DNA of 64,000 nt from Longimicrobiales bacterium. GTDB taxonomy: Bacteria > Gemmatimonadota > Gemmatimonadetes > Longimicrobiales > Gaopeijiaceae. How positions within the stretch are numbered: the first letter of the stretch is position 1; every line of letters starts with the position of its first letter. Positions 1 through 64,000 of the stretch are shown piece after piece. The stretch covers positions 224,001 through 288,000 of the forward strand of contig CBDCNQ010000005.1 in the NCBI GenBank assembly GCA_965219445.1. The letters are read 5' to 3'. The translations under genes and the position numbers were made by a program. The notes under the pieces are model-generated. The model saw only the letters and a program-made list of their open reading frames with translations. It had not been told where the DNA came from and searched no databases.

Positions 1-447
1 GAAAGTGCCGTCTCCAGCCGACGCAAGCTTGAGGGCACGATTTCTCCGACCCCGAACGGGAACGTTCACGATGTCTGGCCCGGCCAGTGGGACTTCAGCG
101 ACCTGTACGGGGCGGGTGGCAACATCCTCTTCGGGCGCGGGCTAGGGGACGGTCGCTCGCGGGTCTACGTCTTCGGTGGAATTCGTCGAATGTGGACCGA
201 GTTCGCTTCCGGATCGACGAATCCCGAGACCGGAACGGCCGGTGAAGACCGCGAGCGCCTCGCAAGATGGCCGTGGGCGATCGGCGCGGGTACGACGTTG
301 CACCTGAAGTGGCCGCTGGACTTCCGGGTCCGCTACTCGCGCTCTCTCACCGACTGGATAGTCGTCGATGAGGGGGCACGGCTCGACTACAGGTACGCGG
401 CGGACGGCGTTGTGTTTTTCTCTCTAGGGGTCCACGTCTTCGACTGA
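1..447 (+). CDS. C-terminal part of a probable outer-membrane beta-barrel protein (runs off the left edge)
   Basis: Frame open from base 1 to TGA at 447; alternating hydrophobic strands ending FFSLGVHVFD. Confidence 0.5.
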   Translation, partial: ESAVSSRRKLEGTISPTPNGNVHDVWPGQWDFSDLYGAGGNILFGRGLGDGRSRVYVFGGIRRMWTEFASGSTNPETGTAGEDRERLARWPWAIGAGTTLHLKWPLDFRVRYSRSLTDWIVVDEGARLDYRYAADGVVFFSLGVHVFD

Positions 448-469
448 CCACCCCGCCCCGATCCTGGAT

Positions 470-567
470 AGGCACACCTCTAGTGGGCATGGAGCCCGAG
501 CATCCGACCCGTCCGGCTCATCCACCCAAGCGGCCCGCCGCGAGACCGCCCAGATCGGGCAGACCAT
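470..567 (-). pseudogene. Degenerate remnant resembling the 5' end of the ICE orphan gene at 15162-16097
   Basis: Frameshifted DLGG..PLGWMSR..LH versus MIAHLAGR..EPFGWTGR..CLHSGVF; weak by-eye alignment. Confidence 0.3.
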
Positions 568-597
568 CCGTCAGGCGGGTGATCCACGGGTTCGCGA

Positions 598-918
598 CAT
601 GGCGCTCGAACCGGCTCCCGGAGGGTGGTCTTGAAGGCCGATCGGCGAGGGTCGGTGCTGATCGGCACGTGCACATCAGACAACGGGGTGCATGTGCACC
701 GAAACGTCATTTTCATGTGCGCGCCAGCGCTCCCTTATGTGGCTGGCTGTCTTACAGTTGTACCACGGCCGCCGGAGCGGCGATGCCGATCCGGAGCTTG
801 CGGCCGTGGACGGGAGCGACCCCCCCTTTGGGGATGCCTCGATCGGCATCGGGGAGGGTTGGCATGTGCACGCCCATGCCACCCTCCGCCGGGGGGTCGC
901 TCCCAGCCATGGATCCCT
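598..918 (+). repeat. Structured element, copy A (candidate oriT, ssDNA origin or ncRNA)
   Basis: Homologous to 24514-24843 over ~320 bp and to 14870-15040 (reverse); stems 763-772/800-809, 812-825/891-904, 833-838/845-850, 853-866/875-887. Confidence 0.85.
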
Positions 919-938
919 ACGGACTGCCTAGGGCATTG

Positions 939-969
939 ACGTAACTCATTTATTATGAATGAGTTACGT
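939..969. promoter_or_regulatory. Perfect 12-bp inverted repeat with 7-bp spacer in an AT-rich patch
   Basis: ACGTAACTCATT-TATTATG-AATGAGTTACGT. Confidence 0.6.
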
Positions 970-1111
970 ATTACTCTACGGAGTTCGACCCCCCATTATG
1001 TCCACCGATTTGAACCCGATTTCCTTGGCCTCTCTTGGCCGTCAACGGACAACGGCCGCGCGTCGGCCCCGGATCGCCAGATCGCCATGCCGTAGTGGCA
1101 CGCGGGCCGGC

Positions 1112-4100
1112 TCAAGGCAGAACCGCCTGATCACAGGCCAATCTGTACACCGTATCGGACATCCAGCGCTTGAAGTCGCGGTTGTCTTGAAACTGCTTGA
1201 ACAACTCCATGTCGTCCTTCATCAGCGCTGTCATGACTCGTTGTAGAGCCTTGCCGTGCTCGATGCGCACGTTTTGCTCGTCGGAGTTCGTCCGGGCGTT
1301 CTTGAAGGCGGTGTCGTCCGCTACCCGCGACGGAATGGTCTCGGTAATGAGTCTCCTTACGCGGTCGCCGTCCTGCCAGTCGATATCGCCGAATAGGTGG
1401 TTGAAGTCCTTGAGGATGTTCGAGAGCCAGTCCAGCTCAGGATCGGGCCGGTGGCCTCCATCGCCGGTCCCGGCTGGGTCGATCTCACCGTCTTCATCCG
1501 ACATGACGATCTTCTGCACCGCCAGCCTCTCGACCCGGTAACTGTCCATGTCGATCGCGTCGAGGATCCCCTTGGAGAGGTCATCTTCCACGGGGGCCGG
1601 GAGCTTCGCGATCAGGAAGTTGAGGAAGATCGAGCGCTTCTCCCAGCCGGCGTTCGTGAACGGCAGGATGCAGGAGAGAAAGGCGTATGTCCGCACGAAC
1701 GCCTTGGCCTTGCCCTTGAAGTCCACCTGCCGGTCCTCATCCAGCTCCTGAAGATAGACGGCGACGCAGGCGTCGAGGATCGGGTCGAGCTCGTCGCGAT
1801 CGGCGTCGCCGAGGTAGCGCTGCACGAAGTCGTGCAGCTGTCCCGGCGAGTAGACCTGCGCACTGTCCAGATCCGCCTGGAGGTCGTGCAGCTTGTTGGG
1901 GTCGGTCTCGTCGGCGAGGATCGTCGTGCGGTAGTAGTCGGTGAATGCGTAACGGATCGTCTCGGCATCGTTCAGGAAATCGAGCACGAAAACATCGTGC
2001 TTCTTTGGATGCGCGCGATTAAGGCGAGACAGTGTCTGCACCGCCTTGATTCCGGAAAGCGTCTTGTCCACGTACATCGTGTGGAGCAGCGGTTCGTCGT
2101 AGCCGGTCTGGAACTTGTCCGCGCAGATCAGGAACCGGTAGGGATCTTCCCGGAATTTGGTGGCGGTCTGGCCGTCCGGGAAGCCATTCAGTGATGTCTC
2201 GGTAACCTTCGCGACGCCATATTCGCGTTCGCCGGAGAAGGCCACGATGGCGTGGTACGGGCTCTTCCGCTCCTGCAGGTAGTCGCGGATGGCGTGGAAG
2301 TACTGGATCGCACGCTGAACGCCGTTGGTGACCACCATCGCGCGCGCCTGGCCCCCGATCTTGTGCTGGGCGAGGACCTGCTCGTGGAAGTGGTCGACCA
2401 TGATCTCGGCCTTGAGTCGGAGCGCGTGCTCGTGGCTCTCGACGAAGCGGCGCAGCTTCTTCTTCGCCTTCGTGGCGTCGAACTCCGGGTCGTCCTCTAT
2501 GGTCTTGGCGAGCCGGTAGTAGCTCTTGACCGGCGTGTAGTGCGCCAGCACGTCCAGGATGAACCCCTCCTGGATTGCCTGCTTCATCGTGTAGCTGTGG
2601 AACGCGTAGTGCCGGACCGAGCCATCGGGCTGCGGGTCCGGCTGGCCGAAGATCTCGAGTGTCTTGTTCTTGGGCGTCGCCGTGAAGGCGAAATAGCTGG
2701 CGTTGGGCAGCAGCTTCCTCGACTCCATCAGGCGGTTGATCCGATCCTCGAAGGTCTCTTCCTCGACCTCTTGGCCAGTCTCGGAGAGCACCTGCGACAT
2801 GGCCGCGCTGGTGCGACCGCCCTGGCTCGAGTGGGCCTCGTCAATGATGATCGCGAAGCGCCGTCTGCGTTGCTCGCTTCCGATCTCGTCCAGGATGAAG
2901 GGGAACTTCTGGACCGTCGAGATGATGATCTTCTTGCCGGACTCCAAGAACCTGCGAAGGTCGCCCGACCGGTTCGCGTGGCCCACCGTTGCGCTGACCT
3001 GCGCGTACTGCCGGATCGTGTCACGGATCTGCCGGTCGAGGATGCGCCGATCCGTAACCACAATGATCGAATCGACGAGCGGTGCGCCATCCTTCATGAG
3101 CCCGACCAGCTGGTGGGCGAGCCAGGCGATGGAGTAGCTCTTGCCGCTGCCGGCCGAGTGCTGAATCAGGTAACGCCTGCCCACGCCGTTTCCAGCGGCA
3201 TCGGCCAGCAGCCAACGCACGGCATCGATCTGGTGGTAGCGCGGCCAGATCTGCTTACGCTTCTTTCGGCCGGTCTTCTCGTCCTTCTCCTCCACCACCT
3301 GGGCGTAGTTCTCCAAGATGTTCGTCAGGCTCTCTCGGGTCAGTACCTCGCGCCACAGGTAGTCGGTCTTAATCCCGTTCGGGTTCGGCGGATTGCCCGC
3401 GCCGTCGTTCCAACCCCGGTTGAACGGCAGAAACCAGGACTTCTTGCCGGCGAGATGTGTACAGAAGCGCACCTCGTTGTCGTCCACAGCGAAGTGGGCC
3501 ACGCAGCGGCCGAGCTCGAACAACTTCTCGCGCGGATTGCGGTCCCTCTTGTATTGCTCCTCCGCATCGCCCACCGTCTGCTTCGTGAGGCGGTTCTTGA
3601 GCTCGAAGGTGAGAACCGGCAGGCCGTTGATGAAGAGCACGATGTCGAGTGAGCGCTGGGTCTCGTCGCGGCTGTAGCGGAGCTGCCGGACGGCGGTGAA
3701 GCGGTTCTGCTCAAAGCGTTCGCGCGCCTGCGGGTTCGCGGCCGAGGGCGTGCCGTAGAGCAGTGCCACGTCGTGCGGACCGTGCCTGACGCCATGACGC
3801 AGCACGTCGATAGTGCCGCGCTTGGAGACTTCGCCCTGTAGCCGGGCGAGGAACTGGCGCTGCGTCGGACCGTCCGCGTCCAGAGCCAGCGCTTCGGCCG
3901 CCTCCGGCTGGGTGTTCTGTAGGAAGGCTGCAAGCTGAACCCGGTCGACACAGAACTCGCGGTCGTAGTCATGGGGACTGCCGCAGCTCCAGCCCACGCC
4001 GCCGTAGCCGGGATGAGCCGCGCCCGCTGTACCGTTCCTCCCTGGGTCGCACGGATCGCCAGTGAGCGCTGTGCAGATCAGCCGTTCAAGGCCACGCTCG

Positions 4101-4120
4101 GATGTATCTGTGATCGCCAT
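1112..4120 (-). CDS. hsdR: Type I restriction endonuclease subunit R
   Basis: 1002 aa; nuclease motif DIVLFINGLPVLTFELK, Walker A HSAGSGKS, DEAH box, FTATP, QTLSRLNR. Confidence 0.95.
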   Translation of the reverse strand: MAITDTSERGLERLICTALTGDPCDPGRNGTAGAAHPGYGGVGWSCGSPHDYDREFCVDRVQLAAFLQNTQPEAAEALALDADGPTQRQFLARLQGEVSKRGTIDVLRHGVRHGPHDVALLYGTPSAANPQARERFEQNRFTAVRQLRYSRDETQRSLDIVLFINGLPVLTFELKNRLTKQTVGDAEEQYKRDRNPREKLFELGRCVAHFAVDDNEVRFCTHLAGKKSWFLPFNRGWNDGAGNPPNPNGIKTDYLWREVLTRESLTNILENYAQVVEEKDEKTGRKKRKQIWPRYHQIDAVRWLLADAAGNGVGRRYLIQHSAGSGKSYSIAWLAHQLVGLMKDGAPLVDSIIVVTDRRILDRQIRDTIRQYAQVSATVGHANRSGDLRRFLESGKKIIISTVQKFPFILDEIGSEQRRRRFAIIIDEAHSSQGGRTSAAMSQVLSETGQEVEEETFEDRINRLMESRKLLPNASYFAFTATPKNKTLEIFGQPDPQPDGSVRHYAFHSYTMKQAIQEGFILDVLAHYTPVKSYYRLAKTIEDDPEFDATKAKKKLRRFVESHEHALRLKAEIMVDHFHEQVLAQHKIGGQARAMVVTNGVQRAIQYFHAIRDYLQERKSPYHAIVAFSGEREYGVAKVTETSLNGFPDGQTATKFREDPYRFLICADKFQTGYDEPLLHTMYVDKTLSGIKAVQTLSRLNRAHPKKHDVFVLDFLNDAETIRYAFTDYYRTTILADETDPNKLHDLQADLDSAQVYSPGQLHDFVQRYLGDADRDELDPILDACVAVYLQELDEDRQVDFKGKAKAFVRTYAFLSCILPFTNAGWEKRSIFLNFLIAKLPAPVEDDLSKGILDAIDMDSYRVERLAVQKIVMSDEDGEIDPAGTGDGGHRPDPELDWLSNILKDFNHLFGDIDWQDGDRVRRLITETIPSRVADDTAFKNARTNSDEQNVRIEHGKALQRVMTALMKDDMELFKQFQDNRDFKRWMSDTVYRLACDQAVLP

Positions 4121-4132
4121 AGACGCTCGCCG

Positions 4133-4450
4133 TCAGATCGGCACCTCCGTGTACTCTCCTGGTTCCATCCGATCGACAGCGGCCCGAATGTCGGCAACAC
4201 GGCGTTGGATGCGCGGCCATGACGCGGCCAGCAATACCACAATCGCTAGCCGTCTCCCAGATAGGTTCTGTTGATGACGGAGATGCTGGTCCGTCGTTAC
4301 CAGCAGCTGGTACCCATCCTTCTCCGCCCGGTCGAGCAACGCACCGTTGTCCAGGCCCGACCAGCCGCGTCCGAAAACAGTATCCACGTCATGTCCGGCC
4401 AGATCCCTGCCCAGCGGCACCGGTACCCCTTGATCGAACAGTATTCTCAA
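4133..4450 (-). CDS. DUF5615/VapC45-like PIN-domain toxin
   Basis: MRILFDQGVP...LVTTDQHL PIN motifs; overlaps the DUF433 gene. Confidence 0.85.
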   Translation of the reverse strand: MRILFDQGVPVPLGRDLAGHDVDTVFGRGWSGLDNGALLDRAEKDGYQLLVTTDQHLRHQQNLSGRRLAIVVLLAASWPRIQRRVADIRAAVDRMEPGEYTEVPI

Positions 4451-4671
4451 GGCACCGAGTCCTTAAGATCCCGGGTCTCGTGGTCGAGAACGCTCTCGAC
4501 CTGCCGACGCTCCACGCCGGGAAACCAGCTTAGGAACTGGTCGACCGTGGCACCGTCCCTGAGGTTCTCAAACAATGAGGCTACGGGTACTCGCGTGCCC
4601 TCAAACACCCAGGCTCCGCTGACCTTCGCCGGGTCCTGCTCAACAGCAGGACAAGTCTTCCAGACGCTCAT
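4447..4671 (-). CDS. DUF433 antitoxin
   Basis: DPAKVSGAWVFEGTRVPVASLFENL...FPGV signature. Confidence 0.9.
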   Translation of the reverse strand: MSVWKTCPAVEQDPAKVSGAWVFEGTRVPVASLFENLRDGATVDQFLSWFPGVERRQVESVLDHETRDLKDSVP

Positions 4672-6119
4672 ATGATCACCTCCGTTCTGGACTCCAGGTC
4701 CTCAAGAGCCGAATCCACTTCAGGATCTTCCGGATCGTCCACGTCGTCTCCTGCCAACGGATCCACCTTCGGCAGGCCGGCCGCCGCACCGCGCACATCG
4801 AGCTTGCCGGTGACGACGTCGGCGATCAGGCGAGCGCGGTATTCGCGGAATAGTTCGATCTGGTCGTAGGCGCGGTCGATGGCAGAGTCAGCGTTTGCGG
4901 TCGCCTTGTCGAGATACCGCACGATGGCGGTTTGCTCTCCAGAGGGGGGCCAACCCAGCGAGATATTGCCGACGGTGTCTGTGTTGAGATTGAGCTGGGT
5001 TCCAAGCTTTCCAAGCCGAGCGAAGGGAGTGCCCGCCGCGAAGACCCGACAGAGAAACTCGACGTCGCCGATGAACCTTGGGAAGTAGACGAACCCGTCG
5101 TGGATACAGCACCTGATGCGGGTGATCATCGGTTTCCCCACCGATCCAGCGATGCTCAGGAACAGTGCGCCTGGTTCGAGCGGCACGCTCAGCGACTGCC
5201 CGAGGACGGAGAGCCGCTGTGTGGTTCGCTCAAGATAGCGACTGCTGGCTGTTACGTCGGCGATGCGCACCCACGCGTACTGGCCATCGTCATCAAAGTA
5301 CTTCGGATCGGCAATGGGCCTGGGTGATGCACCGCGTTTAACCAGAGACAAGCTCTTCACCCGCCGTATTTCCCAATGCTCCGGCACCTGTCCCAGCCAT
5401 TCGACACTGGAGTCCTTGTAGGCTGGGTAAGGCTGGCCAGTGCGGACATCGACCTGGCCCGTGACGGCCTGGTGGATGATGGTTTGCTTATACTCCTCTA
5501 GAAGCGCGATCAGCTTCTCTTTAGTTCGGATGTAGTGCCGGATCCGTCGGTCACAGTAGTCGAGGAAGCGAACGATGGCGGTTTGTTCGGGAAAGGGCGG
5601 AAGCGCCAAGCTCAAACGCTTGAGTTGGTGGCCGTAGACGTGCATTACGGTAATCCCCCGGCCCATGGTCGCCTTTTGAATTCTTGACGGAAGGCAATCG
5701 GTCGCATATCCAATGTATCTAGCATCGACCTCCCGACTTGGCCGAAATATGATGACGTCTCCTCCGCAGCAGGCTTCGGACGGTATCAGATTGGCTGCAG
5801 ATTTGCCTATTTCGTCAATCGTCTCACCTGACGCGGCGAACAGCACATCACCAAATCTGATTGAAGTATAGTCCTTGACTTTTTCTTTCGAAACAAAGGA
5901 TCTAGCCTGCAGAACAACAAACTCGTGTGTCGTGTATAGGTCTCCGTAACGTACGCACGGAATTCCAGATGATGCTTCGTCATCTTTGGTGCCACCATTA
6001 CCCTTGAGGAATTTTCCGAATCGGCCTAGACGTGTTACTTCCCAGTGCGCCGGCACCTGCCCAAGCCACTCGACATCGGATCGCTTCATCTCCGAATAGG
6101 AACTGAGATTCGTAATCAC
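4668..6119 (-). CDS. hsdS: Type I R-M specificity subunit S
   Basis: Two TRDs, repeated VEWLGQVPxHWE and PP..EQTAIVR.LD conserved regions. Confidence 0.93.
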   Translation of the reverse strand: MITNLSSYSEMKRSDVEWLGQVPAHWEVTRLGRFGKFLKGNGGTKDDEASSGIPCVRYGDLYTTHEFVVLQARSFVSKEKVKDYTSIRFGDVLFAASGETIDEIGKSAANLIPSEACCGGDVIIFRPSREVDARYIGYATDCLPSRIQKATMGRGITVMHVYGHQLKRLSLALPPFPEQTAIVRFLDYCDRRIRHYIRTKEKLIALLEEYKQTIIHQAVTGQVDVRTGQPYPAYKDSSVEWLGQVPEHWEIRRVKSLSLVKRGASPRPIADPKYFDDDGQYAWVRIADVTASSRYLERTTQRLSVLGQSLSVPLEPGALFLSIAGSVGKPMITRIRCCIHDGFVYFPRFIGDVEFLCRVFAAGTPFARLGKLGTQLNLNTDTVGNISLGWPPSGEQTAIVRYLDKATANADSAIDRAYDQIELFREYRARLIADVVTGKLDVRGAAAGLPKVDPLAGDDVDDPEDPEVDSALEDLESRTEVII

Positions 6120-6922
6120 TGATACTTGCTCGGTGCCGTGGATACGCAGTCGTCGAGCTTCCGATGGAGTAATGAGACAAGAGACAGATAGTCTGCAGCA
6201 TCATCTTCGCCTTCCCAGAGAATCTTAGGCTCATGGGCCAATGGATTGCGAACCGCTCCAAAGCAACCCCTTAGCAATGCTGCAAATCCCTTATGTTCAG
6301 ATTTCTCCGTTTCGGTCTGCAGCGTGTTAATTGCGAGCATAGGTTTGCTGATGGAGAAGACACGATCAATTAAGGCTGCTCCGTCCGCTTCGATGCCGAC
6401 CATTTCGCGGATCCTCTGAGCCAATCCCTTGGTGGCCTCGAAGACTGCGTGAAAATAATTTTCCTGCATCAGCTCGGTTCGACAGTACTTGAGTACTTCG
6501 GGGTGTAAGCGCCGACCTTGAAATTTCCCTCGGATCGTCTGGTATCGTCGCTCCGCTTCATCGAGCGTCCGTGCGGCCTGTCGTGGTCTGAAGTTGCCGT
6601 CTTCACCAAACTCCAATCCCGAGAATGCGAGAACCGTATTCACTTCGCTCCGATGTTTCTCAAACGCCTCTTTATTTCCGGTGAAACGCGCAGGAGTTAG
6701 AAATGCCTTAATGAAATCTAGCACCCGATTGGCACACTTGTCTCGTTGCTGCACATCGAGGAATATCCAATAAAGTCGACGCCATTTGGTGGATTCTCCC
6801 GAGCCATCGGTCAGTGCCCTGTCCTGCAGCACGCGCGTGATATCGGTGCCCGTTCCGCACTCGCCCAGTACTCTAGCCAACCCTTCAATCTGACCTTCTG
6901 TGAAGCAGGCAACTTTGCTCAT
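6116..6922 (-). CDS. TIGR02391-family protein (putative defence-associated)
   Basis: LHPEVLKYC..ENYFHAVFEATK..DGAALID..GFAALLRGCFGAVRNPLAH; lower GC; overlaps both neighbours. Confidence 0.8.
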   Translation of the reverse strand: MSKVACFTEGQIEGLARVLGECGTGTDITRVLQDRALTDGSGESTKWRRLYWIFLDVQQRDKCANRVLDFIKAFLTPARFTGNKEAFEKHRSEVNTVLAFSGLEFGEDGNFRPRQAARTLDEAERRYQTIRGKFQGRRLHPEVLKYCRTELMQENYFHAVFEATKGLAQRIREMVGIEADGAALIDRVFSISKPMLAINTLQTETEKSEHKGFAALLRGCFGAVRNPLAHEPKILWEGEDDAADYLSLVSLLHRKLDDCVSTAPSKYQ

Positions 6923-7700
6923 GAGGAGTTCCAATCAATGATCTCGCCCAAGAGGCCCTCGGTATCCCGCTCCAAGGCAAGGATGTCACCCCGGATCTCC
7001 CCCAGCGTCCGGATCGGGTTCGGCTTGTAGAAGTGGCGGGTGAAGCTGATCTCGTACCCGATCTTGACGCTGGCGGCCTGGTACCATGCGTCCGCGGCAT
7101 AGGGCAGCACCTCGCGACGCAGGAACGCCTCGATGCCTCCCTCGTCCTGTAGCGGGATCTGCTCGGTGTCGCGTAGCATGGTGTCCGGCTCGTACTCGAC
7201 GACGGCAGGGCTGCCGTTCAGGGGTGCCGCGAACAGGCCGCGCAGCGGATCAGGTTCCATACCCCGTTTGTGGACCCTCTTGATGACCGGCGGTGCAGTC
7301 TCGCTCCTCTTGCCGTTCTCCTTGAGTTTCTTGATCTGGGCAGCCTTGTAGAGTCGGTTCGGATCGACGCCCTCGATGCGGAGTGGACGCTCTACCGTCA
7401 CCTTCCAATAGCCGAAAGCGGTGTTGTCGAAGATCTTGCTATGCTCGGTTTCCTCGAAGGCGAGGAACGTGTCGCAGATGCGGACAATGTCCTCTTCGCC
7501 GAGTTCGCAGTTCTTCTTGCCCAAGTTCTTGCGGAGTGGCTGGTACCACGCGGTGGCGTCAATCAGCTGCACTTTGGCCCTGCGGTGCTCGGGCTTGCGG
7601 TTGGTCAGCACCCAGATGTAGGTCGCGATCCCGGTGTTGTAGAACATGTTGAGCGGAAGCGCGACAATCGCCTCCAGCCAGTCGTTCTCGATGATCCAGC
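6919..7700 (-). pseudogene. hsdM: Type I R-M methyltransferase, C-terminal fragment; N-terminus displaced by the ICE
   Basis: WIIENDWLEAIVALPLNMFYNTGIATYIW...IGYEISFTRHFY; similarity stops abruptly at ~7700. Confidence 0.9.
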
Positions 7701-7789
7701 ATCCGCTTTCGGATTCGGATCTGTTGTGATCATTGAACTTACGAGATTTACCGGTCGGATTCCCGCTGTTTGATTCCCGCCAATTGGGC

Positions 7790-8953
7790 TCAGGTCCGAA
7801 CTCTCCGGCGGTTTGCGAGCGCCGCCCTGAGTTGTCCCTCGTCCGCCCGCTGATAACACTGGAGGACGGTCTTGGCCGTCTTCCATCCGCCGAGTTCGCA
7901 GAGGACCTTGAGGGGCTGGTCCATGAGATCGGACGCGAACTTGCGCCTCAGCGAGTGCCAGCCCCGTCCGCGTTTCGGCTCCAGACCTGCGAGCCCTTCG
8001 GCCCTCTTCCACCAACCGCGGGAGATCCAGGAGCCGACACTCACCGAGGGGTCCCTCGACGAGGGCAACACCGGAGCGCTGCCGGTCACGGGGTTCCGCC
8101 CCCGCGCCGACTCCAAGGCTGCGATTGCTTCAGCGGTCACCGGCGTTCGGTGCTCGTAGCCGGTCTTCTCGTGCTCGCTGCGCCACCGGATGGTTTCGCG
8201 TGCCAAGTCGATGTCGGACCACCGGAGCTTGCGGATGGCTCCGATGCGGTGTCCGGTCTCGTGCGCGAGCACGAGCGCGAGATGGAACCGCCAATCCACC
8301 TCTTGGGACACCTTCAGAAGCGCTTGGTACTCGTGTTCGGAAAGAACGACCCGGGTGGGGTTCTTCTCCATGGGCATCTTCAGGCCCCTGAGCGGGTTCG
8401 ACTCGAGGAGCAGGCGGCCCCGCTCGTCCCTCGACCTCGAGGCCCAGTTGAGGACCGAGATCAGGTACCTCAGGTCGTATTCGATCATCCGATCCGACAC
8501 GGGCCTCCCGCTGGGGCCTACGCTTCCCGCCCTGCGCGCCCGGATGAACCGGTCCCAGTCGCGCTGCGACAAGGTCGCCGGGTCGCGGCTCCTTCCCAGG
8601 AACCCGAGGAACATCTTCGCCGCGGTCCGGTCGTGCTGCCGCGAACTCAGGCCCTTGGTGGGCGTCACCTCTTCACCGTAGATGTCAAAAAGCGTTCCCA
8701 GGGTGAGCGGCTCGGGCTCGGCGTTCTTCTTGCCGTTCAGCTCCGGTCCGGCGAACCCGGCGGCGAACTCGTCCGCCTGCCTCCTCGCCTGCCTCCAGTC
8801 GCGGTGCTTCAGCGACCTGGTGAGCCTGCGCCCGTTGTCGCGCCACTCGATCTGGTACAAGCCGGTCTTGGGATCGGGGAACACCCTCACCCGGTTCCGG
8901 CCCCATTCGCCGGCGCTGTAGCCGCGCCGGACTCGTTTCGTGCGTGCCATCAT
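7790..8953 (-). CDS. Tyrosine recombinase/integrase
   Basis: ETGHRIGAI, HSLRRKFAS, LGGWK..VLQCY catalytic motifs; ATGA overlap with the upstream gene. Confidence 0.9.
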   Translation of the reverse strand: MMARTKRVRRGYSAGEWGRNRVRVFPDPKTGLYQIEWRDNGRRLTRSLKHRDWRQARRQADEFAAGFAGPELNGKKNAEPEPLTLGTLFDIYGEEVTPTKGLSSRQHDRTAAKMFLGFLGRSRDPATLSQRDWDRFIRARRAGSVGPSGRPVSDRMIEYDLRYLISVLNWASRSRDERGRLLLESNPLRGLKMPMEKNPTRVVLSEHEYQALLKVSQEVDWRFHLALVLAHETGHRIGAIRKLRWSDIDLARETIRWRSEHEKTGYEHRTPVTAEAIAALESARGRNPVTGSAPVLPSSRDPSVSVGSWISRGWWKRAEGLAGLEPKRGRGWHSLRRKFASDLMDQPLKVLCELGGWKTAKTVLQCYQRADEGQLRAALANRRRVRT

Positions 8954-9339
8954 TCGATTCCTTTTTCGATGATGGACTGCACGATCTGCGCGTTTGAAAC
9001 GTCGCGTCGGCGGGGCTTCTCCGCCAGTCGCGGCTCCGTTGGCGCGTGAGCCTTCCGTGGCAGGTGCCCGCGGGCGATCCTCGGTGCGCCGGGGCGTCCG
9101 GCGTTGGGGATCCGGCCGTCGCGGACCAGGCGGCCGAGATGGTCGGCGGAGTAGCCGCTCTCCGTGGCCGCCTCGACGAGCGAGAAGGTGGTCTCGTCCC
9201 TTTCGACGAGCGTGGCTTCGAGTTCGGCGGCGCAGCTTTCGAGCGCGGTGGCCGGAGTCTCGCCCCCGTAGCGCCGGAGCGCCTTGGCGTGCCTGCGCCA
9301 GTTGGCGGGCAGTGTCTCGACGGAGGTTCGCTCTCTCAT
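8950..9339 (-). CDS. Excisionase-like HTH DNA-binding protein
   Basis: FSLVEAATESGYSADHLGRLVRDGRIP winged-helix pattern; coupled to int. Confidence 0.6.
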   Translation of the reverse strand: MRERTSVETLPANWRRHAKALRRYGGETPATALESCAAELEATLVERDETTFSLVEAATESGYSADHLGRLVRDGRIPNAGRPGAPRIARGHLPRKAHAPTEPRLAEKPRRRDVSNAQIVQSIIEKGIE

Positions 9340-9345
9340 GCGCGT

Positions 9346-9660
9346 TCACTCCCAGTCGCCTTCGGCGTTCCTGCGGAGCGCTTCGGTGAGGCCCGTATCC
9401 CCCTCGCCGCGCCGGACGGACCGTTCGGCGAGATCGACGCGCCGCCCGAGGTCGGCGAGCCCGGTGGCGCGGGCGACGGCGTAGATGGCGGCCGCGACGG
9501 TTGCGAGCGCGAACGCGAGGTGAAGGGAGAGCAGGACGCCGTAATCGGCGAGGATGGCCGGCCAGAACGGCGACAGGTATTCGAGGCGCGGCCCGGCGAG
9601 GATCATGGCCGAACCGGCGATTGCGGCGGTAAGTCCCGCGCTGATCTTCCAGGGTTGCAT
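9346..9660 (-). CDS. Small membrane protein
   Basis: 104 aa with two hydrophobic segments; fills the operon gap. Confidence 0.55.
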   Translation of the reverse strand: MQPWKISAGLTAAIAGSAMILAGPRLEYLSPFWPAILADYGVLLSLHLAFALATVAAAIYAVARATGLADLGRRVDLAERSVRRGEGDTGLTEALRRNAEGDWE

Positions 9661-9681
9661 GGGCTGAAGTCCTCCGGGTCG

Positions 9682-10581
9682 TCAGAGTTCGACGGCGGCC
9701 GGGTTGCGGTCGGCTGGTCCGCGCAGCCAGGAGCCGCCGTCGCCGCCCAGGCCGAGCTTGCCGAGGAGTTTCCCGGCGGCCGGCCCGTTGGCGTGGAGCG
9801 CGAACCCGGCGGCGGCCTTGGCCCGGACGGCCCCTTCGCGGTAGTTGCCGGAGACGGCCTCGATGTTGACGCGTCCGGTCCGGCCTTCGGCGTCCGTGTA
9901 CTCGATCTGCGCGTCCGGGTGGAGCACGCGGCCCTCGTCGTCGAGGGGGAGGCCGAGCTCTTGGGCGATCCTGTGCCGTTCGGCATCGGCGGCCCGCTTG
10001 CCGTCCTTGAGCCGGGCGGCCTCGCTCGCTCGCGCGACGGCGCTCTTGAGTTCGGCGTCGAGCCGGACGCGCTTGACGGTGGCTCCCTGTTCCACGAGGC
10101 GCTGCCGTTCCTTCCAGCAGGCGCGGTAGACGGCGGTGTCGTGCGCGGCGTCGGCGGGCCTGGTGCGTGCGATCCGGATCTGCTGTGCGGGATCCATCTC
10201 GCGTTCGGCAGCGAGTTTCCGGGCCTTGGCCACGCCCTTGCGGGTGAGGGAGAGGACCTTGAAGGGATTGCCCTTGGGTCCGGTGGCCCGGGTCTCGGTG
10301 ACGAGACCGTCGCGGATCCAGGCGTTCACGGCCCGCTTGGTGGTGTGGGGATGGCCGCCGAAGCGGGCCTCGGCGAGGTCGCGGTAGGAGACGGCGCCGT
10401 AGACGCCGATATCGGCAAGTCCGCGGGCGCACCGTTCGGGGAAGGAGATGGACCCGCCGTCCCGGCTCGCGGCGTATTCTCGACGATGGCCGTTCCGCAT
10501 GCGTTGCTTCTCGCGGCTGGGTGGCGCGGCGGAACGGGGGTCCTCCTCGACCGTGCGGTCGAACATCTCCCTGCCTCTCAT
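9682..10581 (-). CDS. Replication-relaxation (MOBC-like, PD-(D/E)XK) relaxase candidate
   Basis: N-terminal wHTH-like region, AHDTAVY, HPDAQIEY...VNIEAVSGNY; lies in the conjugation operon. Confidence 0.6.
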   Translation of the reverse strand: MRGREMFDRTVEEDPRSAAPPSREKQRMRNGHRREYAASRDGGSISFPERCARGLADIGVYGAVSYRDLAEARFGGHPHTTKRAVNAWIRDGLVTETRATGPKGNPFKVLSLTRKGVAKARKLAAEREMDPAQQIRIARTRPADAAHDTAVYRACWKERQRLVEQGATVKRVRLDAELKSAVARASEAARLKDGKRAADAERHRIAQELGLPLDDEGRVLHPDAQIEYTDAEGRTGRVNIEAVSGNYREGAVRAKAAAGFALHANGPAAGKLLGKLGLGGDGGSWLRGPADRNPAAVEL

Positions 10582-10588
10582 CGGTTGC

Positions 10589-11617
10589 TCAGCGGCTCGG
10601 CCCGGAGCTGCGCTCGGGCACGGGGAGCGGGGGCACGGGTACTTGGGTCCGCTGGGGTCCAGGCGCGCGGGACGCGGCCACTGCCACGGGCTCGCGCACG
10701 GCCTCGCGCTCGATGTGCCGAACGAGCACGAAGTCCGAGATCTTCTGCGCGTCGGCGGCGGCGCGCCGGATCTCACGCGGGTCTTCCTCGAGCGCGGCGA
10801 TCCAGCCCTCGACGTACGCGGCGCCCCGGCTCGGATCGTGGCCGACGCCGACGCGCTCTCCGGTCATCATCGCGCTGATCTCCGCCCGGAGCTCCTCCTT
10901 CGCGTAGTCGGGCGATCCGAACCCGGTCTTGATCCCTTCGACGAGCGTCTCGCGGTTCATCCGCTCAGGGTGGCCGGTGCTGTGGCCCAGCTCGTGGAGC
11001 GCGGTCTGGTAGTAGTGGTTGGCGGAGGGGAACTGTCCGCGATCGGGCAGCACGACCTCGTCGCGGTTCAGGTGGTAGAAGGCGCGGTCGCCCGCGACGT
11101 GGCGTATCGGCACCCCGCCGTCCTCGAGCACCCGTTCGGCCTCCTGGTGGGTCTTCCAGAGCGGCTCGGGCGTCGGGGTGGACCGTGCGGGCAGCCCGTC
11201 GGCCTGCTCGGCGTTGAACACGGTGTACTGGCGGACGAAGGGCGCCTTGAGCCGCTCGTAGCGGTAGACGCGCTTGCCCTCGCCGTCCCTCCTGGGCCGT
11301 CCGCGCTCGTCGGTGACTTGGGTCCGCTTCTTGTCCTGGAAGGAGAGGATGCGGGTGCCGGTCTCGCCCTTCCTGACCTGTCCGCCCCGGGCCTGGATCT
11401 GGCGGTAGGTGCCCCAGCGCACGTCGCCGTAGCCGCGCTCCTGCTGGACGGCGGCGAGGTGCAGGCTGTTGCCGCCGCGATAGGAGCGGTCGGTGTCCAC
11501 GTTCGCGGGGAGCACGCGCTCGCCCGGCGCCCACGGCTTCTGCCACGGCGCGGTGCCCTGCTTGATCTGCTCGATGACCCGGTCGGCGAACTTGCGGTGA
11601 TACTCGTCGTGCTTCAT
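10589..11617 (-). CDS. ardC: ArdC-like ssDNA-binding antirestriction protein
   Basis: APWQKPW, YRGGN, WGTYRQ, YTVFNAEQ, HELGHSTGH, YAKEELRAE. Confidence 0.9.
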   Translation of the reverse strand: MKHDEYHRKFADRVIEQIKQGTAPWQKPWAPGERVLPANVDTDRSYRGGNSLHLAAVQQERGYGDVRWGTYRQIQARGGQVRKGETGTRILSFQDKKRTQVTDERGRPRRDGEGKRVYRYERLKAPFVRQYTVFNAEQADGLPARSTPTPEPLWKTHQEAERVLEDGGVPIRHVAGDRAFYHLNRDEVVLPDRGQFPSANHYYQTALHELGHSTGHPERMNRETLVEGIKTGFGSPDYAKEELRAEISAMMTGERVGVGHDPSRGAAYVEGWIAALEEDPREIRRAAADAQKISDFVLVRHIEREAVREPVAVAASRAPGPQRTQVPVPPLPVPERSSGPSR

Positions 11618-11811
11618 CGGTCGTCCTCCTCCCAGTACGGATCGGCGCCGGCGTCCAGGATGTCTTCCTCGCTCCCGACCTCCTCGGGGAAAAGGCCGTA
11701 CTGCTCGGCCAGGTAGGCCGGGACCTCGAGCGTCTCGCCTCCGTCGCGCGCGAGTTCCCGGTCGAAGTCTTCGAACGTCTCGACGCGGATGGTCGTCTCA
11801 CCGTTCGTCAT
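11614..11811 (-). CDS. Small acidic hypothetical protein
   Basis: 65 aa, very D/E-rich, 4-bp overlaps on both sides. Confidence 0.55.
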   Translation of the reverse strand: MTNGETTIRVETFEDFDRELARDGGETLEVPAYLAEQYGLFPEEVGSEEDILDAGADPYWEEDDR

Positions 11812-12815
11812 GGGTTCACCTCCTTGGGTTGGTGGGTGCTGCTTTGGGGGGGTTCCTCGACCCCGCTCGATATCGGTTCGGTGACCCAGTGGCCGGTGGC
11901 CGCGTCGTAGCCCTGGACCTGGATGGCCTCCTCGACGAACCGTCTGCCTCGTTGCCGGGTGATGTGGAGCACGAGCGCGATGCCGTCGACGACGCCCCGG
12001 CAGGTGACCTCCCAGGGGAGCGCCCCTTCGCCCTGCATGGCGCAGCTGGCCAGGCGCGAGAGAGCGGAGCGGGCGTTGTTCGCGTGCACGGTGGTGAGCG
12101 AGCCGCCGTGGCCGGTGTTGAGCGCCTGGAGGAGATCGGCGGCCTCGGCGCCCCTGACCTCGCCGACGACGATGTGGTCGGGCCGGTGCCGGAGCGCGTG
12201 GCGCACCAGGTCACGGATCGATACCGGCGTCTCGGTGCCGACCGCACCGGCCTCGAAGCGGAGGCAGTTCGCGCGGTCGATCCTGAGCTCGAGCGTGTCC
12301 TCGATCGCGACGATCCGCTCGTCCTCGGGGAGCAGTTCGATCAGCGCGTTCAGCAGAGTGGTCTTCCCCGAGCCGGTCCCCCCGGAGACGAGGATGTTCC
12401 TGCGGGCGCGGAGCACCCTCTTGGCTTCGCGCAAGACCGCCTCCGGCAGCGAACCCAGGCGCACGAGATCTTCGGGCGAGAACGCCCGCCCCCCGAACCG
12501 ACGTATGGTGATGGCCACCTCGGCAGCTGCGGGCGGGGTGCAGATGGCGACCCGCGACCCGTCGCCGAGCCGGGCGTCGAGGATGGGCCGCGCGGCGGGA
12601 TCGAGCCCGAGCGGCCGGGCGATGTGGATCGCGGCGCGGTGGAGCCAGGCGGCGGTGAGTCCGGGCGCGTCGTGGGGCTCGAGCTTCCCCGCCCGCTCGA
12701 CCCAGACGTTGCCGGGTCCGTTGATCATGATCTCGGAGACCTCCGCGTCCTCGAGCAGGGTCTCCAGGCCCGGAAGGAACGGAGTGAGGTGGCCGACGCC
12801 GCTCGCGCGCTTCAT
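11808..12815 (-). CDS. virB11: VirB11/TrbB-family secretion ATPase
   Basis: GGTGSGKTT, IEDTLEL, RPDHIVVGEVRG, NTGHGGSLTTVHAN. Confidence 0.9.
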   Translation of the reverse strand: MKRASGVGHLTPFLPGLETLLEDAEVSEIMINGPGNVWVERAGKLEPHDAPGLTAAWLHRAAIHIARPLGLDPAARPILDARLGDGSRVAICTPPAAAEVAITIRRFGGRAFSPEDLVRLGSLPEAVLREAKRVLRARRNILVSGGTGSGKTTLLNALIELLPEDERIVAIEDTLELRIDRANCLRFEAGAVGTETPVSIRDLVRHALRHRPDHIVVGEVRGAEAADLLQALNTGHGGSLTTVHANNARSALSRLASCAMQGEGALPWEVTCRGVVDGIALVLHITRQRGRRFVEEAIQVQGYDAATGHWVTEPISSGVEEPPQSSTHQPKEVNP

Positions 12816-14857
12816 ATCCGGCCCTCCTCGCGGAGCCGCCAGTAGCCGGTCTCCCTCGGCAGGTAGTGCGGCTTGAGGTAGACGCGCCGCGCGGGGAGCG
12901 ACACGACCCCGTCATACGGCAGGCAGATCGCCTGGTAGTTCGCGAGCAGCGAGAACTCGCGCGGCGTGAACACCGGCTCGCGGGCCTGCCTGAACGACTT
13001 GCTCGCGCCGATCGTGCCGCGTCCGCCTCCGGCGCGCCCGGAGAGGAGCGAGAACTCGGGCCTGCCCGTGTTCTCGGTGAACGTGTAGGAGGGCTGCGTC
13101 TTCATGACGGTGCCGCACATCTCGGACGCGACCCGCGCCGACGCCTCGTCGGACAGCGAGAGGAAGATCCGGGTGCGGAGCGTCTGGACGAGCGTGCGCC
13201 AGGCCTCGCCCGAGGGCAGCACGGAGCGGAGCGAGGAGATCGACTGCGTGGCGACGATCGGGATGCAGCGGCACTGGCGCGTGAGCGCGAACGCCTTCTC
13301 GTCGCCCGAAGGGTCGTCCTGCCCGACGGTGGCGAACGCCTGGTATTCGTCGCAGATGAACACGGCGGGCCGGAGGTAGCGGTCGGGACGCCGGGCGGCC
13401 TCGGCGGGCCGTCGGAGCAGCGCCTGCATCCAGGCGTTCTTGAGGAGCACGCCGATCGCGCGGGCGAGCGCGGGGTTAGCGCCCGCGGGCATGTTGAGCG
13501 CGAGGACCCGTCCGTTTTCGATCAGATCGGCGAGCGGCGGCAGCCGGCGGCGGAGTCCGGGCAGGGCGTGGGCGGGCGCGTGACCGTCGGCTTTCTCCCC
13601 CGCGCCCGCGTCTCTCTCACTTCCGGTGCAAGGAGTGGTGGGCGGCGGAGGGCAGAACACGCCGGCGACCTCGGGCTGGTCGAAGAGCGACAGGAAGACG
13701 CTGATGCCCTCGACGATCGAGGTGCGGAGCTTGGCGTCGAGCACCGTCCAGTCGTGCAGGTACCACCGCTCGATGGCCTCGACCTGCTGCCTGAACTCGC
13801 CGCCCGCGCCTCCCCCGGCCGCTTCCACCTCGCATGCGACTTCGTGCTTCGCGAGCTGCGCCCGAAGCTCCGCGTCCATCCGGCAGCGCACCTGTTCAGT
13901 GCCGGGCACCGGTGCCCAGTCCCACTTCTTGAGCGCCTCCGCATGGGCGATCATGTCGTCGCTGGAGATGACGGCGTCCACCGGAGAGATCCGGTCGGCC
14001 ATCTCGCGGGCCTCGCCGATCTTCCCCGCGAACAACTCCGCGTCCACGGTGCAGCGGTAGATGTCCCGGAGCGTGACCCAGCCCCCCGGCAGGAGCCGGT
14101 GCAACTCGACAATCCAGCGCACGAGGTTCGTGTACGCCTGCTGCCAGAACGGTTCTCGGCTCTTGCCGAAGAGCTGGTTGATGAGGGACGCCACGCCGTA
14201 GGCCAGCGAGTAGGAGTCGAGCAGCGGATCGTCGAGCGGGTTCCACTGCCAGGAGCCGTCGAGCCCGATTTCGAGGTAGTCCTCGCCGCGCCCGGCGTCC
14301 TCGAGGATGCCGCGGACCTGGTGGCAGAAATCCCCCTTTACCTCGAGCACGAGCGCGCCCGCCCTGCGGCCGGGATCGTCGGCCCGCCAGGAGAGGAGCT
14401 GCTGCGCGAACGGATACATGCAGGCGGTGGTCTTGCCGGTGCCGACGGCCCCCACGATGAGGATGCCGGTGTAGAGCCCCTTCTCGGGGACGACGAGCCA
14501 GGAGGGCCGCTCGCTCTCGCGCGCCACGGTCGGATGGTGGAGTTCGCCGATCACGAGCGAGGGCGCCTCGTCGGTGGCCGAGGTGGGCCAGGCGGGGAGC
14601 TTCCCGCGGGCGCCGCGCCGGGTACGCGGCTCGAGCCAGACCCTCGAGACCGAGAGGCAGACGCTGCCGGCGAGCAGCAAGGCGACGGCCGGCACCGCGT
14701 AGTACCAGACGCGGATCACCGTGTGCAGGCCCGGATCGTGGTAGGCGATGAGGTCCAGCGCGGGGTTCCCGCCGATGCCCGGGAACGGCGCAAGGAACGC
14801 GCGGACCGTGGCCGCCGTCAGGGCCACCCCGATGATGACCAGCGTCCAGGGCCTCAT
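12812..14857 (-). CDS. Type IV coupling protein (VirD4/TraD-like)
   Basis: N-terminal TM helices, GAVGTGKT, LEVKGD, FICDEYQ, VATQS. Confidence 0.88.
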   Translation of the reverse strand: MRPWTLVIIGVALTAATVRAFLAPFPGIGGNPALDLIAYHDPGLHTVIRVWYYAVPAVALLLAGSVCLSVSRVWLEPRTRRGARGKLPAWPTSATDEAPSLVIGELHHPTVARESERPSWLVVPEKGLYTGILIVGAVGTGKTTACMYPFAQQLLSWRADDPGRRAGALVLEVKGDFCHQVRGILEDAGRGEDYLEIGLDGSWQWNPLDDPLLDSYSLAYGVASLINQLFGKSREPFWQQAYTNLVRWIVELHRLLPGGWVTLRDIYRCTVDAELFAGKIGEAREMADRISPVDAVISSDDMIAHAEALKKWDWAPVPGTEQVRCRMDAELRAQLAKHEVACEVEAAGGGAGGEFRQQVEAIERWYLHDWTVLDAKLRTSIVEGISVFLSLFDQPEVAGVFCPPPPTTPCTGSERDAGAGEKADGHAPAHALPGLRRRLPPLADLIENGRVLALNMPAGANPALARAIGVLLKNAWMQALLRRPAEAARRPDRYLRPAVFICDEYQAFATVGQDDPSGDEKAFALTRQCRCIPIVATQSISSLRSVLPSGEAWRTLVQTLRTRIFLSLSDEASARVASEMCGTVMKTQPSYTFTENTGRPEFSLLSGRAGGGRGTIGASKSFRQAREPVFTPREFSLLANYQAICLPYDGVVSLPARRVYLKPHYLPRETGYWRLREEGRI

Positions 14858-14869
14858 CGGTCCGACACC

Positions 14870-15040
14870 CTTCCCGGAGGGACTGCTGGCTGGGAGCGAC
14901 CCCGCAGCGGAGGGGAGGATGGGGATGCCCATCGCCATCCTCCCCGATGCCGATCGAGGCATGCCGAGATGGGGGGTCGCTCCCAGCCACGGCCAAGGAA
15001 CGCGGATCGGCAACGCCGCCCCGCTGGCCGTGGCACAACC
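14870..15040 (-). repeat. Structured element, copy B, immediately upstream of the coupling-protein gene (candidate oriT)
   Basis: Same stems as copies A and C with compensatory substitutions. Confidence 0.85.
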
Positions 15041-15161
15041 GCCGGAGCGCCAGCGACCTGGACGGCCGATGCCGTGTCCGTCCGACCGGCGATTTCGTGT
15101 CCGGTCACCCGCGAAGTGAACCGGACACGCACGGATCGGCATCGGCGCCCGCGGGCGGCGC

Positions 15162-16097
15162 TCAAAACAGGCCCCCGGAAAGCCGGGGGGAACGCCAGAC
15201 CGTGAAGCCGTCGATCATCGCTTCCGAGGGCGCGGTCGGGAGCGCGGCCCTGAGTTCGACGATCCGCGCCAGGCAGCCCTGGAGACTGCCGTACGCTTGG
15301 ATCACGCTCTCGTCCATGCCGCGGATGGCCTGCTCGATCCGGTCGATTTCGCGGCGGATCCGACGGCCGGTCGCGGATGCTTTGGACCGGCCGGGGGACC
15401 GGGCCGGCGCGGTCCAGTTGCCGAGGACCTTCTCCGCCCGCTCGAACTCCCTGCCGCCCAGGACGACCGCGACGGACTCTACCGGTCGGCCCCGCTCCCG
15501 GAGCGCGCCCCAGAGTTCCCGGTGGGCGCGGCCCCAGGAGCGGAGGCCCGCGGCGGTCTCGTGGCCCGGATCGGCGTAGACGAACACCGCGCCCTGGCCA
15601 TCAAGCGCGACGGGCAGCTTGAGCGGGAAGTAGCGCCGCGTCTCGCCTGCGGCGCCCCGGTACACCCGGACGGGCAGGATGCTGCGCTCGATGCCGAGCG
15701 CCTCGAACGCGCCGACCTTCTCCGGTTCGGTGGGCAGCCACGGCAGGCCGGTGTGCCCGATCACGTAGTCGAGCGAGAGCAGGCGGCGAACGAGCACCTC
15801 GGCCGACGCGATCCGGCGGTGGCGGATATCCTCGGCTCCGAGCGCCCGATAGACTGCGCGCGCGGAGATCCGGCAGACCCTCCGGCCCGCAAGCCTGTCC
15901 ATGGCCGCCAGCCTCTGGTCCAAAATGTCCCGGATGAACCGGCGCGCGGTGCGGCGGTGGATCCCGAGCCAGTCGGAGATCTGGTCTCGGGTGAACACGC
16001 CGCTGTGGAGACAGACCAGGGCGACCCACTCCGCCTGGCGTCCCGTCCAACCGAACGGCTCGAGCGCCCTCTCTCGCCCGGCGAGATGCGCGATCAT
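15162..16097 (-). CDS. ICE orphan protein with an N-terminal HTH-like region (possible relaxosome/replication factor)
   Basis: MIAHLAGRERALEPFGW...; 4-bp overlap with virB8; ends ~120 bp from the structured element. Confidence 0.65.
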   Translation of the reverse strand: MIAHLAGRERALEPFGWTGRQAEWVALVCLHSGVFTRDQISDWLGIHRRTARRFIRDILDQRLAAMDRLAGRRVCRISARAVYRALGAEDIRHRRIASAEVLVRRLLSLDYVIGHTGLPWLPTEPEKVGAFEALGIERSILPVRVYRGAAGETRRYFPLKLPVALDGQGAVFVYADPGHETAAGLRSWGRAHRELWGALRERGRPVESVAVVLGGREFERAEKVLGNWTAPARSPGRSKASATGRRIRREIDRIEQAIRGMDESVIQAYGSLQGCLARIVELRAALPTAPSEAMIDGFTVWRSPRLSGGLF

Positions 16098-16762
16098 CGC
16101 GGGGCTTCCGTGACCAGGGCACGGTCGGCCTGGAGGTAGGTGATCAGGATGCCCATCGGGTTGTAGACGACGAGCTCGGAGGGGATGACGGTGAGGAAGG
16201 TGAACCGGAGCGTGAGCGACCAGCGCTCGCGCCGGGTCTCCTGCCCCTGCCTGAGGTGGACCAGATCGAAATCGGCGGTCGCGCCGTGCGGCGCCTCCGG
16301 TGCGGGGTGGATGCGGAGCACGACCTGCTCGACCTGGTGCTCGGTGTCGGAGGTGCCGGCCGCCATGGCGGCGACCTCGGCGCCGTCGCGCGTGAACGCG
16401 GCGTTCGCCAGCTCGGTCGAGAGGAACCGGAGGCTCCGCGTCCAGTGCTCCTCGACCGTCGCCTGGCGCCTGGAGTAGAAGTCGGAGATGAACCGGTTGA
16501 GGAAGTACTTGGTCGTGGGATCGAGCGGATCCGCCTGCGCCGTTGCGGCCTCGTAGGCCACGGCCTCGGCGCGGCCGACCTCGTCGACCCGTACGACGAT
16601 CGGGCGGGGCGGCTCGACGGTCGCGATGCGGAGCAGGAGCACGCCGAGCGTGAGGCATGTGGCGGCAAGGATCATCGCCAGCGTCCGGAGCTTCCGGTTC
16701 GCCTCGACGGTCTCGCCCCAGATCTCCGCGTACTCGCGGCCGGCATCGTGTTCTCGGTTCAT
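16094..16762 (-). CDS. virB8: VirB8/TrbF-like protein
   Basis: Single TM, PIVVRVDEVG, YNPMGILITY C-terminal motif. Confidence 0.85.
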   Translation of the reverse strand: MNREHDAGREYAEIWGETVEANRKLRTLAMILAATCLTLGVLLLRIATVEPPRPIVVRVDEVGRAEAVAYEAATAQADPLDPTTKYFLNRFISDFYSRRQATVEEHWTRSLRFLSTELANAAFTRDGAEVAAMAAGTSDTEHQVEQVVLRIHPAPEAPHGATADFDLVHLRQGQETRRERWSLTLRFTFLTVIPSELVVYNPMGILITYLQADRALVTEAPR

Positions 16763-16773
16763 GGACGTCTCCT

Positions 16774-17784
16774 TCAGCCTCCGGGGATTGGGGGGCGGGC
16801 CGGATTCGCGGCAGCGCTGAGGCGCCCGCCTCCGCGCACCACGAGCGCCATGAATCCCGACCCGACGGATCCGGACCCGGAGACGAGCATCGCGGCGAGT
16901 TCGCCCACCTTCATGCCGGCCATCAGGCCGGAGACGACGAGCGGGAGGAGGACGACTACCCACAGCCCTAGCTCGGCCGGGTCGGAGGAGCCAGTGCCCA
17001 TCAAGGTGCCGGTATAGGTCGTGACGTAGCCCATGCCCACGCCCATGAAGACCCTCAGGATGGCTCCTGCCACGACGCCGTAGAGCGTGTAGACCATGAG
17101 CGTGCGGAACCATCCCCAGAACAGGAACGCGAGCGGCTCGAACAGCAGCCAGGGGATGAACACGGGGCCGAGCAGGATCACGATCGCGAGCGCCACCTGC
17201 GCCCAGATCACCTGCGCGTAGGTCAGGCAGAAGAGCGCGACGAGGCCGAGCACGAGCGGCACGCCCATCATCAGCGCGACGAGGGACGAGAAGAACACGC
17301 TCACGCCCTCGGTCATGAGGGTCATCAGGCTCCCGCCGGACCATGCCGCGCCGAGCCGTGCGGCGAACGCCTGCACGAGCACGGTCATCTCCGTGTAGCC
17401 GACGGACACGACATCGGAGATGAACAGGTTCTGGAGCCAGATCCCTCCGGCCGCGACCATGGCCGGAAACGTGAAGCCCACGCCCGGGATCGGGACGCTG
17501 TAGTAATGGAGCAGCGTCCGGGGGATCGCGATCCCGAGCACGACACGCACGAGCGCCCACGGTTCTAGCGTGCCGCTGTACGCGATCTTGAGCCCACTCC
17601 ACGCGACGACGATCGCCGCGAGACCGCCCCAGAGCTGGTGGCCGAGCGTCAGCACGTCGGGCGCGGCGCCGCCGACCACCGTATCGAGCACGACATCCAG
17701 GAACCCCTTGAAGTCCTGGAGCTGATCGGCGGGGATTTGGGCCGGGACGTTCGGATCGATCGACTGCGGTGGCAGGAGTTGCAT
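16774..17784 (-). CDS. virB6: VirB6/TrbL-like polytopic membrane protein
   Basis: Multiple TMs, LLGPVFIPWLLFEPLAFLFWGWF. Confidence 0.85.
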   Translation of the reverse strand: MQLLPPQSIDPNVPAQIPADQLQDFKGFLDVVLDTVVGGAAPDVLTLGHQLWGGLAAIVVAWSGLKIAYSGTLEPWALVRVVLGIAIPRTLLHYYSVPIPGVGFTFPAMVAAGGIWLQNLFISDVVSVGYTEMTVLVQAFAARLGAAWSGGSLMTLMTEGVSVFFSSLVALMMGVPLVLGLVALFCLTYAQVIWAQVALAIVILLGPVFIPWLLFEPLAFLFWGWFRTLMVYTLYGVVAGAILRVFMGVGMGYVTTYTGTLMGTGSSDPAELGLWVVVLLPLVVSGLMAGMKVGELAAMLVSGSGSVGSGFMALVVRGGGRLSAAANPARPPIPGG

Positions 17785-17802
17785 GACAGTCGCTCCCCGC
17801 GC

Positions 17803-18732
17803 CTAAACTTGGCCGCCCATGTAGAACGACGGGACCTTGAACAGGAGCCCTTCCCGGAGCCGGTCGCGGTTCTGGAACGCGGCCGTGCGCATCGCATCGG
17901 CCATCGCGTTCGTACGGAGGCGCGCGTCCCTCCACTCGGCGAGCCGCTCGAGCCGGCCGATCTCGGCCTGCTGCATCCGGTTCGCCTGCTCGACGGCCTG
18001 ATAGGCGAGCACCTGCGCCACGGCGGCGTTGATCCGGCCCTGGGTCAGCGCGGCAGCGACCTGCGCCTGCTGGAGTGCCGTGGCTGACAGGTTGCCGTTC
18101 GCGGTCAGGTCGTCGAACGAGTCCTGCGCGCTCTCGACGGTCGATGCGAGCGAGGCCGCGGCGTCCATCATCGCGTAGTCGAGCACGCGCTGGCGGTCGG
18201 CGGCCTCCTTGGCCTGGCGGTAGTCCTCAACCGCGCGCGACGACGCCTCGGCCGGGCGGTTACGGAACAGCTCGAGGATGTCCGCCTCGCTCACCTGGTC
18301 GGCCACACCTTGGGCGCTCCGCCAGACGTCGGTGAACGAGTCGCCGCTCCCCATGTCACGCACCGCGTCGACCAGCTCGCCGGCCGCTCCGCTGAAGTCG
18401 GAGCCCCAGTCGAGGCCGTCGCCGACGAGGCCGATGGATCCGGCCGCCAGCTCCGCGAACGGTTCGATCAGCGCGTCCACTTCACCCCGCGCGGCCTCCT
18501 TCATGTAGTCGAGCTGCTCCTCGAGCTCGGTAAGCTGACGGGTCATCGTCCGCATCTGGCGGATCTGGTTCGCGATCTGGGTCGCCTGGTTCACGATCAT
18601 CTGGGCTCGCTGGATCACGCCGCCGATGTCGAAGAGGGCGTTGGCCGGCCCAGCGCTCGCGAGCATCAGGACCGAGACCAAGAGGGCGGTGGTAAGGCTG
18701 CGGTGACGCATGATGAGCTCCTTTGGTGTCAT
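17803..18732 (-). CDS. VirB5/TrbJ-like secreted protein
   Basis: Signal peptide, QIANQIRQ coiled coil, upstream of virB6. Confidence 0.65.
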   Translation of the reverse strand: MTPKELIMRHRSLTTALLVSVLMLASAGPANALFDIGGVIQRAQMIVNQATQIANQIRQMRTMTRQLTELEEQLDYMKEAARGEVDALIEPFAELAAGSIGLVGDGLDWGSDFSGAAGELVDAVRDMGSGDSFTDVWRSAQGVADQVSEADILELFRNRPAEASSRAVEDYRQAKEAADRQRVLDYAMMDAAASLASTVESAQDSFDDLTANGNLSATALQQAQVAAALTQGRINAAVAQVLAYQAVEQANRMQQAEIGRLERLAEWRDARLRTNAMADAMRTAAFQNRDRLREGLLFKVPSFYMGGQV

Positions 18733-20003
18733 TGCCGGGGACCGGCCCTGGGGACCAGGACGTCGGACGTGAACCAGATGCGCAGGCGATGGCCCGCGCG
18801 GATCGTGATCGTGGGTAGCCGGTTCAGGAACCGGTCGAGGATGGAGTTGGCGCTCTGGCCGAGGCCTTGGCCGACGCCCGCCCTCAGGCCGAACGGCGAA
18901 CCGCCGGCCAGGGCGAGTCCGCTTACGACACCGACGGCTCCGGCGGCAGCGAACGTGCTGAAGTAGTGGCGGTCGACCTGGTCCCGAAGCGCGCCCTCGC
19001 CCGCCTGGTTGAGGCCGGTGAACTCGAGGTCGATCCAGCTGCCGTCGGGGAGCAGCAGCCGGTGGAACGCGACCGCGAGCCGACTCTGGTCCGGGTCCTG
19101 AACGGCCCGGGCCGTGCCGACGACGCGTGCGCCGCGCGGGATCAGGACCCGCTGGCGGTCGGCCGAATAGAACGGGACCGAGACCATGGCGAGCACCGGT
19201 CCCGGGAAATCGCCCGTGAGCTGCGTGAGCAGCACCGCCTCGAGGAACGAGCCCTCGTAGATCCGCTCCCAGCCCGGCGGGTCGGCGGGCCGGACGCTCC
19301 GGCCGGGCTGAACCGGTCCCGGTGCCGGACGGGAGGCTTGCTGCCCGGACGCGGGCGCCGCAGCAGCAGCGATGCCCGGGGACCCGAGGAGAAGCTGCTC
19401 CGCAGCCAGCTCGCCCTCGAGCGCCCCGAGCGACTGCTCGAAGGAGGCGAGAGCCGCTTGGACCGTGTTCTCGAGGAGCGCCACATCCGCGTCGGCCGCA
19501 TCGCCGGTGCCGGCTTCGGACGACTCCGCGGTCGCGTTCGGATCCCTGTACGACTGAGCCACGGGAAGGGCACGGAGCGAGCGGGTTCTTCGCTCCAGCT
19601 CCTCCAGGCGAAGCGCCTCCCTAAGCTCCGACTCGGCCGCGCTCACGCCTGGGATCAAGGCTGCGGTGTTCGGCGTCTCCGACTCGGTCTGGAGCCGAGC
19701 CATTTCTTCGGCGGCCGCGGCCTGCCGGCGCTCGAGCTCGGCGCGCGCCCGGGCGGCGGCCTCCAGAGTCTGCCGCTCGGCCTCTTGCCGAATGCGCGCC
19801 TGGAGCGACCGTCCCATCCCGTCGTCGACCGCCTGCGCCTCGGGCAGGGCTACGAGAGTGTCGGCTTCCTGGGGACCCGTCATCGCCCACGAGAAGAGGA
19901 GTCCACCGACGAGCACGGCGATCAACACCACGCCCGCCTTCGTCACGATGCCGCCCGGCAGCGCGCCTTCGGGCGGCGAGACCCACTGCTTCCAGCGGCT
20001 CAT
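18729..20003 (-). CDS. virB10: VirB10/TrbI
   Basis: GSFLEAVL, LIPRGARVVG, DQVDRHY, PTITIRAG. Confidence 0.9.
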   Translation of the reverse strand: MSRWKQWVSPPEGALPGGIVTKAGVVLIAVLVGGLLFSWAMTGPQEADTLVALPEAQAVDDGMGRSLQARIRQEAERQTLEAAARARAELERRQAAAAEEMARLQTESETPNTAALIPGVSAAESELREALRLEELERRTRSLRALPVAQSYRDPNATAESSEAGTGDAADADVALLENTVQAALASFEQSLGALEGELAAEQLLLGSPGIAAAAAPASGQQASRPAPGPVQPGRSVRPADPPGWERIYEGSFLEAVLLTQLTGDFPGPVLAMVSVPFYSADRQRVLIPRGARVVGTARAVQDPDQSRLAVAFHRLLLPDGSWIDLEFTGLNQAGEGALRDQVDRHYFSTFAAAGAVGVVSGLALAGGSPFGLRAGVGQGLGQSANSILDRFLNRLPTITIRAGHRLRIWFTSDVLVPRAGPRQ

Positions 20004-20866
20004 CGGAGCCCGTCCCTGGGCGTGAACCGCCAGCTGGCCCGCTTGTCGCCGATCTGGAGCCACCCGTCGGCCAGCACGTGGCGGGCGATGTAGAGGCCGT
20101 CCTCACTGAGGTCGTAAGCGACGAGCGCCGGCTCCCCGTCCCGGAGCTCATAGAGCGCGGGCGACTCCTGCGCGCGGGACCGGAGATAGGTGAACTGCCC
20201 GTCGTGCCACATCGCTTCGACCAGGAACGGGCGATCGGAGGCGTCCCCGTCGAGCCGGTACTCGAACGCGAGACGCTCCGGATAGCCGGCACGGAACTCC
20301 TCGATCGCCGACTCAGCCTGCGACCGGGCCTCCAGGATGCCGGCCTCGGCCGCCTCCCGGGCACTCCTCGCCGCCTCGGCCGCCTCGGCGGCCATCTGTT
20401 GGTAGGCCGCGACCTCGCTCCGCGCGACGAACGCGGGACGGCCGCTGCCGCCGCCGGACAGTCCCGTCTTCTCCGCGCCGGACTCGACACGAACGACCAG
20501 ATGGGGCGGCCCGTCGCTGTGCTCGGCCACCAGGAACGAGTAGATGCGCCCCGATTCGCAGACGAGCGCGATATTCGTCGCCGCGTCCGGCCGCAGGGGC
20601 TTCAGGAACGCGACGTTCGCGGCGCCGGTCAGGTGCCAGTACTCCGAGTCGCCGACCACGAAGTCCAGGATGTTCTCATCGGCGGGGAGCACGATCACCG
20701 TCGTGTGACGGACTTGGGTGCGGAGCCGGTGGATCCGGTTCTCGCCCTCCTCCGGGATCGGCACCCGCAGGAACGCTTGGTCGTCCTCCTGCTGGGCGGT
20801 AGCCGCGACAGGGAAGGCAGCCAAGAGAAGCGTCAGGAGAGCCATCGGTTGCAATAGGGATCGCAT
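20000..20866 (-). CDS. virB9: VirB9/TrbG
   Basis: Signal peptide, TTVIVLPADE..VGDS, WHDGQFTY..PALY. Confidence 0.88.
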   Translation of the reverse strand: MRSLLQPMALLTLLLAAFPVAATAQQEDDQAFLRVPIPEEGENRIHRLRTQVRHTTVIVLPADENILDFVVGDSEYWHLTGAANVAFLKPLRPDAATNIALVCESGRIYSFLVAEHSDGPPHLVVRVESGAEKTGLSGGGSGRPAFVARSEVAAYQQMAAEAAEAARSAREAAEAGILEARSQAESAIEEFRAGYPERLAFEYRLDGDASDRPFLVEAMWHDGQFTYLRSRAQESPALYELRDGEPALVAYDLSEDGLYIARHVLADGWLQIGDKRASWRFTPRDGLR

Positions 20867-20872
20867 GGCGTA

Positions 20873-22710
20873 TCAGCTCCTTGCGTTGGGGGTGGGGGTG
20901 GGATCGTCTCGGCTCGCGAGAACCTCGAGGGCCCGGGCGAGCCCGTGACGCTCGACGGCCCGGGCCCTCTCCTCGGCGTCGAGCGCGGACGAGGTGTAGA
21001 GCCAGTAGCTCTGGGGATCGACCTCGAGCCGGAGCACGGCGGCCCCGTCAGGGCGGCGCAGATAGAGTTCGCGCTTCGGGATCAGGCCCCGGACCTGGGC
21101 CAGCTCCGAGTCGCTCAGCCGGAAGAGCGCCCCGACCGCGTCGGGGAGTTCGGGGTTCGCGAGGAAGAGCTTGGTCGGGATCGACTCGAGGAGCGCCGCA
21201 GCACCGGGCGTAGCCGTCACGTCGACCGCGGACTGCGTGGCGAGGACCAGCGCGGCGTTCTTCTTCCTCCACGTCTTCGCCGCCTCGGCCAGGTAGTTCA
21301 GTACGGCGGGGTCTTGCAGGTAGCGCCAAGCCTCGTCCACGACCATCAGCTTCAGCCGCGCCGCCTCGGACGGATCCTCAACCTCCAGGCGCATCCGCTC
21401 GAGCAGGTAGGAGAGCGCCGCGTCGCAGAGATCCGGATGCTCGACCGCACCCGCCAGATCGATCACCTGCCAGTCGGCGAACTCGAGGTCCGGCGCTCCG
21501 ACGGCCGGGTTATCGAAGTACGCGCCCCACGCGCCGCCTTGGGTCCAACGGCTCCAGGCCGGCCACGTCGCGGACGGAAGCGACCCAGCCAGGACGCTCA
21601 GCGTCCGCCGCTCCGGCTCGAACGCATACAGATCCTCAATGCGCGCCCGGATCTCGCTCGTATCCGCTCCGCTCGCTTCCCAACCGCCGAGCTTCAGCAG
21701 CCGTAGCACCCAGCCCGTCAGGAACTGGAACGTCCGCGTGCCCGCCGGGAGCGCGAACGGCTGAAGCCGGAGCGTCGGCTCCGCCTCGCCTGGCGAGAGC
21801 TCCAGGTAACGGCCCCCGAGAAACCGGGTCAGCCAACGGTAGGAGCCGCCCAAGTCCAGAATCAGGACGCGCGGGTCGTACCTGAGAGCTTCGACCAGGA
21901 GGAAGTTCAGTGTGAAGCTCTTGCCCGAGCCCGTCGCGCCGAGCATCAACGTGTGGCCCACATCACCGGCGAACAGGTCGTAGTGGTACGCCGTCCTCCA
22001 CGGGGTCTCCAAGACCGCGAGCGACTCGCGACCGAGGTGACGGCTCCGGGGCGTCCCCCCGTGGCGGCCCGAACAGCGGCGCCAGGCACGCCGCCACTCC
22101 GGCCGACACGAACACCCTTCGCACCTGCCGCCCGCGGGGCTGGGCCGGCAGCCGCGAGAACCAGGCCGGCAGCTGGCCGTAGCCCTCCCGGATCACCTTC
22201 GCGTCGTGCGCGGCGAACAGCCGACGCAGGTCGCCGTCCAGCCGCTCGATGCTTCCCAGCTCGCCGTGGAGCGCCACGGTCAGCGTCGCCTCGCCGTAGC
22301 TCACCCCGTCCGCTTCCAGCTCGACCAGCGCCTCGCCCAGACGGTCCGACTCCGTGGCCGCGGCCGAGTCGACCATCGCGGCGGCCGTGCCCTCCGTCTC
22401 CTGCACATGCGCCATCATCGAGTAGCGCCTGGCGAAGTAGTGCCGCTGCGCACCACGGATCCGGCGCCTCGCCGCTTCCATCGCCCACGGCCGCCACTCG
22501 AGCGAGACCGTCATCACCGCGTCCAGGCAGTAGAGCTCCCGGAGCAGGTTCGCGTAGGCTTGGCCGGGCGGGGACAGGAGCGAGTACAGGATCACGGGCT
22601 CGCCGTCGAGCCGCAGGTGTCCTCGCTCCGCCTCGAGTTCCGAGAGGGCGAGTCGCCAGTTCATACCGCTCCCCGTCGCGCCGTCCCACACCGTGCCCGG
22701 ACGGTTGATC
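20873..22710 (-). pseudogene. virB4: VirB4 ATPase, 5'-truncated, with a one-base frameshift in the C6 run at 22055-22060
   Basis: GHTLMLGATGSGKS, VVDEAW, LATQS; deleting one C joins the two ORFs (PRGTPRSRHLGRESLAVLET). Confidence 0.88.
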
Positions 22711-23269
22711 TACTGTCTATCCTGTCCCTATGTCATCATAAGTATATGACCTGTAGTTATTTATGTATGCAGTAGTTTCTGGTCCGACTCGTTTCTATCG
22801 TATGTGATCCCGTATAATTGGCGGGCGATTACACGGGAGCTTACGGTACGTTCGCGGAACCCGTGACGGGTGCTCCCTTGGGCGTCGCGGGCGTCGCGCG
22901 GGGCTGAGGAAGACCCGGCAGATGACGACGTGGCGATCCCGAAGGTTGGAATCTCGTCGCGACGGCGAGGGCGTTCGGGAACGTACTGGCGAGGCGCCTC
23001 TAGTCACCCCGCCGAACGCTTACTGAACGGACGTGTCAGCCCCGGATCGCCACGCGCCCGAGCGCTAACGCCATCTGACCGCCGACTCCTCCTCCCCTGG
23101 GATGAGGAGAACCCGAGCAGAGGCGTGACGAACCACTTGTCGGCCCACGCTCCCTAGCACTACCCCGGGGAGCAACCCCCGTCCGTGGGTGCCCATCCCT
23201 CTCTGCCAACTTACGTGAGACACGGAGCAGCTAAGGAATTAGAGTAGGGCGAAGGCAGAGAAACCGAGG

Positions 23270-23719
23270 ATGCTGAGACACCGAGAGAGAATGAAAGAGA
23301 ATGGAATAGCCCCACCAACCTGGGACGGTAAGCGAAGCGCGGCAGCTCCTGCGGACTCGGAGGTGGTAGATAGGCCGCTGCGCCGGCGGTTCGCTCCGTC
23401 GTACAAGCTGCGGATCGTCGAAGAAGCGGACCGGTGCACGGAGCCCGGAGAGGTTGGCCGACTCCTACGGCGGGAGGGCTTGTACTCGTCGCACCTGACG
23501 ACATGGCGCAAGGCGGCGCATAGCGGGTCCCTGAAAGCGCTGTCGAAGAAACGAGGCCGTAAGCGCGAGCGCAATCCGCTGGAGGAGAAGGTGCGCAAGC
23601 TGGAGCGCGAGAACACTCGCCTCGAGAAGGAGCTCCAGAAGGCGCACTTGATCATCGACGTCCAGGGAAAAGTTGCAGGGCTGCTGGGATTGAGCCTCGA
23701 GGACGGGACGAACTCATGA
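23270..23719 (+). CDS. IS3 OrfA
   Basis: RRRFAPSYKLRIV..LLRREGLYSSHL; slippery G-GGA-AAA at 23665-23671. Confidence 0.88.
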   Translation: MLRHRERMKENGIAPPTWDGKRSAAAPADSEVVDRPLRRRFAPSYKLRIVEEADRCTEPGEVGRLLRREGLYSSHLTTWRKAAHSGSLKALSKKRGRKRERNPLEEKVRKLERENTRLEKELQKAHLIIDVQGKVAGLLGLSLEDGTNS

Positions 23720-24520
23720 AGGCGACCCAGGAGCTAGCCAAGCACGTAGGGGTGAAGCCCGCGTGCGATGCGCTCAGGGTGCCGCGAGCCACGTTCTACC
23801 GTCGTCGGAGTGCATCGACCGGGCATCAGCAGCCCCGCCCGACCCCCGCCCGGGCCTTAAGTGAGAGGGAGCGGGACAAGATTTTCGACACCCTGTGTTC
23901 GGAGCGGTTCGTGGACCGGTCCCCAGCCGAGGTGGTGGCGACGCTGCTCGACGAGGACGTCTACCTGTGCAGCGAGCGTACGATGTATCGCGTTCTGGCT
24001 TCCCAGGTGCCGGTTCAGGAGCGTCGAGCGCAGCGGAGTCATCCCAAATACCAGAAGCCCGAGTTGATGGCGAGGGGCCCGAACCAGGTCTGGTCCTGGG
24101 ATATCACCCGGCTGCTGGGGCCGAAGAAGTGGAGTTACTTCTACCTCTACGTGATCCTGGACATCTTCAGCCGCTACGTCGTGGGATGGATGGTGGCGGA
24201 TCGGGAGAACTCTGCCCTGGCCAGCCGGCTGATCCAGCAGAGTTGCTTGAAGCATGGCGTCCAGCCCCACCTCCTGACCCTGCATTCCGATCGAGGGGCT
24301 CCGATGACGAGCCAATGCACGGCTCAACTACTCGCCGATCTCGGCGTGACCCGCTCGTTGGGCCGACCCCAGGTCTCGGATGACAATCCGTTCTCCGAGG
24401 CTCAGTTCAAGACCTTGAAGTACCATCCCTCGTTTCCCGGCCGGTTCGGGGATCAGGGGCAAGCCAAGACCTTCTGTCGCTCGTTCTTCCGTTGGTATAA
24501 TGCCGAGCACCGCCATGGCG
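23716..24520 (+). pseudogene. IS3 OrfB (rve DDE), truncated
   Basis: WSWDIT, LHSDRG, DNPFSEAQFKT; diverges from copy 2 after EHRHG. Confidence 0.88.
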
Positions 24521-24843
24521 TTCGAGTCGGCTTCCGGGGGGCGGATCTTGACCCCCGGACGGCGAGCGTCGGTGCTGATCGGCGAGTGCACATGAGACAA
24601 CGGGGTGCATGTGCACCGAAACGCCTTTTCGATGTGCGCGCCAGCGCTCCCTTATGTGGCTGCCTGTCTTACAGTTGCGGCACGGCCGCCGGAGCGGCGA
24701 CGCCGCTCCGGAGCTTTCGGCCGAAGAAGGGAGCGACCCCCCGGATTCGATGCCTCGATCGGCATCGCGGAGGGTTGGCATGTGCACACCCATGCCACCC
24801 TCCCACGGGGGTCGCTCCCCTCCAGCAATCCCTAGCGGGAAGG
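24514..24843 (+). repeat. Structured element, copy C
   Basis: Homologous to 598-918; main stem 24729-24741/24807-24819. Confidence 0.85.
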
Positions 24844-24974
24844 CCATCAAGCGCCGCTGCGAGCGCGGCGTATCAACGAATCCGGCCGCCGGTCGCGGCT
24901 TTTCACCAGCTAGGTGGCTCGGCAAGTCGTCCCAGTGAGGTCGGCGTCGGCGCTCGACCAAGCCCGAAACTGCC

Positions 24975-25050
24975 CCGAGGTGGTTGAGGTTGCCGCCGAT
25001 GCGCGCGACCTGCCGGCCGCGTGCGCGCCATGGCCTGCCGGAGCGCGGGC
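24975..25050 (-). pseudogene. mobC: MobC-type relaxosome accessory gene remnant
   Basis: LRQAMARTR and RQVARIGGNLNHL in adjacent frames; resembles the MobC RIGNNLNQ motif. Confidence 0.5.
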
Positions 25051-25225
25051 GTCCAGGGGATCGAAGGGGGCGGAGCCACCCTCGCCAGCCCCTGCCGGGG
25101 ACCCGCGAAGCGTGGCCCCAAAGGGTAGGCTGGCTCATGACTGCTAACGGGTCGTGAGCCAGCCTTCGCGCCCCCGCTCTTCAGCGCCTGACGGACTCGT
25201 CCGCCCACACTGCGAGCGCGGCGGA

Positions 25226-26431
25226 TCAGCGAGCCGGTTCGGCCTCCGGGTCGCGACTCTTGTCGGCCAGGTACGCCGCCCAATCGTCCATCAGGACGCG
25301 CCTGCGCTCGAACAGATCCGAACGCGCGTAGGCAGCTTCCACCTTGTTACGAACCGCATGCGCCAACGCGGCCTCGGCGACTTCACGCGGTGCGTTGGAA
25401 CACTCGCCGCACCAGTCCCTGAAGCTCGACCGGAAGCCGTGCGGCACGGCCGCGATACCCAGGTCTCGAAGCAGCGTGGAGAGTCTGCTGTGGGCAGATG
25501 CGCGGCCCTCCGGCGACGGGAAAACGAGACCGCTGCCGCCGCCGAGCGTCCGCGCCTCGCTCAGTATCTCCACAGCGCGCCCGGACAGCGGCACCCTGTG
25601 GGGGCGATGGGCCTTCGTGCGTTCGGCGGGAACCGTCCACTCTCGAGCCTCCAGGTCGATTTCATCCCAGTGCGCCAAGCGAACCTCTCCCGAGCGGGCC
25701 GCCGTCAACACCAGGAACTCGAAGGCGAGTTTCGTGGCCGGGTAAGCGTGCGACTTCCGCACCGTCTCCATCGCGCCCGCGACCTTCGAGTGATGCAACG
25801 CGCGCATGTGCCGGACTACGGCTTGCTGTCGGCCAAGCGCTTGACCGAGCACATCGCTGGCGGGGTTGTCCGGCCGAAGCCCCATCGCCACCGCCCACTT
25901 CATCACCGCCCCGATGCGCTGGCGCACCCGCCGGGCAGTCACCTGCTTGGCGTGCCAGATCGGTGTCAGCACCGCCAGGATGTCGGCTGTCGTTATCTCG
26001 CCAACGGGTCGATTGCCCAGCTGTGGGAACGCGTAGACGCGCAAGCTGGAGACCCAGTCCTTCTCATGCCTGGCGCTGCGCCAGCCCGGCCGCAGCTGTT
26101 CCAGAACACGGTCGGCCGCCTCGGCGAACGTGGGCATGTCCCGGACCTTGTGCCGCTCGGTCCGCGGATCGCCGCCCGAGCGCGCGATCTTGCGGTTCGT
26201 GAATGCCTTCTCGCGCGCCTCGGCCAGCGATACCAGCTGGTAGCCCCCGAGCCCCAGCGTGCGGTTTCGGCCCTGGATCCGCAGACGCTGCTCCCATCGG
26301 CGCGCGCCCGATCGGTCCACGCGCAGATAGAGGCCGTTCCCATCGCAGTAGTATCCGGGCTTGGCGCTACGCACGAAGGCCGTGCTGAGTGCGTTATGCG
26401 GTCGCCTGCCTCGGTGTTTGGGCAAATCCAA
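25226..26431 (-). CDS. P4-like tyrosine integrase with an arm-binding domain
   Basis: DGNGLYLRV..GLGGYQLVSLAEARE, LTAARSGEV, PHGFRSSF, LAH..AAY. Confidence 0.93.
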   Translation of the reverse strand: MDLPKHRGRRPHNALSTAFVRSAKPGYYCDGNGLYLRVDRSGARRWEQRLRIQGRNRTLGLGGYQLVSLAEAREKAFTNRKIARSGGDPRTERHKVRDMPTFAEAADRVLEQLRPGWRSARHEKDWVSSLRVYAFPQLGNRPVGEITTADILAVLTPIWHAKQVTARRVRQRIGAVMKWAVAMGLRPDNPASDVLGQALGRQQAVVRHMRALHHSKVAGAMETVRKSHAYPATKLAFEFLVLTAARSGEVRLAHWDEIDLEAREWTVPAERTKAHRPHRVPLSGRAVEILSEARTLGGGSGLVFPSPEGRASAHSRLSTLLRDLGIAAVPHGFRSSFRDWCGECSNAPREVAEAALAHAVRNKVEAAYARSDLFERRRVLMDDWAAYLADKSRDPEAEPAR

Positions 26432-26592
26432 TACGTGAGTCCCCGTATAAAGTATCGTATGTTATATACGGGAACATAGTGGACACACAGCGACAGTGCA
26501 ACCGGGAGCGTCCTACATAACTCACTGTGATAGCTATAGTTATAGAATCTTATCAGACACATATGGATTGCATTGGAATCTATATGTAGCAG

Positions 26593-26909
26593 ACGGTGGA
26601 TCAGGTCCGTTATGGGCGAATAGCGGTAGCGAGCTGTTTTTTGTGGACGCCGACCGGAGATTGATCGTAGCTGAAGTTGAGACGGATTCGGAGATCCGGA
26701 TTGTTCAGAGGGAGACGCTCTTCACTATTGGGCCGGAATACCGGCTCGGTGGGCTCAGTGGGGGCAGTGACTTTTACGACATCGCGCCCGACGATCAGCG
26801 GTTCCTCATGGGACGATTTGCGGGCACGGCAGCTTTGAGTGGCGATGGCCGGAGGTTCATACTCGTCCAGAACTTTTTCGAGGAACTGGAGCGCCTGGTG
26901 CCCAATTGA
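26593..26909 (+). pseudogene. C-terminal fragment of a Ser/Thr kinase-type TolB/PD40 propeller protein
   Basis: DGGSGPLWANSGSELFF...YDIAPDDQRFLM...VQNFFEELERLVPN; starts at the right att core. Confidence 0.7.
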
Positions 26910-26951
26910 CGGGGGCACCGGACTCGCGCGTATTGCGTGGAGGGTTGGTTA

Positions 26952-27767
26952 ATGCCCCAAGTGCTGGTCGTGGGACGCCTCCTGGCTTTGGCCATGCTGG
27001 GGTATTTTGTGCTGATCTTCGCCCTTCAGCGCCGGATAGCGTTCCCCGGAACCCTCCGCGGTTCTCCCCGCCCAACGGCGTTCGCCCCGCCGGGCGTCAC
27101 CCAGGTGTGGCTCGAAGCCTCATTCGGACGGGTCGAGGCCTGGTTTTTCAGGGCCCAGGGAGATGTTCACAGGCCGACCATCATCTTCGCACACGGCAAC
27201 GGTGAGTTGATCGAGGATTGGCACAGCGATATGGAGCGCCTCACGGCAGCGGGGCCGAACGCACTCCTCGTGGAATTCCCAGGATACGGTCACTCTGGAG
27301 GCAAGCCGTCCCGCTCGAGCCTGCGCGAGACCTTCACGCTTGCGTTCGATTGGCTCGTTGCACGAGACGACGTAGACGCCGACCGCATCGTCGCACATGG
27401 AAGGTCGTTGGGCGGGGGTGTAGCGGGAGATCTCGCTTTGACTCGGCCTATCAGCGCCTTGGTTCTCCAGTCCACGTTCAGCTCCGCAAACGCGTTCGCG
27501 AGGCAGAACTTGGTCCCCGGCTTCCTGGTGCGTGATCGTTTCGACAACCGGCGCGCTGTTTCCGATTTCTCAGGCCCCGTCCTCCTGATGCATGGCATCC
27601 GCGACGACGTGATTCCCTATGCGCACGCGGAGGCGCTCGCGGCTGCACGTGAGGGACTCGATATCACCGACATGGATTGTGCACACAACGACTGCGCGCC
27701 CCTATGGCCTGAGGTCGTGGCGTCACTGACGGCATTCCTCCGGAGTAACGCGCTGCTGGACGGATAG
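26952..27767 (+). CDS. Alpha/beta hydrolase (ABHD17/BEM46-like)
   Basis: HGNGE, PGYGHS, GRSLGG, HGIRDDVIP, HND. Confidence 0.88.
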   Translation: MPQVLVVGRLLALAMLGYFVLIFALQRRIAFPGTLRGSPRPTAFAPPGVTQVWLEASFGRVEAWFFRAQGDVHRPTIIFAHGNGELIEDWHSDMERLTAAGPNALLVEFPGYGHSGGKPSRSSLRETFTLAFDWLVARDDVDADRIVAHGRSLGGGVAGDLALTRPISALVLQSTFSSANAFARQNLVPGFLVRDRFDNRRAVSDFSGPVLLMHGIRDDVIPYAHAEALAAAREGLDITDMDCAHNDCAPLWPEVVASLTAFLRSNALLDG

Positions 27768-27777
27768 ATACTCAGCC

Positions 27778-27960
27778 TTACGGCTCGCGAATGACCCCAT
27801 AGCTCTGTACCTGCAATCCGGAGTCGGTTTGGCGCCCGACCACCCACACCTTGGCGCCCACCTGGCCCCGAAGCACGTCGGGGACTGCGTTTAAGCGGAC
27901 CGTCTCCTCCCCGGCAATCGTGAACGCGCCGTCACGCTCCTGGAGTAGTTGGACTCGCAC
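27778..27960 (-). pseudogene. C-terminal fragment of a hypothetical protein
   Basis: Protein-like GAKVWVVG..VQSYGVIR tail with no credible start. Confidence 0.4.
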
Positions 27961-28007
27961 TCGAACAGCAGTTCTGTCTCTGCATCTTTGAAGAGCCCCC
28001 TCCTTGT

Positions 28008-28193
28008 GTGGGCCGATGCGTCGTTGGGATCGCGCTGGCGGTTGGGGCCAGGGTCTGGGCGATAATCGACGCCTCGTTGACAGTGAAGAGAAACAACGCT
28101 GCGGGCCAAGGCACGATTTCGGGGCTGCGAATGTTGCCGATGCTGGGCCAGAACGGAGCGGGGCTGGGCGTACACATCCCGACTCGTTGGTGA
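28008..28193 (+). pseudogene. 3' remnant of a probable cassette gene preceding attC-1
   Basis: Membrane-protein-like tail; stops 35 bp before GCATAAC. Confidence 0.35.
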
Positions 28194-28259
28194 TGTTCAG
28201 ACTTCGGAGGCGGGCCGCCCAAGCTTCTGCATAACACTTATCAGGCCCCCGGAGTCAAG

Positions 28260-28692
28260 AGCGCGCAAGTTCCCTCCTCCGCGCTGCGGAGCGGCGCCGT
28301 AAGCGGAGTGAGCATCGGTCGCTGAGTCCTCTGACTTGGTTTCCGTTAGCAGGTGCGAGCGCAGTGAGCTCTGCACCAAACACTTATCGAGGTTTAACCG
28401 CCGGATCTCCCTCGAGGCGAGCTCGAAGGCGGCGGAGCAGGAGCCTGCTGGCCGCTCCTACGACCTAGAAATTCATCTGTGCCCTCGTGCCGTCCGACTC
28501 CATTCAAGGAGAGCAGGCTCGGGCCGTGAGGCGGCGGGCCAGTTAGCTCCGGGCTCGGGTGAGGGGCAGAGTCCTGAGTGAGACCGACTCGATGTGTGGG
28601 GAGGGGAGGAGGCGTCCAATCAAGCGAGGCGGCTGTCAGGCATCCGGTGCCCGCTCGAGTTAGAAATCAAGGCTCACAACCTCCCCTCCCCG
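28260..28692 (-). ncRNA. Putative bridge/seek RNA of the IS1111-type element
   Basis: Long structured non-coding end with a donor-matching GATAAGTG (28381-28388) and attC-matching TAAC/CTTG segments in two repeated loops. Confidence 0.65.
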
Positions 28693-29739
28693 TCAGGTGC
28701 GTGTATAGAAGCGTTCGGTGTCGAATGCCTCCCGGTTCTTGAGCATGAAGTAGGTGGCGCGTCCGATGCGAGCCGCAAGGATGCTGAGCGCCTTGCCCTT
28801 GCCGTGGCGGCGCGCGAGCCTCTTGAGATGGGCCTGGCCGCGGACGTTGTCGCGAAGGAAGAGGACGGCCGCCTCACTGAACGCCCACTTGAGGTGTGCG
28901 TTGCCGATCTTGGCTCCTCCGCTGCCGACTCGCTTGCCTGCACTGCGGTGCTCGGGCTTGGCGAGTCGACAGTAGGAGCTGAAGCGCTGCACCGTGCTGA
29001 AGCGAGCGATGTCGTGGATCTCATAGAGCAGCGTGAGGGCCAGGATGCGGCCAATGCCGGGGATGGTTCGCAGCCGCTGCAGCGTGTCGTGGTCGTGGAC
29101 GCGGGCTTCTTCTTCGATCGTGCGCTCGAGTTCTCGGATCACGGGGTCGAAGCGATCCGCGAGTGCGAGATCCGCCTCGATGGTCCTCTGGATCATGCGA
29201 TCGTCGAATGCCTGGGCCAGTCCCTCGCGGTTCTTCTTATAGAGGAGCTGACCGGAGGGCCGAGGCAGGTTGTACTGATGAAAGGTGTTACGGACGTGGG
29301 CGAGGAGTTCGCCGCGCTTGCGTACGAAGTAGAGTCGGCGCCGGAGCACATCGCGCGTGGCTCGCATCTGCGGGGGATAGACGTAGGCCACCGGAAAGGC
29401 ACCCCCGCGCAGCAGCACCGCCGTCTTGTGGGAGTCGATGTGGTCGTTCTTCGCCTTGGCCCCATGGATCGCCTTCATGTAGAGCGCATGGCCGAGCACG
29501 AAGGGGATCTGCTCGCGAGCACAGAGATCGGCGAGCCAGTACCAGCAGAAGATGCACTCGCTGCCCACGACGAGATCTGAACGGTACGGCTCGAGGGCGC
29601 GAAGCAGTGCCTCGCCCTCACAGCGTAGCCTCTTGTGTAGTCGTATCTTGCCCTGGCAGTCCAGGATACAGAGGTAGAGCGTGCGAGCGTGAAGGTCGAT
29701 GCCACAGTAGTATCGATGCTGGCCGGTGTAGAAGCGCAT
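28693..29739 (-). CDS. IS110-family recombinase/transposase
   Basis: CGIDLH, VVGSE, KNDHIDS (DEDD), TIPGIG, HRSAG, GNAHLKWAF. Confidence 0.95.
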   Translation of the reverse strand: MRFYTGQHRYYCGIDLHARTLYLCILDCQGKIRLHKRLRCEGEALLRALEPYRSDLVVGSECIFCWYWLADLCAREQIPFVLGHALYMKAIHGAKAKNDHIDSHKTAVLLRGGAFPVAYVYPPQMRATRDVLRRRLYFVRKRGELLAHVRNTFHQYNLPRPSGQLLYKKNREGLAQAFDDRMIQRTIEADLALADRFDPVIRELERTIEEEARVHDHDTLQRLRTIPGIGRILALTLLYEIHDIARFSTVQRFSSYCRLAKPEHRSAGKRVGSGGAKIGNAHLKWAFSEAAVLFLRDNVRGQAHLKRLARRHGKGKALSILAARIGRATYFMLKNREAFDTERFYTRT

Positions 29740-29947
29740 GGTTCCCCTCCTGGGTTGGATGGATCGAGCGTCGCGCTCTGATCATTCCGTCCTCTCTCTG
29801 AGAGGTCCAGGAGGGGGCCTGCATGAGTATCAAGCGATTGCTGCAGTCGCGGCAACCATCGACCTCGCGCGCTACGCTTGCGGTCACCACATTAGCCGCA
29901 CAGCAGAATCGCAGATCCGTTAGATAGCTCCTACAGGCCGGTACCGT

Positions 29948-30778
29948 ATGCTTGTCAGCCTTAGACCGTCGTTGCGCCATCTTTTGGCGGCGACCCTCAT
30001 GTTTGGGGCGTGCACCGAAGCTGCGGAACAAATCAATGAACCGGATCACTCCGAGGCCATTGCACGCGTCTTCACGGGGCTTCGCTCCGAGCTAGCCGTC
30101 CGCGGAAGGCCCGCTCCAACGACCCATTCGCTCGAGGCCCGGATGGTGGAGTACGACGTGCCGGGCGTCTCGGTCGCGGTTGCGGACGGAGGTCATCTGG
30201 TGTGGGCTCGTGGCTTCGGCGTGAAGGAGCGCGGCAGACCCGACTCTGTGGACGACGCGACGTTATTCCAGGCTGCATCGGTCTCGAAGCCGATTGCCGC
30301 TACTGCTGTGCTCAAGATGGTGGAAGACGGGAGGCTCGACCTCGACACCCCGGTGAACGAGTATCTCACTAGTTGGCAGTTGCCCACCAATGCCCTTACG
30401 GCTGAGGAGCCTGTAACGCTTCGTCGCATCGTCTCTCATGGCGCGGGAACGACGGTCTGGGGATTCGCAGGCTATAGGACTACGGCCCAGCTCCCGACGG
30501 TTCCGCAGATCTTGGACGGGCAGCCACCCGCGAACAACCCAGCCGTCCGCGTTGACCTGATGCCTGGGCAGACGTGGCGGTACTCGGGTGGTGGGGTAAC
30601 TATCGGGCAGTTGGTGATTGCCGACGTAGCGAGGGTCCCGTTCTCAGATGTCCTGGACGAGCTAGTCCTGGGTCCTTTCGGGATGGTTCGTAGTACGTTT
30701 GCTCAGCCGCTTCCGACGAATCGGCAGCACGAGCCCGCTGCAGGCCATCAAGCTGACGGGACAGTGGTGCCGGGTCGG
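29948..30778 (+). pseudogene. Serine hydrolase (beta-lactamase/PBP-like) gene cassette, 3'-truncated
   Basis: VPGVSVAV, FQAASVSK, RYSGGG; starts 22 bp after GTTAGAT; fused to the second IS110 at TCGG. Confidence 0.85.
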
Positions 30779-31666
30779 ATGGGACGCAGCCCGGACTGTG
30801 AGGAGCGTGGGAGCGACACCGGCATAGCTTACGAGGTGCCCCGGTGTACGAAATCGTTTGATGGGCAACGTCTCGGTGGCGATGAGCAATGCCCGGTAGG
30901 GACCGATGCCCGGGACGGTCTCGAGTAGGGCCACTGCCGGGATCTCGCGGCCCACGTGCTCCACTCTGCGATCGAGGGTTTTGATCATCGGTGCGAGCTG
31001 ATCGATGAGCTCCCACTGCATGTCGATGAACAGACGCCGCTCGTCCCCGAGCAGGGGCCACGCCACATCATGCACCCACTGGCGTCCATCCTGGGTGAGC
31101 AGACACCCACGCTCCAGATGAAGCCCGACGTTGTGGATCTGGGCGTGGATGCGGTTCACCATGCGCGTGCGTTCGCGTACGAGTCGCGCCCGGTTGCGTA
31201 GCAGTACCGCCTGCTCCCGCTGCTCGACGCACTTCGGATGGACCTCGGGGATGAGGCCCGCGAGCCGCATACGCGCCAACAACTCGGCGTCGATATCGTC
31301 ACTCTTGTAGTTGGACTCGGCGATGACTCGAAGCCGCTTGGCGTGAGCGAGCACGAAGTCGATCCCCCGCTCCCCGAGTCGATCGAAGAGCCACGGCCAG
31401 GCCGGACTCGTCTCGACGACCACCTCCAGGGGCTGATACTGCTGAAGTAGATCATCGAGTCGATCCTCTTGCGTGTTCTTGATCCGGATGGGTCCGGCCA
31501 CCAGCTGACCTGTATTGCTCACGATGGCGATCACCGAATACGTTGCGTGAGCATCGATTCCTGCGACAAACATGGCTGGCCTCCTTGGGTTGGGTGCCGC
31601 AGGCCTTTGAGCAAAGATCAGCGTAACGCCACGCTCGAGTGAGGTCAGCCTTTCGCCTTATAAGAT
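30775..31666 (-). mobile_element. Second IS110-family element, inserted in attC-2, 3'-deleted
   Basis: Transposase from 31573: AGIDAH, VVVE, KSDDIDA, TVPGIG, then after a frameshift APRSSQSGLRPIR; its left end abuts the attC right arm. Confidence 0.88.
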
Positions 31667-31687
31667 CAGAATCGCAGAGGGTTAGAG
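31667..31687 (+). other. attC site 2, right arm (L'-R')
   Basis: CAGAATCGCAGAGG-GTTAGAG, nearly identical to the attC-1 arm CAGAATCGCAGATCC-GTTAGAT. Confidence 0.8.
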
Positions 31688-31804
31688 AGCACAGGATCAG
31701 CCTTACTCGTTGCTTCCGGCAGAGGAACTCATGACGGTCAGGAATCATGGGCATTGAGGTACGCCGGAACCTGTCAACGCCAGTGAGACACTCTTGGAAA
31801 TCAA

Positions 31805-32812
31805 TTAGAGAGCAATCTCCTGTGTCGTGAGGGATGGGGTGGGAGGATTGATCCAGACGGCCTCCGGGAGTGGTTTAGGCTTCGGCTCACCGGAGACGAA
31901 GCGCTCGGGATGAGCGGCCCATGCCTCACGGAGCACGGCCTTCCTGCAGGCGATGATCCGATCGGCGTGACCGAAGTGGACCTGTTCGGGGGTCAGCATC
32001 GAGATGCCGCCATGGCGGTGCTCGGCATTATACCAACGGAAGAACGAGCGACAGAAGGTCTTGGCTTGCCCCTGATCCCCGAACCGGCCGGGAAACGAGG
32101 GATGGTACTTCAAGGTCTTGAACTGAGCCTCGGAGAACGGATTGTCATCCGAGACCTGGGGTCGGCCCAACGAGCGGGTCACGCCGAGATCGGCGAGTAG
32201 TTGAGCCGTGCATTGGCTCGTCATCGGAGCCCCTCGATCGGAATGCAGGGTCAGGAGGTGGGGCTGGACGCCATGCTTCAAGCAACTCTGCTGGATCAGC
32301 CGGCTGGCCAGGGCAGAGTTCTCCCGATCCGCCACCATCCATCCCACGACGTAGCGGCTGAAGATGTCCAGGATCACGTAGAGGTAGAAGTAACTCCACT
32401 TCTTCGGCCCCAGCAGCCGGGTGATATCCCAGGACCAGACCTGGTTCGGGCCCCTCGCCATCAACTCGGGCTTCTGGTATTTGGGATGACTCCGCTGCGC
32501 TCGACGCTCCTGAACCGGCACCTGGGAAGCCAGAACGCGATACATCGTACGCTCGCTGCACAGGTAGACGTCCTCGTCGAGCAGCGTCGCCACCACCTCG
32601 GCTGGGGACCGGTCCACGAACCGCTCCGAACACAGGGTGTCGAAAATCTTGTCCCGCTCCCTCTCACTTAAGGCCCGGGCGGGGGTCGGGCGGGGCTGCT
32701 GATGCCCGGTCGATGCACTCCGACGACGGTAGAACGTGGCTCGCGGCACCCTGAGCGCATCGCACGCGGGCTTCACCCCTACGTGCTTGGCTAGCTCCTG
32801 GGTCGCCTTCAT
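31805..32812 (-). CDS. IS3 OrfB transposase
   Basis: Intact rve DDE domain. Confidence 0.9.
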   Translation of the reverse strand: MKATQELAKHVGVKPACDALRVPRATFYRRRSASTGHQQPRPTPARALSERERDKIFDTLCSERFVDRSPAEVVATLLDEDVYLCSERTMYRVLASQVPVQERRAQRSHPKYQKPELMARGPNQVWSWDITRLLGPKKWSYFYLYVILDIFSRYVVGWMVADRENSALASRLIQQSCLKHGVQPHLLTLHSDRGAPMTSQCTAQLLADLGVTRSLGRPQVSDDNPFSEAQFKTLKYHPSFPGRFGDQGQAKTFCRSFFRWYNAEHRHGGISMLTPEQVHFGHADRIIACRKAVLREAWAAHPERFVSGEPKPKPLPEAVWINPPTPSLTTQEIAL

Positions 32813-33258
32813 GAGTTCGTCCCGTCCTCGAGGCTCAATCCCAGCAGCCCTGCAACTTTTCCCTGGACGTCGATGATCAAGTGCGCCTTCTGGAGCTCCT
32901 TCTCGAGGCGAGTGTTCTCGCGCTCCAGCTTGCGCACCTTCTCCTCCAGCGGATTGCGCTCGCGCTTACGGCCTCGTTTCTTCGACAGCGCTTTCAGGGA
33001 CCCGCTATGCGCCGCCTTGCGCCATGTCGTCAGGTGCGACGAGTACAAGCCCTCCCGCCGTAGGAGTCGGCCAACCTCTCCGGGCTCCGTGCACCGGTCC
33101 GCTTCTTCGACGATCCGCAGCTTGTACGACGGAGCGAACCGCCGGCGCAGCGGCCTATCTACCACCTCCGAGTCCGCAGGAGCTGCCGCGCTTCGCTTAC
33201 CGTCCCAGGTTGGTGGGGCTATTCCATTCTCTTTCATTCTCTCTCGGTGTCTCAGCAT
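32809..33258 (-). CDS. IS3 OrfA
   Basis: Protein identical to that of 23270-23719. Confidence 0.88.
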   Translation of the reverse strand: MLRHRERMKENGIAPPTWDGKRSAAAPADSEVVDRPLRRRFAPSYKLRIVEEADRCTEPGEVGRLLRREGLYSSHLTTWRKAAHSGSLKALSKKRGRKRERNPLEEKVRKLERENTRLEKELQKAHLIIDVQGKVAGLLGLSLEDGTNS

Positions 33259-34054
33259 CCTCGGTTTCTCTGCCTTCGCCCTACTCTAATTCCTTAGCTG
33301 CTCCGTGTCTCACGTAAGTTGGCAGAGAGGGCGCCAGCTTGGACCGCAAGACGTTGACGAGTACGTCGTGCTTCGACGTGAATCGCTCAAAGACAGTCCA
33401 CTAGCGTTCGCCGCCTCTCCTGAAACGGATCGCGGAGCGTCGCCTGACTTCATTCGGGAAGACCTAACCAATCCGCGGTCCGCAATATTCGGCGCTTTCG
33501 ATCCCGATCTCTTCGGCGTCGCCGGGATCGTCGCCAGCAAAGGAAAATCTTCACATACCGCTCACATCTGGGGCATGTATGTGAAGCCGGTTCATCGAGG
33601 TGCGGGCGCGGGGCGGGCTCTGCTCGAGGCGGTGACTCAGTTCGCTGCGGAATTAGAGGCCGTGGAACAGATCCAACTGAGTGTGGCAGAAAGCGCGAGT
33701 GCGGCTCACGGCCTTTACCTATCTGCTGGATTCGAGACATGGGGAACGGAGCCTGACGGTCTTCGGCATGGCTTCGCATCGGTCGCCGTCTTGCACATGG
33801 TAAAGAAAGTCCCGGGCCGCGCTCTCTAACACCACTAAGAAGGACCGGAGGGCAGCCGACAGTGCGCCTCTAAGCCACGAGGACGCTCTAGGCTACGCAG
33901 GATACCGAATAAATACCGAAGACACTTAGAACGCAAATACAGGCTTCTGAAAGGGTTCTGCTTGCGCCTACCGGTCCACTGTCGGATGTTGAGCGCAGTC
34001 TGATCCTCCCACGCCGAGGACATCGGCTCGTCAAGCAACCAAGAGGAGCTTCAC

Positions 34055-34399
34055 ATGCCTGCCACAACCTTCGCCGTACCTCTATTGCCTGGAACGACCG
34101 AGGCCTGGAAGCAGGCCGCAGCAGAGATGACTGGCCCTCGCAGGGCTGAGTTCGAGGAGTCGCGCCGGCGCATGGGTCTGACCCGTGAGGTGGTGAGCCT
34201 CCAGCAAACACCCGAAGGAGATTACGTGGTTGTTTGCATCGAAGGAGATGACCCTGATGGGGTGGTATCGAAATATCTGAACTCGGACGCGCCATTCGAT
34301 CGTTGGTTCGCCGAGACGATACTCATCGGTACTCACGGGATGGATGCTTCGCAGGAGCCACCTCCTCCCAATCAGGTCTTCGTCGATTGGCGGGCGTAG
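34055..34399 (+). CDS. Conserved hypothetical protein
   Basis: GAGGAG RBS; globular 114-aa sequence. Confidence 0.7.
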   Translation: MPATTFAVPLLPGTTEAWKQAAAEMTGPRRAEFEESRRRMGLTREVVSLQQTPEGDYVVVCIEGDDPDGVVSKYLNSDAPFDRWFAETILIGTHGMDASQEPPPPNQVFVDWRA

Positions 34400-34449
34400 C
34401 GGAGCAGCGAGTAGCATGTTGCTCGCTCTGATCTCGCCGAGCTAACACG

Positions 34450-34560
34450 ATGTCCGATCCAGTCGCCCGTCTCAACGCGGCTCTACAGGGTCGCTACCGC
34501 ATCGAGTCCGAACTCGGTGAAGGCGGCATGGCTATGGTGTACTTGGCCGAGGACGAGCGT
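34450..34560 (+). pseudogene. N-terminal stub of a Ser/Thr protein kinase
   Basis: MSDPVARLNAALQGRYRIESELGEGGMAMVYLAED, then similarity is lost. Confidence 0.8.
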
Positions 34561-34637
34561 GCACCTTGGGCTGGCGACGGCCTCGCAGGGGGAGGTTCCT
34601 GACAGCAGGGTGCCAAACTCGCAAAAGCGTCTTTGAA

Positions 34638-35410
34638 ATGCCTATCCCTACTTCCATAGCCCGCGCCAGGCGTCATCTCATGGCGACGATCGTGGTGTCG
34701 ATCACTCTCTCTCTGTCGACACAGGGGAAGGCGGACGCCCAGGCTCCGAGCCTATCGATGAACCTCGAGTGGTGGCACCCGTTCGCCGCCGGTGCCGGGG
34801 TAGCCACCCTCTTCCTGATCGATGAGCCCGTCCGCGACTTCCTCCAGGATCATCGGAGCGATGGGCTCAATGACCTGGGGGACGTCACGACGCACTTCAT
34901 GGACCCAGAGAAGTGTTTTGGATCTCGGGCGGCAGCGCCATCGCGCTCGGCCTGATCACGCAGGAGCCGAAAGTGACCGCCACGGGAGCGCACATCCTCG
35001 CCGCGTACGGCATTTCGTCGTGGATGATGATCGGCACGAAGTGGGCGTTCGGGCGATCACGCCCGTCGGACACTCCGGACGATCCGACCAACTTCGACTG
35101 GTTCGATGGTGGCGAGAACTCAGCCTTCCCGTCTGGAAGCGCCACTGTCGTCTTCAGCCTCGCCACCACGGTCGCCGACGCCGTCGACCGAAGGCCAGTG
35201 TCCGTTGTGTTGTACACGGGCGCCACCTTGAACGCCTGGGCCCGCCTGAACAGCGACCGGCACTGGTTGAGCGACGTCACGCTCGGCGCGCTGTACGGGG
35301 TGACGGCCGCCAAGCTCGTCAACGGCGAGTGGACAATCTTCGGCCTCGAGCTGCCGGCGATGTGGACGGATGGGCGCTCGGTGGGGCTGGGCTACACCCT
35401 CAGGTTCTGA
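34638..35410 (+). pseudogene. PAP2-family phosphatase with a frameshift near 34910 (possibly a sequencing error)
   Basis: K...GRSRP, AFPSG, ARLNSDRHWLSDV motifs. Confidence 0.75.
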
Positions 35411-35430
35411 CGCCTTGGATGATAGAAGCG

Positions 35431-35468
35431 AGGCGGCCACCTCCATCGTTCGGAGGTGGCCGTCTTCT
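35431..35468 (+). terminator. Probable terminator hairpin
   Basis: AGGCGGCCACCTCC / GGAGGTGGCCGTCT stem just after the PAP2 stop. Confidence 0.5.
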
Positions 35469-36037
35469 CGTTCAGGACGCACCTTCGAGCAATCAGCGAG
35501 CCGCCCCAGCATCGTTCGATCTAAGGATTCTTCAACGACCGAGTCGCAACTATTCATTACATCCGCCCTCGCAATTTTTCCGGTTTTCGATTTTCGGTGT
35601 TCTCGTCTGAGACTGTAAGGCGGGTGGTTGTGGAATAGACCTTCCCCCTACGCACTCTGCACTCGCGTACTACGTCATTCGACGGCCAGGTGGTGGACGA
35701 AGAGGATGCCCAGCGGGGCGCACATGCGCAGGAGCTGGAGGAGTGCGGCTTCGACGTGTAGGGGTAGACCTTCCTCGCACAGGCCGCCGGATCGGGTTGC
35801 ACGCCATGGGCTTCGCCGCCTCCCTAAAGAGAGAGAGCAAGGTATTCGCAAGGGTAGGGGGCGGCAACCGAGAGAGGCGTGAGATCGCCGGCAAACCGGA
35901 GAACCAGCCGCCCCGCATCCGCACCGCCCGATGAGGGCGTTCTAACCAGCGATGGCTACTGACGTGGGGTCCGGCTAGATTGGGGGTGGTCACCACCGTA
36001 GCCGCGCAGCAGGAAGTAACGTAAAGCCGACTTATAA

Positions 36038-36937
36038 TTGGAGTGTTTGGTGCGGGCATTGTCAGTCTCTTTGAGTGCCGTCGCGCTTACGCTCCTCACG
36101 GCTGGGCCCGGTCCGTGGGACGACCCCTCGCGTGAGGAGCGCCCGGCCAGAACAGGTGAGCCGGTCGAATACACGTCTTTTCTGAGTCCGGCGGCGCTTT
36201 CCAGGGCCTTGGGGCTCGGCAGGTCGAACACCGCACCGGACGGAGCCACCCAGCAGGCAGAGGGAGTGCCGCGCGAGTTCTACTTCTCACGCGTTGCGTA
36301 TTCAGGATACGGGAGAGGGTACGGGCGGGGTTGGGGAAGATGGGCCACGGACTACCCGAAGGCTGACCAGATCTTTCTCTCGTTCATCGACCGCTTGCTC
36401 TCGAACCTCGACGCCTTCGAGCGTGAGCACCCCGTCCGTTTGGACGACCCTGGGGTCAGACGCTTCCCCTTCCTCTACGCTCTCGAGGTCGGTAGCATGG
36501 CCCTCACCGAGCCAGAAATCGCTGGGCTCCGGGACTACCTCCTCGCCGGAGGTTTTCTGGTCATCGACGACTTCTGGGGTTCGAGACAGTGGGCCAACTG
36601 GGAGAACGAGATCCGATCGGTGCTTCCCGGCTACGAGATTGTCGACCTGTCCCTCGACCATCCGATCTTCACGGCCTTCTACGAGATCGACGAGATCCTT
36701 CAAGTCCCCAACGTCCGCAACGGCATCCGTGGCGGGCCGACGCACCAGTCAGACGGGTACGTCCCCATGGTCAAAGGGATCCACGACGAGAACGGCCGAC
36801 TGATGGTGGTCATCAACTGGAACACCGACCTCGGCGACGCCTGGGAGTGGGCGGACAATCCCCGCTACCCCCTCAAGTACTCGACTTATGCGTACGAGAT
36901 GGGCGTGAATATGATCGTCTACGCGATGAGTCACTGA
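36038..36937 (+). CDS. DUF4159 domain protein
   Basis: WATDYPKAD, LRDYLLAGGFLVIDDFWG, NTDLGDAWE. Confidence 0.85.
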   Translation: MECLVRALSVSLSAVALTLLTAGPGPWDDPSREERPARTGEPVEYTSFLSPAALSRALGLGRSNTAPDGATQQAEGVPREFYFSRVAYSGYGRGYGRGWGRWATDYPKADQIFLSFIDRLLSNLDAFEREHPVRLDDPGVRRFPFLYALEVGSMALTEPEIAGLRDYLLAGGFLVIDDFWGSRQWANWENEIRSVLPGYEIVDLSLDHPIFTAFYEIDEILQVPNVRNGIRGGPTHQSDGYVPMVKGIHDENGRLMVVINWNTDLGDAWEWADNPRYPLKYSTYAYEMGVNMIVYAMSH

Positions 36938-37029
36938 CTCGAGACATTTCTTCCGTTCGGCGGGCTGGGCACCTATGATGGCCGGGCCCGTCTCTGCTCC
37001 GACCACCTGCTTTCCTGCAAGGAGCCCGT

Positions 37030-38115
37030 ATGTCGCTGGACCACTATGTCACCCTCGGACGGTCCGGCCTCCGGGTCAGCCCGTTCTGTCTCGGCGCGAT
37101 GACGTTCGGAGAGGACTGGGGATGGGGCTCGAGCGTTGCCGACGCCGAAGCCATCTTGACGCGGTACATGGAGGAGGGCGGAAACTTCATCGACACCGCC
37201 AACTTCTACACCAAGGGGCACTCGGAGAAAATCATCGGTGACTACATCCGCCAGCGCGGGCTACGGCGCGACCAGCTCGTGATCGGAACCAAGTTCTTCT
37301 CCAACCTCTTTCCGTCCGACCCGAACGCCGGGGGGGCCAGCCGCAAGTCGCTGACTGCTGCCTGCGACGAGTCGCTGCGGCGGATGCAGACCGACTACAT
37401 CGACCTCTACTGGATGCACCTGTGGGACCGGTTCACCCCGATCGACGAGACCATGCGCGCACTCGATGACCTCGTGACTGCAGGTAAGGTCCGGTACATT
37501 GGGTTCTCTGACACGCCGGCGTGGAAGGTGGCGCAAGCGCAGGTCACGGCGGCCTTTCGCGACTGGACGCCGCTCGTCGCTCTACAGATCGAATACTCGC
37601 TGATCGAGCGCACGGTCGAAGGCGAGTTGGTCCCGATGGCCCAGGAGCTCGGTCTCGGAATCACTCCTTGGTCGCCGCTGCGGGGCGGCGTGCTGACGGG
37701 AAAATACACCCGTGAGAACCTAGAGGAGGTCGAGCCGGGGCGCGGTGAGCGTGTCACAGCGTTCCTGACCGAGCGGACGTTCAAAATAATCGATGAGCTG
37801 GTTCGCATCGCCGCGGAGCACGATACGAGCCCGGCGGCGATCGCTCTGGCCTGGGTGCAGGCGAGACCGGGTGTCGACTCGACCATCATCGGCGCTCGCA
37901 CGATGGCTCAGCTCGAGAGCAATCTCGTCGGACTAGGTGTGACGTTGGACGAGGCCCAGAGGGCAGCGCTCGACGAGCTATCGGCGCCGACCCTGGGCTT
38001 CCCGATTCGGTTCCTCAAGATGGCTCAGAACTTCATGCATGCGGGGGCGACGGTCGACGGAGTGCCGTCGGAGCCTATTCCATTGGCGCCGGTGAGCGAC
38101 GAGGAGAGGTATTAG
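37030..38115 (+). CDS. Aldo/keto reductase
   Basis: LGRSGLRVSPFCLGAM, IDTANFY, TDYIDLY, GKVRYIG. Confidence 0.95.
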   Translation: MSLDHYVTLGRSGLRVSPFCLGAMTFGEDWGWGSSVADAEAILTRYMEEGGNFIDTANFYTKGHSEKIIGDYIRQRGLRRDQLVIGTKFFSNLFPSDPNAGGASRKSLTAACDESLRRMQTDYIDLYWMHLWDRFTPIDETMRALDDLVTAGKVRYIGFSDTPAWKVAQAQVTAAFRDWTPLVALQIEYSLIERTVEGELVPMAQELGLGITPWSPLRGGVLTGKYTRENLEEVEPGRGERVTAFLTERTFKIIDELVRIAAEHDTSPAAIALAWVQARPGVDSTIIGARTMAQLESNLVGLGVTLDEAQRAALDELSAPTLGFPIRFLKMAQNFMHAGATVDGVPSEPIPLAPVSDEERY

Positions 38116-38152
38116 GCCCGGATGCGACTGCCGGCGATTGAAGGAGGCCAGC

Positions 38153-38470
38153 GTGGCGTACTACTTGGTTGAAGCAGTGGCGAAGGAAGACCGACTCCCA
38201 GAGCTCTCAGAGCGGTTGGACAGAGACGAGTTCCTTCCCATGCGCCCCTTCGGCGCGTCCGTCACATTGTCGCTGCGTGGGGCCCGCAAGCGTCCCGATG
38301 GCGGAGTGGTTTGGGAGGAGGAGGACTATTGCTCACCGCCACTCGCCCAGGAACGCGCGGCGGTGCTCGACGAGTACTTCGAGGACCTTCGTGTCACAGC
38401 CGTCCAAAGAAATGAGGGCTGGGCCGAGATTCGTGATCTGCCGCGACTCTTCCCGGAGTTGGCGGAGTAA
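38153..38470 (+). CDS. Conserved hypothetical protein
   Basis: AAGGAGG RBS; WEEEDYCSPPLAQER. Confidence 0.7.
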   Translation: MAYYLVEAVAKEDRLPELSERLDRDEFLPMRPFGASVTLSLRGARKRPDGGVVWEEEDYCSPPLAQERAAVLDEYFEDLRVTAVQRNEGWAEIRDLPRLFPELAE

Positions 38471-38690
38471 CGCGTCACAACACCGCCTCTCCTGCAGGGA
38501 GTCATCCTTCCGATCGCGCGGGCTCGCCCCACGCAAGGTGCCGTCGAGCGGATCCCGAGCCCCATGAATTTCCGCGCTTGCTAATCCGTTGGGTTCCGGC
38601 ACATCGTGAAATAGCGACATTTCCGCTTCCCTCGACGAGGACATCATGTTGAGTGCCTCGCCGTCCCAATCGTAGCCGGAACCGCCCCGC

Positions 38691-39602
38691 ATGGCCTCGA
38701 CGACGAGCTTTCCCCCCGGTCCCCTGCGCGTCGAGAACGTGGGTGTGTCTGCTGGCGGCACTTGCATCCTCAAGATGGTGGATCTGACGCTTCACCCCGG
38801 GGAAATGTGCGCGCTCATCGGTCCCTCTGGAGCGGGAAAGAGCACGCTTATCAAGGTGCTCCTGGGCCTTCGGGATCCTGACGAGGGGTCCGTGATGATG
38901 GGACCACTGCCTGTGGCGGAGCTGGGCCCGGTTGGCTACGTGCCCCAGGACGACGCACTCCACCGGGGGCTCACCGTGCGGCGTGAGCTGGCCTATGCCG
39001 CAGAGCTGCGCATGCCGGGGACGAGCGCGGACGAGCGTCAGTCCCGGATCGAGGAGATCCTCGATCAGGTCGACCTTGGTGACCGTTCCGAAGTCCGCAT
39101 TCGCCGGCTCTCCGGTGGTCAGAGAAAACGTGTGTCATTGGCCCTCGAGCTCCTGACCGGCCCGCCGTTGCTCATCCTCGACGAGCCGACTTCGGGTCTC
39201 GACCCCGGCCTCGAGGCGCGTACGATGACACTCCTGTCCCAAGTCGCGGGGACCGGCCGGATCGTCCTCGTGGCCACCCACGCCATGGAGAGCATCGAGC
39301 GGGCCCAAGCGCTGTGCGTGTTGGTGGGCGGACACGTCGCCTTCTTCGGGCCGCCCCGAAAGGCGCTCGCGTACTTCCGGGTCGATCGGTACGCCGAACT
39401 CTTCCGCCAGCTCGAGAAACAATCGCCGTCGTCGTGGCACCTCGCCGCCAGCGCGGACCCGGACCAGCGGACGTTTCTCCGCCGCCCGGGCCCCGCGCTC
39501 CGTTCGCCAGCCGCCCGAGCAGGTGGGGAGAGAGGTCAGACCAGCGCTGACGAAGCCCTCGACCGCCTGAAGGCTCGGATGGGGAGCCCGCAGGTTCCGT
39601 GA
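38691..39602 (+). CDS. ABC transporter ATP-binding protein (ABCG-like)
   Basis: GPSGAGKST, LSGGQ, LDEPTSGLD. Confidence 0.93.
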   Translation: MASTTSFPPGPLRVENVGVSAGGTCILKMVDLTLHPGEMCALIGPSGAGKSTLIKVLLGLRDPDEGSVMMGPLPVAELGPVGYVPQDDALHRGLTVRRELAYAAELRMPGTSADERQSRIEEILDQVDLGDRSEVRIRRLSGGQRKRVSLALELLTGPPLLILDEPTSGLDPGLEARTMTLLSQVAGTGRIVLVATHAMESIERAQALCVLVGGHVAFFGPPRKALAYFRVDRYAELFRQLEKQSPSSWHLAASADPDQRTFLRRPGPALRSPAARAGGERGQTSADEALDRLKARMGSPQVP

Positions 39603-40336
39603 GCACGCCGCGCCGGCAGTCATACGTCCTGGCAGCCCGCTACCGGGACTGCTTGCTCGGTGACATGGGTGGCCTCGTCCTGATTCTGGCGCAGGCCCCC
39701 CTCATCGGATGGCTGTGCGCCGTGGTGTGGGGGTCCATCGAGAGTGACACGCCCGCGCTCTACTTCGTGCTCTGCCTTGCGGCCGTCTGGTTCGGGTGTA
39801 TCAACGCCTGCCGTGAAATCGTAAAGGAGCGGGCCATCCTCGAGCGGGAGCGCCTCTTCGGCCTCCGCCCCCGCGATTACGTCATCTCCAAGGTGTGGGT
39901 GCTGGCCGCCCTGGGCGCGGCTCAGGTCGTCCTGTTGCAGGGGACGGTGGAGTGGCACCTCCAGCTTCGTGGTCCCATGCCGTTGGAGCTTCTGGCACTC
40001 TTCGGTGCCTCGGTGGCGGGCACCGGCCTCGGCCTCCTCGTCAGCGCCCTGGCAACGACACAGGAGCGGGCGGTGTTCGCGGTGCCGCTTCTCCTCCTTC
40101 CACAAATTTTGTTCTCCCAGCTGGCGATCCCCAATACTCTTTATAGTGACGTCGTCGCTGCCGTGGAGAAGGCGATGCCTGTACACTGGGCCTTCCGCGT
40201 GTTCGAGGAGAGCGCCGCCCTCGAGCCTCGCTGGCACATGGTTGCGCTATTTCTGGTCATCCTGCTGGCCATGTGCACGGCCCTCGTCGTCGCCGCTATG
40301 GTGTCCCTGCTCCCCCGGCGTGAGGTCGTGACATGA
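39599..40336 (+). CDS. ABC-2 permease
   Basis: Six TMs, REIVKERAILERER. Confidence 0.9.
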   Translation: MSTPRRQSYVLAARYRDCLLGDMGGLVLILAQAPLIGWLCAVVWGSIESDTPALYFVLCLAAVWFGCINACREIVKERAILERERLFGLRPRDYVISKVWVLAALGAAQVVLLQGTVEWHLQLRGPMPLELLALFGASVAGTGLGLLVSALATTQERAVFAVPLLLLPQILFSQLAIPNTLYSDVVAAVEKAMPVHWAFRVFEESAALEPRWHMVALFLVILLAMCTALVVAAMVSLLPRREVVT

Positions 40337-40824
40337 AAAAGGCCGTGACAGTCCTTCTGGCGCTCACCCTTCTCCTGGGAGGCTACCTCGCCGTAGCGCA
40401 CGTCTCCGGGGGCGCCTTCTCAACGCTGGGCCTGGCCCTCGGCGGGAACCGCGCCGAGCTTCGGCGCATGGCGCTCGCGTTCATAGAGGACATCCAGTTC
40501 AAGGATTTCGTGAGCGCGGCGAGCTACCACGCGCCCGACCTACGCGACAGCGTCGACATTCCGTTTCTTATCCAGCGACTCTTCACGGTGAGACCGGAGG
40601 CCCTCGACATTATGGACTACGAGGTCGTCTTCGCGGAGGTCGACTCAGGCGGGCTGCGGGCCCGGGTAAAGTTGCGCGTAAAGGTGAAGCTCCTCCTGGA
40701 CGGGCGTATCGAGGAGCGGGAGCTCTTACTCTACTTCCGACGCGACAGCGTCGACGATCCCTGGTACATGAGACTGGAAGACAGCCTCCGCCAGCTCTCG
40801 CCGGACTCGACAAAGCGAAGCTGA
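40333..40824 (+). CDS. Membrane-anchored hypothetical protein
   Basis: N-terminal hydrophobic segment; overlaps the permease stop. Confidence 0.7.
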   Translation: MKKAVTVLLALTLLLGGYLAVAHVSGGAFSTLGLALGGNRAELRRMALAFIEDIQFKDFVSAASYHAPDLRDSVDIPFLIQRLFTVRPEALDIMDYEVVFAEVDSGGLRARVKLRVKVKLLLDGRIEERELLLYFRRDSVDDPWYMRLEDSLRQLSPDSTKRS

Positions 40825-40977
40825 CGGCTCCGCCGCCCTCCAGCGCTCGCATCTGATTTGGCGCTTCTCGGAGCGTGCGGCCTGTGCGCGAAAGCCTGCT
40901 ATGTCGTATGATGACTGCCACGCTCCCGTGGCTTTCAGGCACGCATGACCGGTCCCATCAAGGCGAGGAAATGAGAA

Positions 40978-43146
40978 ATGACGAAGATGACAAAAGTTGA
41001 GCTTCGACCCGTCCGAACGCAGACTCTCGTGTTTTGCCTCGGCCTCGCCTTCACAGTCTTCATGGCGACGGCAGCGGCTGCCTTCGCTCAGCGCCTACCG
41101 GGGACCGAAAACGGTGAGTGGCGCTATCTGGGCGGCGATGCCGGGCACACCCGCTCCTCGCCCTTGAACCAAATCAACGCTGGCAACTTCGAGAACCTCG
41201 AGCAGCAGTGGGTTTGGCGGGGCGATAACTTCGGCCCCAACGTCGATTACTTTGCCAGGTCCACCCCGCTCTACGTCGACGGAATACTCTACACGGTGGT
41301 CACTCCGCGCCGGCAGGTGGTGGCGATCGACCCTGCCACGGGCGAGACGCTCTGGGTCTTTCGCGAGCCGGAGACGGTCAGGTTTTTGCGCTCTCCCAGG
41401 CGGGCCTACGGAAAAGGGGTCGCATACGGGGAGGTGGACGGGCGCGGAGTGATCTATTTCACTAGCCCCGCCTTCTTCCTTTGGGCGCTCGATGCCAAGA
41501 CGGGCCGGCCCTTGGAGAGCTGGGGCGAGCCCGTACCGCTCGACAATTTCTCCCAGACCGGTGCCCGCGATATGGTGCGGGACCTCCTGGACGGCTGGGG
41601 CCAGTGGGAGCGCTGGGACGAAGGACCGTACGACGCCGACTTCGGGGTCCCGAGGGAGCTCGGCATGGTCACCAGTTCATCGCCGCCGATCGTGGTGAAC
41701 GGGGTGGTCGTGGTGCTCGTGGGCCACGAGCCCAGCTATGGCCAGACCCGGATCCAGAACGTCCCGGGCGACATCATGGGGGTCGACGCCCGAACGGGTG
41801 AGTTGCTCTGGAAGTTCCACGTGATCCCGCGGCCCGGCGAGTTCGGGCACGAGACGTGGGAGAATGACGCCTGGCAGTGGTCGGGGGACCTGTCGTCGTG
41901 GGCTCCCGCGTCCGCCGACCCGGAGCTGGGGCTCGTGTACCTCGTGACGAACGCTTCGACGGTCCAGACGTACGCGGGCCATCGCCCGGGGCATAACCTG
42001 TTCGGCGGCAGCCTCCTCGCGTTGGACGTCCAGACGGGCGAGCGGAGGTGGCACTTCCAGATCCACCACAGCGACCAGTGGAATTACGACATTCCGGCGG
42101 CGCCCATTCTGATGGATCTGACGGTGGACGGAGAGCAGATCCCAGCGGTGATCCAGAACACGAAGCAAGGTCTCGTCTTCGCGTTCAACCGGGAGACCGG
42201 CGAGCCCATCTGGCCCATCGAGGAGCGCCCGGTCATTCAGACGCAAGTCCCTGGCAACTACACTGCGGCCACTCAGCCCTACCCGACCCTGCCGGAACCG
42301 TTGGACCCAATCGTAGTGGACGGGCTGACCGAAGAGTACCTCATCGACTACACTCCGGAGCTGAATGCGCAGGCGCAGATCATGCTGAGTCAGTTCCAGG
42401 TCGGGGGCCTCTACGTACCGCCGCTTCCCTTCAACCACGATAACGACTTCGTCAACAACGTCGGTTGCCAAGGGGGGTTGAACATCCCCCGTCCTGCGGT
42501 CGCGGATCCCAGCACGGGAATGATGTACGCGTCGCACAGCCGGACCTGCAGCGCCCGCCAGTTCATGGCGCCCACCAACGGGGTGGACGAAGAGCGCACG
42601 GAGTACGCCGTACCTGACGAGGGCGGTGCCACTCCCAACTATACTCCCACCACGGGCACCACGGTGGCAGCGTGGCTACCCGGGGGTGGCACAGGGCAGG
42701 GGCGGCTGGAGACGATCGAGGGCCTGCGGCTCTACAAGCCCCTGGACAACCAGCTCTCCGCCTTCCAGATGAACACGGGCAGGCAGGTCTGGTCGTTGCC
42801 AGTCGGCCAGACTCCTGAGCGGATCAGGAATCACCCTCTTCTGGCGGGAGTGGACGTTCCCAATACGGGAGGAGCCGGCGCGTCGATCCAGATGGTCATG
42901 GGCGATCTCTTGGTCCAGACCAGGGCGCTCAGTAACGGGGGCTCGCAGTTACTCCCGGATGCGCCGATGGAGCTCCATGCCCGCGACAAGCGGACGGGCG
43001 AGATCTTGGGGAGCGTCCCGCTTCCGGCCCCCGGCCAGTACGGGATGATGACCTACATGCACGAAGGCAGACAGTACGTCGTCGTGCAGATCGGGAGCAT
43101 CCGCACGGACTTCCCGGGCTCGCTGGTGGCCTACGCGTTGCCTTGA
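40978..43146 (+). CDS. PQQ-binding beta-propeller dehydrogenase (quinoprotein GDH-like), paralogue 1
   Basis: Signal peptide, EWRYLGGD, WHFQIHHSDQWNYD, MTYMHEGRQY. Confidence 0.9.
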   Translation: MTKMTKVELRPVRTQTLVFCLGLAFTVFMATAAAAFAQRLPGTENGEWRYLGGDAGHTRSSPLNQINAGNFENLEQQWVWRGDNFGPNVDYFARSTPLYVDGILYTVVTPRRQVVAIDPATGETLWVFREPETVRFLRSPRRAYGKGVAYGEVDGRGVIYFTSPAFFLWALDAKTGRPLESWGEPVPLDNFSQTGARDMVRDLLDGWGQWERWDEGPYDADFGVPRELGMVTSSSPPIVVNGVVVVLVGHEPSYGQTRIQNVPGDIMGVDARTGELLWKFHVIPRPGEFGHETWENDAWQWSGDLSSWAPASADPELGLVYLVTNASTVQTYAGHRPGHNLFGGSLLALDVQTGERRWHFQIHHSDQWNYDIPAAPILMDLTVDGEQIPAVIQNTKQGLVFAFNRETGEPIWPIEERPVIQTQVPGNYTAATQPYPTLPEPLDPIVVDGLTEEYLIDYTPELNAQAQIMLSQFQVGGLYVPPLPFNHDNDFVNNVGCQGGLNIPRPAVADPSTGMMYASHSRTCSARQFMAPTNGVDEERTEYAVPDEGGATPNYTPTTGTTVAAWLPGGGTGQGRLETIEGLRLYKPLDNQLSAFQMNTGRQVWSLPVGQTPERIRNHPLLAGVDVPNTGGAGASIQMVMGDLLVQTRALSNGGSQLLPDAPMELHARDKRTGEILGSVPLPAPGQYGMMTYMHEGRQYVVVQIGSIRTDFPGSLVAYALP

Positions 43147-43937
43147 TTGGGGCCAGCCGGCGGGGGCCATTCAGCCGGTAGGTGGATGTGCCAAAGCCGC
43201 CTTGAGGGGGTACGCTCGTAAGAGGCACCCCCACAAGGAGGACGTCGATGGGCAAGAACATCGTCCACGTGATCGGAACCGGGACCATCGGTGAGCCGCT
43301 CGTGGGCCTGTTGGCCATTCATAAGGAAGAGTTCAACATCGATGAGGTCACGTTCCACAAGAACATGCCCTACAGTCACGACCGTCCCAAGCTCCTGCAG
43401 ATGATTGGGAAGGGCGCCAACATGGCGACCCGCAAGGACCGCATCGAGAAGTTCGAGGAGCAGGGTATCGAAGTCGCCTACGAGCAAGAGGAAGCGATCG
43501 AGCGGGCAACGGTGGTGATCGATTGCACGCCGAGCGGCATCGGCATCGACAACAAGAACGAGTTCTACGAGAAGTATCGTGACAGGGTACGTGGGTTCAT
43601 CGCCCAAGGTTCTGAGTTCGGGTTCGGCACGATGTACGCGCGGGGCATCAACGACGACGTGCTCGACGACAGCCACTCGCAATTCGTGCACGTGGTCAGC
43701 TGCAATACGCACAATCTGGCTGCGCTGCTGCAAACCTTGGGTGATGACAGCGCCGAGGGATTGGGGATCGAGGAAGCACGTTTCGTGTGTCTGCGGCGCG
43801 CGAACGACATTTCAGAGAACAGCGGGTTCGTGCCTGCACCGCAGCTCGGCGTTCACTCTGACTCACGCTTTGGCACCCATCACGCTCACGATGCGTACCA
43901 TTTGTTCAGGACCAAGGGTCACGAGCTGAATCTGTAT

Positions 43938-45322
43938 GAGCTAGGATCAAGGGTGTGTAAAAAAAGAGGCGACGTACCTTTCCGCTAGGTAGTAAGAAGT
44001 TAACCAGCGAATCCCGGGTGAGCGCCCGGGGGAAAGGAACGATGCCTCGTGAGGAAGAATATGGTGGGACCCGAGAGTGAGTCCAGCACGCCGACGTGGG
44101 AGTGCTTGGAAGCGCTGGTTCGTGAGAAGGCCCAGGAGATGGTCCAGCGGATTCTGGAGGAGGAAGTGACGGAGTTGCTCGGCCGGGAGAAGTCGGAGCG
44201 GAAGACGGTCGTAGACCCGGCGCCAGGCTACCGCAACGGCTACGGCAAGGCTCGGCGGCTGGCGATGAGCTCGGGCACGATCATGCTCCGACGGCCCCGG
44301 GTTCGAGGCATTGAGGAGCGGTTCGAGAGTCGGGTGTTGCCGTTGTTCGCACGACGGACGAAGGAGGTGGGTGCTCTGCTTCCGGAGCTGTATCTGCACG
44401 GGCTGGCGGAGGGAGACTTCGAGCTGGCGATGCGGGGCCTGCTGGGCGAGGGGGCCCCGTTGTCGAAGTCTTCGATTTGGCGGCTGCGGGCGGGATGGAC
44501 AAGGAAATTCGAGGAATGGTCGAAGCGCTCGCTGGCCGACCGTGAGGTCGTCTACGTCTGGGCGGACGGGATCTACGTGAAGGCGGGGCTCGAGCGGGAC
44601 AAGGCAGCGCTGCTGGTGGTTCTCGGTGCGATGCGAGATGGTACGAAGGAGGTGTTGGCCCTGAGATCGGGCTACCGAGAGTCGGTCGAGTCCTGGTCCG
44701 AGGTGTTGCGGGATCTGAAGGCACGCGGCATCGAGGCGCCCCGGCTTTTGATGGCGGACGGCAACGCGGCGATCTGGGGCGCAGTACGGCAGGTATGGCC
44801 TGAGGCGGGCGAGCAACGGTGCTGGAACCACAAGATGAGGAACGTGCTGGACCGGCTGCCTCAGCGGGAGCAGAGCGAGGCGAAGGACCTTCTCAGGACC
44901 GTGGTCTACGCACCGAGGCGGTCCGAGGCGCTGAAGGCCCGTGAGGCGTTCGCCAGGCGCTACAGACCGTGGTATCCGAAGGCGGTGGATGTACTCGAGG
45001 ACGACTGGGAGCGGATGGTGGCGTTCTACGACTTCCCCGAGGACCACTGGAAGCATCTACGCACGACGAACGTGGTCGAGAGCCCCTTTGCCGCAGTACG
45101 GCTCAGGACAACGGCGGCGAAGCGCTTCAAGCGGGTCGAGAGCGCTACGGCGCTGATCTGGAAGCTGCTCTTGGTGGCGGAGAAGCGCTTCAGAAGGCTC
45201 GACGCTCCTCACCTCCTCAAGGACGTATTTGAAGGAAGAAAGTTCGAAGACGGAAAGCCCGTCTCAACCCAACAGCGGAAAAACGCCGCCTGAAACATTT
45301 ACACACCTATTGACCCAACCTC
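43938..45322 (+). mobile_element. IS256-family element
   Basis: IRs GAGCTAGGATCAAGGGTGTGTAAA / TTTACACACCTATTGACCCAACCTC; no TSD. Confidence 0.88.
44049..45293 (+). CDS. IS256 transposase
   Basis: YRNGY, WADG, MADG, QRCWNH, RTTNVVES. Confidence 0.93.
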   Translation: MRKNMVGPESESSTPTWECLEALVREKAQEMVQRILEEEVTELLGREKSERKTVVDPAPGYRNGYGKARRLAMSSGTIMLRRPRVRGIEERFESRVLPLFARRTKEVGALLPELYLHGLAEGDFELAMRGLLGEGAPLSKSSIWRLRAGWTRKFEEWSKRSLADREVVYVWADGIYVKAGLERDKAALLVVLGAMRDGTKEVLALRSGYRESVESWSEVLRDLKARGIEAPRLLMADGNAAIWGAVRQVWPEAGEQRCWNHKMRNVLDRLPQREQSEAKDLLRTVVYAPRRSEALKAREAFARRYRPWYPKAVDVLEDDWERMVAFYDFPEDHWKHLRTTNVVESPFAAVRLRTTAAKRFKRVESATALIWKLLLVAEKRFRRLDAPHLLKDVFEGRKFEDGKPVSTQQRKNAA

Positions 45323-45670
45323 CTCTGCCAACGACATCTTCTCCTTCGGTCGCGAGCACGGTCACTACGGCCGCATCCTGAGCCATACGGTGGTGCCCAC
45401 CCCAGTGCTCGCAGCTCGGGGCGATCACGAGATCGTGGGCTCTTGCTTCACGCCGCAGGATGGCAATTCATTGCTGTCTTCGATCGCGCAGACGTTGCGG
45501 TGGCTGGATCGGGACAGCCTGGACGACCGGATCGACTGTCTGCGGCCGTATCTGTTCCAGGAGATTTAGGGGGCAACCACCATCAGAAGATCATCCGGGA
45601 GGTGCTCGACGCGAGGGCGGACCGTAGTTTCAAACTCAATGCCCGATCCCATCAAGGCGAGGAATGAGGA

Positions 45671-47839
45671 ATGACCAAGATGATGAACGTTGAGCTTCGA
45701 CCCGTCCGAACGCAGACTCTCGTGTTTTGCCTCGGCCTCGCCTTCACAGTCTTCATGGCGACGGCAACGACTGCCTTCGCTCAGCGCCTCACAGGGACCG
45801 AGAACGGTGAATGGCGTTACCTGGGCGGCGATGCCGGGCACACCCGCTCCTCGCCCCTGAGCCAAATCAACGCCAACAACTTCGAGGACCTCGACGTGCA
45901 GTGGATCTGGCGGGGCGACAACTTCGGCCCCAGCGTCGACTACTTCATGCGTTCCACTCCGATCTACGTCGACGGAATGCTCTACACGGTGGCCACTCCG
46001 CGGCGGCAGGTGGTGGCCATCGACCCCGCTACGGGGGAGACGATCTGGGTCTTCCGCGAGCCCGAGACCACCCGGTGGTTGCGCTCTCCCAGACGGTCCT
46101 ACGGAAAAGGGGTCGCCTACGGCGAGGTGGACGGCCGCGGGGTGATCTACATGACGACTCCCGGCTTCTTCCTTTGGGCGCTCGACGCCAAGACGGGCCG
46201 GCCCTTGGAGGACTGGGGCGCACCCGTACCGCTCGATGATTTCGAACAGACCGGTGTCGTTGACCTGGTCCCGCAGCTCCTGGACGGCTGGGGCCAGTGG
46301 GAGCGCTGGGATGAAGGCCCGTACGACCCCGACTACGGGGTCCCGAGAGAGCTCGGTATGGTCACCAGCTCGTCGCCGCCGATCGTGGTGAACGGGGTGG
46401 TCGTGGTCCTCGTGGGCCACCAGCCCAGCTACGGCCAGACCCGGGTCGAAAACATCCCGGGCGACATCATGGGGTTCGACGCCAGAACCGGAGAGTTCCT
46501 CTGGAAGTTCCACGTCATCCCGCGGCCCGGGGAGTTCGGCCACGAGACATGGGAGAACGACGCCTGGCAGTGGTCGGGAGACCTTTCGTCATGGGCTCCT
46601 GCCTCCGCCGACCCGGATCTGGGGCTCGTCTACCTCGTGACGAACGCGTCGACGGTGCAGTCGTACGCGGGTCATCGGCCGGGGCACAACCTGTTCGGCG
46701 GTAGCGTCCTCGCGTTGGACGTCCAGACGGGCGAGCGGAGGTGGCACTTCCAGATCCACCACAGTGACCAGTGGAACTATGACCTTCCGACGCCGCCCAT
46801 GCTGATGGATCTGACCGTGAACGGAGAGCAGATCCCCGCGTTGATCCAGAACACGAAGCAGGGCCTCGTCTTCGCGTTCAACCGGGAGACCGGCCAGCCC
46901 ATCTGGCCCATTGAGGAGCGTCCGGTCATTCAGACCCAAGTTCCCGGCAACTATACGGCGGCCACGCAGCCCTATCCGACCCTGCCCGAACCGCTGGACC
47001 CGATCGTATTGAACGGGCTGACCGAAGAGTTCGTCATCGACTACACGCCGGATCTGAAGGCGCAGGCGCAGATCATGCTGAGTCAGTTCCAGATCGGGGG
47101 TCTCTACGTGCCGCCTCTTCCCTTCGACCACGACAACGACTTCGTCAACAACGTTGGCTGTACGAGCGGCGTGAACGTCCCCTTTCCGCCGGTCGCGGAT
47201 CCCAGCACAGGAATGATGTACGCATCGCACCAACGGGGCTGCAGCGCCCCCGGGTTCATGGCGCCCACGGGCGGGGTGGACGTGGACGACTCGGACTATG
47301 CCGTGCCCAACGCTGACGGCGCTACCCCCAACTATACTCCTACCACGGGCACCACGGTGGCAGCGTGGCTGCCCGGCGGTGGCGGAGGGGAGGGGCGCCT
47401 GGGGACGATCGACGGCCTGCGGCTCTGGCGGCCCATGGAGAGCCGGCTCACTGCCCTCCAGATGAACTGGGGCGAGCGGGTCTGGTCGTTGCCGGTCGGC
47501 GAGACTCCCGAGCGGATCAGGAACCACCCGCTTCTGGCGGGAGTGGACATTCCCAATACGGGAGGAATCGGCTTGTCGATCCAGATGGTCATGGGTGATC
47601 TCTTGGTTCAGACCAGGGCGCTCAGTCGAGGCGTCGTGCAGTTTCTCCCCGACGCCCCGTTGGCGCTCAATGCCCGTGACAAGCGGACGGGCGAGATCCT
47701 GGGGAGCGTCGAGCTTCCGGCCCCCGGCCAGTACGGGATGATGACCTACATGCACGAAGGCAAACAGTACGTCGTCGTGCAGATCGGGAGCGTCCGCACC
47801 GACTTTCCGGGCTCGCTGGTGGCGTATGCGCTGCCGTGA
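45671..47839 (+). CDS. PQQ-binding dehydrogenase, paralogue 2
   Basis: Collinear 722-aa paralogue of 40978-43146. Confidence 0.9.
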   Translation: MTKMMNVELRPVRTQTLVFCLGLAFTVFMATATTAFAQRLTGTENGEWRYLGGDAGHTRSSPLSQINANNFEDLDVQWIWRGDNFGPSVDYFMRSTPIYVDGMLYTVATPRRQVVAIDPATGETIWVFREPETTRWLRSPRRSYGKGVAYGEVDGRGVIYMTTPGFFLWALDAKTGRPLEDWGAPVPLDDFEQTGVVDLVPQLLDGWGQWERWDEGPYDPDYGVPRELGMVTSSSPPIVVNGVVVVLVGHQPSYGQTRVENIPGDIMGFDARTGEFLWKFHVIPRPGEFGHETWENDAWQWSGDLSSWAPASADPDLGLVYLVTNASTVQSYAGHRPGHNLFGGSVLALDVQTGERRWHFQIHHSDQWNYDLPTPPMLMDLTVNGEQIPALIQNTKQGLVFAFNRETGQPIWPIEERPVIQTQVPGNYTAATQPYPTLPEPLDPIVLNGLTEEFVIDYTPDLKAQAQIMLSQFQIGGLYVPPLPFDHDNDFVNNVGCTSGVNVPFPPVADPSTGMMYASHQRGCSAPGFMAPTGGVDVDDSDYAVPNADGATPNYTPTTGTTVAAWLPGGGGGEGRLGTIDGLRLWRPMESRLTALQMNWGERVWSLPVGETPERIRNHPLLAGVDIPNTGGIGLSIQMVMGDLLVQTRALSRGVVQFLPDAPLALNARDKRTGEILGSVELPAPGQYGMMTYMHEGKQYVVVQIGSVRTDFPGSLVAYALP

Positions 47840-47899
47840 TTGCCAACGTGGTCTTTCCTCAGCCACCCAACCCCGTGGAGCCGGGTAGCTCCCCGCGGA

Positions 47900-48937
47900 T
47901 TATCGATCCAGTACGCGAATACCTCCACCGAAGACCGCGCCACCGATAGGGGTGCGGCCGCCAAGCTGCATCATCGTTCCCATATCGAAGGTCACCATAT
48001 CGTCGGTGGACTCATTCATCACGTGGAGAGTGTTGCTATCGGGTGAGAACAATGGGAAGCCATGCCCTGTGTCATCCGGGCTGATCCTCAGGCTGGCCAG
48101 GATCTCCTTCGTCCGCGTGTCGATGATGGATACCTCTGGACCCTGTGTCGCGGCCGCCAACCGGCCGTCTGGTGAGACTGCGACCCGCCCCCTCCCGTTG
48201 ATTCGGGTTTGGATTACCGTGATCACCTCGTCGGTGGCGGAATCAATGACCGTTACCGAGCCATCTCCATCCCCATTGACCCACACTTCGTCATTCGGGC
48301 CTCCGAAGTCGACCCCGTTGGGGCGGCTACCCGCGTGGAGCCGGATGATTCTGAGAATCCGGTCCCTCTTCGCGTCGATGACGACGACGCGGTCGTCACG
48401 TGTCGGAAAGTAGAGTTTGTCATTGCCTGGATGGACCCCCAGATGATTGCCCGCAATCACCGTGTCGATCTTCTTGACGGCCTCGGTCTCGACGTCATAG
48501 ACCACTACACCGGGCACTTCCGCATACTGGACCGTGATGTACAGCTTGCTCCCGTCGCGGTTGAGCGCCACACCATGAGGGTCGCTGGAGGTCGATTCGC
48601 GCCGCCCGATTCGTGCAAATCCACGTACTTCCAGAGGCCGGGAAAAGTACTCGGTCTCGATCGCTCCTCTTTCCTCGAACGTAACCAAGTCCAGAATGAC
48701 GACCTTCTTCGCATAAGGCACTGACACGTATATTGTCCTGCCATCTGGACTGACAGCGCCCTCATGGGTCTCTCCGTACCACTCACCCGGCACCACGAAC
48801 TCATTGAGGATCTCCCTTGTGAGCGGATCGACCTCGGACACCTTGTTGTCCGTGTGGCTGACTGCGAGAACCGTATAATCTTGGGCTAGTGCCGGAGCCA
48901 CAGTGAGAAACATCAGCACGCAGGTCATCCTCAACAT
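47900..48937 (-). CDS. YncE/YVTN beta-propeller protein
   Basis: Signal peptide, repeated SPDG..YV / VID motifs. Confidence 0.85.
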   Translation of the reverse strand: MLRMTCVLMFLTVAPALAQDYTVLAVSHTDNKVSEVDPLTREILNEFVVPGEWYGETHEGAVSPDGRTIYVSVPYAKKVVILDLVTFEERGAIETEYFSRPLEVRGFARIGRRESTSSDPHGVALNRDGSKLYITVQYAEVPGVVVYDVETEAVKKIDTVIAGNHLGVHPGNDKLYFPTRDDRVVVIDAKRDRILRIIRLHAGSRPNGVDFGGPNDEVWVNGDGDGSVTVIDSATDEVITVIQTRINGRGRVAVSPDGRLAAATQGPEVSIIDTRTKEILASLRISPDDTGHGFPLFSPDSNTLHVMNESTDDMVTFDMGTMMQLGGRTPIGGAVFGGGIRVLDR

Positions 48938-49096
48938 ACGAACACCATCCTCGCAAGAGTTACCCGATGTGGAGTCGCTCTGGGACTTCGATTTTCCATC
49001 TTACGAAAACCCTCGTGTCCTGACCATCACACACAGGAGGAACCGCGTGGCGCGGGAAGATACCTCCTCAGAAGACACCTCCTCAGTCGGGTGGCG

Positions 49097-50368
49097 CTAC
49101 TGGATCCCCGCGTTCTCGTACCAGACCACGTTTTCGGTGCCGGATCCGATCGAGAGTATGTCCAGCCTTCCATCTCCGTTGATGTCCTTGACATCGAGGC
49201 TCGACACGCTGACCCCTCCCACATCGAGCGGGATGCGCTCCCACGATTCCGAGTTCGGCTGATACCGGTAGATGAAGAGGCCGTAATCTCCCCCTCGGTA
49301 CCCGGCGACGATCTCGTCGTAGCCGTCTCCGTCCAGATCGGCGGCCACCAGCCCATGCCCGCCATTGAACTCGTTCTCGATCACCTCTCTGGACCAGGGG
49401 AGGGCACCGCCATCGTTGGGCGTGTAGACGACCACCTCATTGCCGTGCCACGGCTCGATCGTCGCGAGAAACCGCCCTTGATCCGACCCCAGGGTGCCCA
49501 AGCTCACCTCGCTGGAGCCTCTCTGCGGTCGAGGGCCCTCCTTGCCGGCGCCAACGTGAAGGACATAATCCACTCCCGCCGCCAGAGCTGGACGAAACAG
49601 CAGCACACCTACCCCGCTCGCGGTGAGAATGTCGTCCGCCCTGTCGCCATCCCAGTCCACGACCGCGATGCCATGGGCCACCTCGAGTCGTGAATCGTCC
49701 AATACCGCCGTCTGCCAGGGGCCGGTCGGGTCCGCCGGAATCGAGTGCGACTTGAACTCGGAGGCGCCGATATACTCCGGGCCAGACACACCGACGCCGA
49801 TGATGGGCAGAACCAACAGCTCCTTCCTGCCGTCGCCGTCGATGTCCCCCCATCTGATGCGGTGCGAGGCCGGCACGGCGTCGATCAATCGGATCGTCCA
49901 CTCCTGATTCGTCGTGGGATCGTCCGGCGCCTCGGCCCAATGGACCAGACCCCCGTTGTTCGAGTCGCCCAGGCTGAACTCACTCGCCATCGCCAGGTCG
50001 ACATCGCCGTCCCCATCGACGTCGTAGGGTGCCATGTTGATGAAGCGCTCGGTAGCCGAACTGATGTTGAACTCCTCCCAAGTGGGGTTCTTGTACCAGA
50101 CGAGCTTCGAGCTGGAGAATGCGGTGATGTCGTTGCGGCCGTCCCCATCGATATCGACCACGAGGGCTTGAGAGCCCGAAGGCATTTCGGCAACCATATG
50201 CCTTGTGAAGCTTGGGAACTCTTCCTGCCACGCGGCACCTGACGTCGTGGCATCGGCCGCCCCTCCGTCACCGCCGCCACAAGCCACCAACGCGAGACTG
50301 CCACCACATGCCGCCAACGCGAGAATGACCGGCGGACACACGCGCTTGCTGTTTCCTCTCGTAGTCAC
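49097..50368 (-). CDS. FG-GAP/VCBS repeat lipoprotein
   Basis: Multiple DxDGDGxxD repeats; lipobox-like LVAC. Confidence 0.85.
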   Translation of the reverse strand: MTTRGNSKRVCPPVILALAACGGSLALVACGGGDGGAADATTSGAAWQEEFPSFTRHMVAEMPSGSQALVVDIDGDGRNDITAFSSSKLVWYKNPTWEEFNISSATERFINMAPYDVDGDGDVDLAMASEFSLGDSNNGGLVHWAEAPDDPTTNQEWTIRLIDAVPASHRIRWGDIDGDGRKELLVLPIIGVGVSGPEYIGASEFKSHSIPADPTGPWQTAVLDDSRLEVAHGIAVVDWDGDRADDILTASGVGVLLFRPALAAGVDYVLHVGAGKEGPRPQRGSSEVSLGTLGSDQGRFLATIEPWHGNEVVVYTPNDGGALPWSREVIENEFNGGHGLVAADLDGDGYDEIVAGYRGGDYGLFIYRYQPNSESWERIPLDVGGVSVSSLDVKDINGDGRLDILSIGSGTENVVWYENAGIQ

Positions 50369-50675
50369 GGTGGGAGACTCCCCTGTGAACGATGGATATG
50401 GTCTTGCGCTCTCGAGAACGCCCGGCGTGCGTTGCAGACCCTCAAGGGCATGCAACGAGGCAAGCCGACACGGTCCCCGCATAATGAGCATCCGACAGAA
50501 GTGCGGCAACAGAGGGAGATCCTGGATTCCCGGGATCAATGGCGGTCAGGTATTGGCTTCCCGCCTCGGCGCACCGGCGTGGGATCTCATGTTGACCGTC
50601 TCGGCCCTGCCCCTCACGTTATCCCGACCGGCAAAGGTTTCTTGGGTCCCTGTCCCTAGAGATTGTGGAGGTGAT

Positions 50676-52328
50676 GTGACCAGGCGGCTTCAGATCTTGA
50701 GTCTCTTGCTCCTCGCCTCGGCTTGCCAGGATCGCTCCGGGCGGACGCCCGCGGAGCAGAGCGGCGATCGCGTGGAGGGCATCGACGCCAACTCTCTGAT
50801 GGAGCACGTGCGAACGCTGGCGTCGGATGAATTTGAAGGCCGCGCGCCAGGCTCCGCCGGTGAGGAAAAGACCATCGCGTACCTCACCGAGCAGTTCAGC
50901 ACGCTCGGGCTGATGCCTGGTAACCCTGACGGCACCTGGGTTCAGCAGGTCCCCCTGGTCGGCATCACGCCCTCAGAAGGCAACACGCTCATCGTTCGAG
51001 GCCGAGGTCAGTCGAAGTTCTTTGAGCCGGGTGCGGATTATGTGGCCTCGACCAGACGGGTCGTGGAGCGGGTCGATCTCGACGGTGAGCTCGTCTTCGT
51101 GGGTTACGGTGCGTCCGCGCCCGAATACGACTGGGACGATTACAAGGACGCCGACGTACGGGGCAAGGTGTTGCTCATGCTCGTCAACGACCCGCCCCAC
51201 GAGGAGATTTTCGGCGGCGACGCGATGACGTACTACGGACGCTGGACGTACAAGTACGAAATCGCGTCGGAAATGGGGGCGGCGGGCGCGTTCGTCATTC
51301 ATGAGACCGGGCCTGCCGGCTATCCGTGGGAAGTCATCGGCGGCAGTCCCTTCGGTGAGTCGTTCGATCTGGTCAGCGCCGACAGAAACACGGGGCGAGT
51401 GAGCGTCGAGGGATGGATGCAGCGCGCAACCGTCGAGGAGATCTTTGCGATGGCCGGCCTCGACTTCGAGGAGCAGAAACAGGCTGCCTCGGAGCGTACA
51501 TTCGAGCCGGTTTCGCTGGGTGTCTCTGCGAGTACACGGATCAACAACACCCTGCGCACGATCGACTCGAACAACGTCGTGGCCAAGCTGGAGGGTACCG
51601 AAGCCCCCGATGAGGTGGTCATGTACATGGCTCATTGGGATCACTTGGGGATCGATTCCTCAATCCGCGGCGATCAGATCTTCAATGGTGCTGCAGACAA
51701 CGCGACCGGCACCGCCGGCTTGCTCGAGCTCGCCAACGCGTTCGTTCGGAGCGGTGAGCGACCGCGCCGCAGCATTCTGTGGCTCGCTGCGACGGCGGAG
51801 GAGCAAGGGCTGCTCGGTTCTCGGTACTATGGAGAAAATCCTCTTTATCCTGCGGCCAAGACCGTGGCAGCGATCAATATGGACGTGCTCAACACCTGGG
51901 GTCGTACCCGTGACCTCACGGTCGTTGGACTGGGTCAGTCCGAGTTGGACCAGGTGGCTGCCGAAGTTGCCCGCCAGCAGGGTCGGGTCTTGATGCCCGA
52001 CCCGGAACCGGGAAAGGGCTTCTACTACCGGTCCGATCACTTCTCACTCGCCAAGGTCGGCATCCCGGCCTTCTACGCCGATGGCGGAGTGGATTTTCTC
52101 GGGAAGCCGCAAGGATACGGCATCGAGAAGCGCGAGCAGTACACGGCCGAGGACTATCACAAGGTCTCCGACGAGGTGAAGGATGACTGGGACCTGTCGG
52201 GTGCGGTCGAGGACCTCAGTTTCTTCTACCGTATGGGCCGTCGCCTCGCCACGGGTACGGCGTGGCCCGCGTGGAGCGAGACGAGCGAGTTCCGGGCGGT
52301 CCGTGAAGCGCAGATGGGCCCGCCCTAG
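50676..52328 (+). CDS. M28-family peptidase with a PA domain
   Basis: AHWDH, GAADNATG, AEEQGLLGS, RSDH, YH. Confidence 0.92.
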   Translation: MTRRLQILSLLLLASACQDRSGRTPAEQSGDRVEGIDANSLMEHVRTLASDEFEGRAPGSAGEEKTIAYLTEQFSTLGLMPGNPDGTWVQQVPLVGITPSEGNTLIVRGRGQSKFFEPGADYVASTRRVVERVDLDGELVFVGYGASAPEYDWDDYKDADVRGKVLLMLVNDPPHEEIFGGDAMTYYGRWTYKYEIASEMGAAGAFVIHETGPAGYPWEVIGGSPFGESFDLVSADRNTGRVSVEGWMQRATVEEIFAMAGLDFEEQKQAASERTFEPVSLGVSASTRINNTLRTIDSNNVVAKLEGTEAPDEVVMYMAHWDHLGIDSSIRGDQIFNGAADNATGTAGLLELANAFVRSGERPRRSILWLAATAEEQGLLGSRYYGENPLYPAAKTVAAINMDVLNTWGRTRDLTVVGLGQSELDQVAAEVARQQGRVLMPDPEPGKGFYYRSDHFSLAKVGIPAFYADGGVDFLGKPQGYGIEKREQYTAEDYHKVSDEVKDDWDLSGAVEDLSFFYRMGRRLATGTAWPAWSETSEFRAVREAQMGPP

Positions 52329-52437
52329 ACGACTGTAGGGGGCGCTCCATGAGCGCCGCCTGACCATAACGTAGCTTGCCGCCCCACACCCCTTAGACGC
52401 CTATTGACCGCCATGTCCGATGCCGCCACCCGCCCGG

Positions 52438-52956
52438 CTAAAAGGGCTTGTAGAACGTCAGCAGGCGGCCATAGGTGATGATCCCCAGCCAAAGGATCAG
52501 GGAGATTCCACCGATAAGTCTGGCTCTCATCGGCGCGTGCTCCCCGGCCTTCACGCCCTCCACATCACGATAGGCTACTAGGTAGAAGACCAGAAGGTTG
52601 ATCCCGCTCAGCAACATGAACAGCATCTTGAATGCAAATGCTGCGTTGTAGATGAAATCGGCCGGCGTACCCACGAAGAACAGGGTGCCGGTGATGAGGT
52701 TGATTCCGAAGCCAAGAACACCGATGGGGACGAGCTGATGGAGGGTGGACGGCTGCAGATTCTTGGCGAACCCGAGCAAACGCAAATCGAATAGTCCCAC
52801 AGTTCCGATCAATAGCGAGAGTCCCAGGAAGTGAAGGGACTCCATCGCCTGCCACAAATACTGGTTACCGGTGACGAACGACGACAGCGCCGTGCCTTGC
52901 AGCCAAAGCTCCAGGGATTCGAGCATTTCGAGGGACTCGAGAAAGCTGGTCATCAC
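52438..52956 (-). CDS. DUF6644-like membrane protein
   Basis: ESLHFLG..FDLRLLG, four TMs. Confidence 0.75.
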   Translation of the reverse strand: MMTSFLESLEMLESLELWLQGTALSSFVTGNQYLWQAMESLHFLGLSLLIGTVGLFDLRLLGFAKNLQPSTLHQLVPIGVLGFGINLITGTLFFVGTPADFIYNAAFAFKMLFMLLSGINLLVFYLVAYRDVEGVKAGEHAPMRARLIGGISLILWLGIITYGRLLTFYKPF

Positions 52957-53459
52957 TGGAGAAAGAGCATGTCTTCGCTCGTCAGCACGGTATAGGTATA
53001 CGCCAGCAAGCGCCCTGCCGTGATTACGGAAACCCAGAGAAGAAGCGACATGCCCGCCAGGATCTTTGCCTTTTTCGGAATGAGGTCATTCGAGCCGGGG
53101 CTGCGCACGTGGGTTTGTAGCCGCCACAGGACGATCAGGGCAAGCGCAATGAGCGTCAGTTTGACGTAGAAGACCGGGTTCGTGAAGGCTTTTACGGGAT
53201 AGGCGATCAAGAGCGCGCTACCGGACAGAGCGTTGACCACGAGGCCGAACCACATGAGGGGGAAAACCCTTTCCATGGACCGGAGGGGTATGGATTCGGC
53301 GAGGCCGAGGATTCTGAAATCGAGTGCGGCATTCATTCCCACAAGAAACGCCATGCCGATGGCGTGCAGGACCAGCGGCACCGGAAACGCCCACATGGAA
53401 GGTGACTCGCGGAGCCAGGTACCGTAGGCAGTCTGTTCGACCCAGATAAGGATATCCAT
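52953..53459 (-). CDS. DUF6644-like membrane protein
   Basis: LHAIG..DFRILG; paralogous to its neighbour. Confidence 0.75.
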   Translation of the reverse strand: MDILIWVEQTAYGTWLRESPSMWAFPVPLVLHAIGMAFLVGMNAALDFRILGLAESIPLRSMERVFPLMWFGLVVNALSGSALLIAYPVKAFTNPVFYVKLTLIALALIVLWRLQTHVRSPGSNDLIPKKAKILAGMSLLLWVSVITAGRLLAYTYTVLTSEDMLFLQ

Positions 53460-53725
53460 TTCGACATTCCGTTGGGTGTGATCGCGGCCACGTTATCGGA
53501 AGCTGCGGGGAAGATCAACGTGGTGGAGCGAGCCAACGCTGATCAGACTCGCGTACGCCGTCGAACACGCCACGCGTATTCGGCGGCCCGGACCAGCACA
53601 CCGCCGCTGTCAGTTGAACGCGGTCTGATCCGGAGTGCGCCCGTGCCCGATCCGGTGACTCGTCTGAACCCGCAGTAGCCCGGGGGAGGTTGCACTGGCG
53701 TTTCCCGTGCAAGAGCTTCAGCACC

Positions 53726-54427
53726 ATGACCCAGCGACTAATGAGCCCGGACCAGTTCGGTGAGTGTGATCGAGCTGGCCGAGAGAAGAAGGAGTTGGCG
53801 CCGCTTCCGTGGCAGAAGAGGATGCTGGACGTTACCCTTTCGTTGGGCCTTCTTCTCTTGTTCTCCCCAGTGATCGTCCTGATCGTCGTGATGATCTTGT
53901 TGGAGGGACTGGTTCGACCCGCCTGTAGAGGCCCTATCCTCCTCTCGGAGCCTCGGGGGTCCGAAGGGGGAGTCTTCAGAATCCCCAAGTTCCGGATTAT
54001 TCGGATGGACGCCTACCGAAGGATCTCCAGTGAGCAGAAGCACCTTCATATCAAACCGATGGAACGGGTGCCCGAGAACCTCACGACGGTAGGCCGGTTC
54101 TTGAAAAAGATCTATCTCGACGAGCTTCCTCAACTCTTCTCGATTCTGAAGGGTGACATGAGCTTCGTCGGTCCCCGGCCCTGGCCGCTCGAGCCCTACT
54201 ACGACGAACTCGAGCGCGGCATCCTCAGGAAGAAGCTGATTAGGTCTGGGCTCACGGGACTGGTGCAGGTGAACAAGGGAAATCCGGACTCGCCCGACGA
54301 GTGGACCCTCGACTACGCCTACATCGGATTCATGGCGTCGAGCCGAAGCGGTTGGGTGAAGGTCGGGCTCGACTTCAAGATCCTGTTCTGGTCCATCAGG
54401 ACCGTCCTTCAGGCCAAGGGTCTCTAA
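53726..54427 (+). CDS. Bacterial sugar transferase (phosphoglycosyl transferase)
   Basis: KRMLD, KFR, LDELPQL..GDMSFVGPRP, GLTGLVQV. Confidence 0.9.
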   Translation: MTQRLMSPDQFGECDRAGREKKELAPLPWQKRMLDVTLSLGLLLLFSPVIVLIVVMILLEGLVRPACRGPILLSEPRGSEGGVFRIPKFRIIRMDAYRRISSEQKHLHIKPMERVPENLTTVGRFLKKIYLDELPQLFSILKGDMSFVGPRPWPLEPYYDELERGILRKKLIRSGLTGLVQVNKGNPDSPDEWTLDYAYIGFMASSRSGWVKVGLDFKILFWSIRTVLQAKGL

Positions 54428-54833
54428 TCGCCCACGCGCACCTCTCTTACTTGCGCCGGCGTACCGTCCCCCTCCTCGATCGTATCATCACCCCGCGGTA
54501 GGATGGTTTGCCCACCCCGCCGAATCGCGGCTGTGGCGTAGTGATGCTCAGGGCGCTCGGCAGCCAACTGCCTCAAGGACTTGCCGGCGATGCGGGCACC
54601 CTCTCTGACCTTGAGACCGATCAAGTGGACACGTCCGTCAGCAAACGACGCGACGTCCGTGGCGACCTCGCTGCTCCGTTACCGACCACCGTCATGATGT
54701 CGAGCCGATTTCCGACGTCCTCGGCGCGCGCCGCGCTGGAGTCGATCAGCACAACGTCCTGAGTCTCTTCCGATAAGCGTTCGGCAAGGTGGAAACCGAC
54801 CTCACCGCCACCAACTACGATCACCAAACTCAT
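54424..54833 (-). pseudogene. trkA: TrkA potassium-uptake regulator remnant with internal deletions
   Basis: VGGGEVG N-domain and AIRRGG..IL-PRGDDTIEEGD RCK_C in different frames; far shorter than TrkA. Confidence 0.7.
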
Positions 54834-55005
54834 GGGTTCTCCGTATTCACGAGCCGGTTCGGGGGCGGTCGGAAGCTACAAATGGCGGCACTGCCCGCGT
54901 GCCGCCGATCTACCTCAAGGCAGGAGATCGAACGGCGTGCACGGTCGAAGGGATCGGCACTCTAAGCAACACCGTAGAGGCTCTGAGCACCGACCCCTAG
55001 CGGCC

Positions 55006-55806
55006 TCAGTAGTGGTCGTACCCCTCGGTCAGCTCGATGCGGACACCCGATGGGTCCGTGAGGTAGGCGATGTTGAGCTGAAGGGCGTCGATCACGCGGA
55101 AATCCGTTTCGAACTCGATGCCCTTCGCCTTGAGCTGCTCAGTGTACGCCTGGAGGTTGTCGACTTCGAACCCGATGTGGTCGATCGCTCGCCCACGGGT
55201 GGGAGCCATCGCCTCGTCCGCGCCGCCGAAGCTCAGGTTCATGCCCGGTACGTTGGTGGTCGTCAGGATCCTGCCGCGCGGTCGCATCTCGAGCCCGAAG
55301 ACGTCGAGATACCAGTCGAGCAGTTCCTCGTGCCCTGGTGTGCGGAAGTGGATGTGATAGCCCGAGACCTCCACCGGCAGCATCTGGTCTTCCTGCAGCT
55401 CGATCCGGGCGCCATCCGGCATCGTCACGAAGGCGTTTGCCTGACCTTCCGAGCCGTTAAACTCCGAATCGACCGAACGACCGGCGGCGCGCCACTTGGC
55501 CAGGAACTTCTCCATGCTCCGGACTTTGAAGCCGAAGTGATCCATCCCCGAGCCCAGCGATCCGCCGGTCGGCGCACGTGAGCTGAGCGCCACCAGGAGC
55601 CCGGGAAGCCGCACGGCGATGAGTGAACCCTTTTGCGTCACTACACCGCCGAAGTGCTCCACCCACAACTGCTTGTGCAGCTCGACGTCAGTGACGTTCA
55701 GGTGCACATGGCCGTAGGTCAGACCAGCCTCGTTGGGCACGGCGAGCTGGGCATGAGCCGGCGAGACGAGTGACATCAGAGCGACGACAGTTAGTAGCAT
55801 CCTCAT
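55006..55806 (-). CDS. VOC/glyoxalase-family secreted protein
   Basis: GHVHL, DHFGF, DHIGF, DPSGVRIEL. Confidence 0.88.
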   Translation of the reverse strand: MRMLLTVVALMSLVSPAHAQLAVPNEAGLTYGHVHLNVTDVELHKQLWVEHFGGVVTQKGSLIAVRLPGLLVALSSRAPTGGSLGSGMDHFGFKVRSMEKFLAKWRAAGRSVDSEFNGSEGQANAFVTMPDGARIELQEDQMLPVEVSGYHIHFRTPGHEELLDWYLDVFGLEMRPRGRILTTTNVPGMNLSFGGADEAMAPTRGRAIDHIGFEVDNLQAYTEQLKAKGIEFETDFRVIDALQLNIAYLTDPSGVRIELTEGYDHY

Positions 55807-56047
55807 GGTTCGATCCTCCTCGGTGGCCAAGCGCCACAGTACGGTCTTCCGGAGCGAGGCCCTTCAAGGCCTCATCCTGTTTCGTCGGGCTTCCATTGTA
55901 ACGGGTCATGCGTCTCCCGACAGGGGGTCCGCGCGAACCCCTCGGCGGTAGGTGGATGCCAGCTGTTGCTCACCCGGATGCTCAGCGCCTACAATGGGGC
56001 TGGTTTCTGTCGGGAAAACCATTCGAACAGACAGCGCAGGAGGACAC

Positions 56048-58078
56048 ATGACTCGGACGATCGCAGCTCTTCTGACGGTGTTGTGCCTGGTCACGTCGAC
56101 CGCCGATGCGGAAATCGTGCGGATCGAAGTGCGCTCCAGGACGGATCTGGCCGGTGGCAAGTTGTTCGGATTGGCCGGGTCGTACGAGAGACTGATCGGC
56201 ACCATCTACTTCGCGGTCGACCCTGACAATCCGGCCAACCGGATCATCACGGACATCGCGTTCGCGCCCAGGAATGCCGACGGCATGGTCGAGTTCCACT
56301 CCGACTTCTTCTTGATCAAGCCCAAGGATGTGGAGCGCGGCAACGGCACGCTTCTGTACGAAGTGTCGAATCGTGGTGGGAAGGGCATGCTGCGTTACTT
56401 CAACCGCGCCGCCGGGAGCCTGGCCCCGCTGACCGAAGAGGAGATGGGCGACGGCCTCCTGCTGAGCAACGGTTTCACGCTTCTCTGGCTGGGCTGGCAG
56501 TTCGATCCACCACCTGATCGGGACGGGCTCGTGCGGCTGTTCACGCAAGTTGCAACCGACGGCGTGACCGCGATCGAGGGGCTGGTCCGAAGCGAAGTCG
56601 TCGTGCAGGAGCGCGAGTTCGACCGATCCCTGGCGGACCGGAGCCATATGGCATACGCCGTCGCCGACCCAAACGACGCGGCGAACATGATGACGGTGCG
56701 TGATGGTGTGGATCAACCGCGCCGGGTGGTTCCTCGGATCCAATGGAGATTCGCTCGCTTGGAGAACGGGCAGGTCGTGCCGGACCGGACCCGCGTCTAC
56801 CTCGAGGGCGGATTCGAACCCCACAAGATCTACGACGTCGTCTACAAGGCACAGGATCCACCGCTGGTCGGCTTGGGTCCGGCAGCCGTCCGAGACGCAG
56901 TGGCGCTGTTCAAGTATGGCGCGGTGGAAGAGCTCTCGATCCCGGCCGGTGCCATCGACCGCGCAGTGGCTTGGGGGGTCTCGCAGAGCGGCCGGTTCCT
57001 ACGGACGTTCCTGTACTACGGATTCAATGAAACCGAGGACCACCGCAAGGCGTTCGACGGCGTCATGTCGCACGTTGCCGGTGGCGGCCGCGGCAGCTTC
57101 AACCACCGGTTCGCCCAGGCGTCCCGCGACGGCCATCCTTACCTGAACAAGCTGTATCCGACGGACATCTTCCCCTTTACAGACGTCGCACAGACCGACC
57201 TCGAGACCGGAATGCGGGGTGGACTCCTGGACCGCGTGGAGCCGGCGTTCATGCCGAAGATCTTCTACACGAACTCGTCGTACGAGTACTGGGGACGTGC
57301 GGCCTCGCTGATCCATACGTCCATCGATGGCACACAGGACAGTCCGTTGATGGACAACGTGCGAATCTATTCCTTTGCCGGCGGGCAGCACGGCCCGGGC
57401 AGCTTCCCACCGGTGCAACGGAGCGGCCAGGAGCTCAGCAACCCCAACGACTATTCTTGGTTCATGCGTAGCCTGCTGCTGGCCATGAACCGCTGGGCCG
57501 CCGACGACTCACCACCGCCGGCGAGCAACTACCCGCGGATCAGCGACGGCGATCTGGTACTCCCCGAGCAGCTGGACTTCCCGCAGCTGCCGGGTGTGGG
57601 CCAGCCCGCTGTGCCGCATTTGGCCTACCGGGTGGACTACGGTCCCGAGTTTGCCACCAGGGGCATCGTCACAGTCGAGCCTCCGGAGGTAGCCTCGGCG
57701 TTTCCGATCCTGGTTCCGCAAGTCGATGCCGACGGCAACGAAACGGGTGGCCTGAAGATGCCGGAAGTCGCGGTGCCGCTGGCTACCTACACCGGGTGGA
57801 ATCTGTTCCAGTCCGAATTTGGACCCGAAGACGTGCTGTCCAGCATGCAGGGCTCCTATATTCCGTTCCCTCGGACGACCGTCGACGGGCAGCGGAGCAG
57901 CGATCCGAGACGTGCCATCGAGGAACGCTATCGCAGCCGCGAGCAATACGTGGGCCTCGTGTCGGATGCGGCGCTCCGACTCATCGACGAGGGCTACCTG
58001 CTCGCCGAAGACCTGGCACCGATTCTGGACCGGGCCGGCGAGCATTGGAGTTACCTCATGGAGGCGGGGACCAACTAG
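56048..58078 (+). CDS. Secreted alpha/beta hydrolase domain protein
   Basis: GVSQSGRFLR nucleophile motif, EYWGRAASL, VDADGNE. Confidence 0.85.
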   Translation: MTRTIAALLTVLCLVTSTADAEIVRIEVRSRTDLAGGKLFGLAGSYERLIGTIYFAVDPDNPANRIITDIAFAPRNADGMVEFHSDFFLIKPKDVERGNGTLLYEVSNRGGKGMLRYFNRAAGSLAPLTEEEMGDGLLLSNGFTLLWLGWQFDPPPDRDGLVRLFTQVATDGVTAIEGLVRSEVVVQEREFDRSLADRSHMAYAVADPNDAANMMTVRDGVDQPRRVVPRIQWRFARLENGQVVPDRTRVYLEGGFEPHKIYDVVYKAQDPPLVGLGPAAVRDAVALFKYGAVEELSIPAGAIDRAVAWGVSQSGRFLRTFLYYGFNETEDHRKAFDGVMSHVAGGGRGSFNHRFAQASRDGHPYLNKLYPTDIFPFTDVAQTDLETGMRGGLLDRVEPAFMPKIFYTNSSYEYWGRAASLIHTSIDGTQDSPLMDNVRIYSFAGGQHGPGSFPPVQRSGQELSNPNDYSWFMRSLLLAMNRWAADDSPPPASNYPRISDGDLVLPEQLDFPQLPGVGQPAVPHLAYRVDYGPEFATRGIVTVEPPEVASAFPILVPQVDADGNETGGLKMPEVAVPLATYTGWNLFQSEFGPEDVLSSMQGSYIPFPRTTVDGQRSSDPRRAIEERYRSREQYVGLVSDAALRLIDEGYLLAEDLAPILDRAGEHWSYLMEAGTN

Positions 58079-58113
58079 CCCAGAAGGACCAGACGGAGGT
58101 CTGAAACGGCCGT

Positions 58114-59388
58114 CTACGGGGACCGGTAGACGACGCCCTCCTTCATGACGAAGTCGACTCGCTCCATAACCGAGATGTCGGCGCTAGGGTCGCCTGGTAC
58201 CGCGACAATATCCGCGATCTTGCCCGGCGCAACTGTGCCGAGCTGATCTTCCATGCCGAGTACCATGGCCGCTGTCAGCGTCGCCGACCGAATCGTTTCC
58301 AGAGCGGGAATGCCCGCTTCAACCATGAGTCCGAACTCTTGACCATTGGTGCCATGCGGGGGAACCCCGGCGTCCGTTCCGAACGCAATTTTGACGCCCG
58401 CCGCGTATGCCCGTATGACGGTTCCCATGAGCATGGGTCCGATGGCCGCGGCTTTCACCCGAATCATCTCCGGAAAGAAGCCCTCGATTTCGGCTTGCTC
58501 AGCCACGAACCTGCCGGCACTGATCGTGGGGACGAGGTAGGCGCCATACTCCTTCATGAGTTCGATCCCTTCGTCGTCCATTAGCGAGCCATGATCGATG
58601 GTGCGGACACCTGCTCGGATCGCGCGCTTGATTCCCTCAGCACCGTGTGCATGGGCCGCTACGTGGAACCCGTAATCGCTCGCGGTCTGCACGATCGCAC
58701 GGATTTCCTCTTCCGTCAGCTGGGGGCCGTCGCCGTTTGGAGCGAGGCTCAGTACCCCTCCAGTGGCGGGAATCTTGATGAGATCTGCGCCCTCCTTATA
58801 CCGTTGCCGCACCGCCTGCCGCGCCTCATCCGGGTTGTTGATGATCCCCTCCGTCGGGCCAGCGCTACCCCTGAGGTCGCTCCGCCAGCCATTGGTTGGA
58901 TCCATGTGACTGCCGGTCGAGCTAACCCGACCCGCCTGGAAGATCCGTGGGCCTGGGATTCGGCCCTCTTTGATGGCGTCGCGCAATGCTCGGCCCACCA
59001 CGTTGCCCAGGTCACGAACGGTCGTGAACCCGGCCATCAAAGTCCTTTCTGCGTTTCCAACACTGCGAAACGCATAGTCCGCAGGATCTAATGTGAACCG
59101 CTCGACGGTTCTATTCGGACTCTGTTCAGAAGACAGATGAACATGAAGATCGATCAGACCCGGCATACAGGTCTGGTTACGGAGATCGACAACGGTTGAG
59201 TTGGGATTGGATGGAGCGAAGCCCTCACTCACGCTAGCGATTCGTCCGTCTTGTACGACGATCGTGCGTTCGCCGCGTACGGCGAGCGCCTCCGCATCGA
59301 TCAAGGAGCCACAGTGAAGCACAGTGGTTTGAGCGCCGAGTCCTCCAGCAATGGCAAAAAGCGCGAAACCTCCGAGAGCGAAACGCAT
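58114..59388 (-). CDS. Metal-dependent amidohydrolase (prolidase-like)
   Basis: PGLIDLHVH, AAHAHG, DHG, FGTDAG. Confidence 0.92.
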   Translation of the reverse strand: MRFALGGFALFAIAGGLGAQTTVLHCGSLIDAEALAVRGERTIVVQDGRIASVSEGFAPSNPNSTVVDLRNQTCMPGLIDLHVHLSSEQSPNRTVERFTLDPADYAFRSVGNAERTLMAGFTTVRDLGNVVGRALRDAIKEGRIPGPRIFQAGRVSSTGSHMDPTNGWRSDLRGSAGPTEGIINNPDEARQAVRQRYKEGADLIKIPATGGVLSLAPNGDGPQLTEEEIRAIVQTASDYGFHVAAHAHGAEGIKRAIRAGVRTIDHGSLMDDEGIELMKEYGAYLVPTISAGRFVAEQAEIEGFFPEMIRVKAAAIGPMLMGTVIRAYAAGVKIAFGTDAGVPPHGTNGQEFGLMVEAGIPALETIRSATLTAAMVLGMEDQLGTVAPGKIADIVAVPGDPSADISVMERVDFVMKEGVVYRSP

Positions 59389-59576
59389 GGAAATCTCCTT
59401 GGAATCGTTGCAGTCGAATTGAGAGCCTACCGACGTCGGTTCGACGAACTCGCGACTCTGCTGTGGGGCTACGATGCCGAGCTGTGACGGGGATCAAAGT
59501 ACCACCCACCTCCTCCATGTCATATGATTCGGGCTCTCACGTCACTTATCTCTAAGGATGGATCAGCAACGTTTGG

Positions 59577-60122
59577 ATGAGTTCGTCCGAACTGACGCCC
59601 GAGGAGCTGGAGGCTCAGCTCGAGCAGTTGCACGCAGACAGTTTCGGGTGGGCGTTGAGTTGCTGTGGATGGGACGAAGCAGACGCTGAGGACGTTCTGC
59701 AAACGACGTATCTGAGGGTGGTTTCGCGGCGTGCGCGCTTCGGCGGCAAGTCCGCGTTCAAGACGTGGCTCTTCGGCGTAATCCGGCAGACGGCCCGTGA
59801 GCATTTGAGGCGGGCGCTCTCTCACCGGGAGCGGGTCGAGAGACTGGAACAGGAGATCGCGTCCGGAGATAGAGCTGTGGCGCAACCGGACGAACAGGTG
59901 GAACGCTCGGAGACTGGTAACGCGCTGCTCGAGGCCATGGCGGCGCTGGCGCCGAAGCAACGTGAGGTGCTGCACTTGGTGTTCTACCAAGACCTTACGG
60001 TCCGCGAGGCGGCCGAGGTGATGGGGGTATCCCTGGGCACGGCCCGGGTGCATTATGACCGAGGAAAGAAGAGGCTGAAGGCCCTTCTCTCCGATGAGGA
60101 AGTAGGCGGAGGATCTCCGTAA
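59577..60122 (+). CDS. ECF sigma factor
   Basis: DAEDVLQ, FKTWL, region-4 HTH. Confidence 0.92.
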   Translation: MSSSELTPEELEAQLEQLHADSFGWALSCCGWDEADAEDVLQTTYLRVVSRRARFGGKSAFKTWLFGVIRQTAREHLRRALSHRERVERLEQEIASGDRAVAQPDEQVERSETGNALLEAMAALAPKQREVLHLVFYQDLTVREAAEVMGVSLGTARVHYDRGKKRLKALLSDEEVGGGSP

Positions 60123-60589
60123 TGCAGAGACATGACGACGACCGCTTGAGGGAGGAGTTCGGACGACTCAGGTCCGAAACGGAGGAGTCCGCACGCGTAC
60201 CCGAGTTCCGGGCGATGCTCGAGAAGGCCAAGGCCGACGCGGTGGCGAGCCCCGAGCTTCGGGTTGTGCAAGGCGGGCAATCCGACGCCGGAGCGCGGCG
60301 CAGGCGCATTGTCAGGATCGGTGGTTGGGCCTCGGCGGCCGTTGCGGCGGGCATCGCCGCCGTTCTGCTGATAGGCGGCCCCTCGGATGCTGATCGGGAG
60401 TTCGAACGTCTTGTGGCCGCCTATTCGGCCGACGCGTCGTCCGGGGCTTGGCAGTCACCGACTTCTGGACTCTTGAACGTCCCAGGCATGAACCTCACCC
60501 GCTCGGTGCCGTCGCTCGGCGCCGCGATTCGAGGTATCGATCCGGACGAGCTCCGGAACGTCCCCGATCCCGACGCGAGGGACTCATGA
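60122..60589 (+). CDS. Probable anti-sigma membrane protein
   Basis: Single TM; coupled to the sigma gene. Confidence 0.7.
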   Translation: MQRHDDDRLREEFGRLRSETEESARVPEFRAMLEKAKADAVASPELRVVQGGQSDAGARRRRIVRIGGWASAAVAAGIAAVLLIGGPSDADREFERLVAAYSADASSGAWQSPTSGLLNVPGMNLTRSVPSLGAAIRGIDPDELRNVPDPDARDS

Positions 60590-61056
60590 GATGCCCGAGC
60601 GCTGGATTACCGAGCACTGGACTTCTGATCGCGCTCGTGATGTGCTCGGGCGCGCTGGCGAGGCCGGCCCTCGCCCAGCAGGAGCAGGCGGTGGGCGAGG
60701 ATCCGCTGTTTGCGACGCTCTTTCCACCCGAGCTGATCATGCAGCACCGGCGCGCGATCGGCCTCAGCGACGAGCAGCGGGACGCGATCAGCCAGTTGAT
60801 CGGGGAGCTGCAGGGGCGCGTCGTCCGGCTCCAGTGGGAGCTCCTCGACGAGATTCAGCAGCTGGCGGAGATTACCTCGGGCACCAGGGTGGACCTCGAT
60901 CGGTCTCTCGATCAGATCGAGAGCGTCCTCGACACTGAAAATGAGATCAAGCACGCGCATCTCGAGATGTTGGTGCGAATCAAGAATCTGCTGAGCGCCG
61001 AGCAGCAGGCGACGCTGGAAAGGCTACGGGCTGCCGAGGCGCCGCCGCCCGGCTGA
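60586..61056 (+). CDS. Spy/CpxP-like periplasmic protein
   Basis: Signal peptide; LSDEQ and LSAEQ motifs. Confidence 0.75.
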   Translation: MRCPSAGLPSTGLLIALVMCSGALARPALAQQEQAVGEDPLFATLFPPELIMQHRRAIGLSDEQRDAISQLIGELQGRVVRLQWELLDEIQQLAEITSGTRVDLDRSLDQIESVLDTENEIKHAHLEMLVRIKNLLSAEQQATLERLRAAEAPPPG

Positions 61057-61118
61057 CCGAACCGCCGACCGGCCGCGCACCGCCGGCCGGCGGCACGGGC
61101 GCCCCATCTCGGACCGAT

Positions 61119-61739
61119 CTAGGGCCACCACGACACGCCGAGGTTGAAGCGTGACGACGTCGCGTCGAAGTCCAGGCCACTCACCGAGACGTTATCGACC
61201 GTCACGGTGTTGAACTCCCCTCCGGTCCACAGCAACTGCATGTCCAGAGCCCACGTCTCGCTGAAGTAGAAGTCGACTCCGCCCCCGAGCGTGAGCCCCG
61301 CGCCCGAAATGGAGAGCTCGTTCACCGGGGCCGCGTCGACCACGGGATCCGTGACGCTCACCACTCGATAGCCGAGCGCCGCCTGCAGGAAGGGAATCCA
61401 CTTCCGCAGCGAGTTCGCGAAGTTGAACCGGATACCGAGGTCGAAGTGGCCCATGGTCCACTCACCCTCGACATTGTCCGTGGTCAGATCGTCGAACTTC
61501 GCGCCATCACCCTGAGCGAAGATCGTGATCCGGCGGTTCACGCCGTAGCCGAAAAGGACGCCGCCCCCGCCCGCGTTTTCGCGGTCATTGCTGGCGCCCT
61601 GGGGGTCCAGTGACGCACCGGTCCCGTGAAGCCCGATCGTGAACCCTCGTGTCGTGGACTCTTGCGCCGCGGCGGATTCGGCCACGAAGAAGAGGGCCAG
61701 AGCGGCCAAGGGAAGGAGATTGAGCTTCGAGCGTCGCAT
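61119..61739 (-). CDS. Outer-membrane beta-barrel protein
   Basis: Signal peptide, amphipathic strands, aromatic C-terminus. Confidence 0.85.
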   Translation of the reverse strand: MRRSKLNLLPLAALALFFVAESAAAQESTTRGFTIGLHGTGASLDPQGASNDRENAGGGGVLFGYGVNRRITIFAQGDGAKFDDLTTDNVEGEWTMGHFDLGIRFNFANSLRKWIPFLQAALGYRVVSVTDPVVDAAPVNELSISGAGLTLGGGVDFYFSETWALDMQLLWTGGEFNTVTVDNVSVSGLDFDATSSRFNLGVSWWP

Positions 61740-61865
61740 GGTTGCCTCGGTGGTCCAGGTGCGAAGGATCCCGGTCCGGCGCCGGTGACCGTGACGGATG
61801 CGGAGCTCGCTGCATCCAAAACAATCATAATGGTCCGACGGCGGACCGGGGCGAGTTTTTTCTCT

Positions 61866-62964
61866 CTAGAGCAAAATGCCGAGAATCACGAGATCGTCGA
61901 TCGGGTCGATCAGATCCTCGAGGAAGTCGAACACGTCTTCGATGGTGTCGACGATCCGGTGGAGCACCAGCGTCTCGCCGATGGTAAGCGGCTCACCGCC
62001 CTGACCGACGATCGTCGGTTCGTCCGCGGGGCCGGACACCGTGGCGAAGATGTCACCGTTGAGGAAGAACGTCCCTTCCAGGATCCCGTCGCTTCCATCC
62101 ATATCGACTCGGATAGAGTGTGCGCGATGGCGCACCGTGAGGTCGATTTCTCCTTCGCCCTCAGTACCCTCCTCGACGCCGCCGACGTTACCGGTGATGC
62201 TGAAGTCACGCGCGTCGACTCGGAGCTCGAACGCGACGTCGAGCGTGGTTTGGGTCTCGGTTTCCGTCCCGACGGCCTCGATGTGGAAGTCCAGTCGGAC
62301 GCCGTCCCCCTGCAAGAAGCCATGGACGGTCAGAGCGCCTCGATTCGCGTTTTCATCCAACGTGGTGCGGTAATCGAGCACCGTTGTCTCGTTCTGTACG
62401 ACGGTGAGGTGCAGGACGATGTCCTCGGCGCTCCCGTCTCCCTCATCGATCAGGTCCGCGTACCCGGTCTCCTGCTCGACGATCGGCGTGCCGGTTCCGT
62501 TCTACGTCGTACGTGATGAAGCGCACGCCGGTCTCGGGCGCACCGGTGCGCTCTGGATCGGCCGCGTAGTCGTCGGTCGCCGGATCGTAGACAAAAGTCA
62601 CACCGCGATGTGTGTCGGAGATGATCGGCGCAGCCGACGGTCCTGGCGTGGCTTCGGCCGCCTGGATCCGCCGGGCCAGGTTCAGCGCGAACGCCCGCCC
62701 GCCGTCCTCGGCGTTCGGCGCGCTCATTGAGGCTACGACGTCGATCGCGGCGGGTGCGCCTCCGAACGGTGTACGGCTTTCCAGAGCCTTGAAACCGGCA
62801 AACTCGGTCGAACCGAGAGCCGCACCCAGTGCCTCGTAGTCTGCGAGTGCTGCCTCCGTATCGAGCGCCGTCTCGATATCGGGCCCTGTACTGCTGTCAC
62901 ACGCTACGGCGAACATGCCCAGGGCTGCGATCGTCGCCAGCCGGCTCGGTCGACTCTTCCACAT
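61866..62964 (-). pseudogene. Lipoprotein with a frameshift near 62500 (possibly a sequencing error)
   Basis: AVAC lipobox; removing one base joins FITYDV to GTGTPIVEQETGYADL. Confidence 0.65.
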
Positions 62965-63213
62965 GGTTCGGTCCTCCCCGTTTCTCATTCTCGAAGTCGC
63001 TTCGGTCGAGGGTGAGTGACCTGGGGGCTCCCGTTGTATGACAAGCGCTCGGCCGCCCAATCCCGAGTCTGGGCTTTTCTTGCTCGGGGCGAGGGTCGTC
63101 CGCATACTGATTGGCACGCCAGCGCACGACTCTACTTGTCCTCCCCCCAGTCGCTCGCTCGCGCTAGTTGGGGGGCGCTAGCATGGAGGGGTCTGTGGAG
63201 ACCTATCTGCCCG

Positions 63214-63864
63214 ATGGATGAGACCGCGGGTCACCGATCCTTCTTTCGGGCCGCCCACGAGCGGAAGCTACCGCTCTTGTCACTCGTCGCGATCACCGTC
63301 CTTTCGGGTTGGCTTGGCGTCCGAGCGCTTCTCTCCGGCGAAGCGGCCACAGATTCCCGGTCGGAAGAGTTGCCGCTCGTGATCCTCATGGACTCCCATC
63401 ATCCCGCGCGGGTTTATGATGAGGAGACGCGAGCGGCCAACGCCACCAACGCGGACGTACTCAGCGACGTCTTGCTCGACCTGCCGATTCGTCGGCAACG
63501 CGAATCCATCGGGCCGGAGTGGCATCGAGATGAAGAGATCCTGCGCTTCGATCCGGAGCTGATCGTCATCCACTACTCAGGGTTTCGGCAAGCGGACGGG
63601 AGCGGGCCTCGCGAGCGGCTTCGGCTCTTGATCAGCTTCTTTGGTGAGTCCGACACGCGGTTCCTGATCTACAGCCGGGCAGCGGAGGCAGCGCTTCGGG
63701 TAGCGGTGAATGGTCTACTAGCCGACCTCTACGCCGAGCATCCTGGCCTTCTGGAGAGAGTCAGCGTCTTCGGCCTTGATGACTACGGTCCACCCAGCTG
63801 GCTGAGCCCGCTGACGACCAACCCGCTCAAGCTCAGGGTGAAGCAGATACTCGCCATTCCCTGA
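63214..63864 (+). CDS. Membrane-anchored hypothetical protein
   Basis: One TM followed by an alpha/beta-like domain. Confidence 0.6.
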   Translation: MDETAGHRSFFRAAHERKLPLLSLVAITVLSGWLGVRALLSGEAATDSRSEELPLVILMDSHHPARVYDEETRAANATNADVLSDVLLDLPIRRQRESIGPEWHRDEEILRFDPELIVIHYSGFRQADGSGPRERLRLLISFFGESDTRFLIYSRAAEAALRVAVNGLLADLYAEHPGLLERVSVFGLDDYGPPSWLSPLTTNPLKLRVKQILAIP

Positions 63865-63878
63865 TGGCTCAACACACC

Positions 63879-64000
63879 ATGGCGCGACGACTTCTGAGAC
63901 GCTCGATCCTGTGGATGGCGGCGCTCGGCGTGGCCTTGCCGGCCGCGCCTGCTTTCGGCCAACGGGGCGCTCAGAACGGGGAGTGGCGGAGCTACGGCGG
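63879..64000 (+). CDS. Start of another PQQ-binding protein (runs off the right edge)
   Basis: Signal peptide then QRGAQNGEWRSYG, like the two paralogues. Confidence 0.7.
   Translation, partial: MARRLLRRSILWMAALGVALPAAPAFGQRGAQNGEWRSYG

Follow-up and report, generated by a model that had tools for sequence, protein, structure and literature searches.

A predicted three-loop bridge RNA with two target-type loops in an attC-targeting IS1111-type element

In IS621, the loops of the bridge RNA follow a handshake rule, by which two bases match the non-cognate DNA (PMC11208158), and the first handshake base is the position found to covary by Hiraizumi 2024 (PMC11208158). Handshake pairing in this system is reported to favor insertion and to disfavor excision (PMC13626964; PMC11208158), and how IS110-family elements are excised despite insertion-favoring handshakes is debated in papers of 2025–2026 (10.1101/2025.10.25.684509; PMC13626964; 10.64898/2026.08.31.748434). 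A multi-loop form of the donor loop has been noted for IS1111 elements (PMC11208160, section 12). A bridge RNA with two target loops was not found in the literature searched; figures, bioRxiv supplements, parts of Durrant's tables, and patents lie outside that search and may hold one. The closest parallel is a single locus for which several donor loops are predicted (10.64898/2026.08.14.744561).

The element described here lies in a stretch of 64,000 nucleotides from a Longimicrobiales bacterium (contig CBDCNQ010000005.1 of assembly GCA_965219445.1, positions 224,001 to 288,000), referred to as the window, whose numbering is used throughout. An original prediction held that it is an attC-targeting IS1111-type element whose non-coding end carries two target-type loops and one donor loop. 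This has been borne out: the layout is kept among homologues, and the loop motifs and the stems of both target loops were located on the minus strand at the predicted coordinates (Table 1). The non-coding right end comprises 456 nt downstream of the recombinase ORF. As judged from sequence comparison, its three-loop layout is a real, deeply conserved, predicted variant of the bridge RNA. The layout, the guides of loop 1 and the donor loop, and their handshakes are, taken jointly, very probably correct. The existence of the guide RNA and its binding, taken together with the role proposed below for loop 2, form a tentative claim that leans slightly toward doubt.

Table 1. Features of the element and its insertion site (window coordinates).
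Feature	Position	Strand	Details
Whole IS1111-type element	28237..29832	(-)	1596 bp with one TG core copy counted; ends common to genome copies and empty site
IS110-family recombinase, 348 aa	28693..29739	(-)	Intact; PF01548 and PF02371 above cut-off
Target loop 1	28598..28691	(-)	5′ guide TCTAAC 28659-28664; 3′ guide TCGCT-TG 28621-28627; handshake AT 28619-28620
Target loop 2	28482..28569	(-)	5′ guide GCTAAC 28542-28547; 3′ guide CCT-TG 28505-28509; AA replaces AT handshake, 28503-28504
Donor loop, multi-loop	28373..28484	(-)	5′ strand 28464-28484 pairs left end; 3′ strand 28373-28394; GATAAG-TG 28381-28388; handshake TT 28379-28380
Conserved 3′ hairpin region	28328..28380	(-)	Alternative fold pairing with closing strand of donor loop
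Putative -35 box of circle-junction promoter	28253..28258	(-)	-10 would arise across joined ends
Right subterminal inverted repeat, 9 bp	28242..28250	(-)	From sequence
Left subterminal inverted repeat, 9 bp	29813..29821	(-)	From sequence
attC R″ box (GCATAAC) and insertion core	28229..28236	(+)	Follows stop of ORF 28004-28234; from sequence and empty site
Rest of split attC	29833..29925	(+)	R′ box 29919-29925; palindromic arms; same site family adjoins intI elsewhere in genome

The recombinase has a RuvC-like DEDD domain and a Tnp domain bearing the catalytic serine, the combination that defines IS110/IS1111 proteins, and residues D15, E61, D99, D102, and S266 are kept in 123–133 of 133 alignment rows. 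It is a distant match to the structures of IS621 and ISCro4 (weak for the IS621 protein, E 3e-6). Cluster rows in the available part of a published supplement assign its lineage to ISGsu4/ISGsu5/ISShfr7/ISShwo5, and ISGsu4 shares, by eye, the MRFYT..CGIDLH start of the window recombinase. No discussion of the target or RNA of these four elements was found in the literature searched. The identification of a sister clade (~30% protein identity) as ISGsu4, which follows from an NCBI product label, was ruled out, as ISGsu4 belongs to the clade of the window.

The ends of the element are defined by eight left-end and five right-end copies in its own genome, and an empty insertion site on one contig of run X9 confirms the insertion point. 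Target and donor have one 2-nt core in common, TG, which is present at both ends of the element (second copy at 28235-28236). The subterminal inverted repeats match perfectly over their 9 bp, within the 7–17 bp of the IS1111 group. The target has the hallmarks of attC, namely GCATAAC and GTTAGAT boxes and palindromic arms, and an intact sister site folds as a hairpin; IntI scores above cut-off on contig C2 of the genome, away from the element copy in the window. Left flanks of the own-genome copies end in TCGCT in 8/8 (with a full attC arm in six and a partial arm in two), the right flank is TTAGA in four of the five right-end copies and TTATG in the window copy, and half of the left ends (4/8) are held by the array beside intI. 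Three unoccupied attC-like sites are present in the genome, every one of which mismatches loop 1. Among homologues, the right flank begins with TT in 74/80, and an attC-like far arm is found in 45 of 69 long left flanks by an alignment score that has no null distribution. The element represents a second, separate attC-targeting lineage, which aims at the R″ box across many environmental phyla, and its insertion is likely to disable cassette mobility.

The putative promoter at a circle junction is matched among homologues by TTGAC/T at 17–18 nt from the core in 79/82 ends, a count that is partly built in, as the end-finding pattern required TTG. No circle junction was seen in four sequencing runs. 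The RNA runs, available as contigs, contain 5–12% of the words, and the contigs of run X3 cover parts of the right end at depth 2 and leave the gene uncovered; because contigs cannot show expression, this coverage is not used as evidence.

On contig C2 of the genome (G000 C2:384000-399600), intI is encoded on the cassette strand and the array extends beyond the intI 3′ end, which we take to be an inverted-integrase layout; this array is riddled with copies of the present element and IS3-like copies. Several attC copies in the genome stop at, or within a few bases of, the element insertion point with unrelated sequence beyond (C5:685231-685329, C4:293906-293998, and C4:289670-289714 of the same genome, and others), and are possibly scars of half-site reactions or deletions. 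Within the window, a second IS110-family gene (30662-31573, minus strand) is ~28% identical and its Tnp domain is cut short. The start of an attC-like arm lies upstream of it (~31660-31690) and breaks off after a TTCTG box, and the gene possibly belongs to another element using a different attC position. Window positions 17800-26431 contain a phage-type tyrosine integrase (25226-26431) adjoining genes that resemble, from ORF translations, a type IV secretion cluster, as well as an IS3-like copy that is repeated at 31805-33258. This region is probably an integrative element adjoining a small cassette array.

Homologues were drawn from 519 genome hits and 584 metagenome hits, of which the best 80 in each set were used (55–96% identity); with three own copies added, this gave 163 loci. 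The donor motif is present in 122 of these, and the remaining 41, mostly cut short or divergent, were left out. In 114 of the 122 loci, parsing recovered all four target-type guides, and six further loci are two-looped by eye, so that 120/122 loci of this best-hit set have two target-type loops. The other two (L010 and L092) are one element with a single loop, in which a loop-1 start is joined to a loop-2-like close. As a FastTree tree places this element among two-loop rows, loss of a loop is the simplest reading. It is a Burkholderiales element (L010, 2530-2950), of which one copy was found in its genome, and its hybrid target loop looks as if two loops had recombined. Eight plasmid members (Alteromonadales, Vibrio, Manganitrophus) have two loops by eye, and the viral contigs searched contained no relative. 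In the outgroups L221–L225 (26–30% identity), right ends are shorter and a motif scan gave no clear second module.

Hairpins of loops 1 and 2 both form in the minimum-energy fold of the right end, whose folding energy as a whole is no better than that of shuffles (z -1.0), and Rfam has no match within the window. The two-module pattern occurs twice in the right end and in 0/5000 dinucleotide shuffles, a weak control because the pattern was written from the same sequence; the stronger control is the recurrence of both modules among homologues. In the claim that the target loops are duplicated, the shared motifs stand and make an origin by duplication plausible. The equivalence of the two loops does not stand: the guides of loop 2 are shorter and its handshake is incomplete. 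A covariance model of loop 2 detects that loop in relatives with as little as 49% protein identity, and neither loop 1 nor any loop of the sister clade, which leaves the shared motifs as the basis for duplication.

In the 3′ hairpin region, an AAGTCAG motif is present in 88/103 guide sets, with TT/AA pairs kept in 84–85 of these 88. The 3′ hairpin could pair with the closing strand of the donor loop in both clades, so that two mutually exclusive folds would exist, which may act in maturation or as an on/off switch. At seven loci (L002, L109, L121, L129, L172, L200, L206), there are local repeats in the right end, or it continues into donor-loop sequence from another copy; this may reflect self-insertion (or an assembly artefact), because donor-loop DNA mimics the right junction.

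Loop 1 is, on the pattern of its covariation, the targeting loop that sets the insertion site. Its 3′ guide has 244 matches to the left flank versus 152.7 expected (n=75), its 5′ guide has 210 matches to the right flank versus 163.5 (n=69), and in an all-against-all scan the five strongest left-flank signals for loop 1 lie on the diagonal (z 4.1–7.1, threshold 3.5); significance is overstated in these tests because the permutations take kin as independent. Alignment of homologous right ends with a test of loop/target covariation, the check proposed with the original prediction, came out in favor of both the two-loop layout and the guides of loop 1. Pairing of the loop 1 outer stem is stronger within loci than across loci (-27.9 versus -18.7 kcal/mol), and the two bases of its handshake repeat those that open the left end, AT, in 90/91 stem-pairing calls (12/103 uncalled). 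Over the 103 guide sets, inner-stem lengths of loop 1 fall into two modes, ~28–45 nt or ~95–136 nt.

The donor motif GATAAGTG at 28381-28388 is identical to the right end plus core (28235-28242), as first noticed. The donor loop itself had been drawn as a hairpin at 28328-28392 with a CCTC/GAGG stem, and this was revised: the outer pair of that stem is kept in 12/88 and the third pair in 56/88, and the true span is that of Table 1. The GATAAGTG strand (3′ guide) covaries with the right end (82/90 versus 39 expected at the variable base), three positions of the 5′ strand covary with the left end (56 versus 23.6, 58 versus 44.6, and 66 versus 58.5, of 83), and the closing pairs are conserved, with three pair types at one of them. 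AAGTCA was considered as a right-donor guide and rejected, being neither conserved nor covarying. The 3′ strands of all three loops end in TG, two bases, and TGG. The donor handshake corresponds to the first two bases of the right flank, TT in 101/103, a count to which the search motif itself contributes. Covarying guides for target and donor, together with handshake bases, are features of IS110/IS1111 bridge-recombinase elements, and the long downstream non-coding region, the top-strand match coming first, and the multi-loop donor are those of IS1111.

Loop 2 breaks the handshake rule that loop 1 and the donor loop follow: in the window clade, its first handshake base is A in 93/103 and its second is T in only 15/103. 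It keeps TAAC and TTG, the core-proximal target bases only, and its closing stem has compensatory changes in 8/12 pairs (50 sequences). Covariation with the flanks at variable positions is weak (left, 164 versus 148.4 expected, p 0.016; right, 141 versus 130.9, p 0.094; kin not independent), and independent-pair contrasts, which are underpowered, lean mostly the same way with none significant among the six listed (median p 0.125–1).

The original prediction proposed that duplicated loops read variable or folded attC sites, which is not supported on either count. As an alternative guide for variant sites, loop 2 was rejected: at 17 sites poorly matched by loop 1, it matches no better than shuffled loops (p 0.86). 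It was likewise rejected as a reader of the far attC arm or the folded site, as no covariation with that arm was detected (40 sites, below the family-wise threshold). It is highly improbable that loops 1 and 2 contact the two arms of an attC that is folded or palindromic, or bring about recombination between two attC sites; attC is palindromic with AAC on both arms, and loop 2 does keep TAAC, but the far-arm signal is missing and only 2/14 sites of the sister clade are palindromic.

This sister clade, at 27–32% protein identity and with non-attC targets, forms one branch on the FastTree tree (support 93) and has the same two-target-loop layout (21 loci parsed, and two more by eye). For its tests, two near-duplicates were dropped, and the right-flank test excludes two doubtfully parsed loci. 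Its targets are more variable than those of the window clade, and loop 2 matches the left flank (28 versus 16.4 expected, n=12, p 0.0002), the right flank (54 versus 44.9, n=15, p 0.003; best of two registers, observed and shuffled alike), and the guides of loop 1 (62 versus 31.4, n=19). Between the clades, loop 2 switches, with ~3.5/5 matches to the flanks of its own clade and ~1/5 to those of the other. The handshake of loop 1 follows the left end (23/24 bases, p 0.004, including AA and AG variants) and that of the donor loop follows the right flank (34/36, p 0.0004), whereas that of loop 2, which bears an insert of 8–15 nt in this clade, matches neither junction (p 0.32, 0.77). Since loop 2 tracks targets in the sister clade, where few sites are palindromic, it shares, as far as covariation indicates, the target site of loop 1, which it addresses with shorter guides, and is no attC-specific device. 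At one locus of this clade (L192), the left flank shows the element within one arm of a perfect palindrome (16/16 mirrored bases), which presumably resembles a REP-type repeat.

That guide bases follow the target within the sister clade, and across clades at ~30% protein identity, argues against loop 2 being a structural or vestigial scaffold with no DNA pairing, as does its retention in nearly all loci. Such a role is very unlikely, despite the weak covariation in the window clade, the existence of a single-loop element, and the report that the 5′ stem-loop of IS621 merely aids binding (PMC11208158).

Instead, loop 2 might be a low-stringency second insertion loop that reads only the invariant core, either as a back-up or as a spare copy that evolution can reprogram. 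Both of its core-proximal guides are kept, its U-rich 3′ guide could form wobble pairs, it covaries with the guides of loop 1 in the window clade (256 versus 215.8 and 243 versus 205.2, n=103), and, because the first handshake A is kept, it may still insert. However, loop 1 is the better match at 49/61 sites and loop 2 at 4/61, loop 2 gives no rescue at the poorly matched sites, and in the sister clade its handshake has no match, which makes a back-up role unlikely.

The reading preferred here, with a probability just short of even, assigns loop 2 to the exit reaction (excision) and not to a wider target range. In a cycle modelled on IS621 and ISEc11, a recombinase dimer would load on each loop, and insertion would use loop 1 paired with the donor loop. 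Once strands are exchanged, the two handshakes would form, AT with the left end and TT with the target, driving the reaction forward, and the same handshake would lock loop 1 at the left junction, thereby hindering excision. Loop 2, which reads only core-proximal bases on each side and would form fewer handshake pairs, could hold the junction of any occupied site, and would then permit a circle to form, or would work in tandem with loop 1 in direct transfer. Excision suits a loop with short guides and a weakened handshake because handshakes disfavor excision and because circle formation by ISEc11 is reported to require target bases on both sides (PMC11187229). Counting against this role, excision of IS621 reportedly does not depend on the target (10.64898/2026.08.31.748434, a 2026 preprint), and the TT handshake of the donor loop would still oppose excision. 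In addition, the handshake of loop 2 matches no target either, and would therefore be neutral and not excision-driving. The first handshake A that loop 2 keeps, its weak covariation with the flanks in the window clade, and the single-loop element also speak against this role.

Loop 2 could also be cut from the RNA as a target-loop-only species, or have a non-catalytic, regulatory part in the reaction, in which it would load the recombinase on target DNA as a tether or competitor. Target-loop-only RNAs are reported to dominate for CazIS110-1 (10.1101/2025.10.25.684509) and IS1111 seekRNAs (PMC11187229), and each target-type loop here has its own closing stem, but this reading alone leaves the altered handshake unexplained, and it is unlikely.

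If the excision role of loop 2 is extended to the whole lineage, these bridge recombinases would use a three-loop RNA that encodes direction, with a full-handshake loop for insertion and a handshake-less loop for excision, which is possible but leans toward doubtful. If true, it would be a natural RNA-encoded directionality switch that replaces a protein directionality factor, borne by integron-cassette parasites of a second, independent lineage. Two target loops in one natural RNA, distinguished chiefly by guide length and handshake, make the excision question testable by single-loop mutations, and the two-loop design could suggest tools that choose insertion or excision.

Among known systems, IS621 (PMC11208160; PMC11208158; PMC13626964) is like the present element in its DEDD and serine recombinase and in having two guides per internal loop around a 2-nt core. 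In both, the handshake matches the non-cognate DNA, with AU in the target loop. Whereas the IS621 RNA has two loops, lies upstream of the gene, and is ~177 nt long, that predicted for the element has three loops, lies downstream, and spans ~456 nt; its donor loop is a multi-loop, unlike that of IS621, and the two target-type loops that recur among homologues and in the sister clade depart from the canonical arrangement of one target and one donor loop. With ISKpn4, ISPst6, and ISPa25 of the IS1111-attC group (PMC11187229; PMC3001079), the element shares a right-end guide RNA (predicted here), subterminal inverted repeats, and a top-strand match 5′ of the bottom-strand match. As in that group (ISKpn4, ISPst6, ISPa21), it sits close to the 5′ end of attC and antisense to the cassettes (PMC3001079). 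The lineages are nevertheless separate: ISGsu5, compared in place of the window protein, is 16.8% identical to ISPst6 and 17.2% to ISKpn4 in published source data, and the ISGsu lineage and the ISKpn4/ISPst6 group fall in different clusters in the available part of Durrant's table. The ISKpn4/ISPst6 group, whose long RNAs are 148–151 nt, inserts at AA*CG upstream of the GTTAG box (PMC13604230), whereas the element inserts at the R″ box itself, and so belongs neither to that clade nor to its type of site. CazIS110-1 (10.1101/2025.10.25.684509) is like the element in having a second target-binding RNA unit, which it uses in a second transposition pathway; that unit is a processed piece of a single loop, whereas the element encodes a second loop with a sequence of its own.
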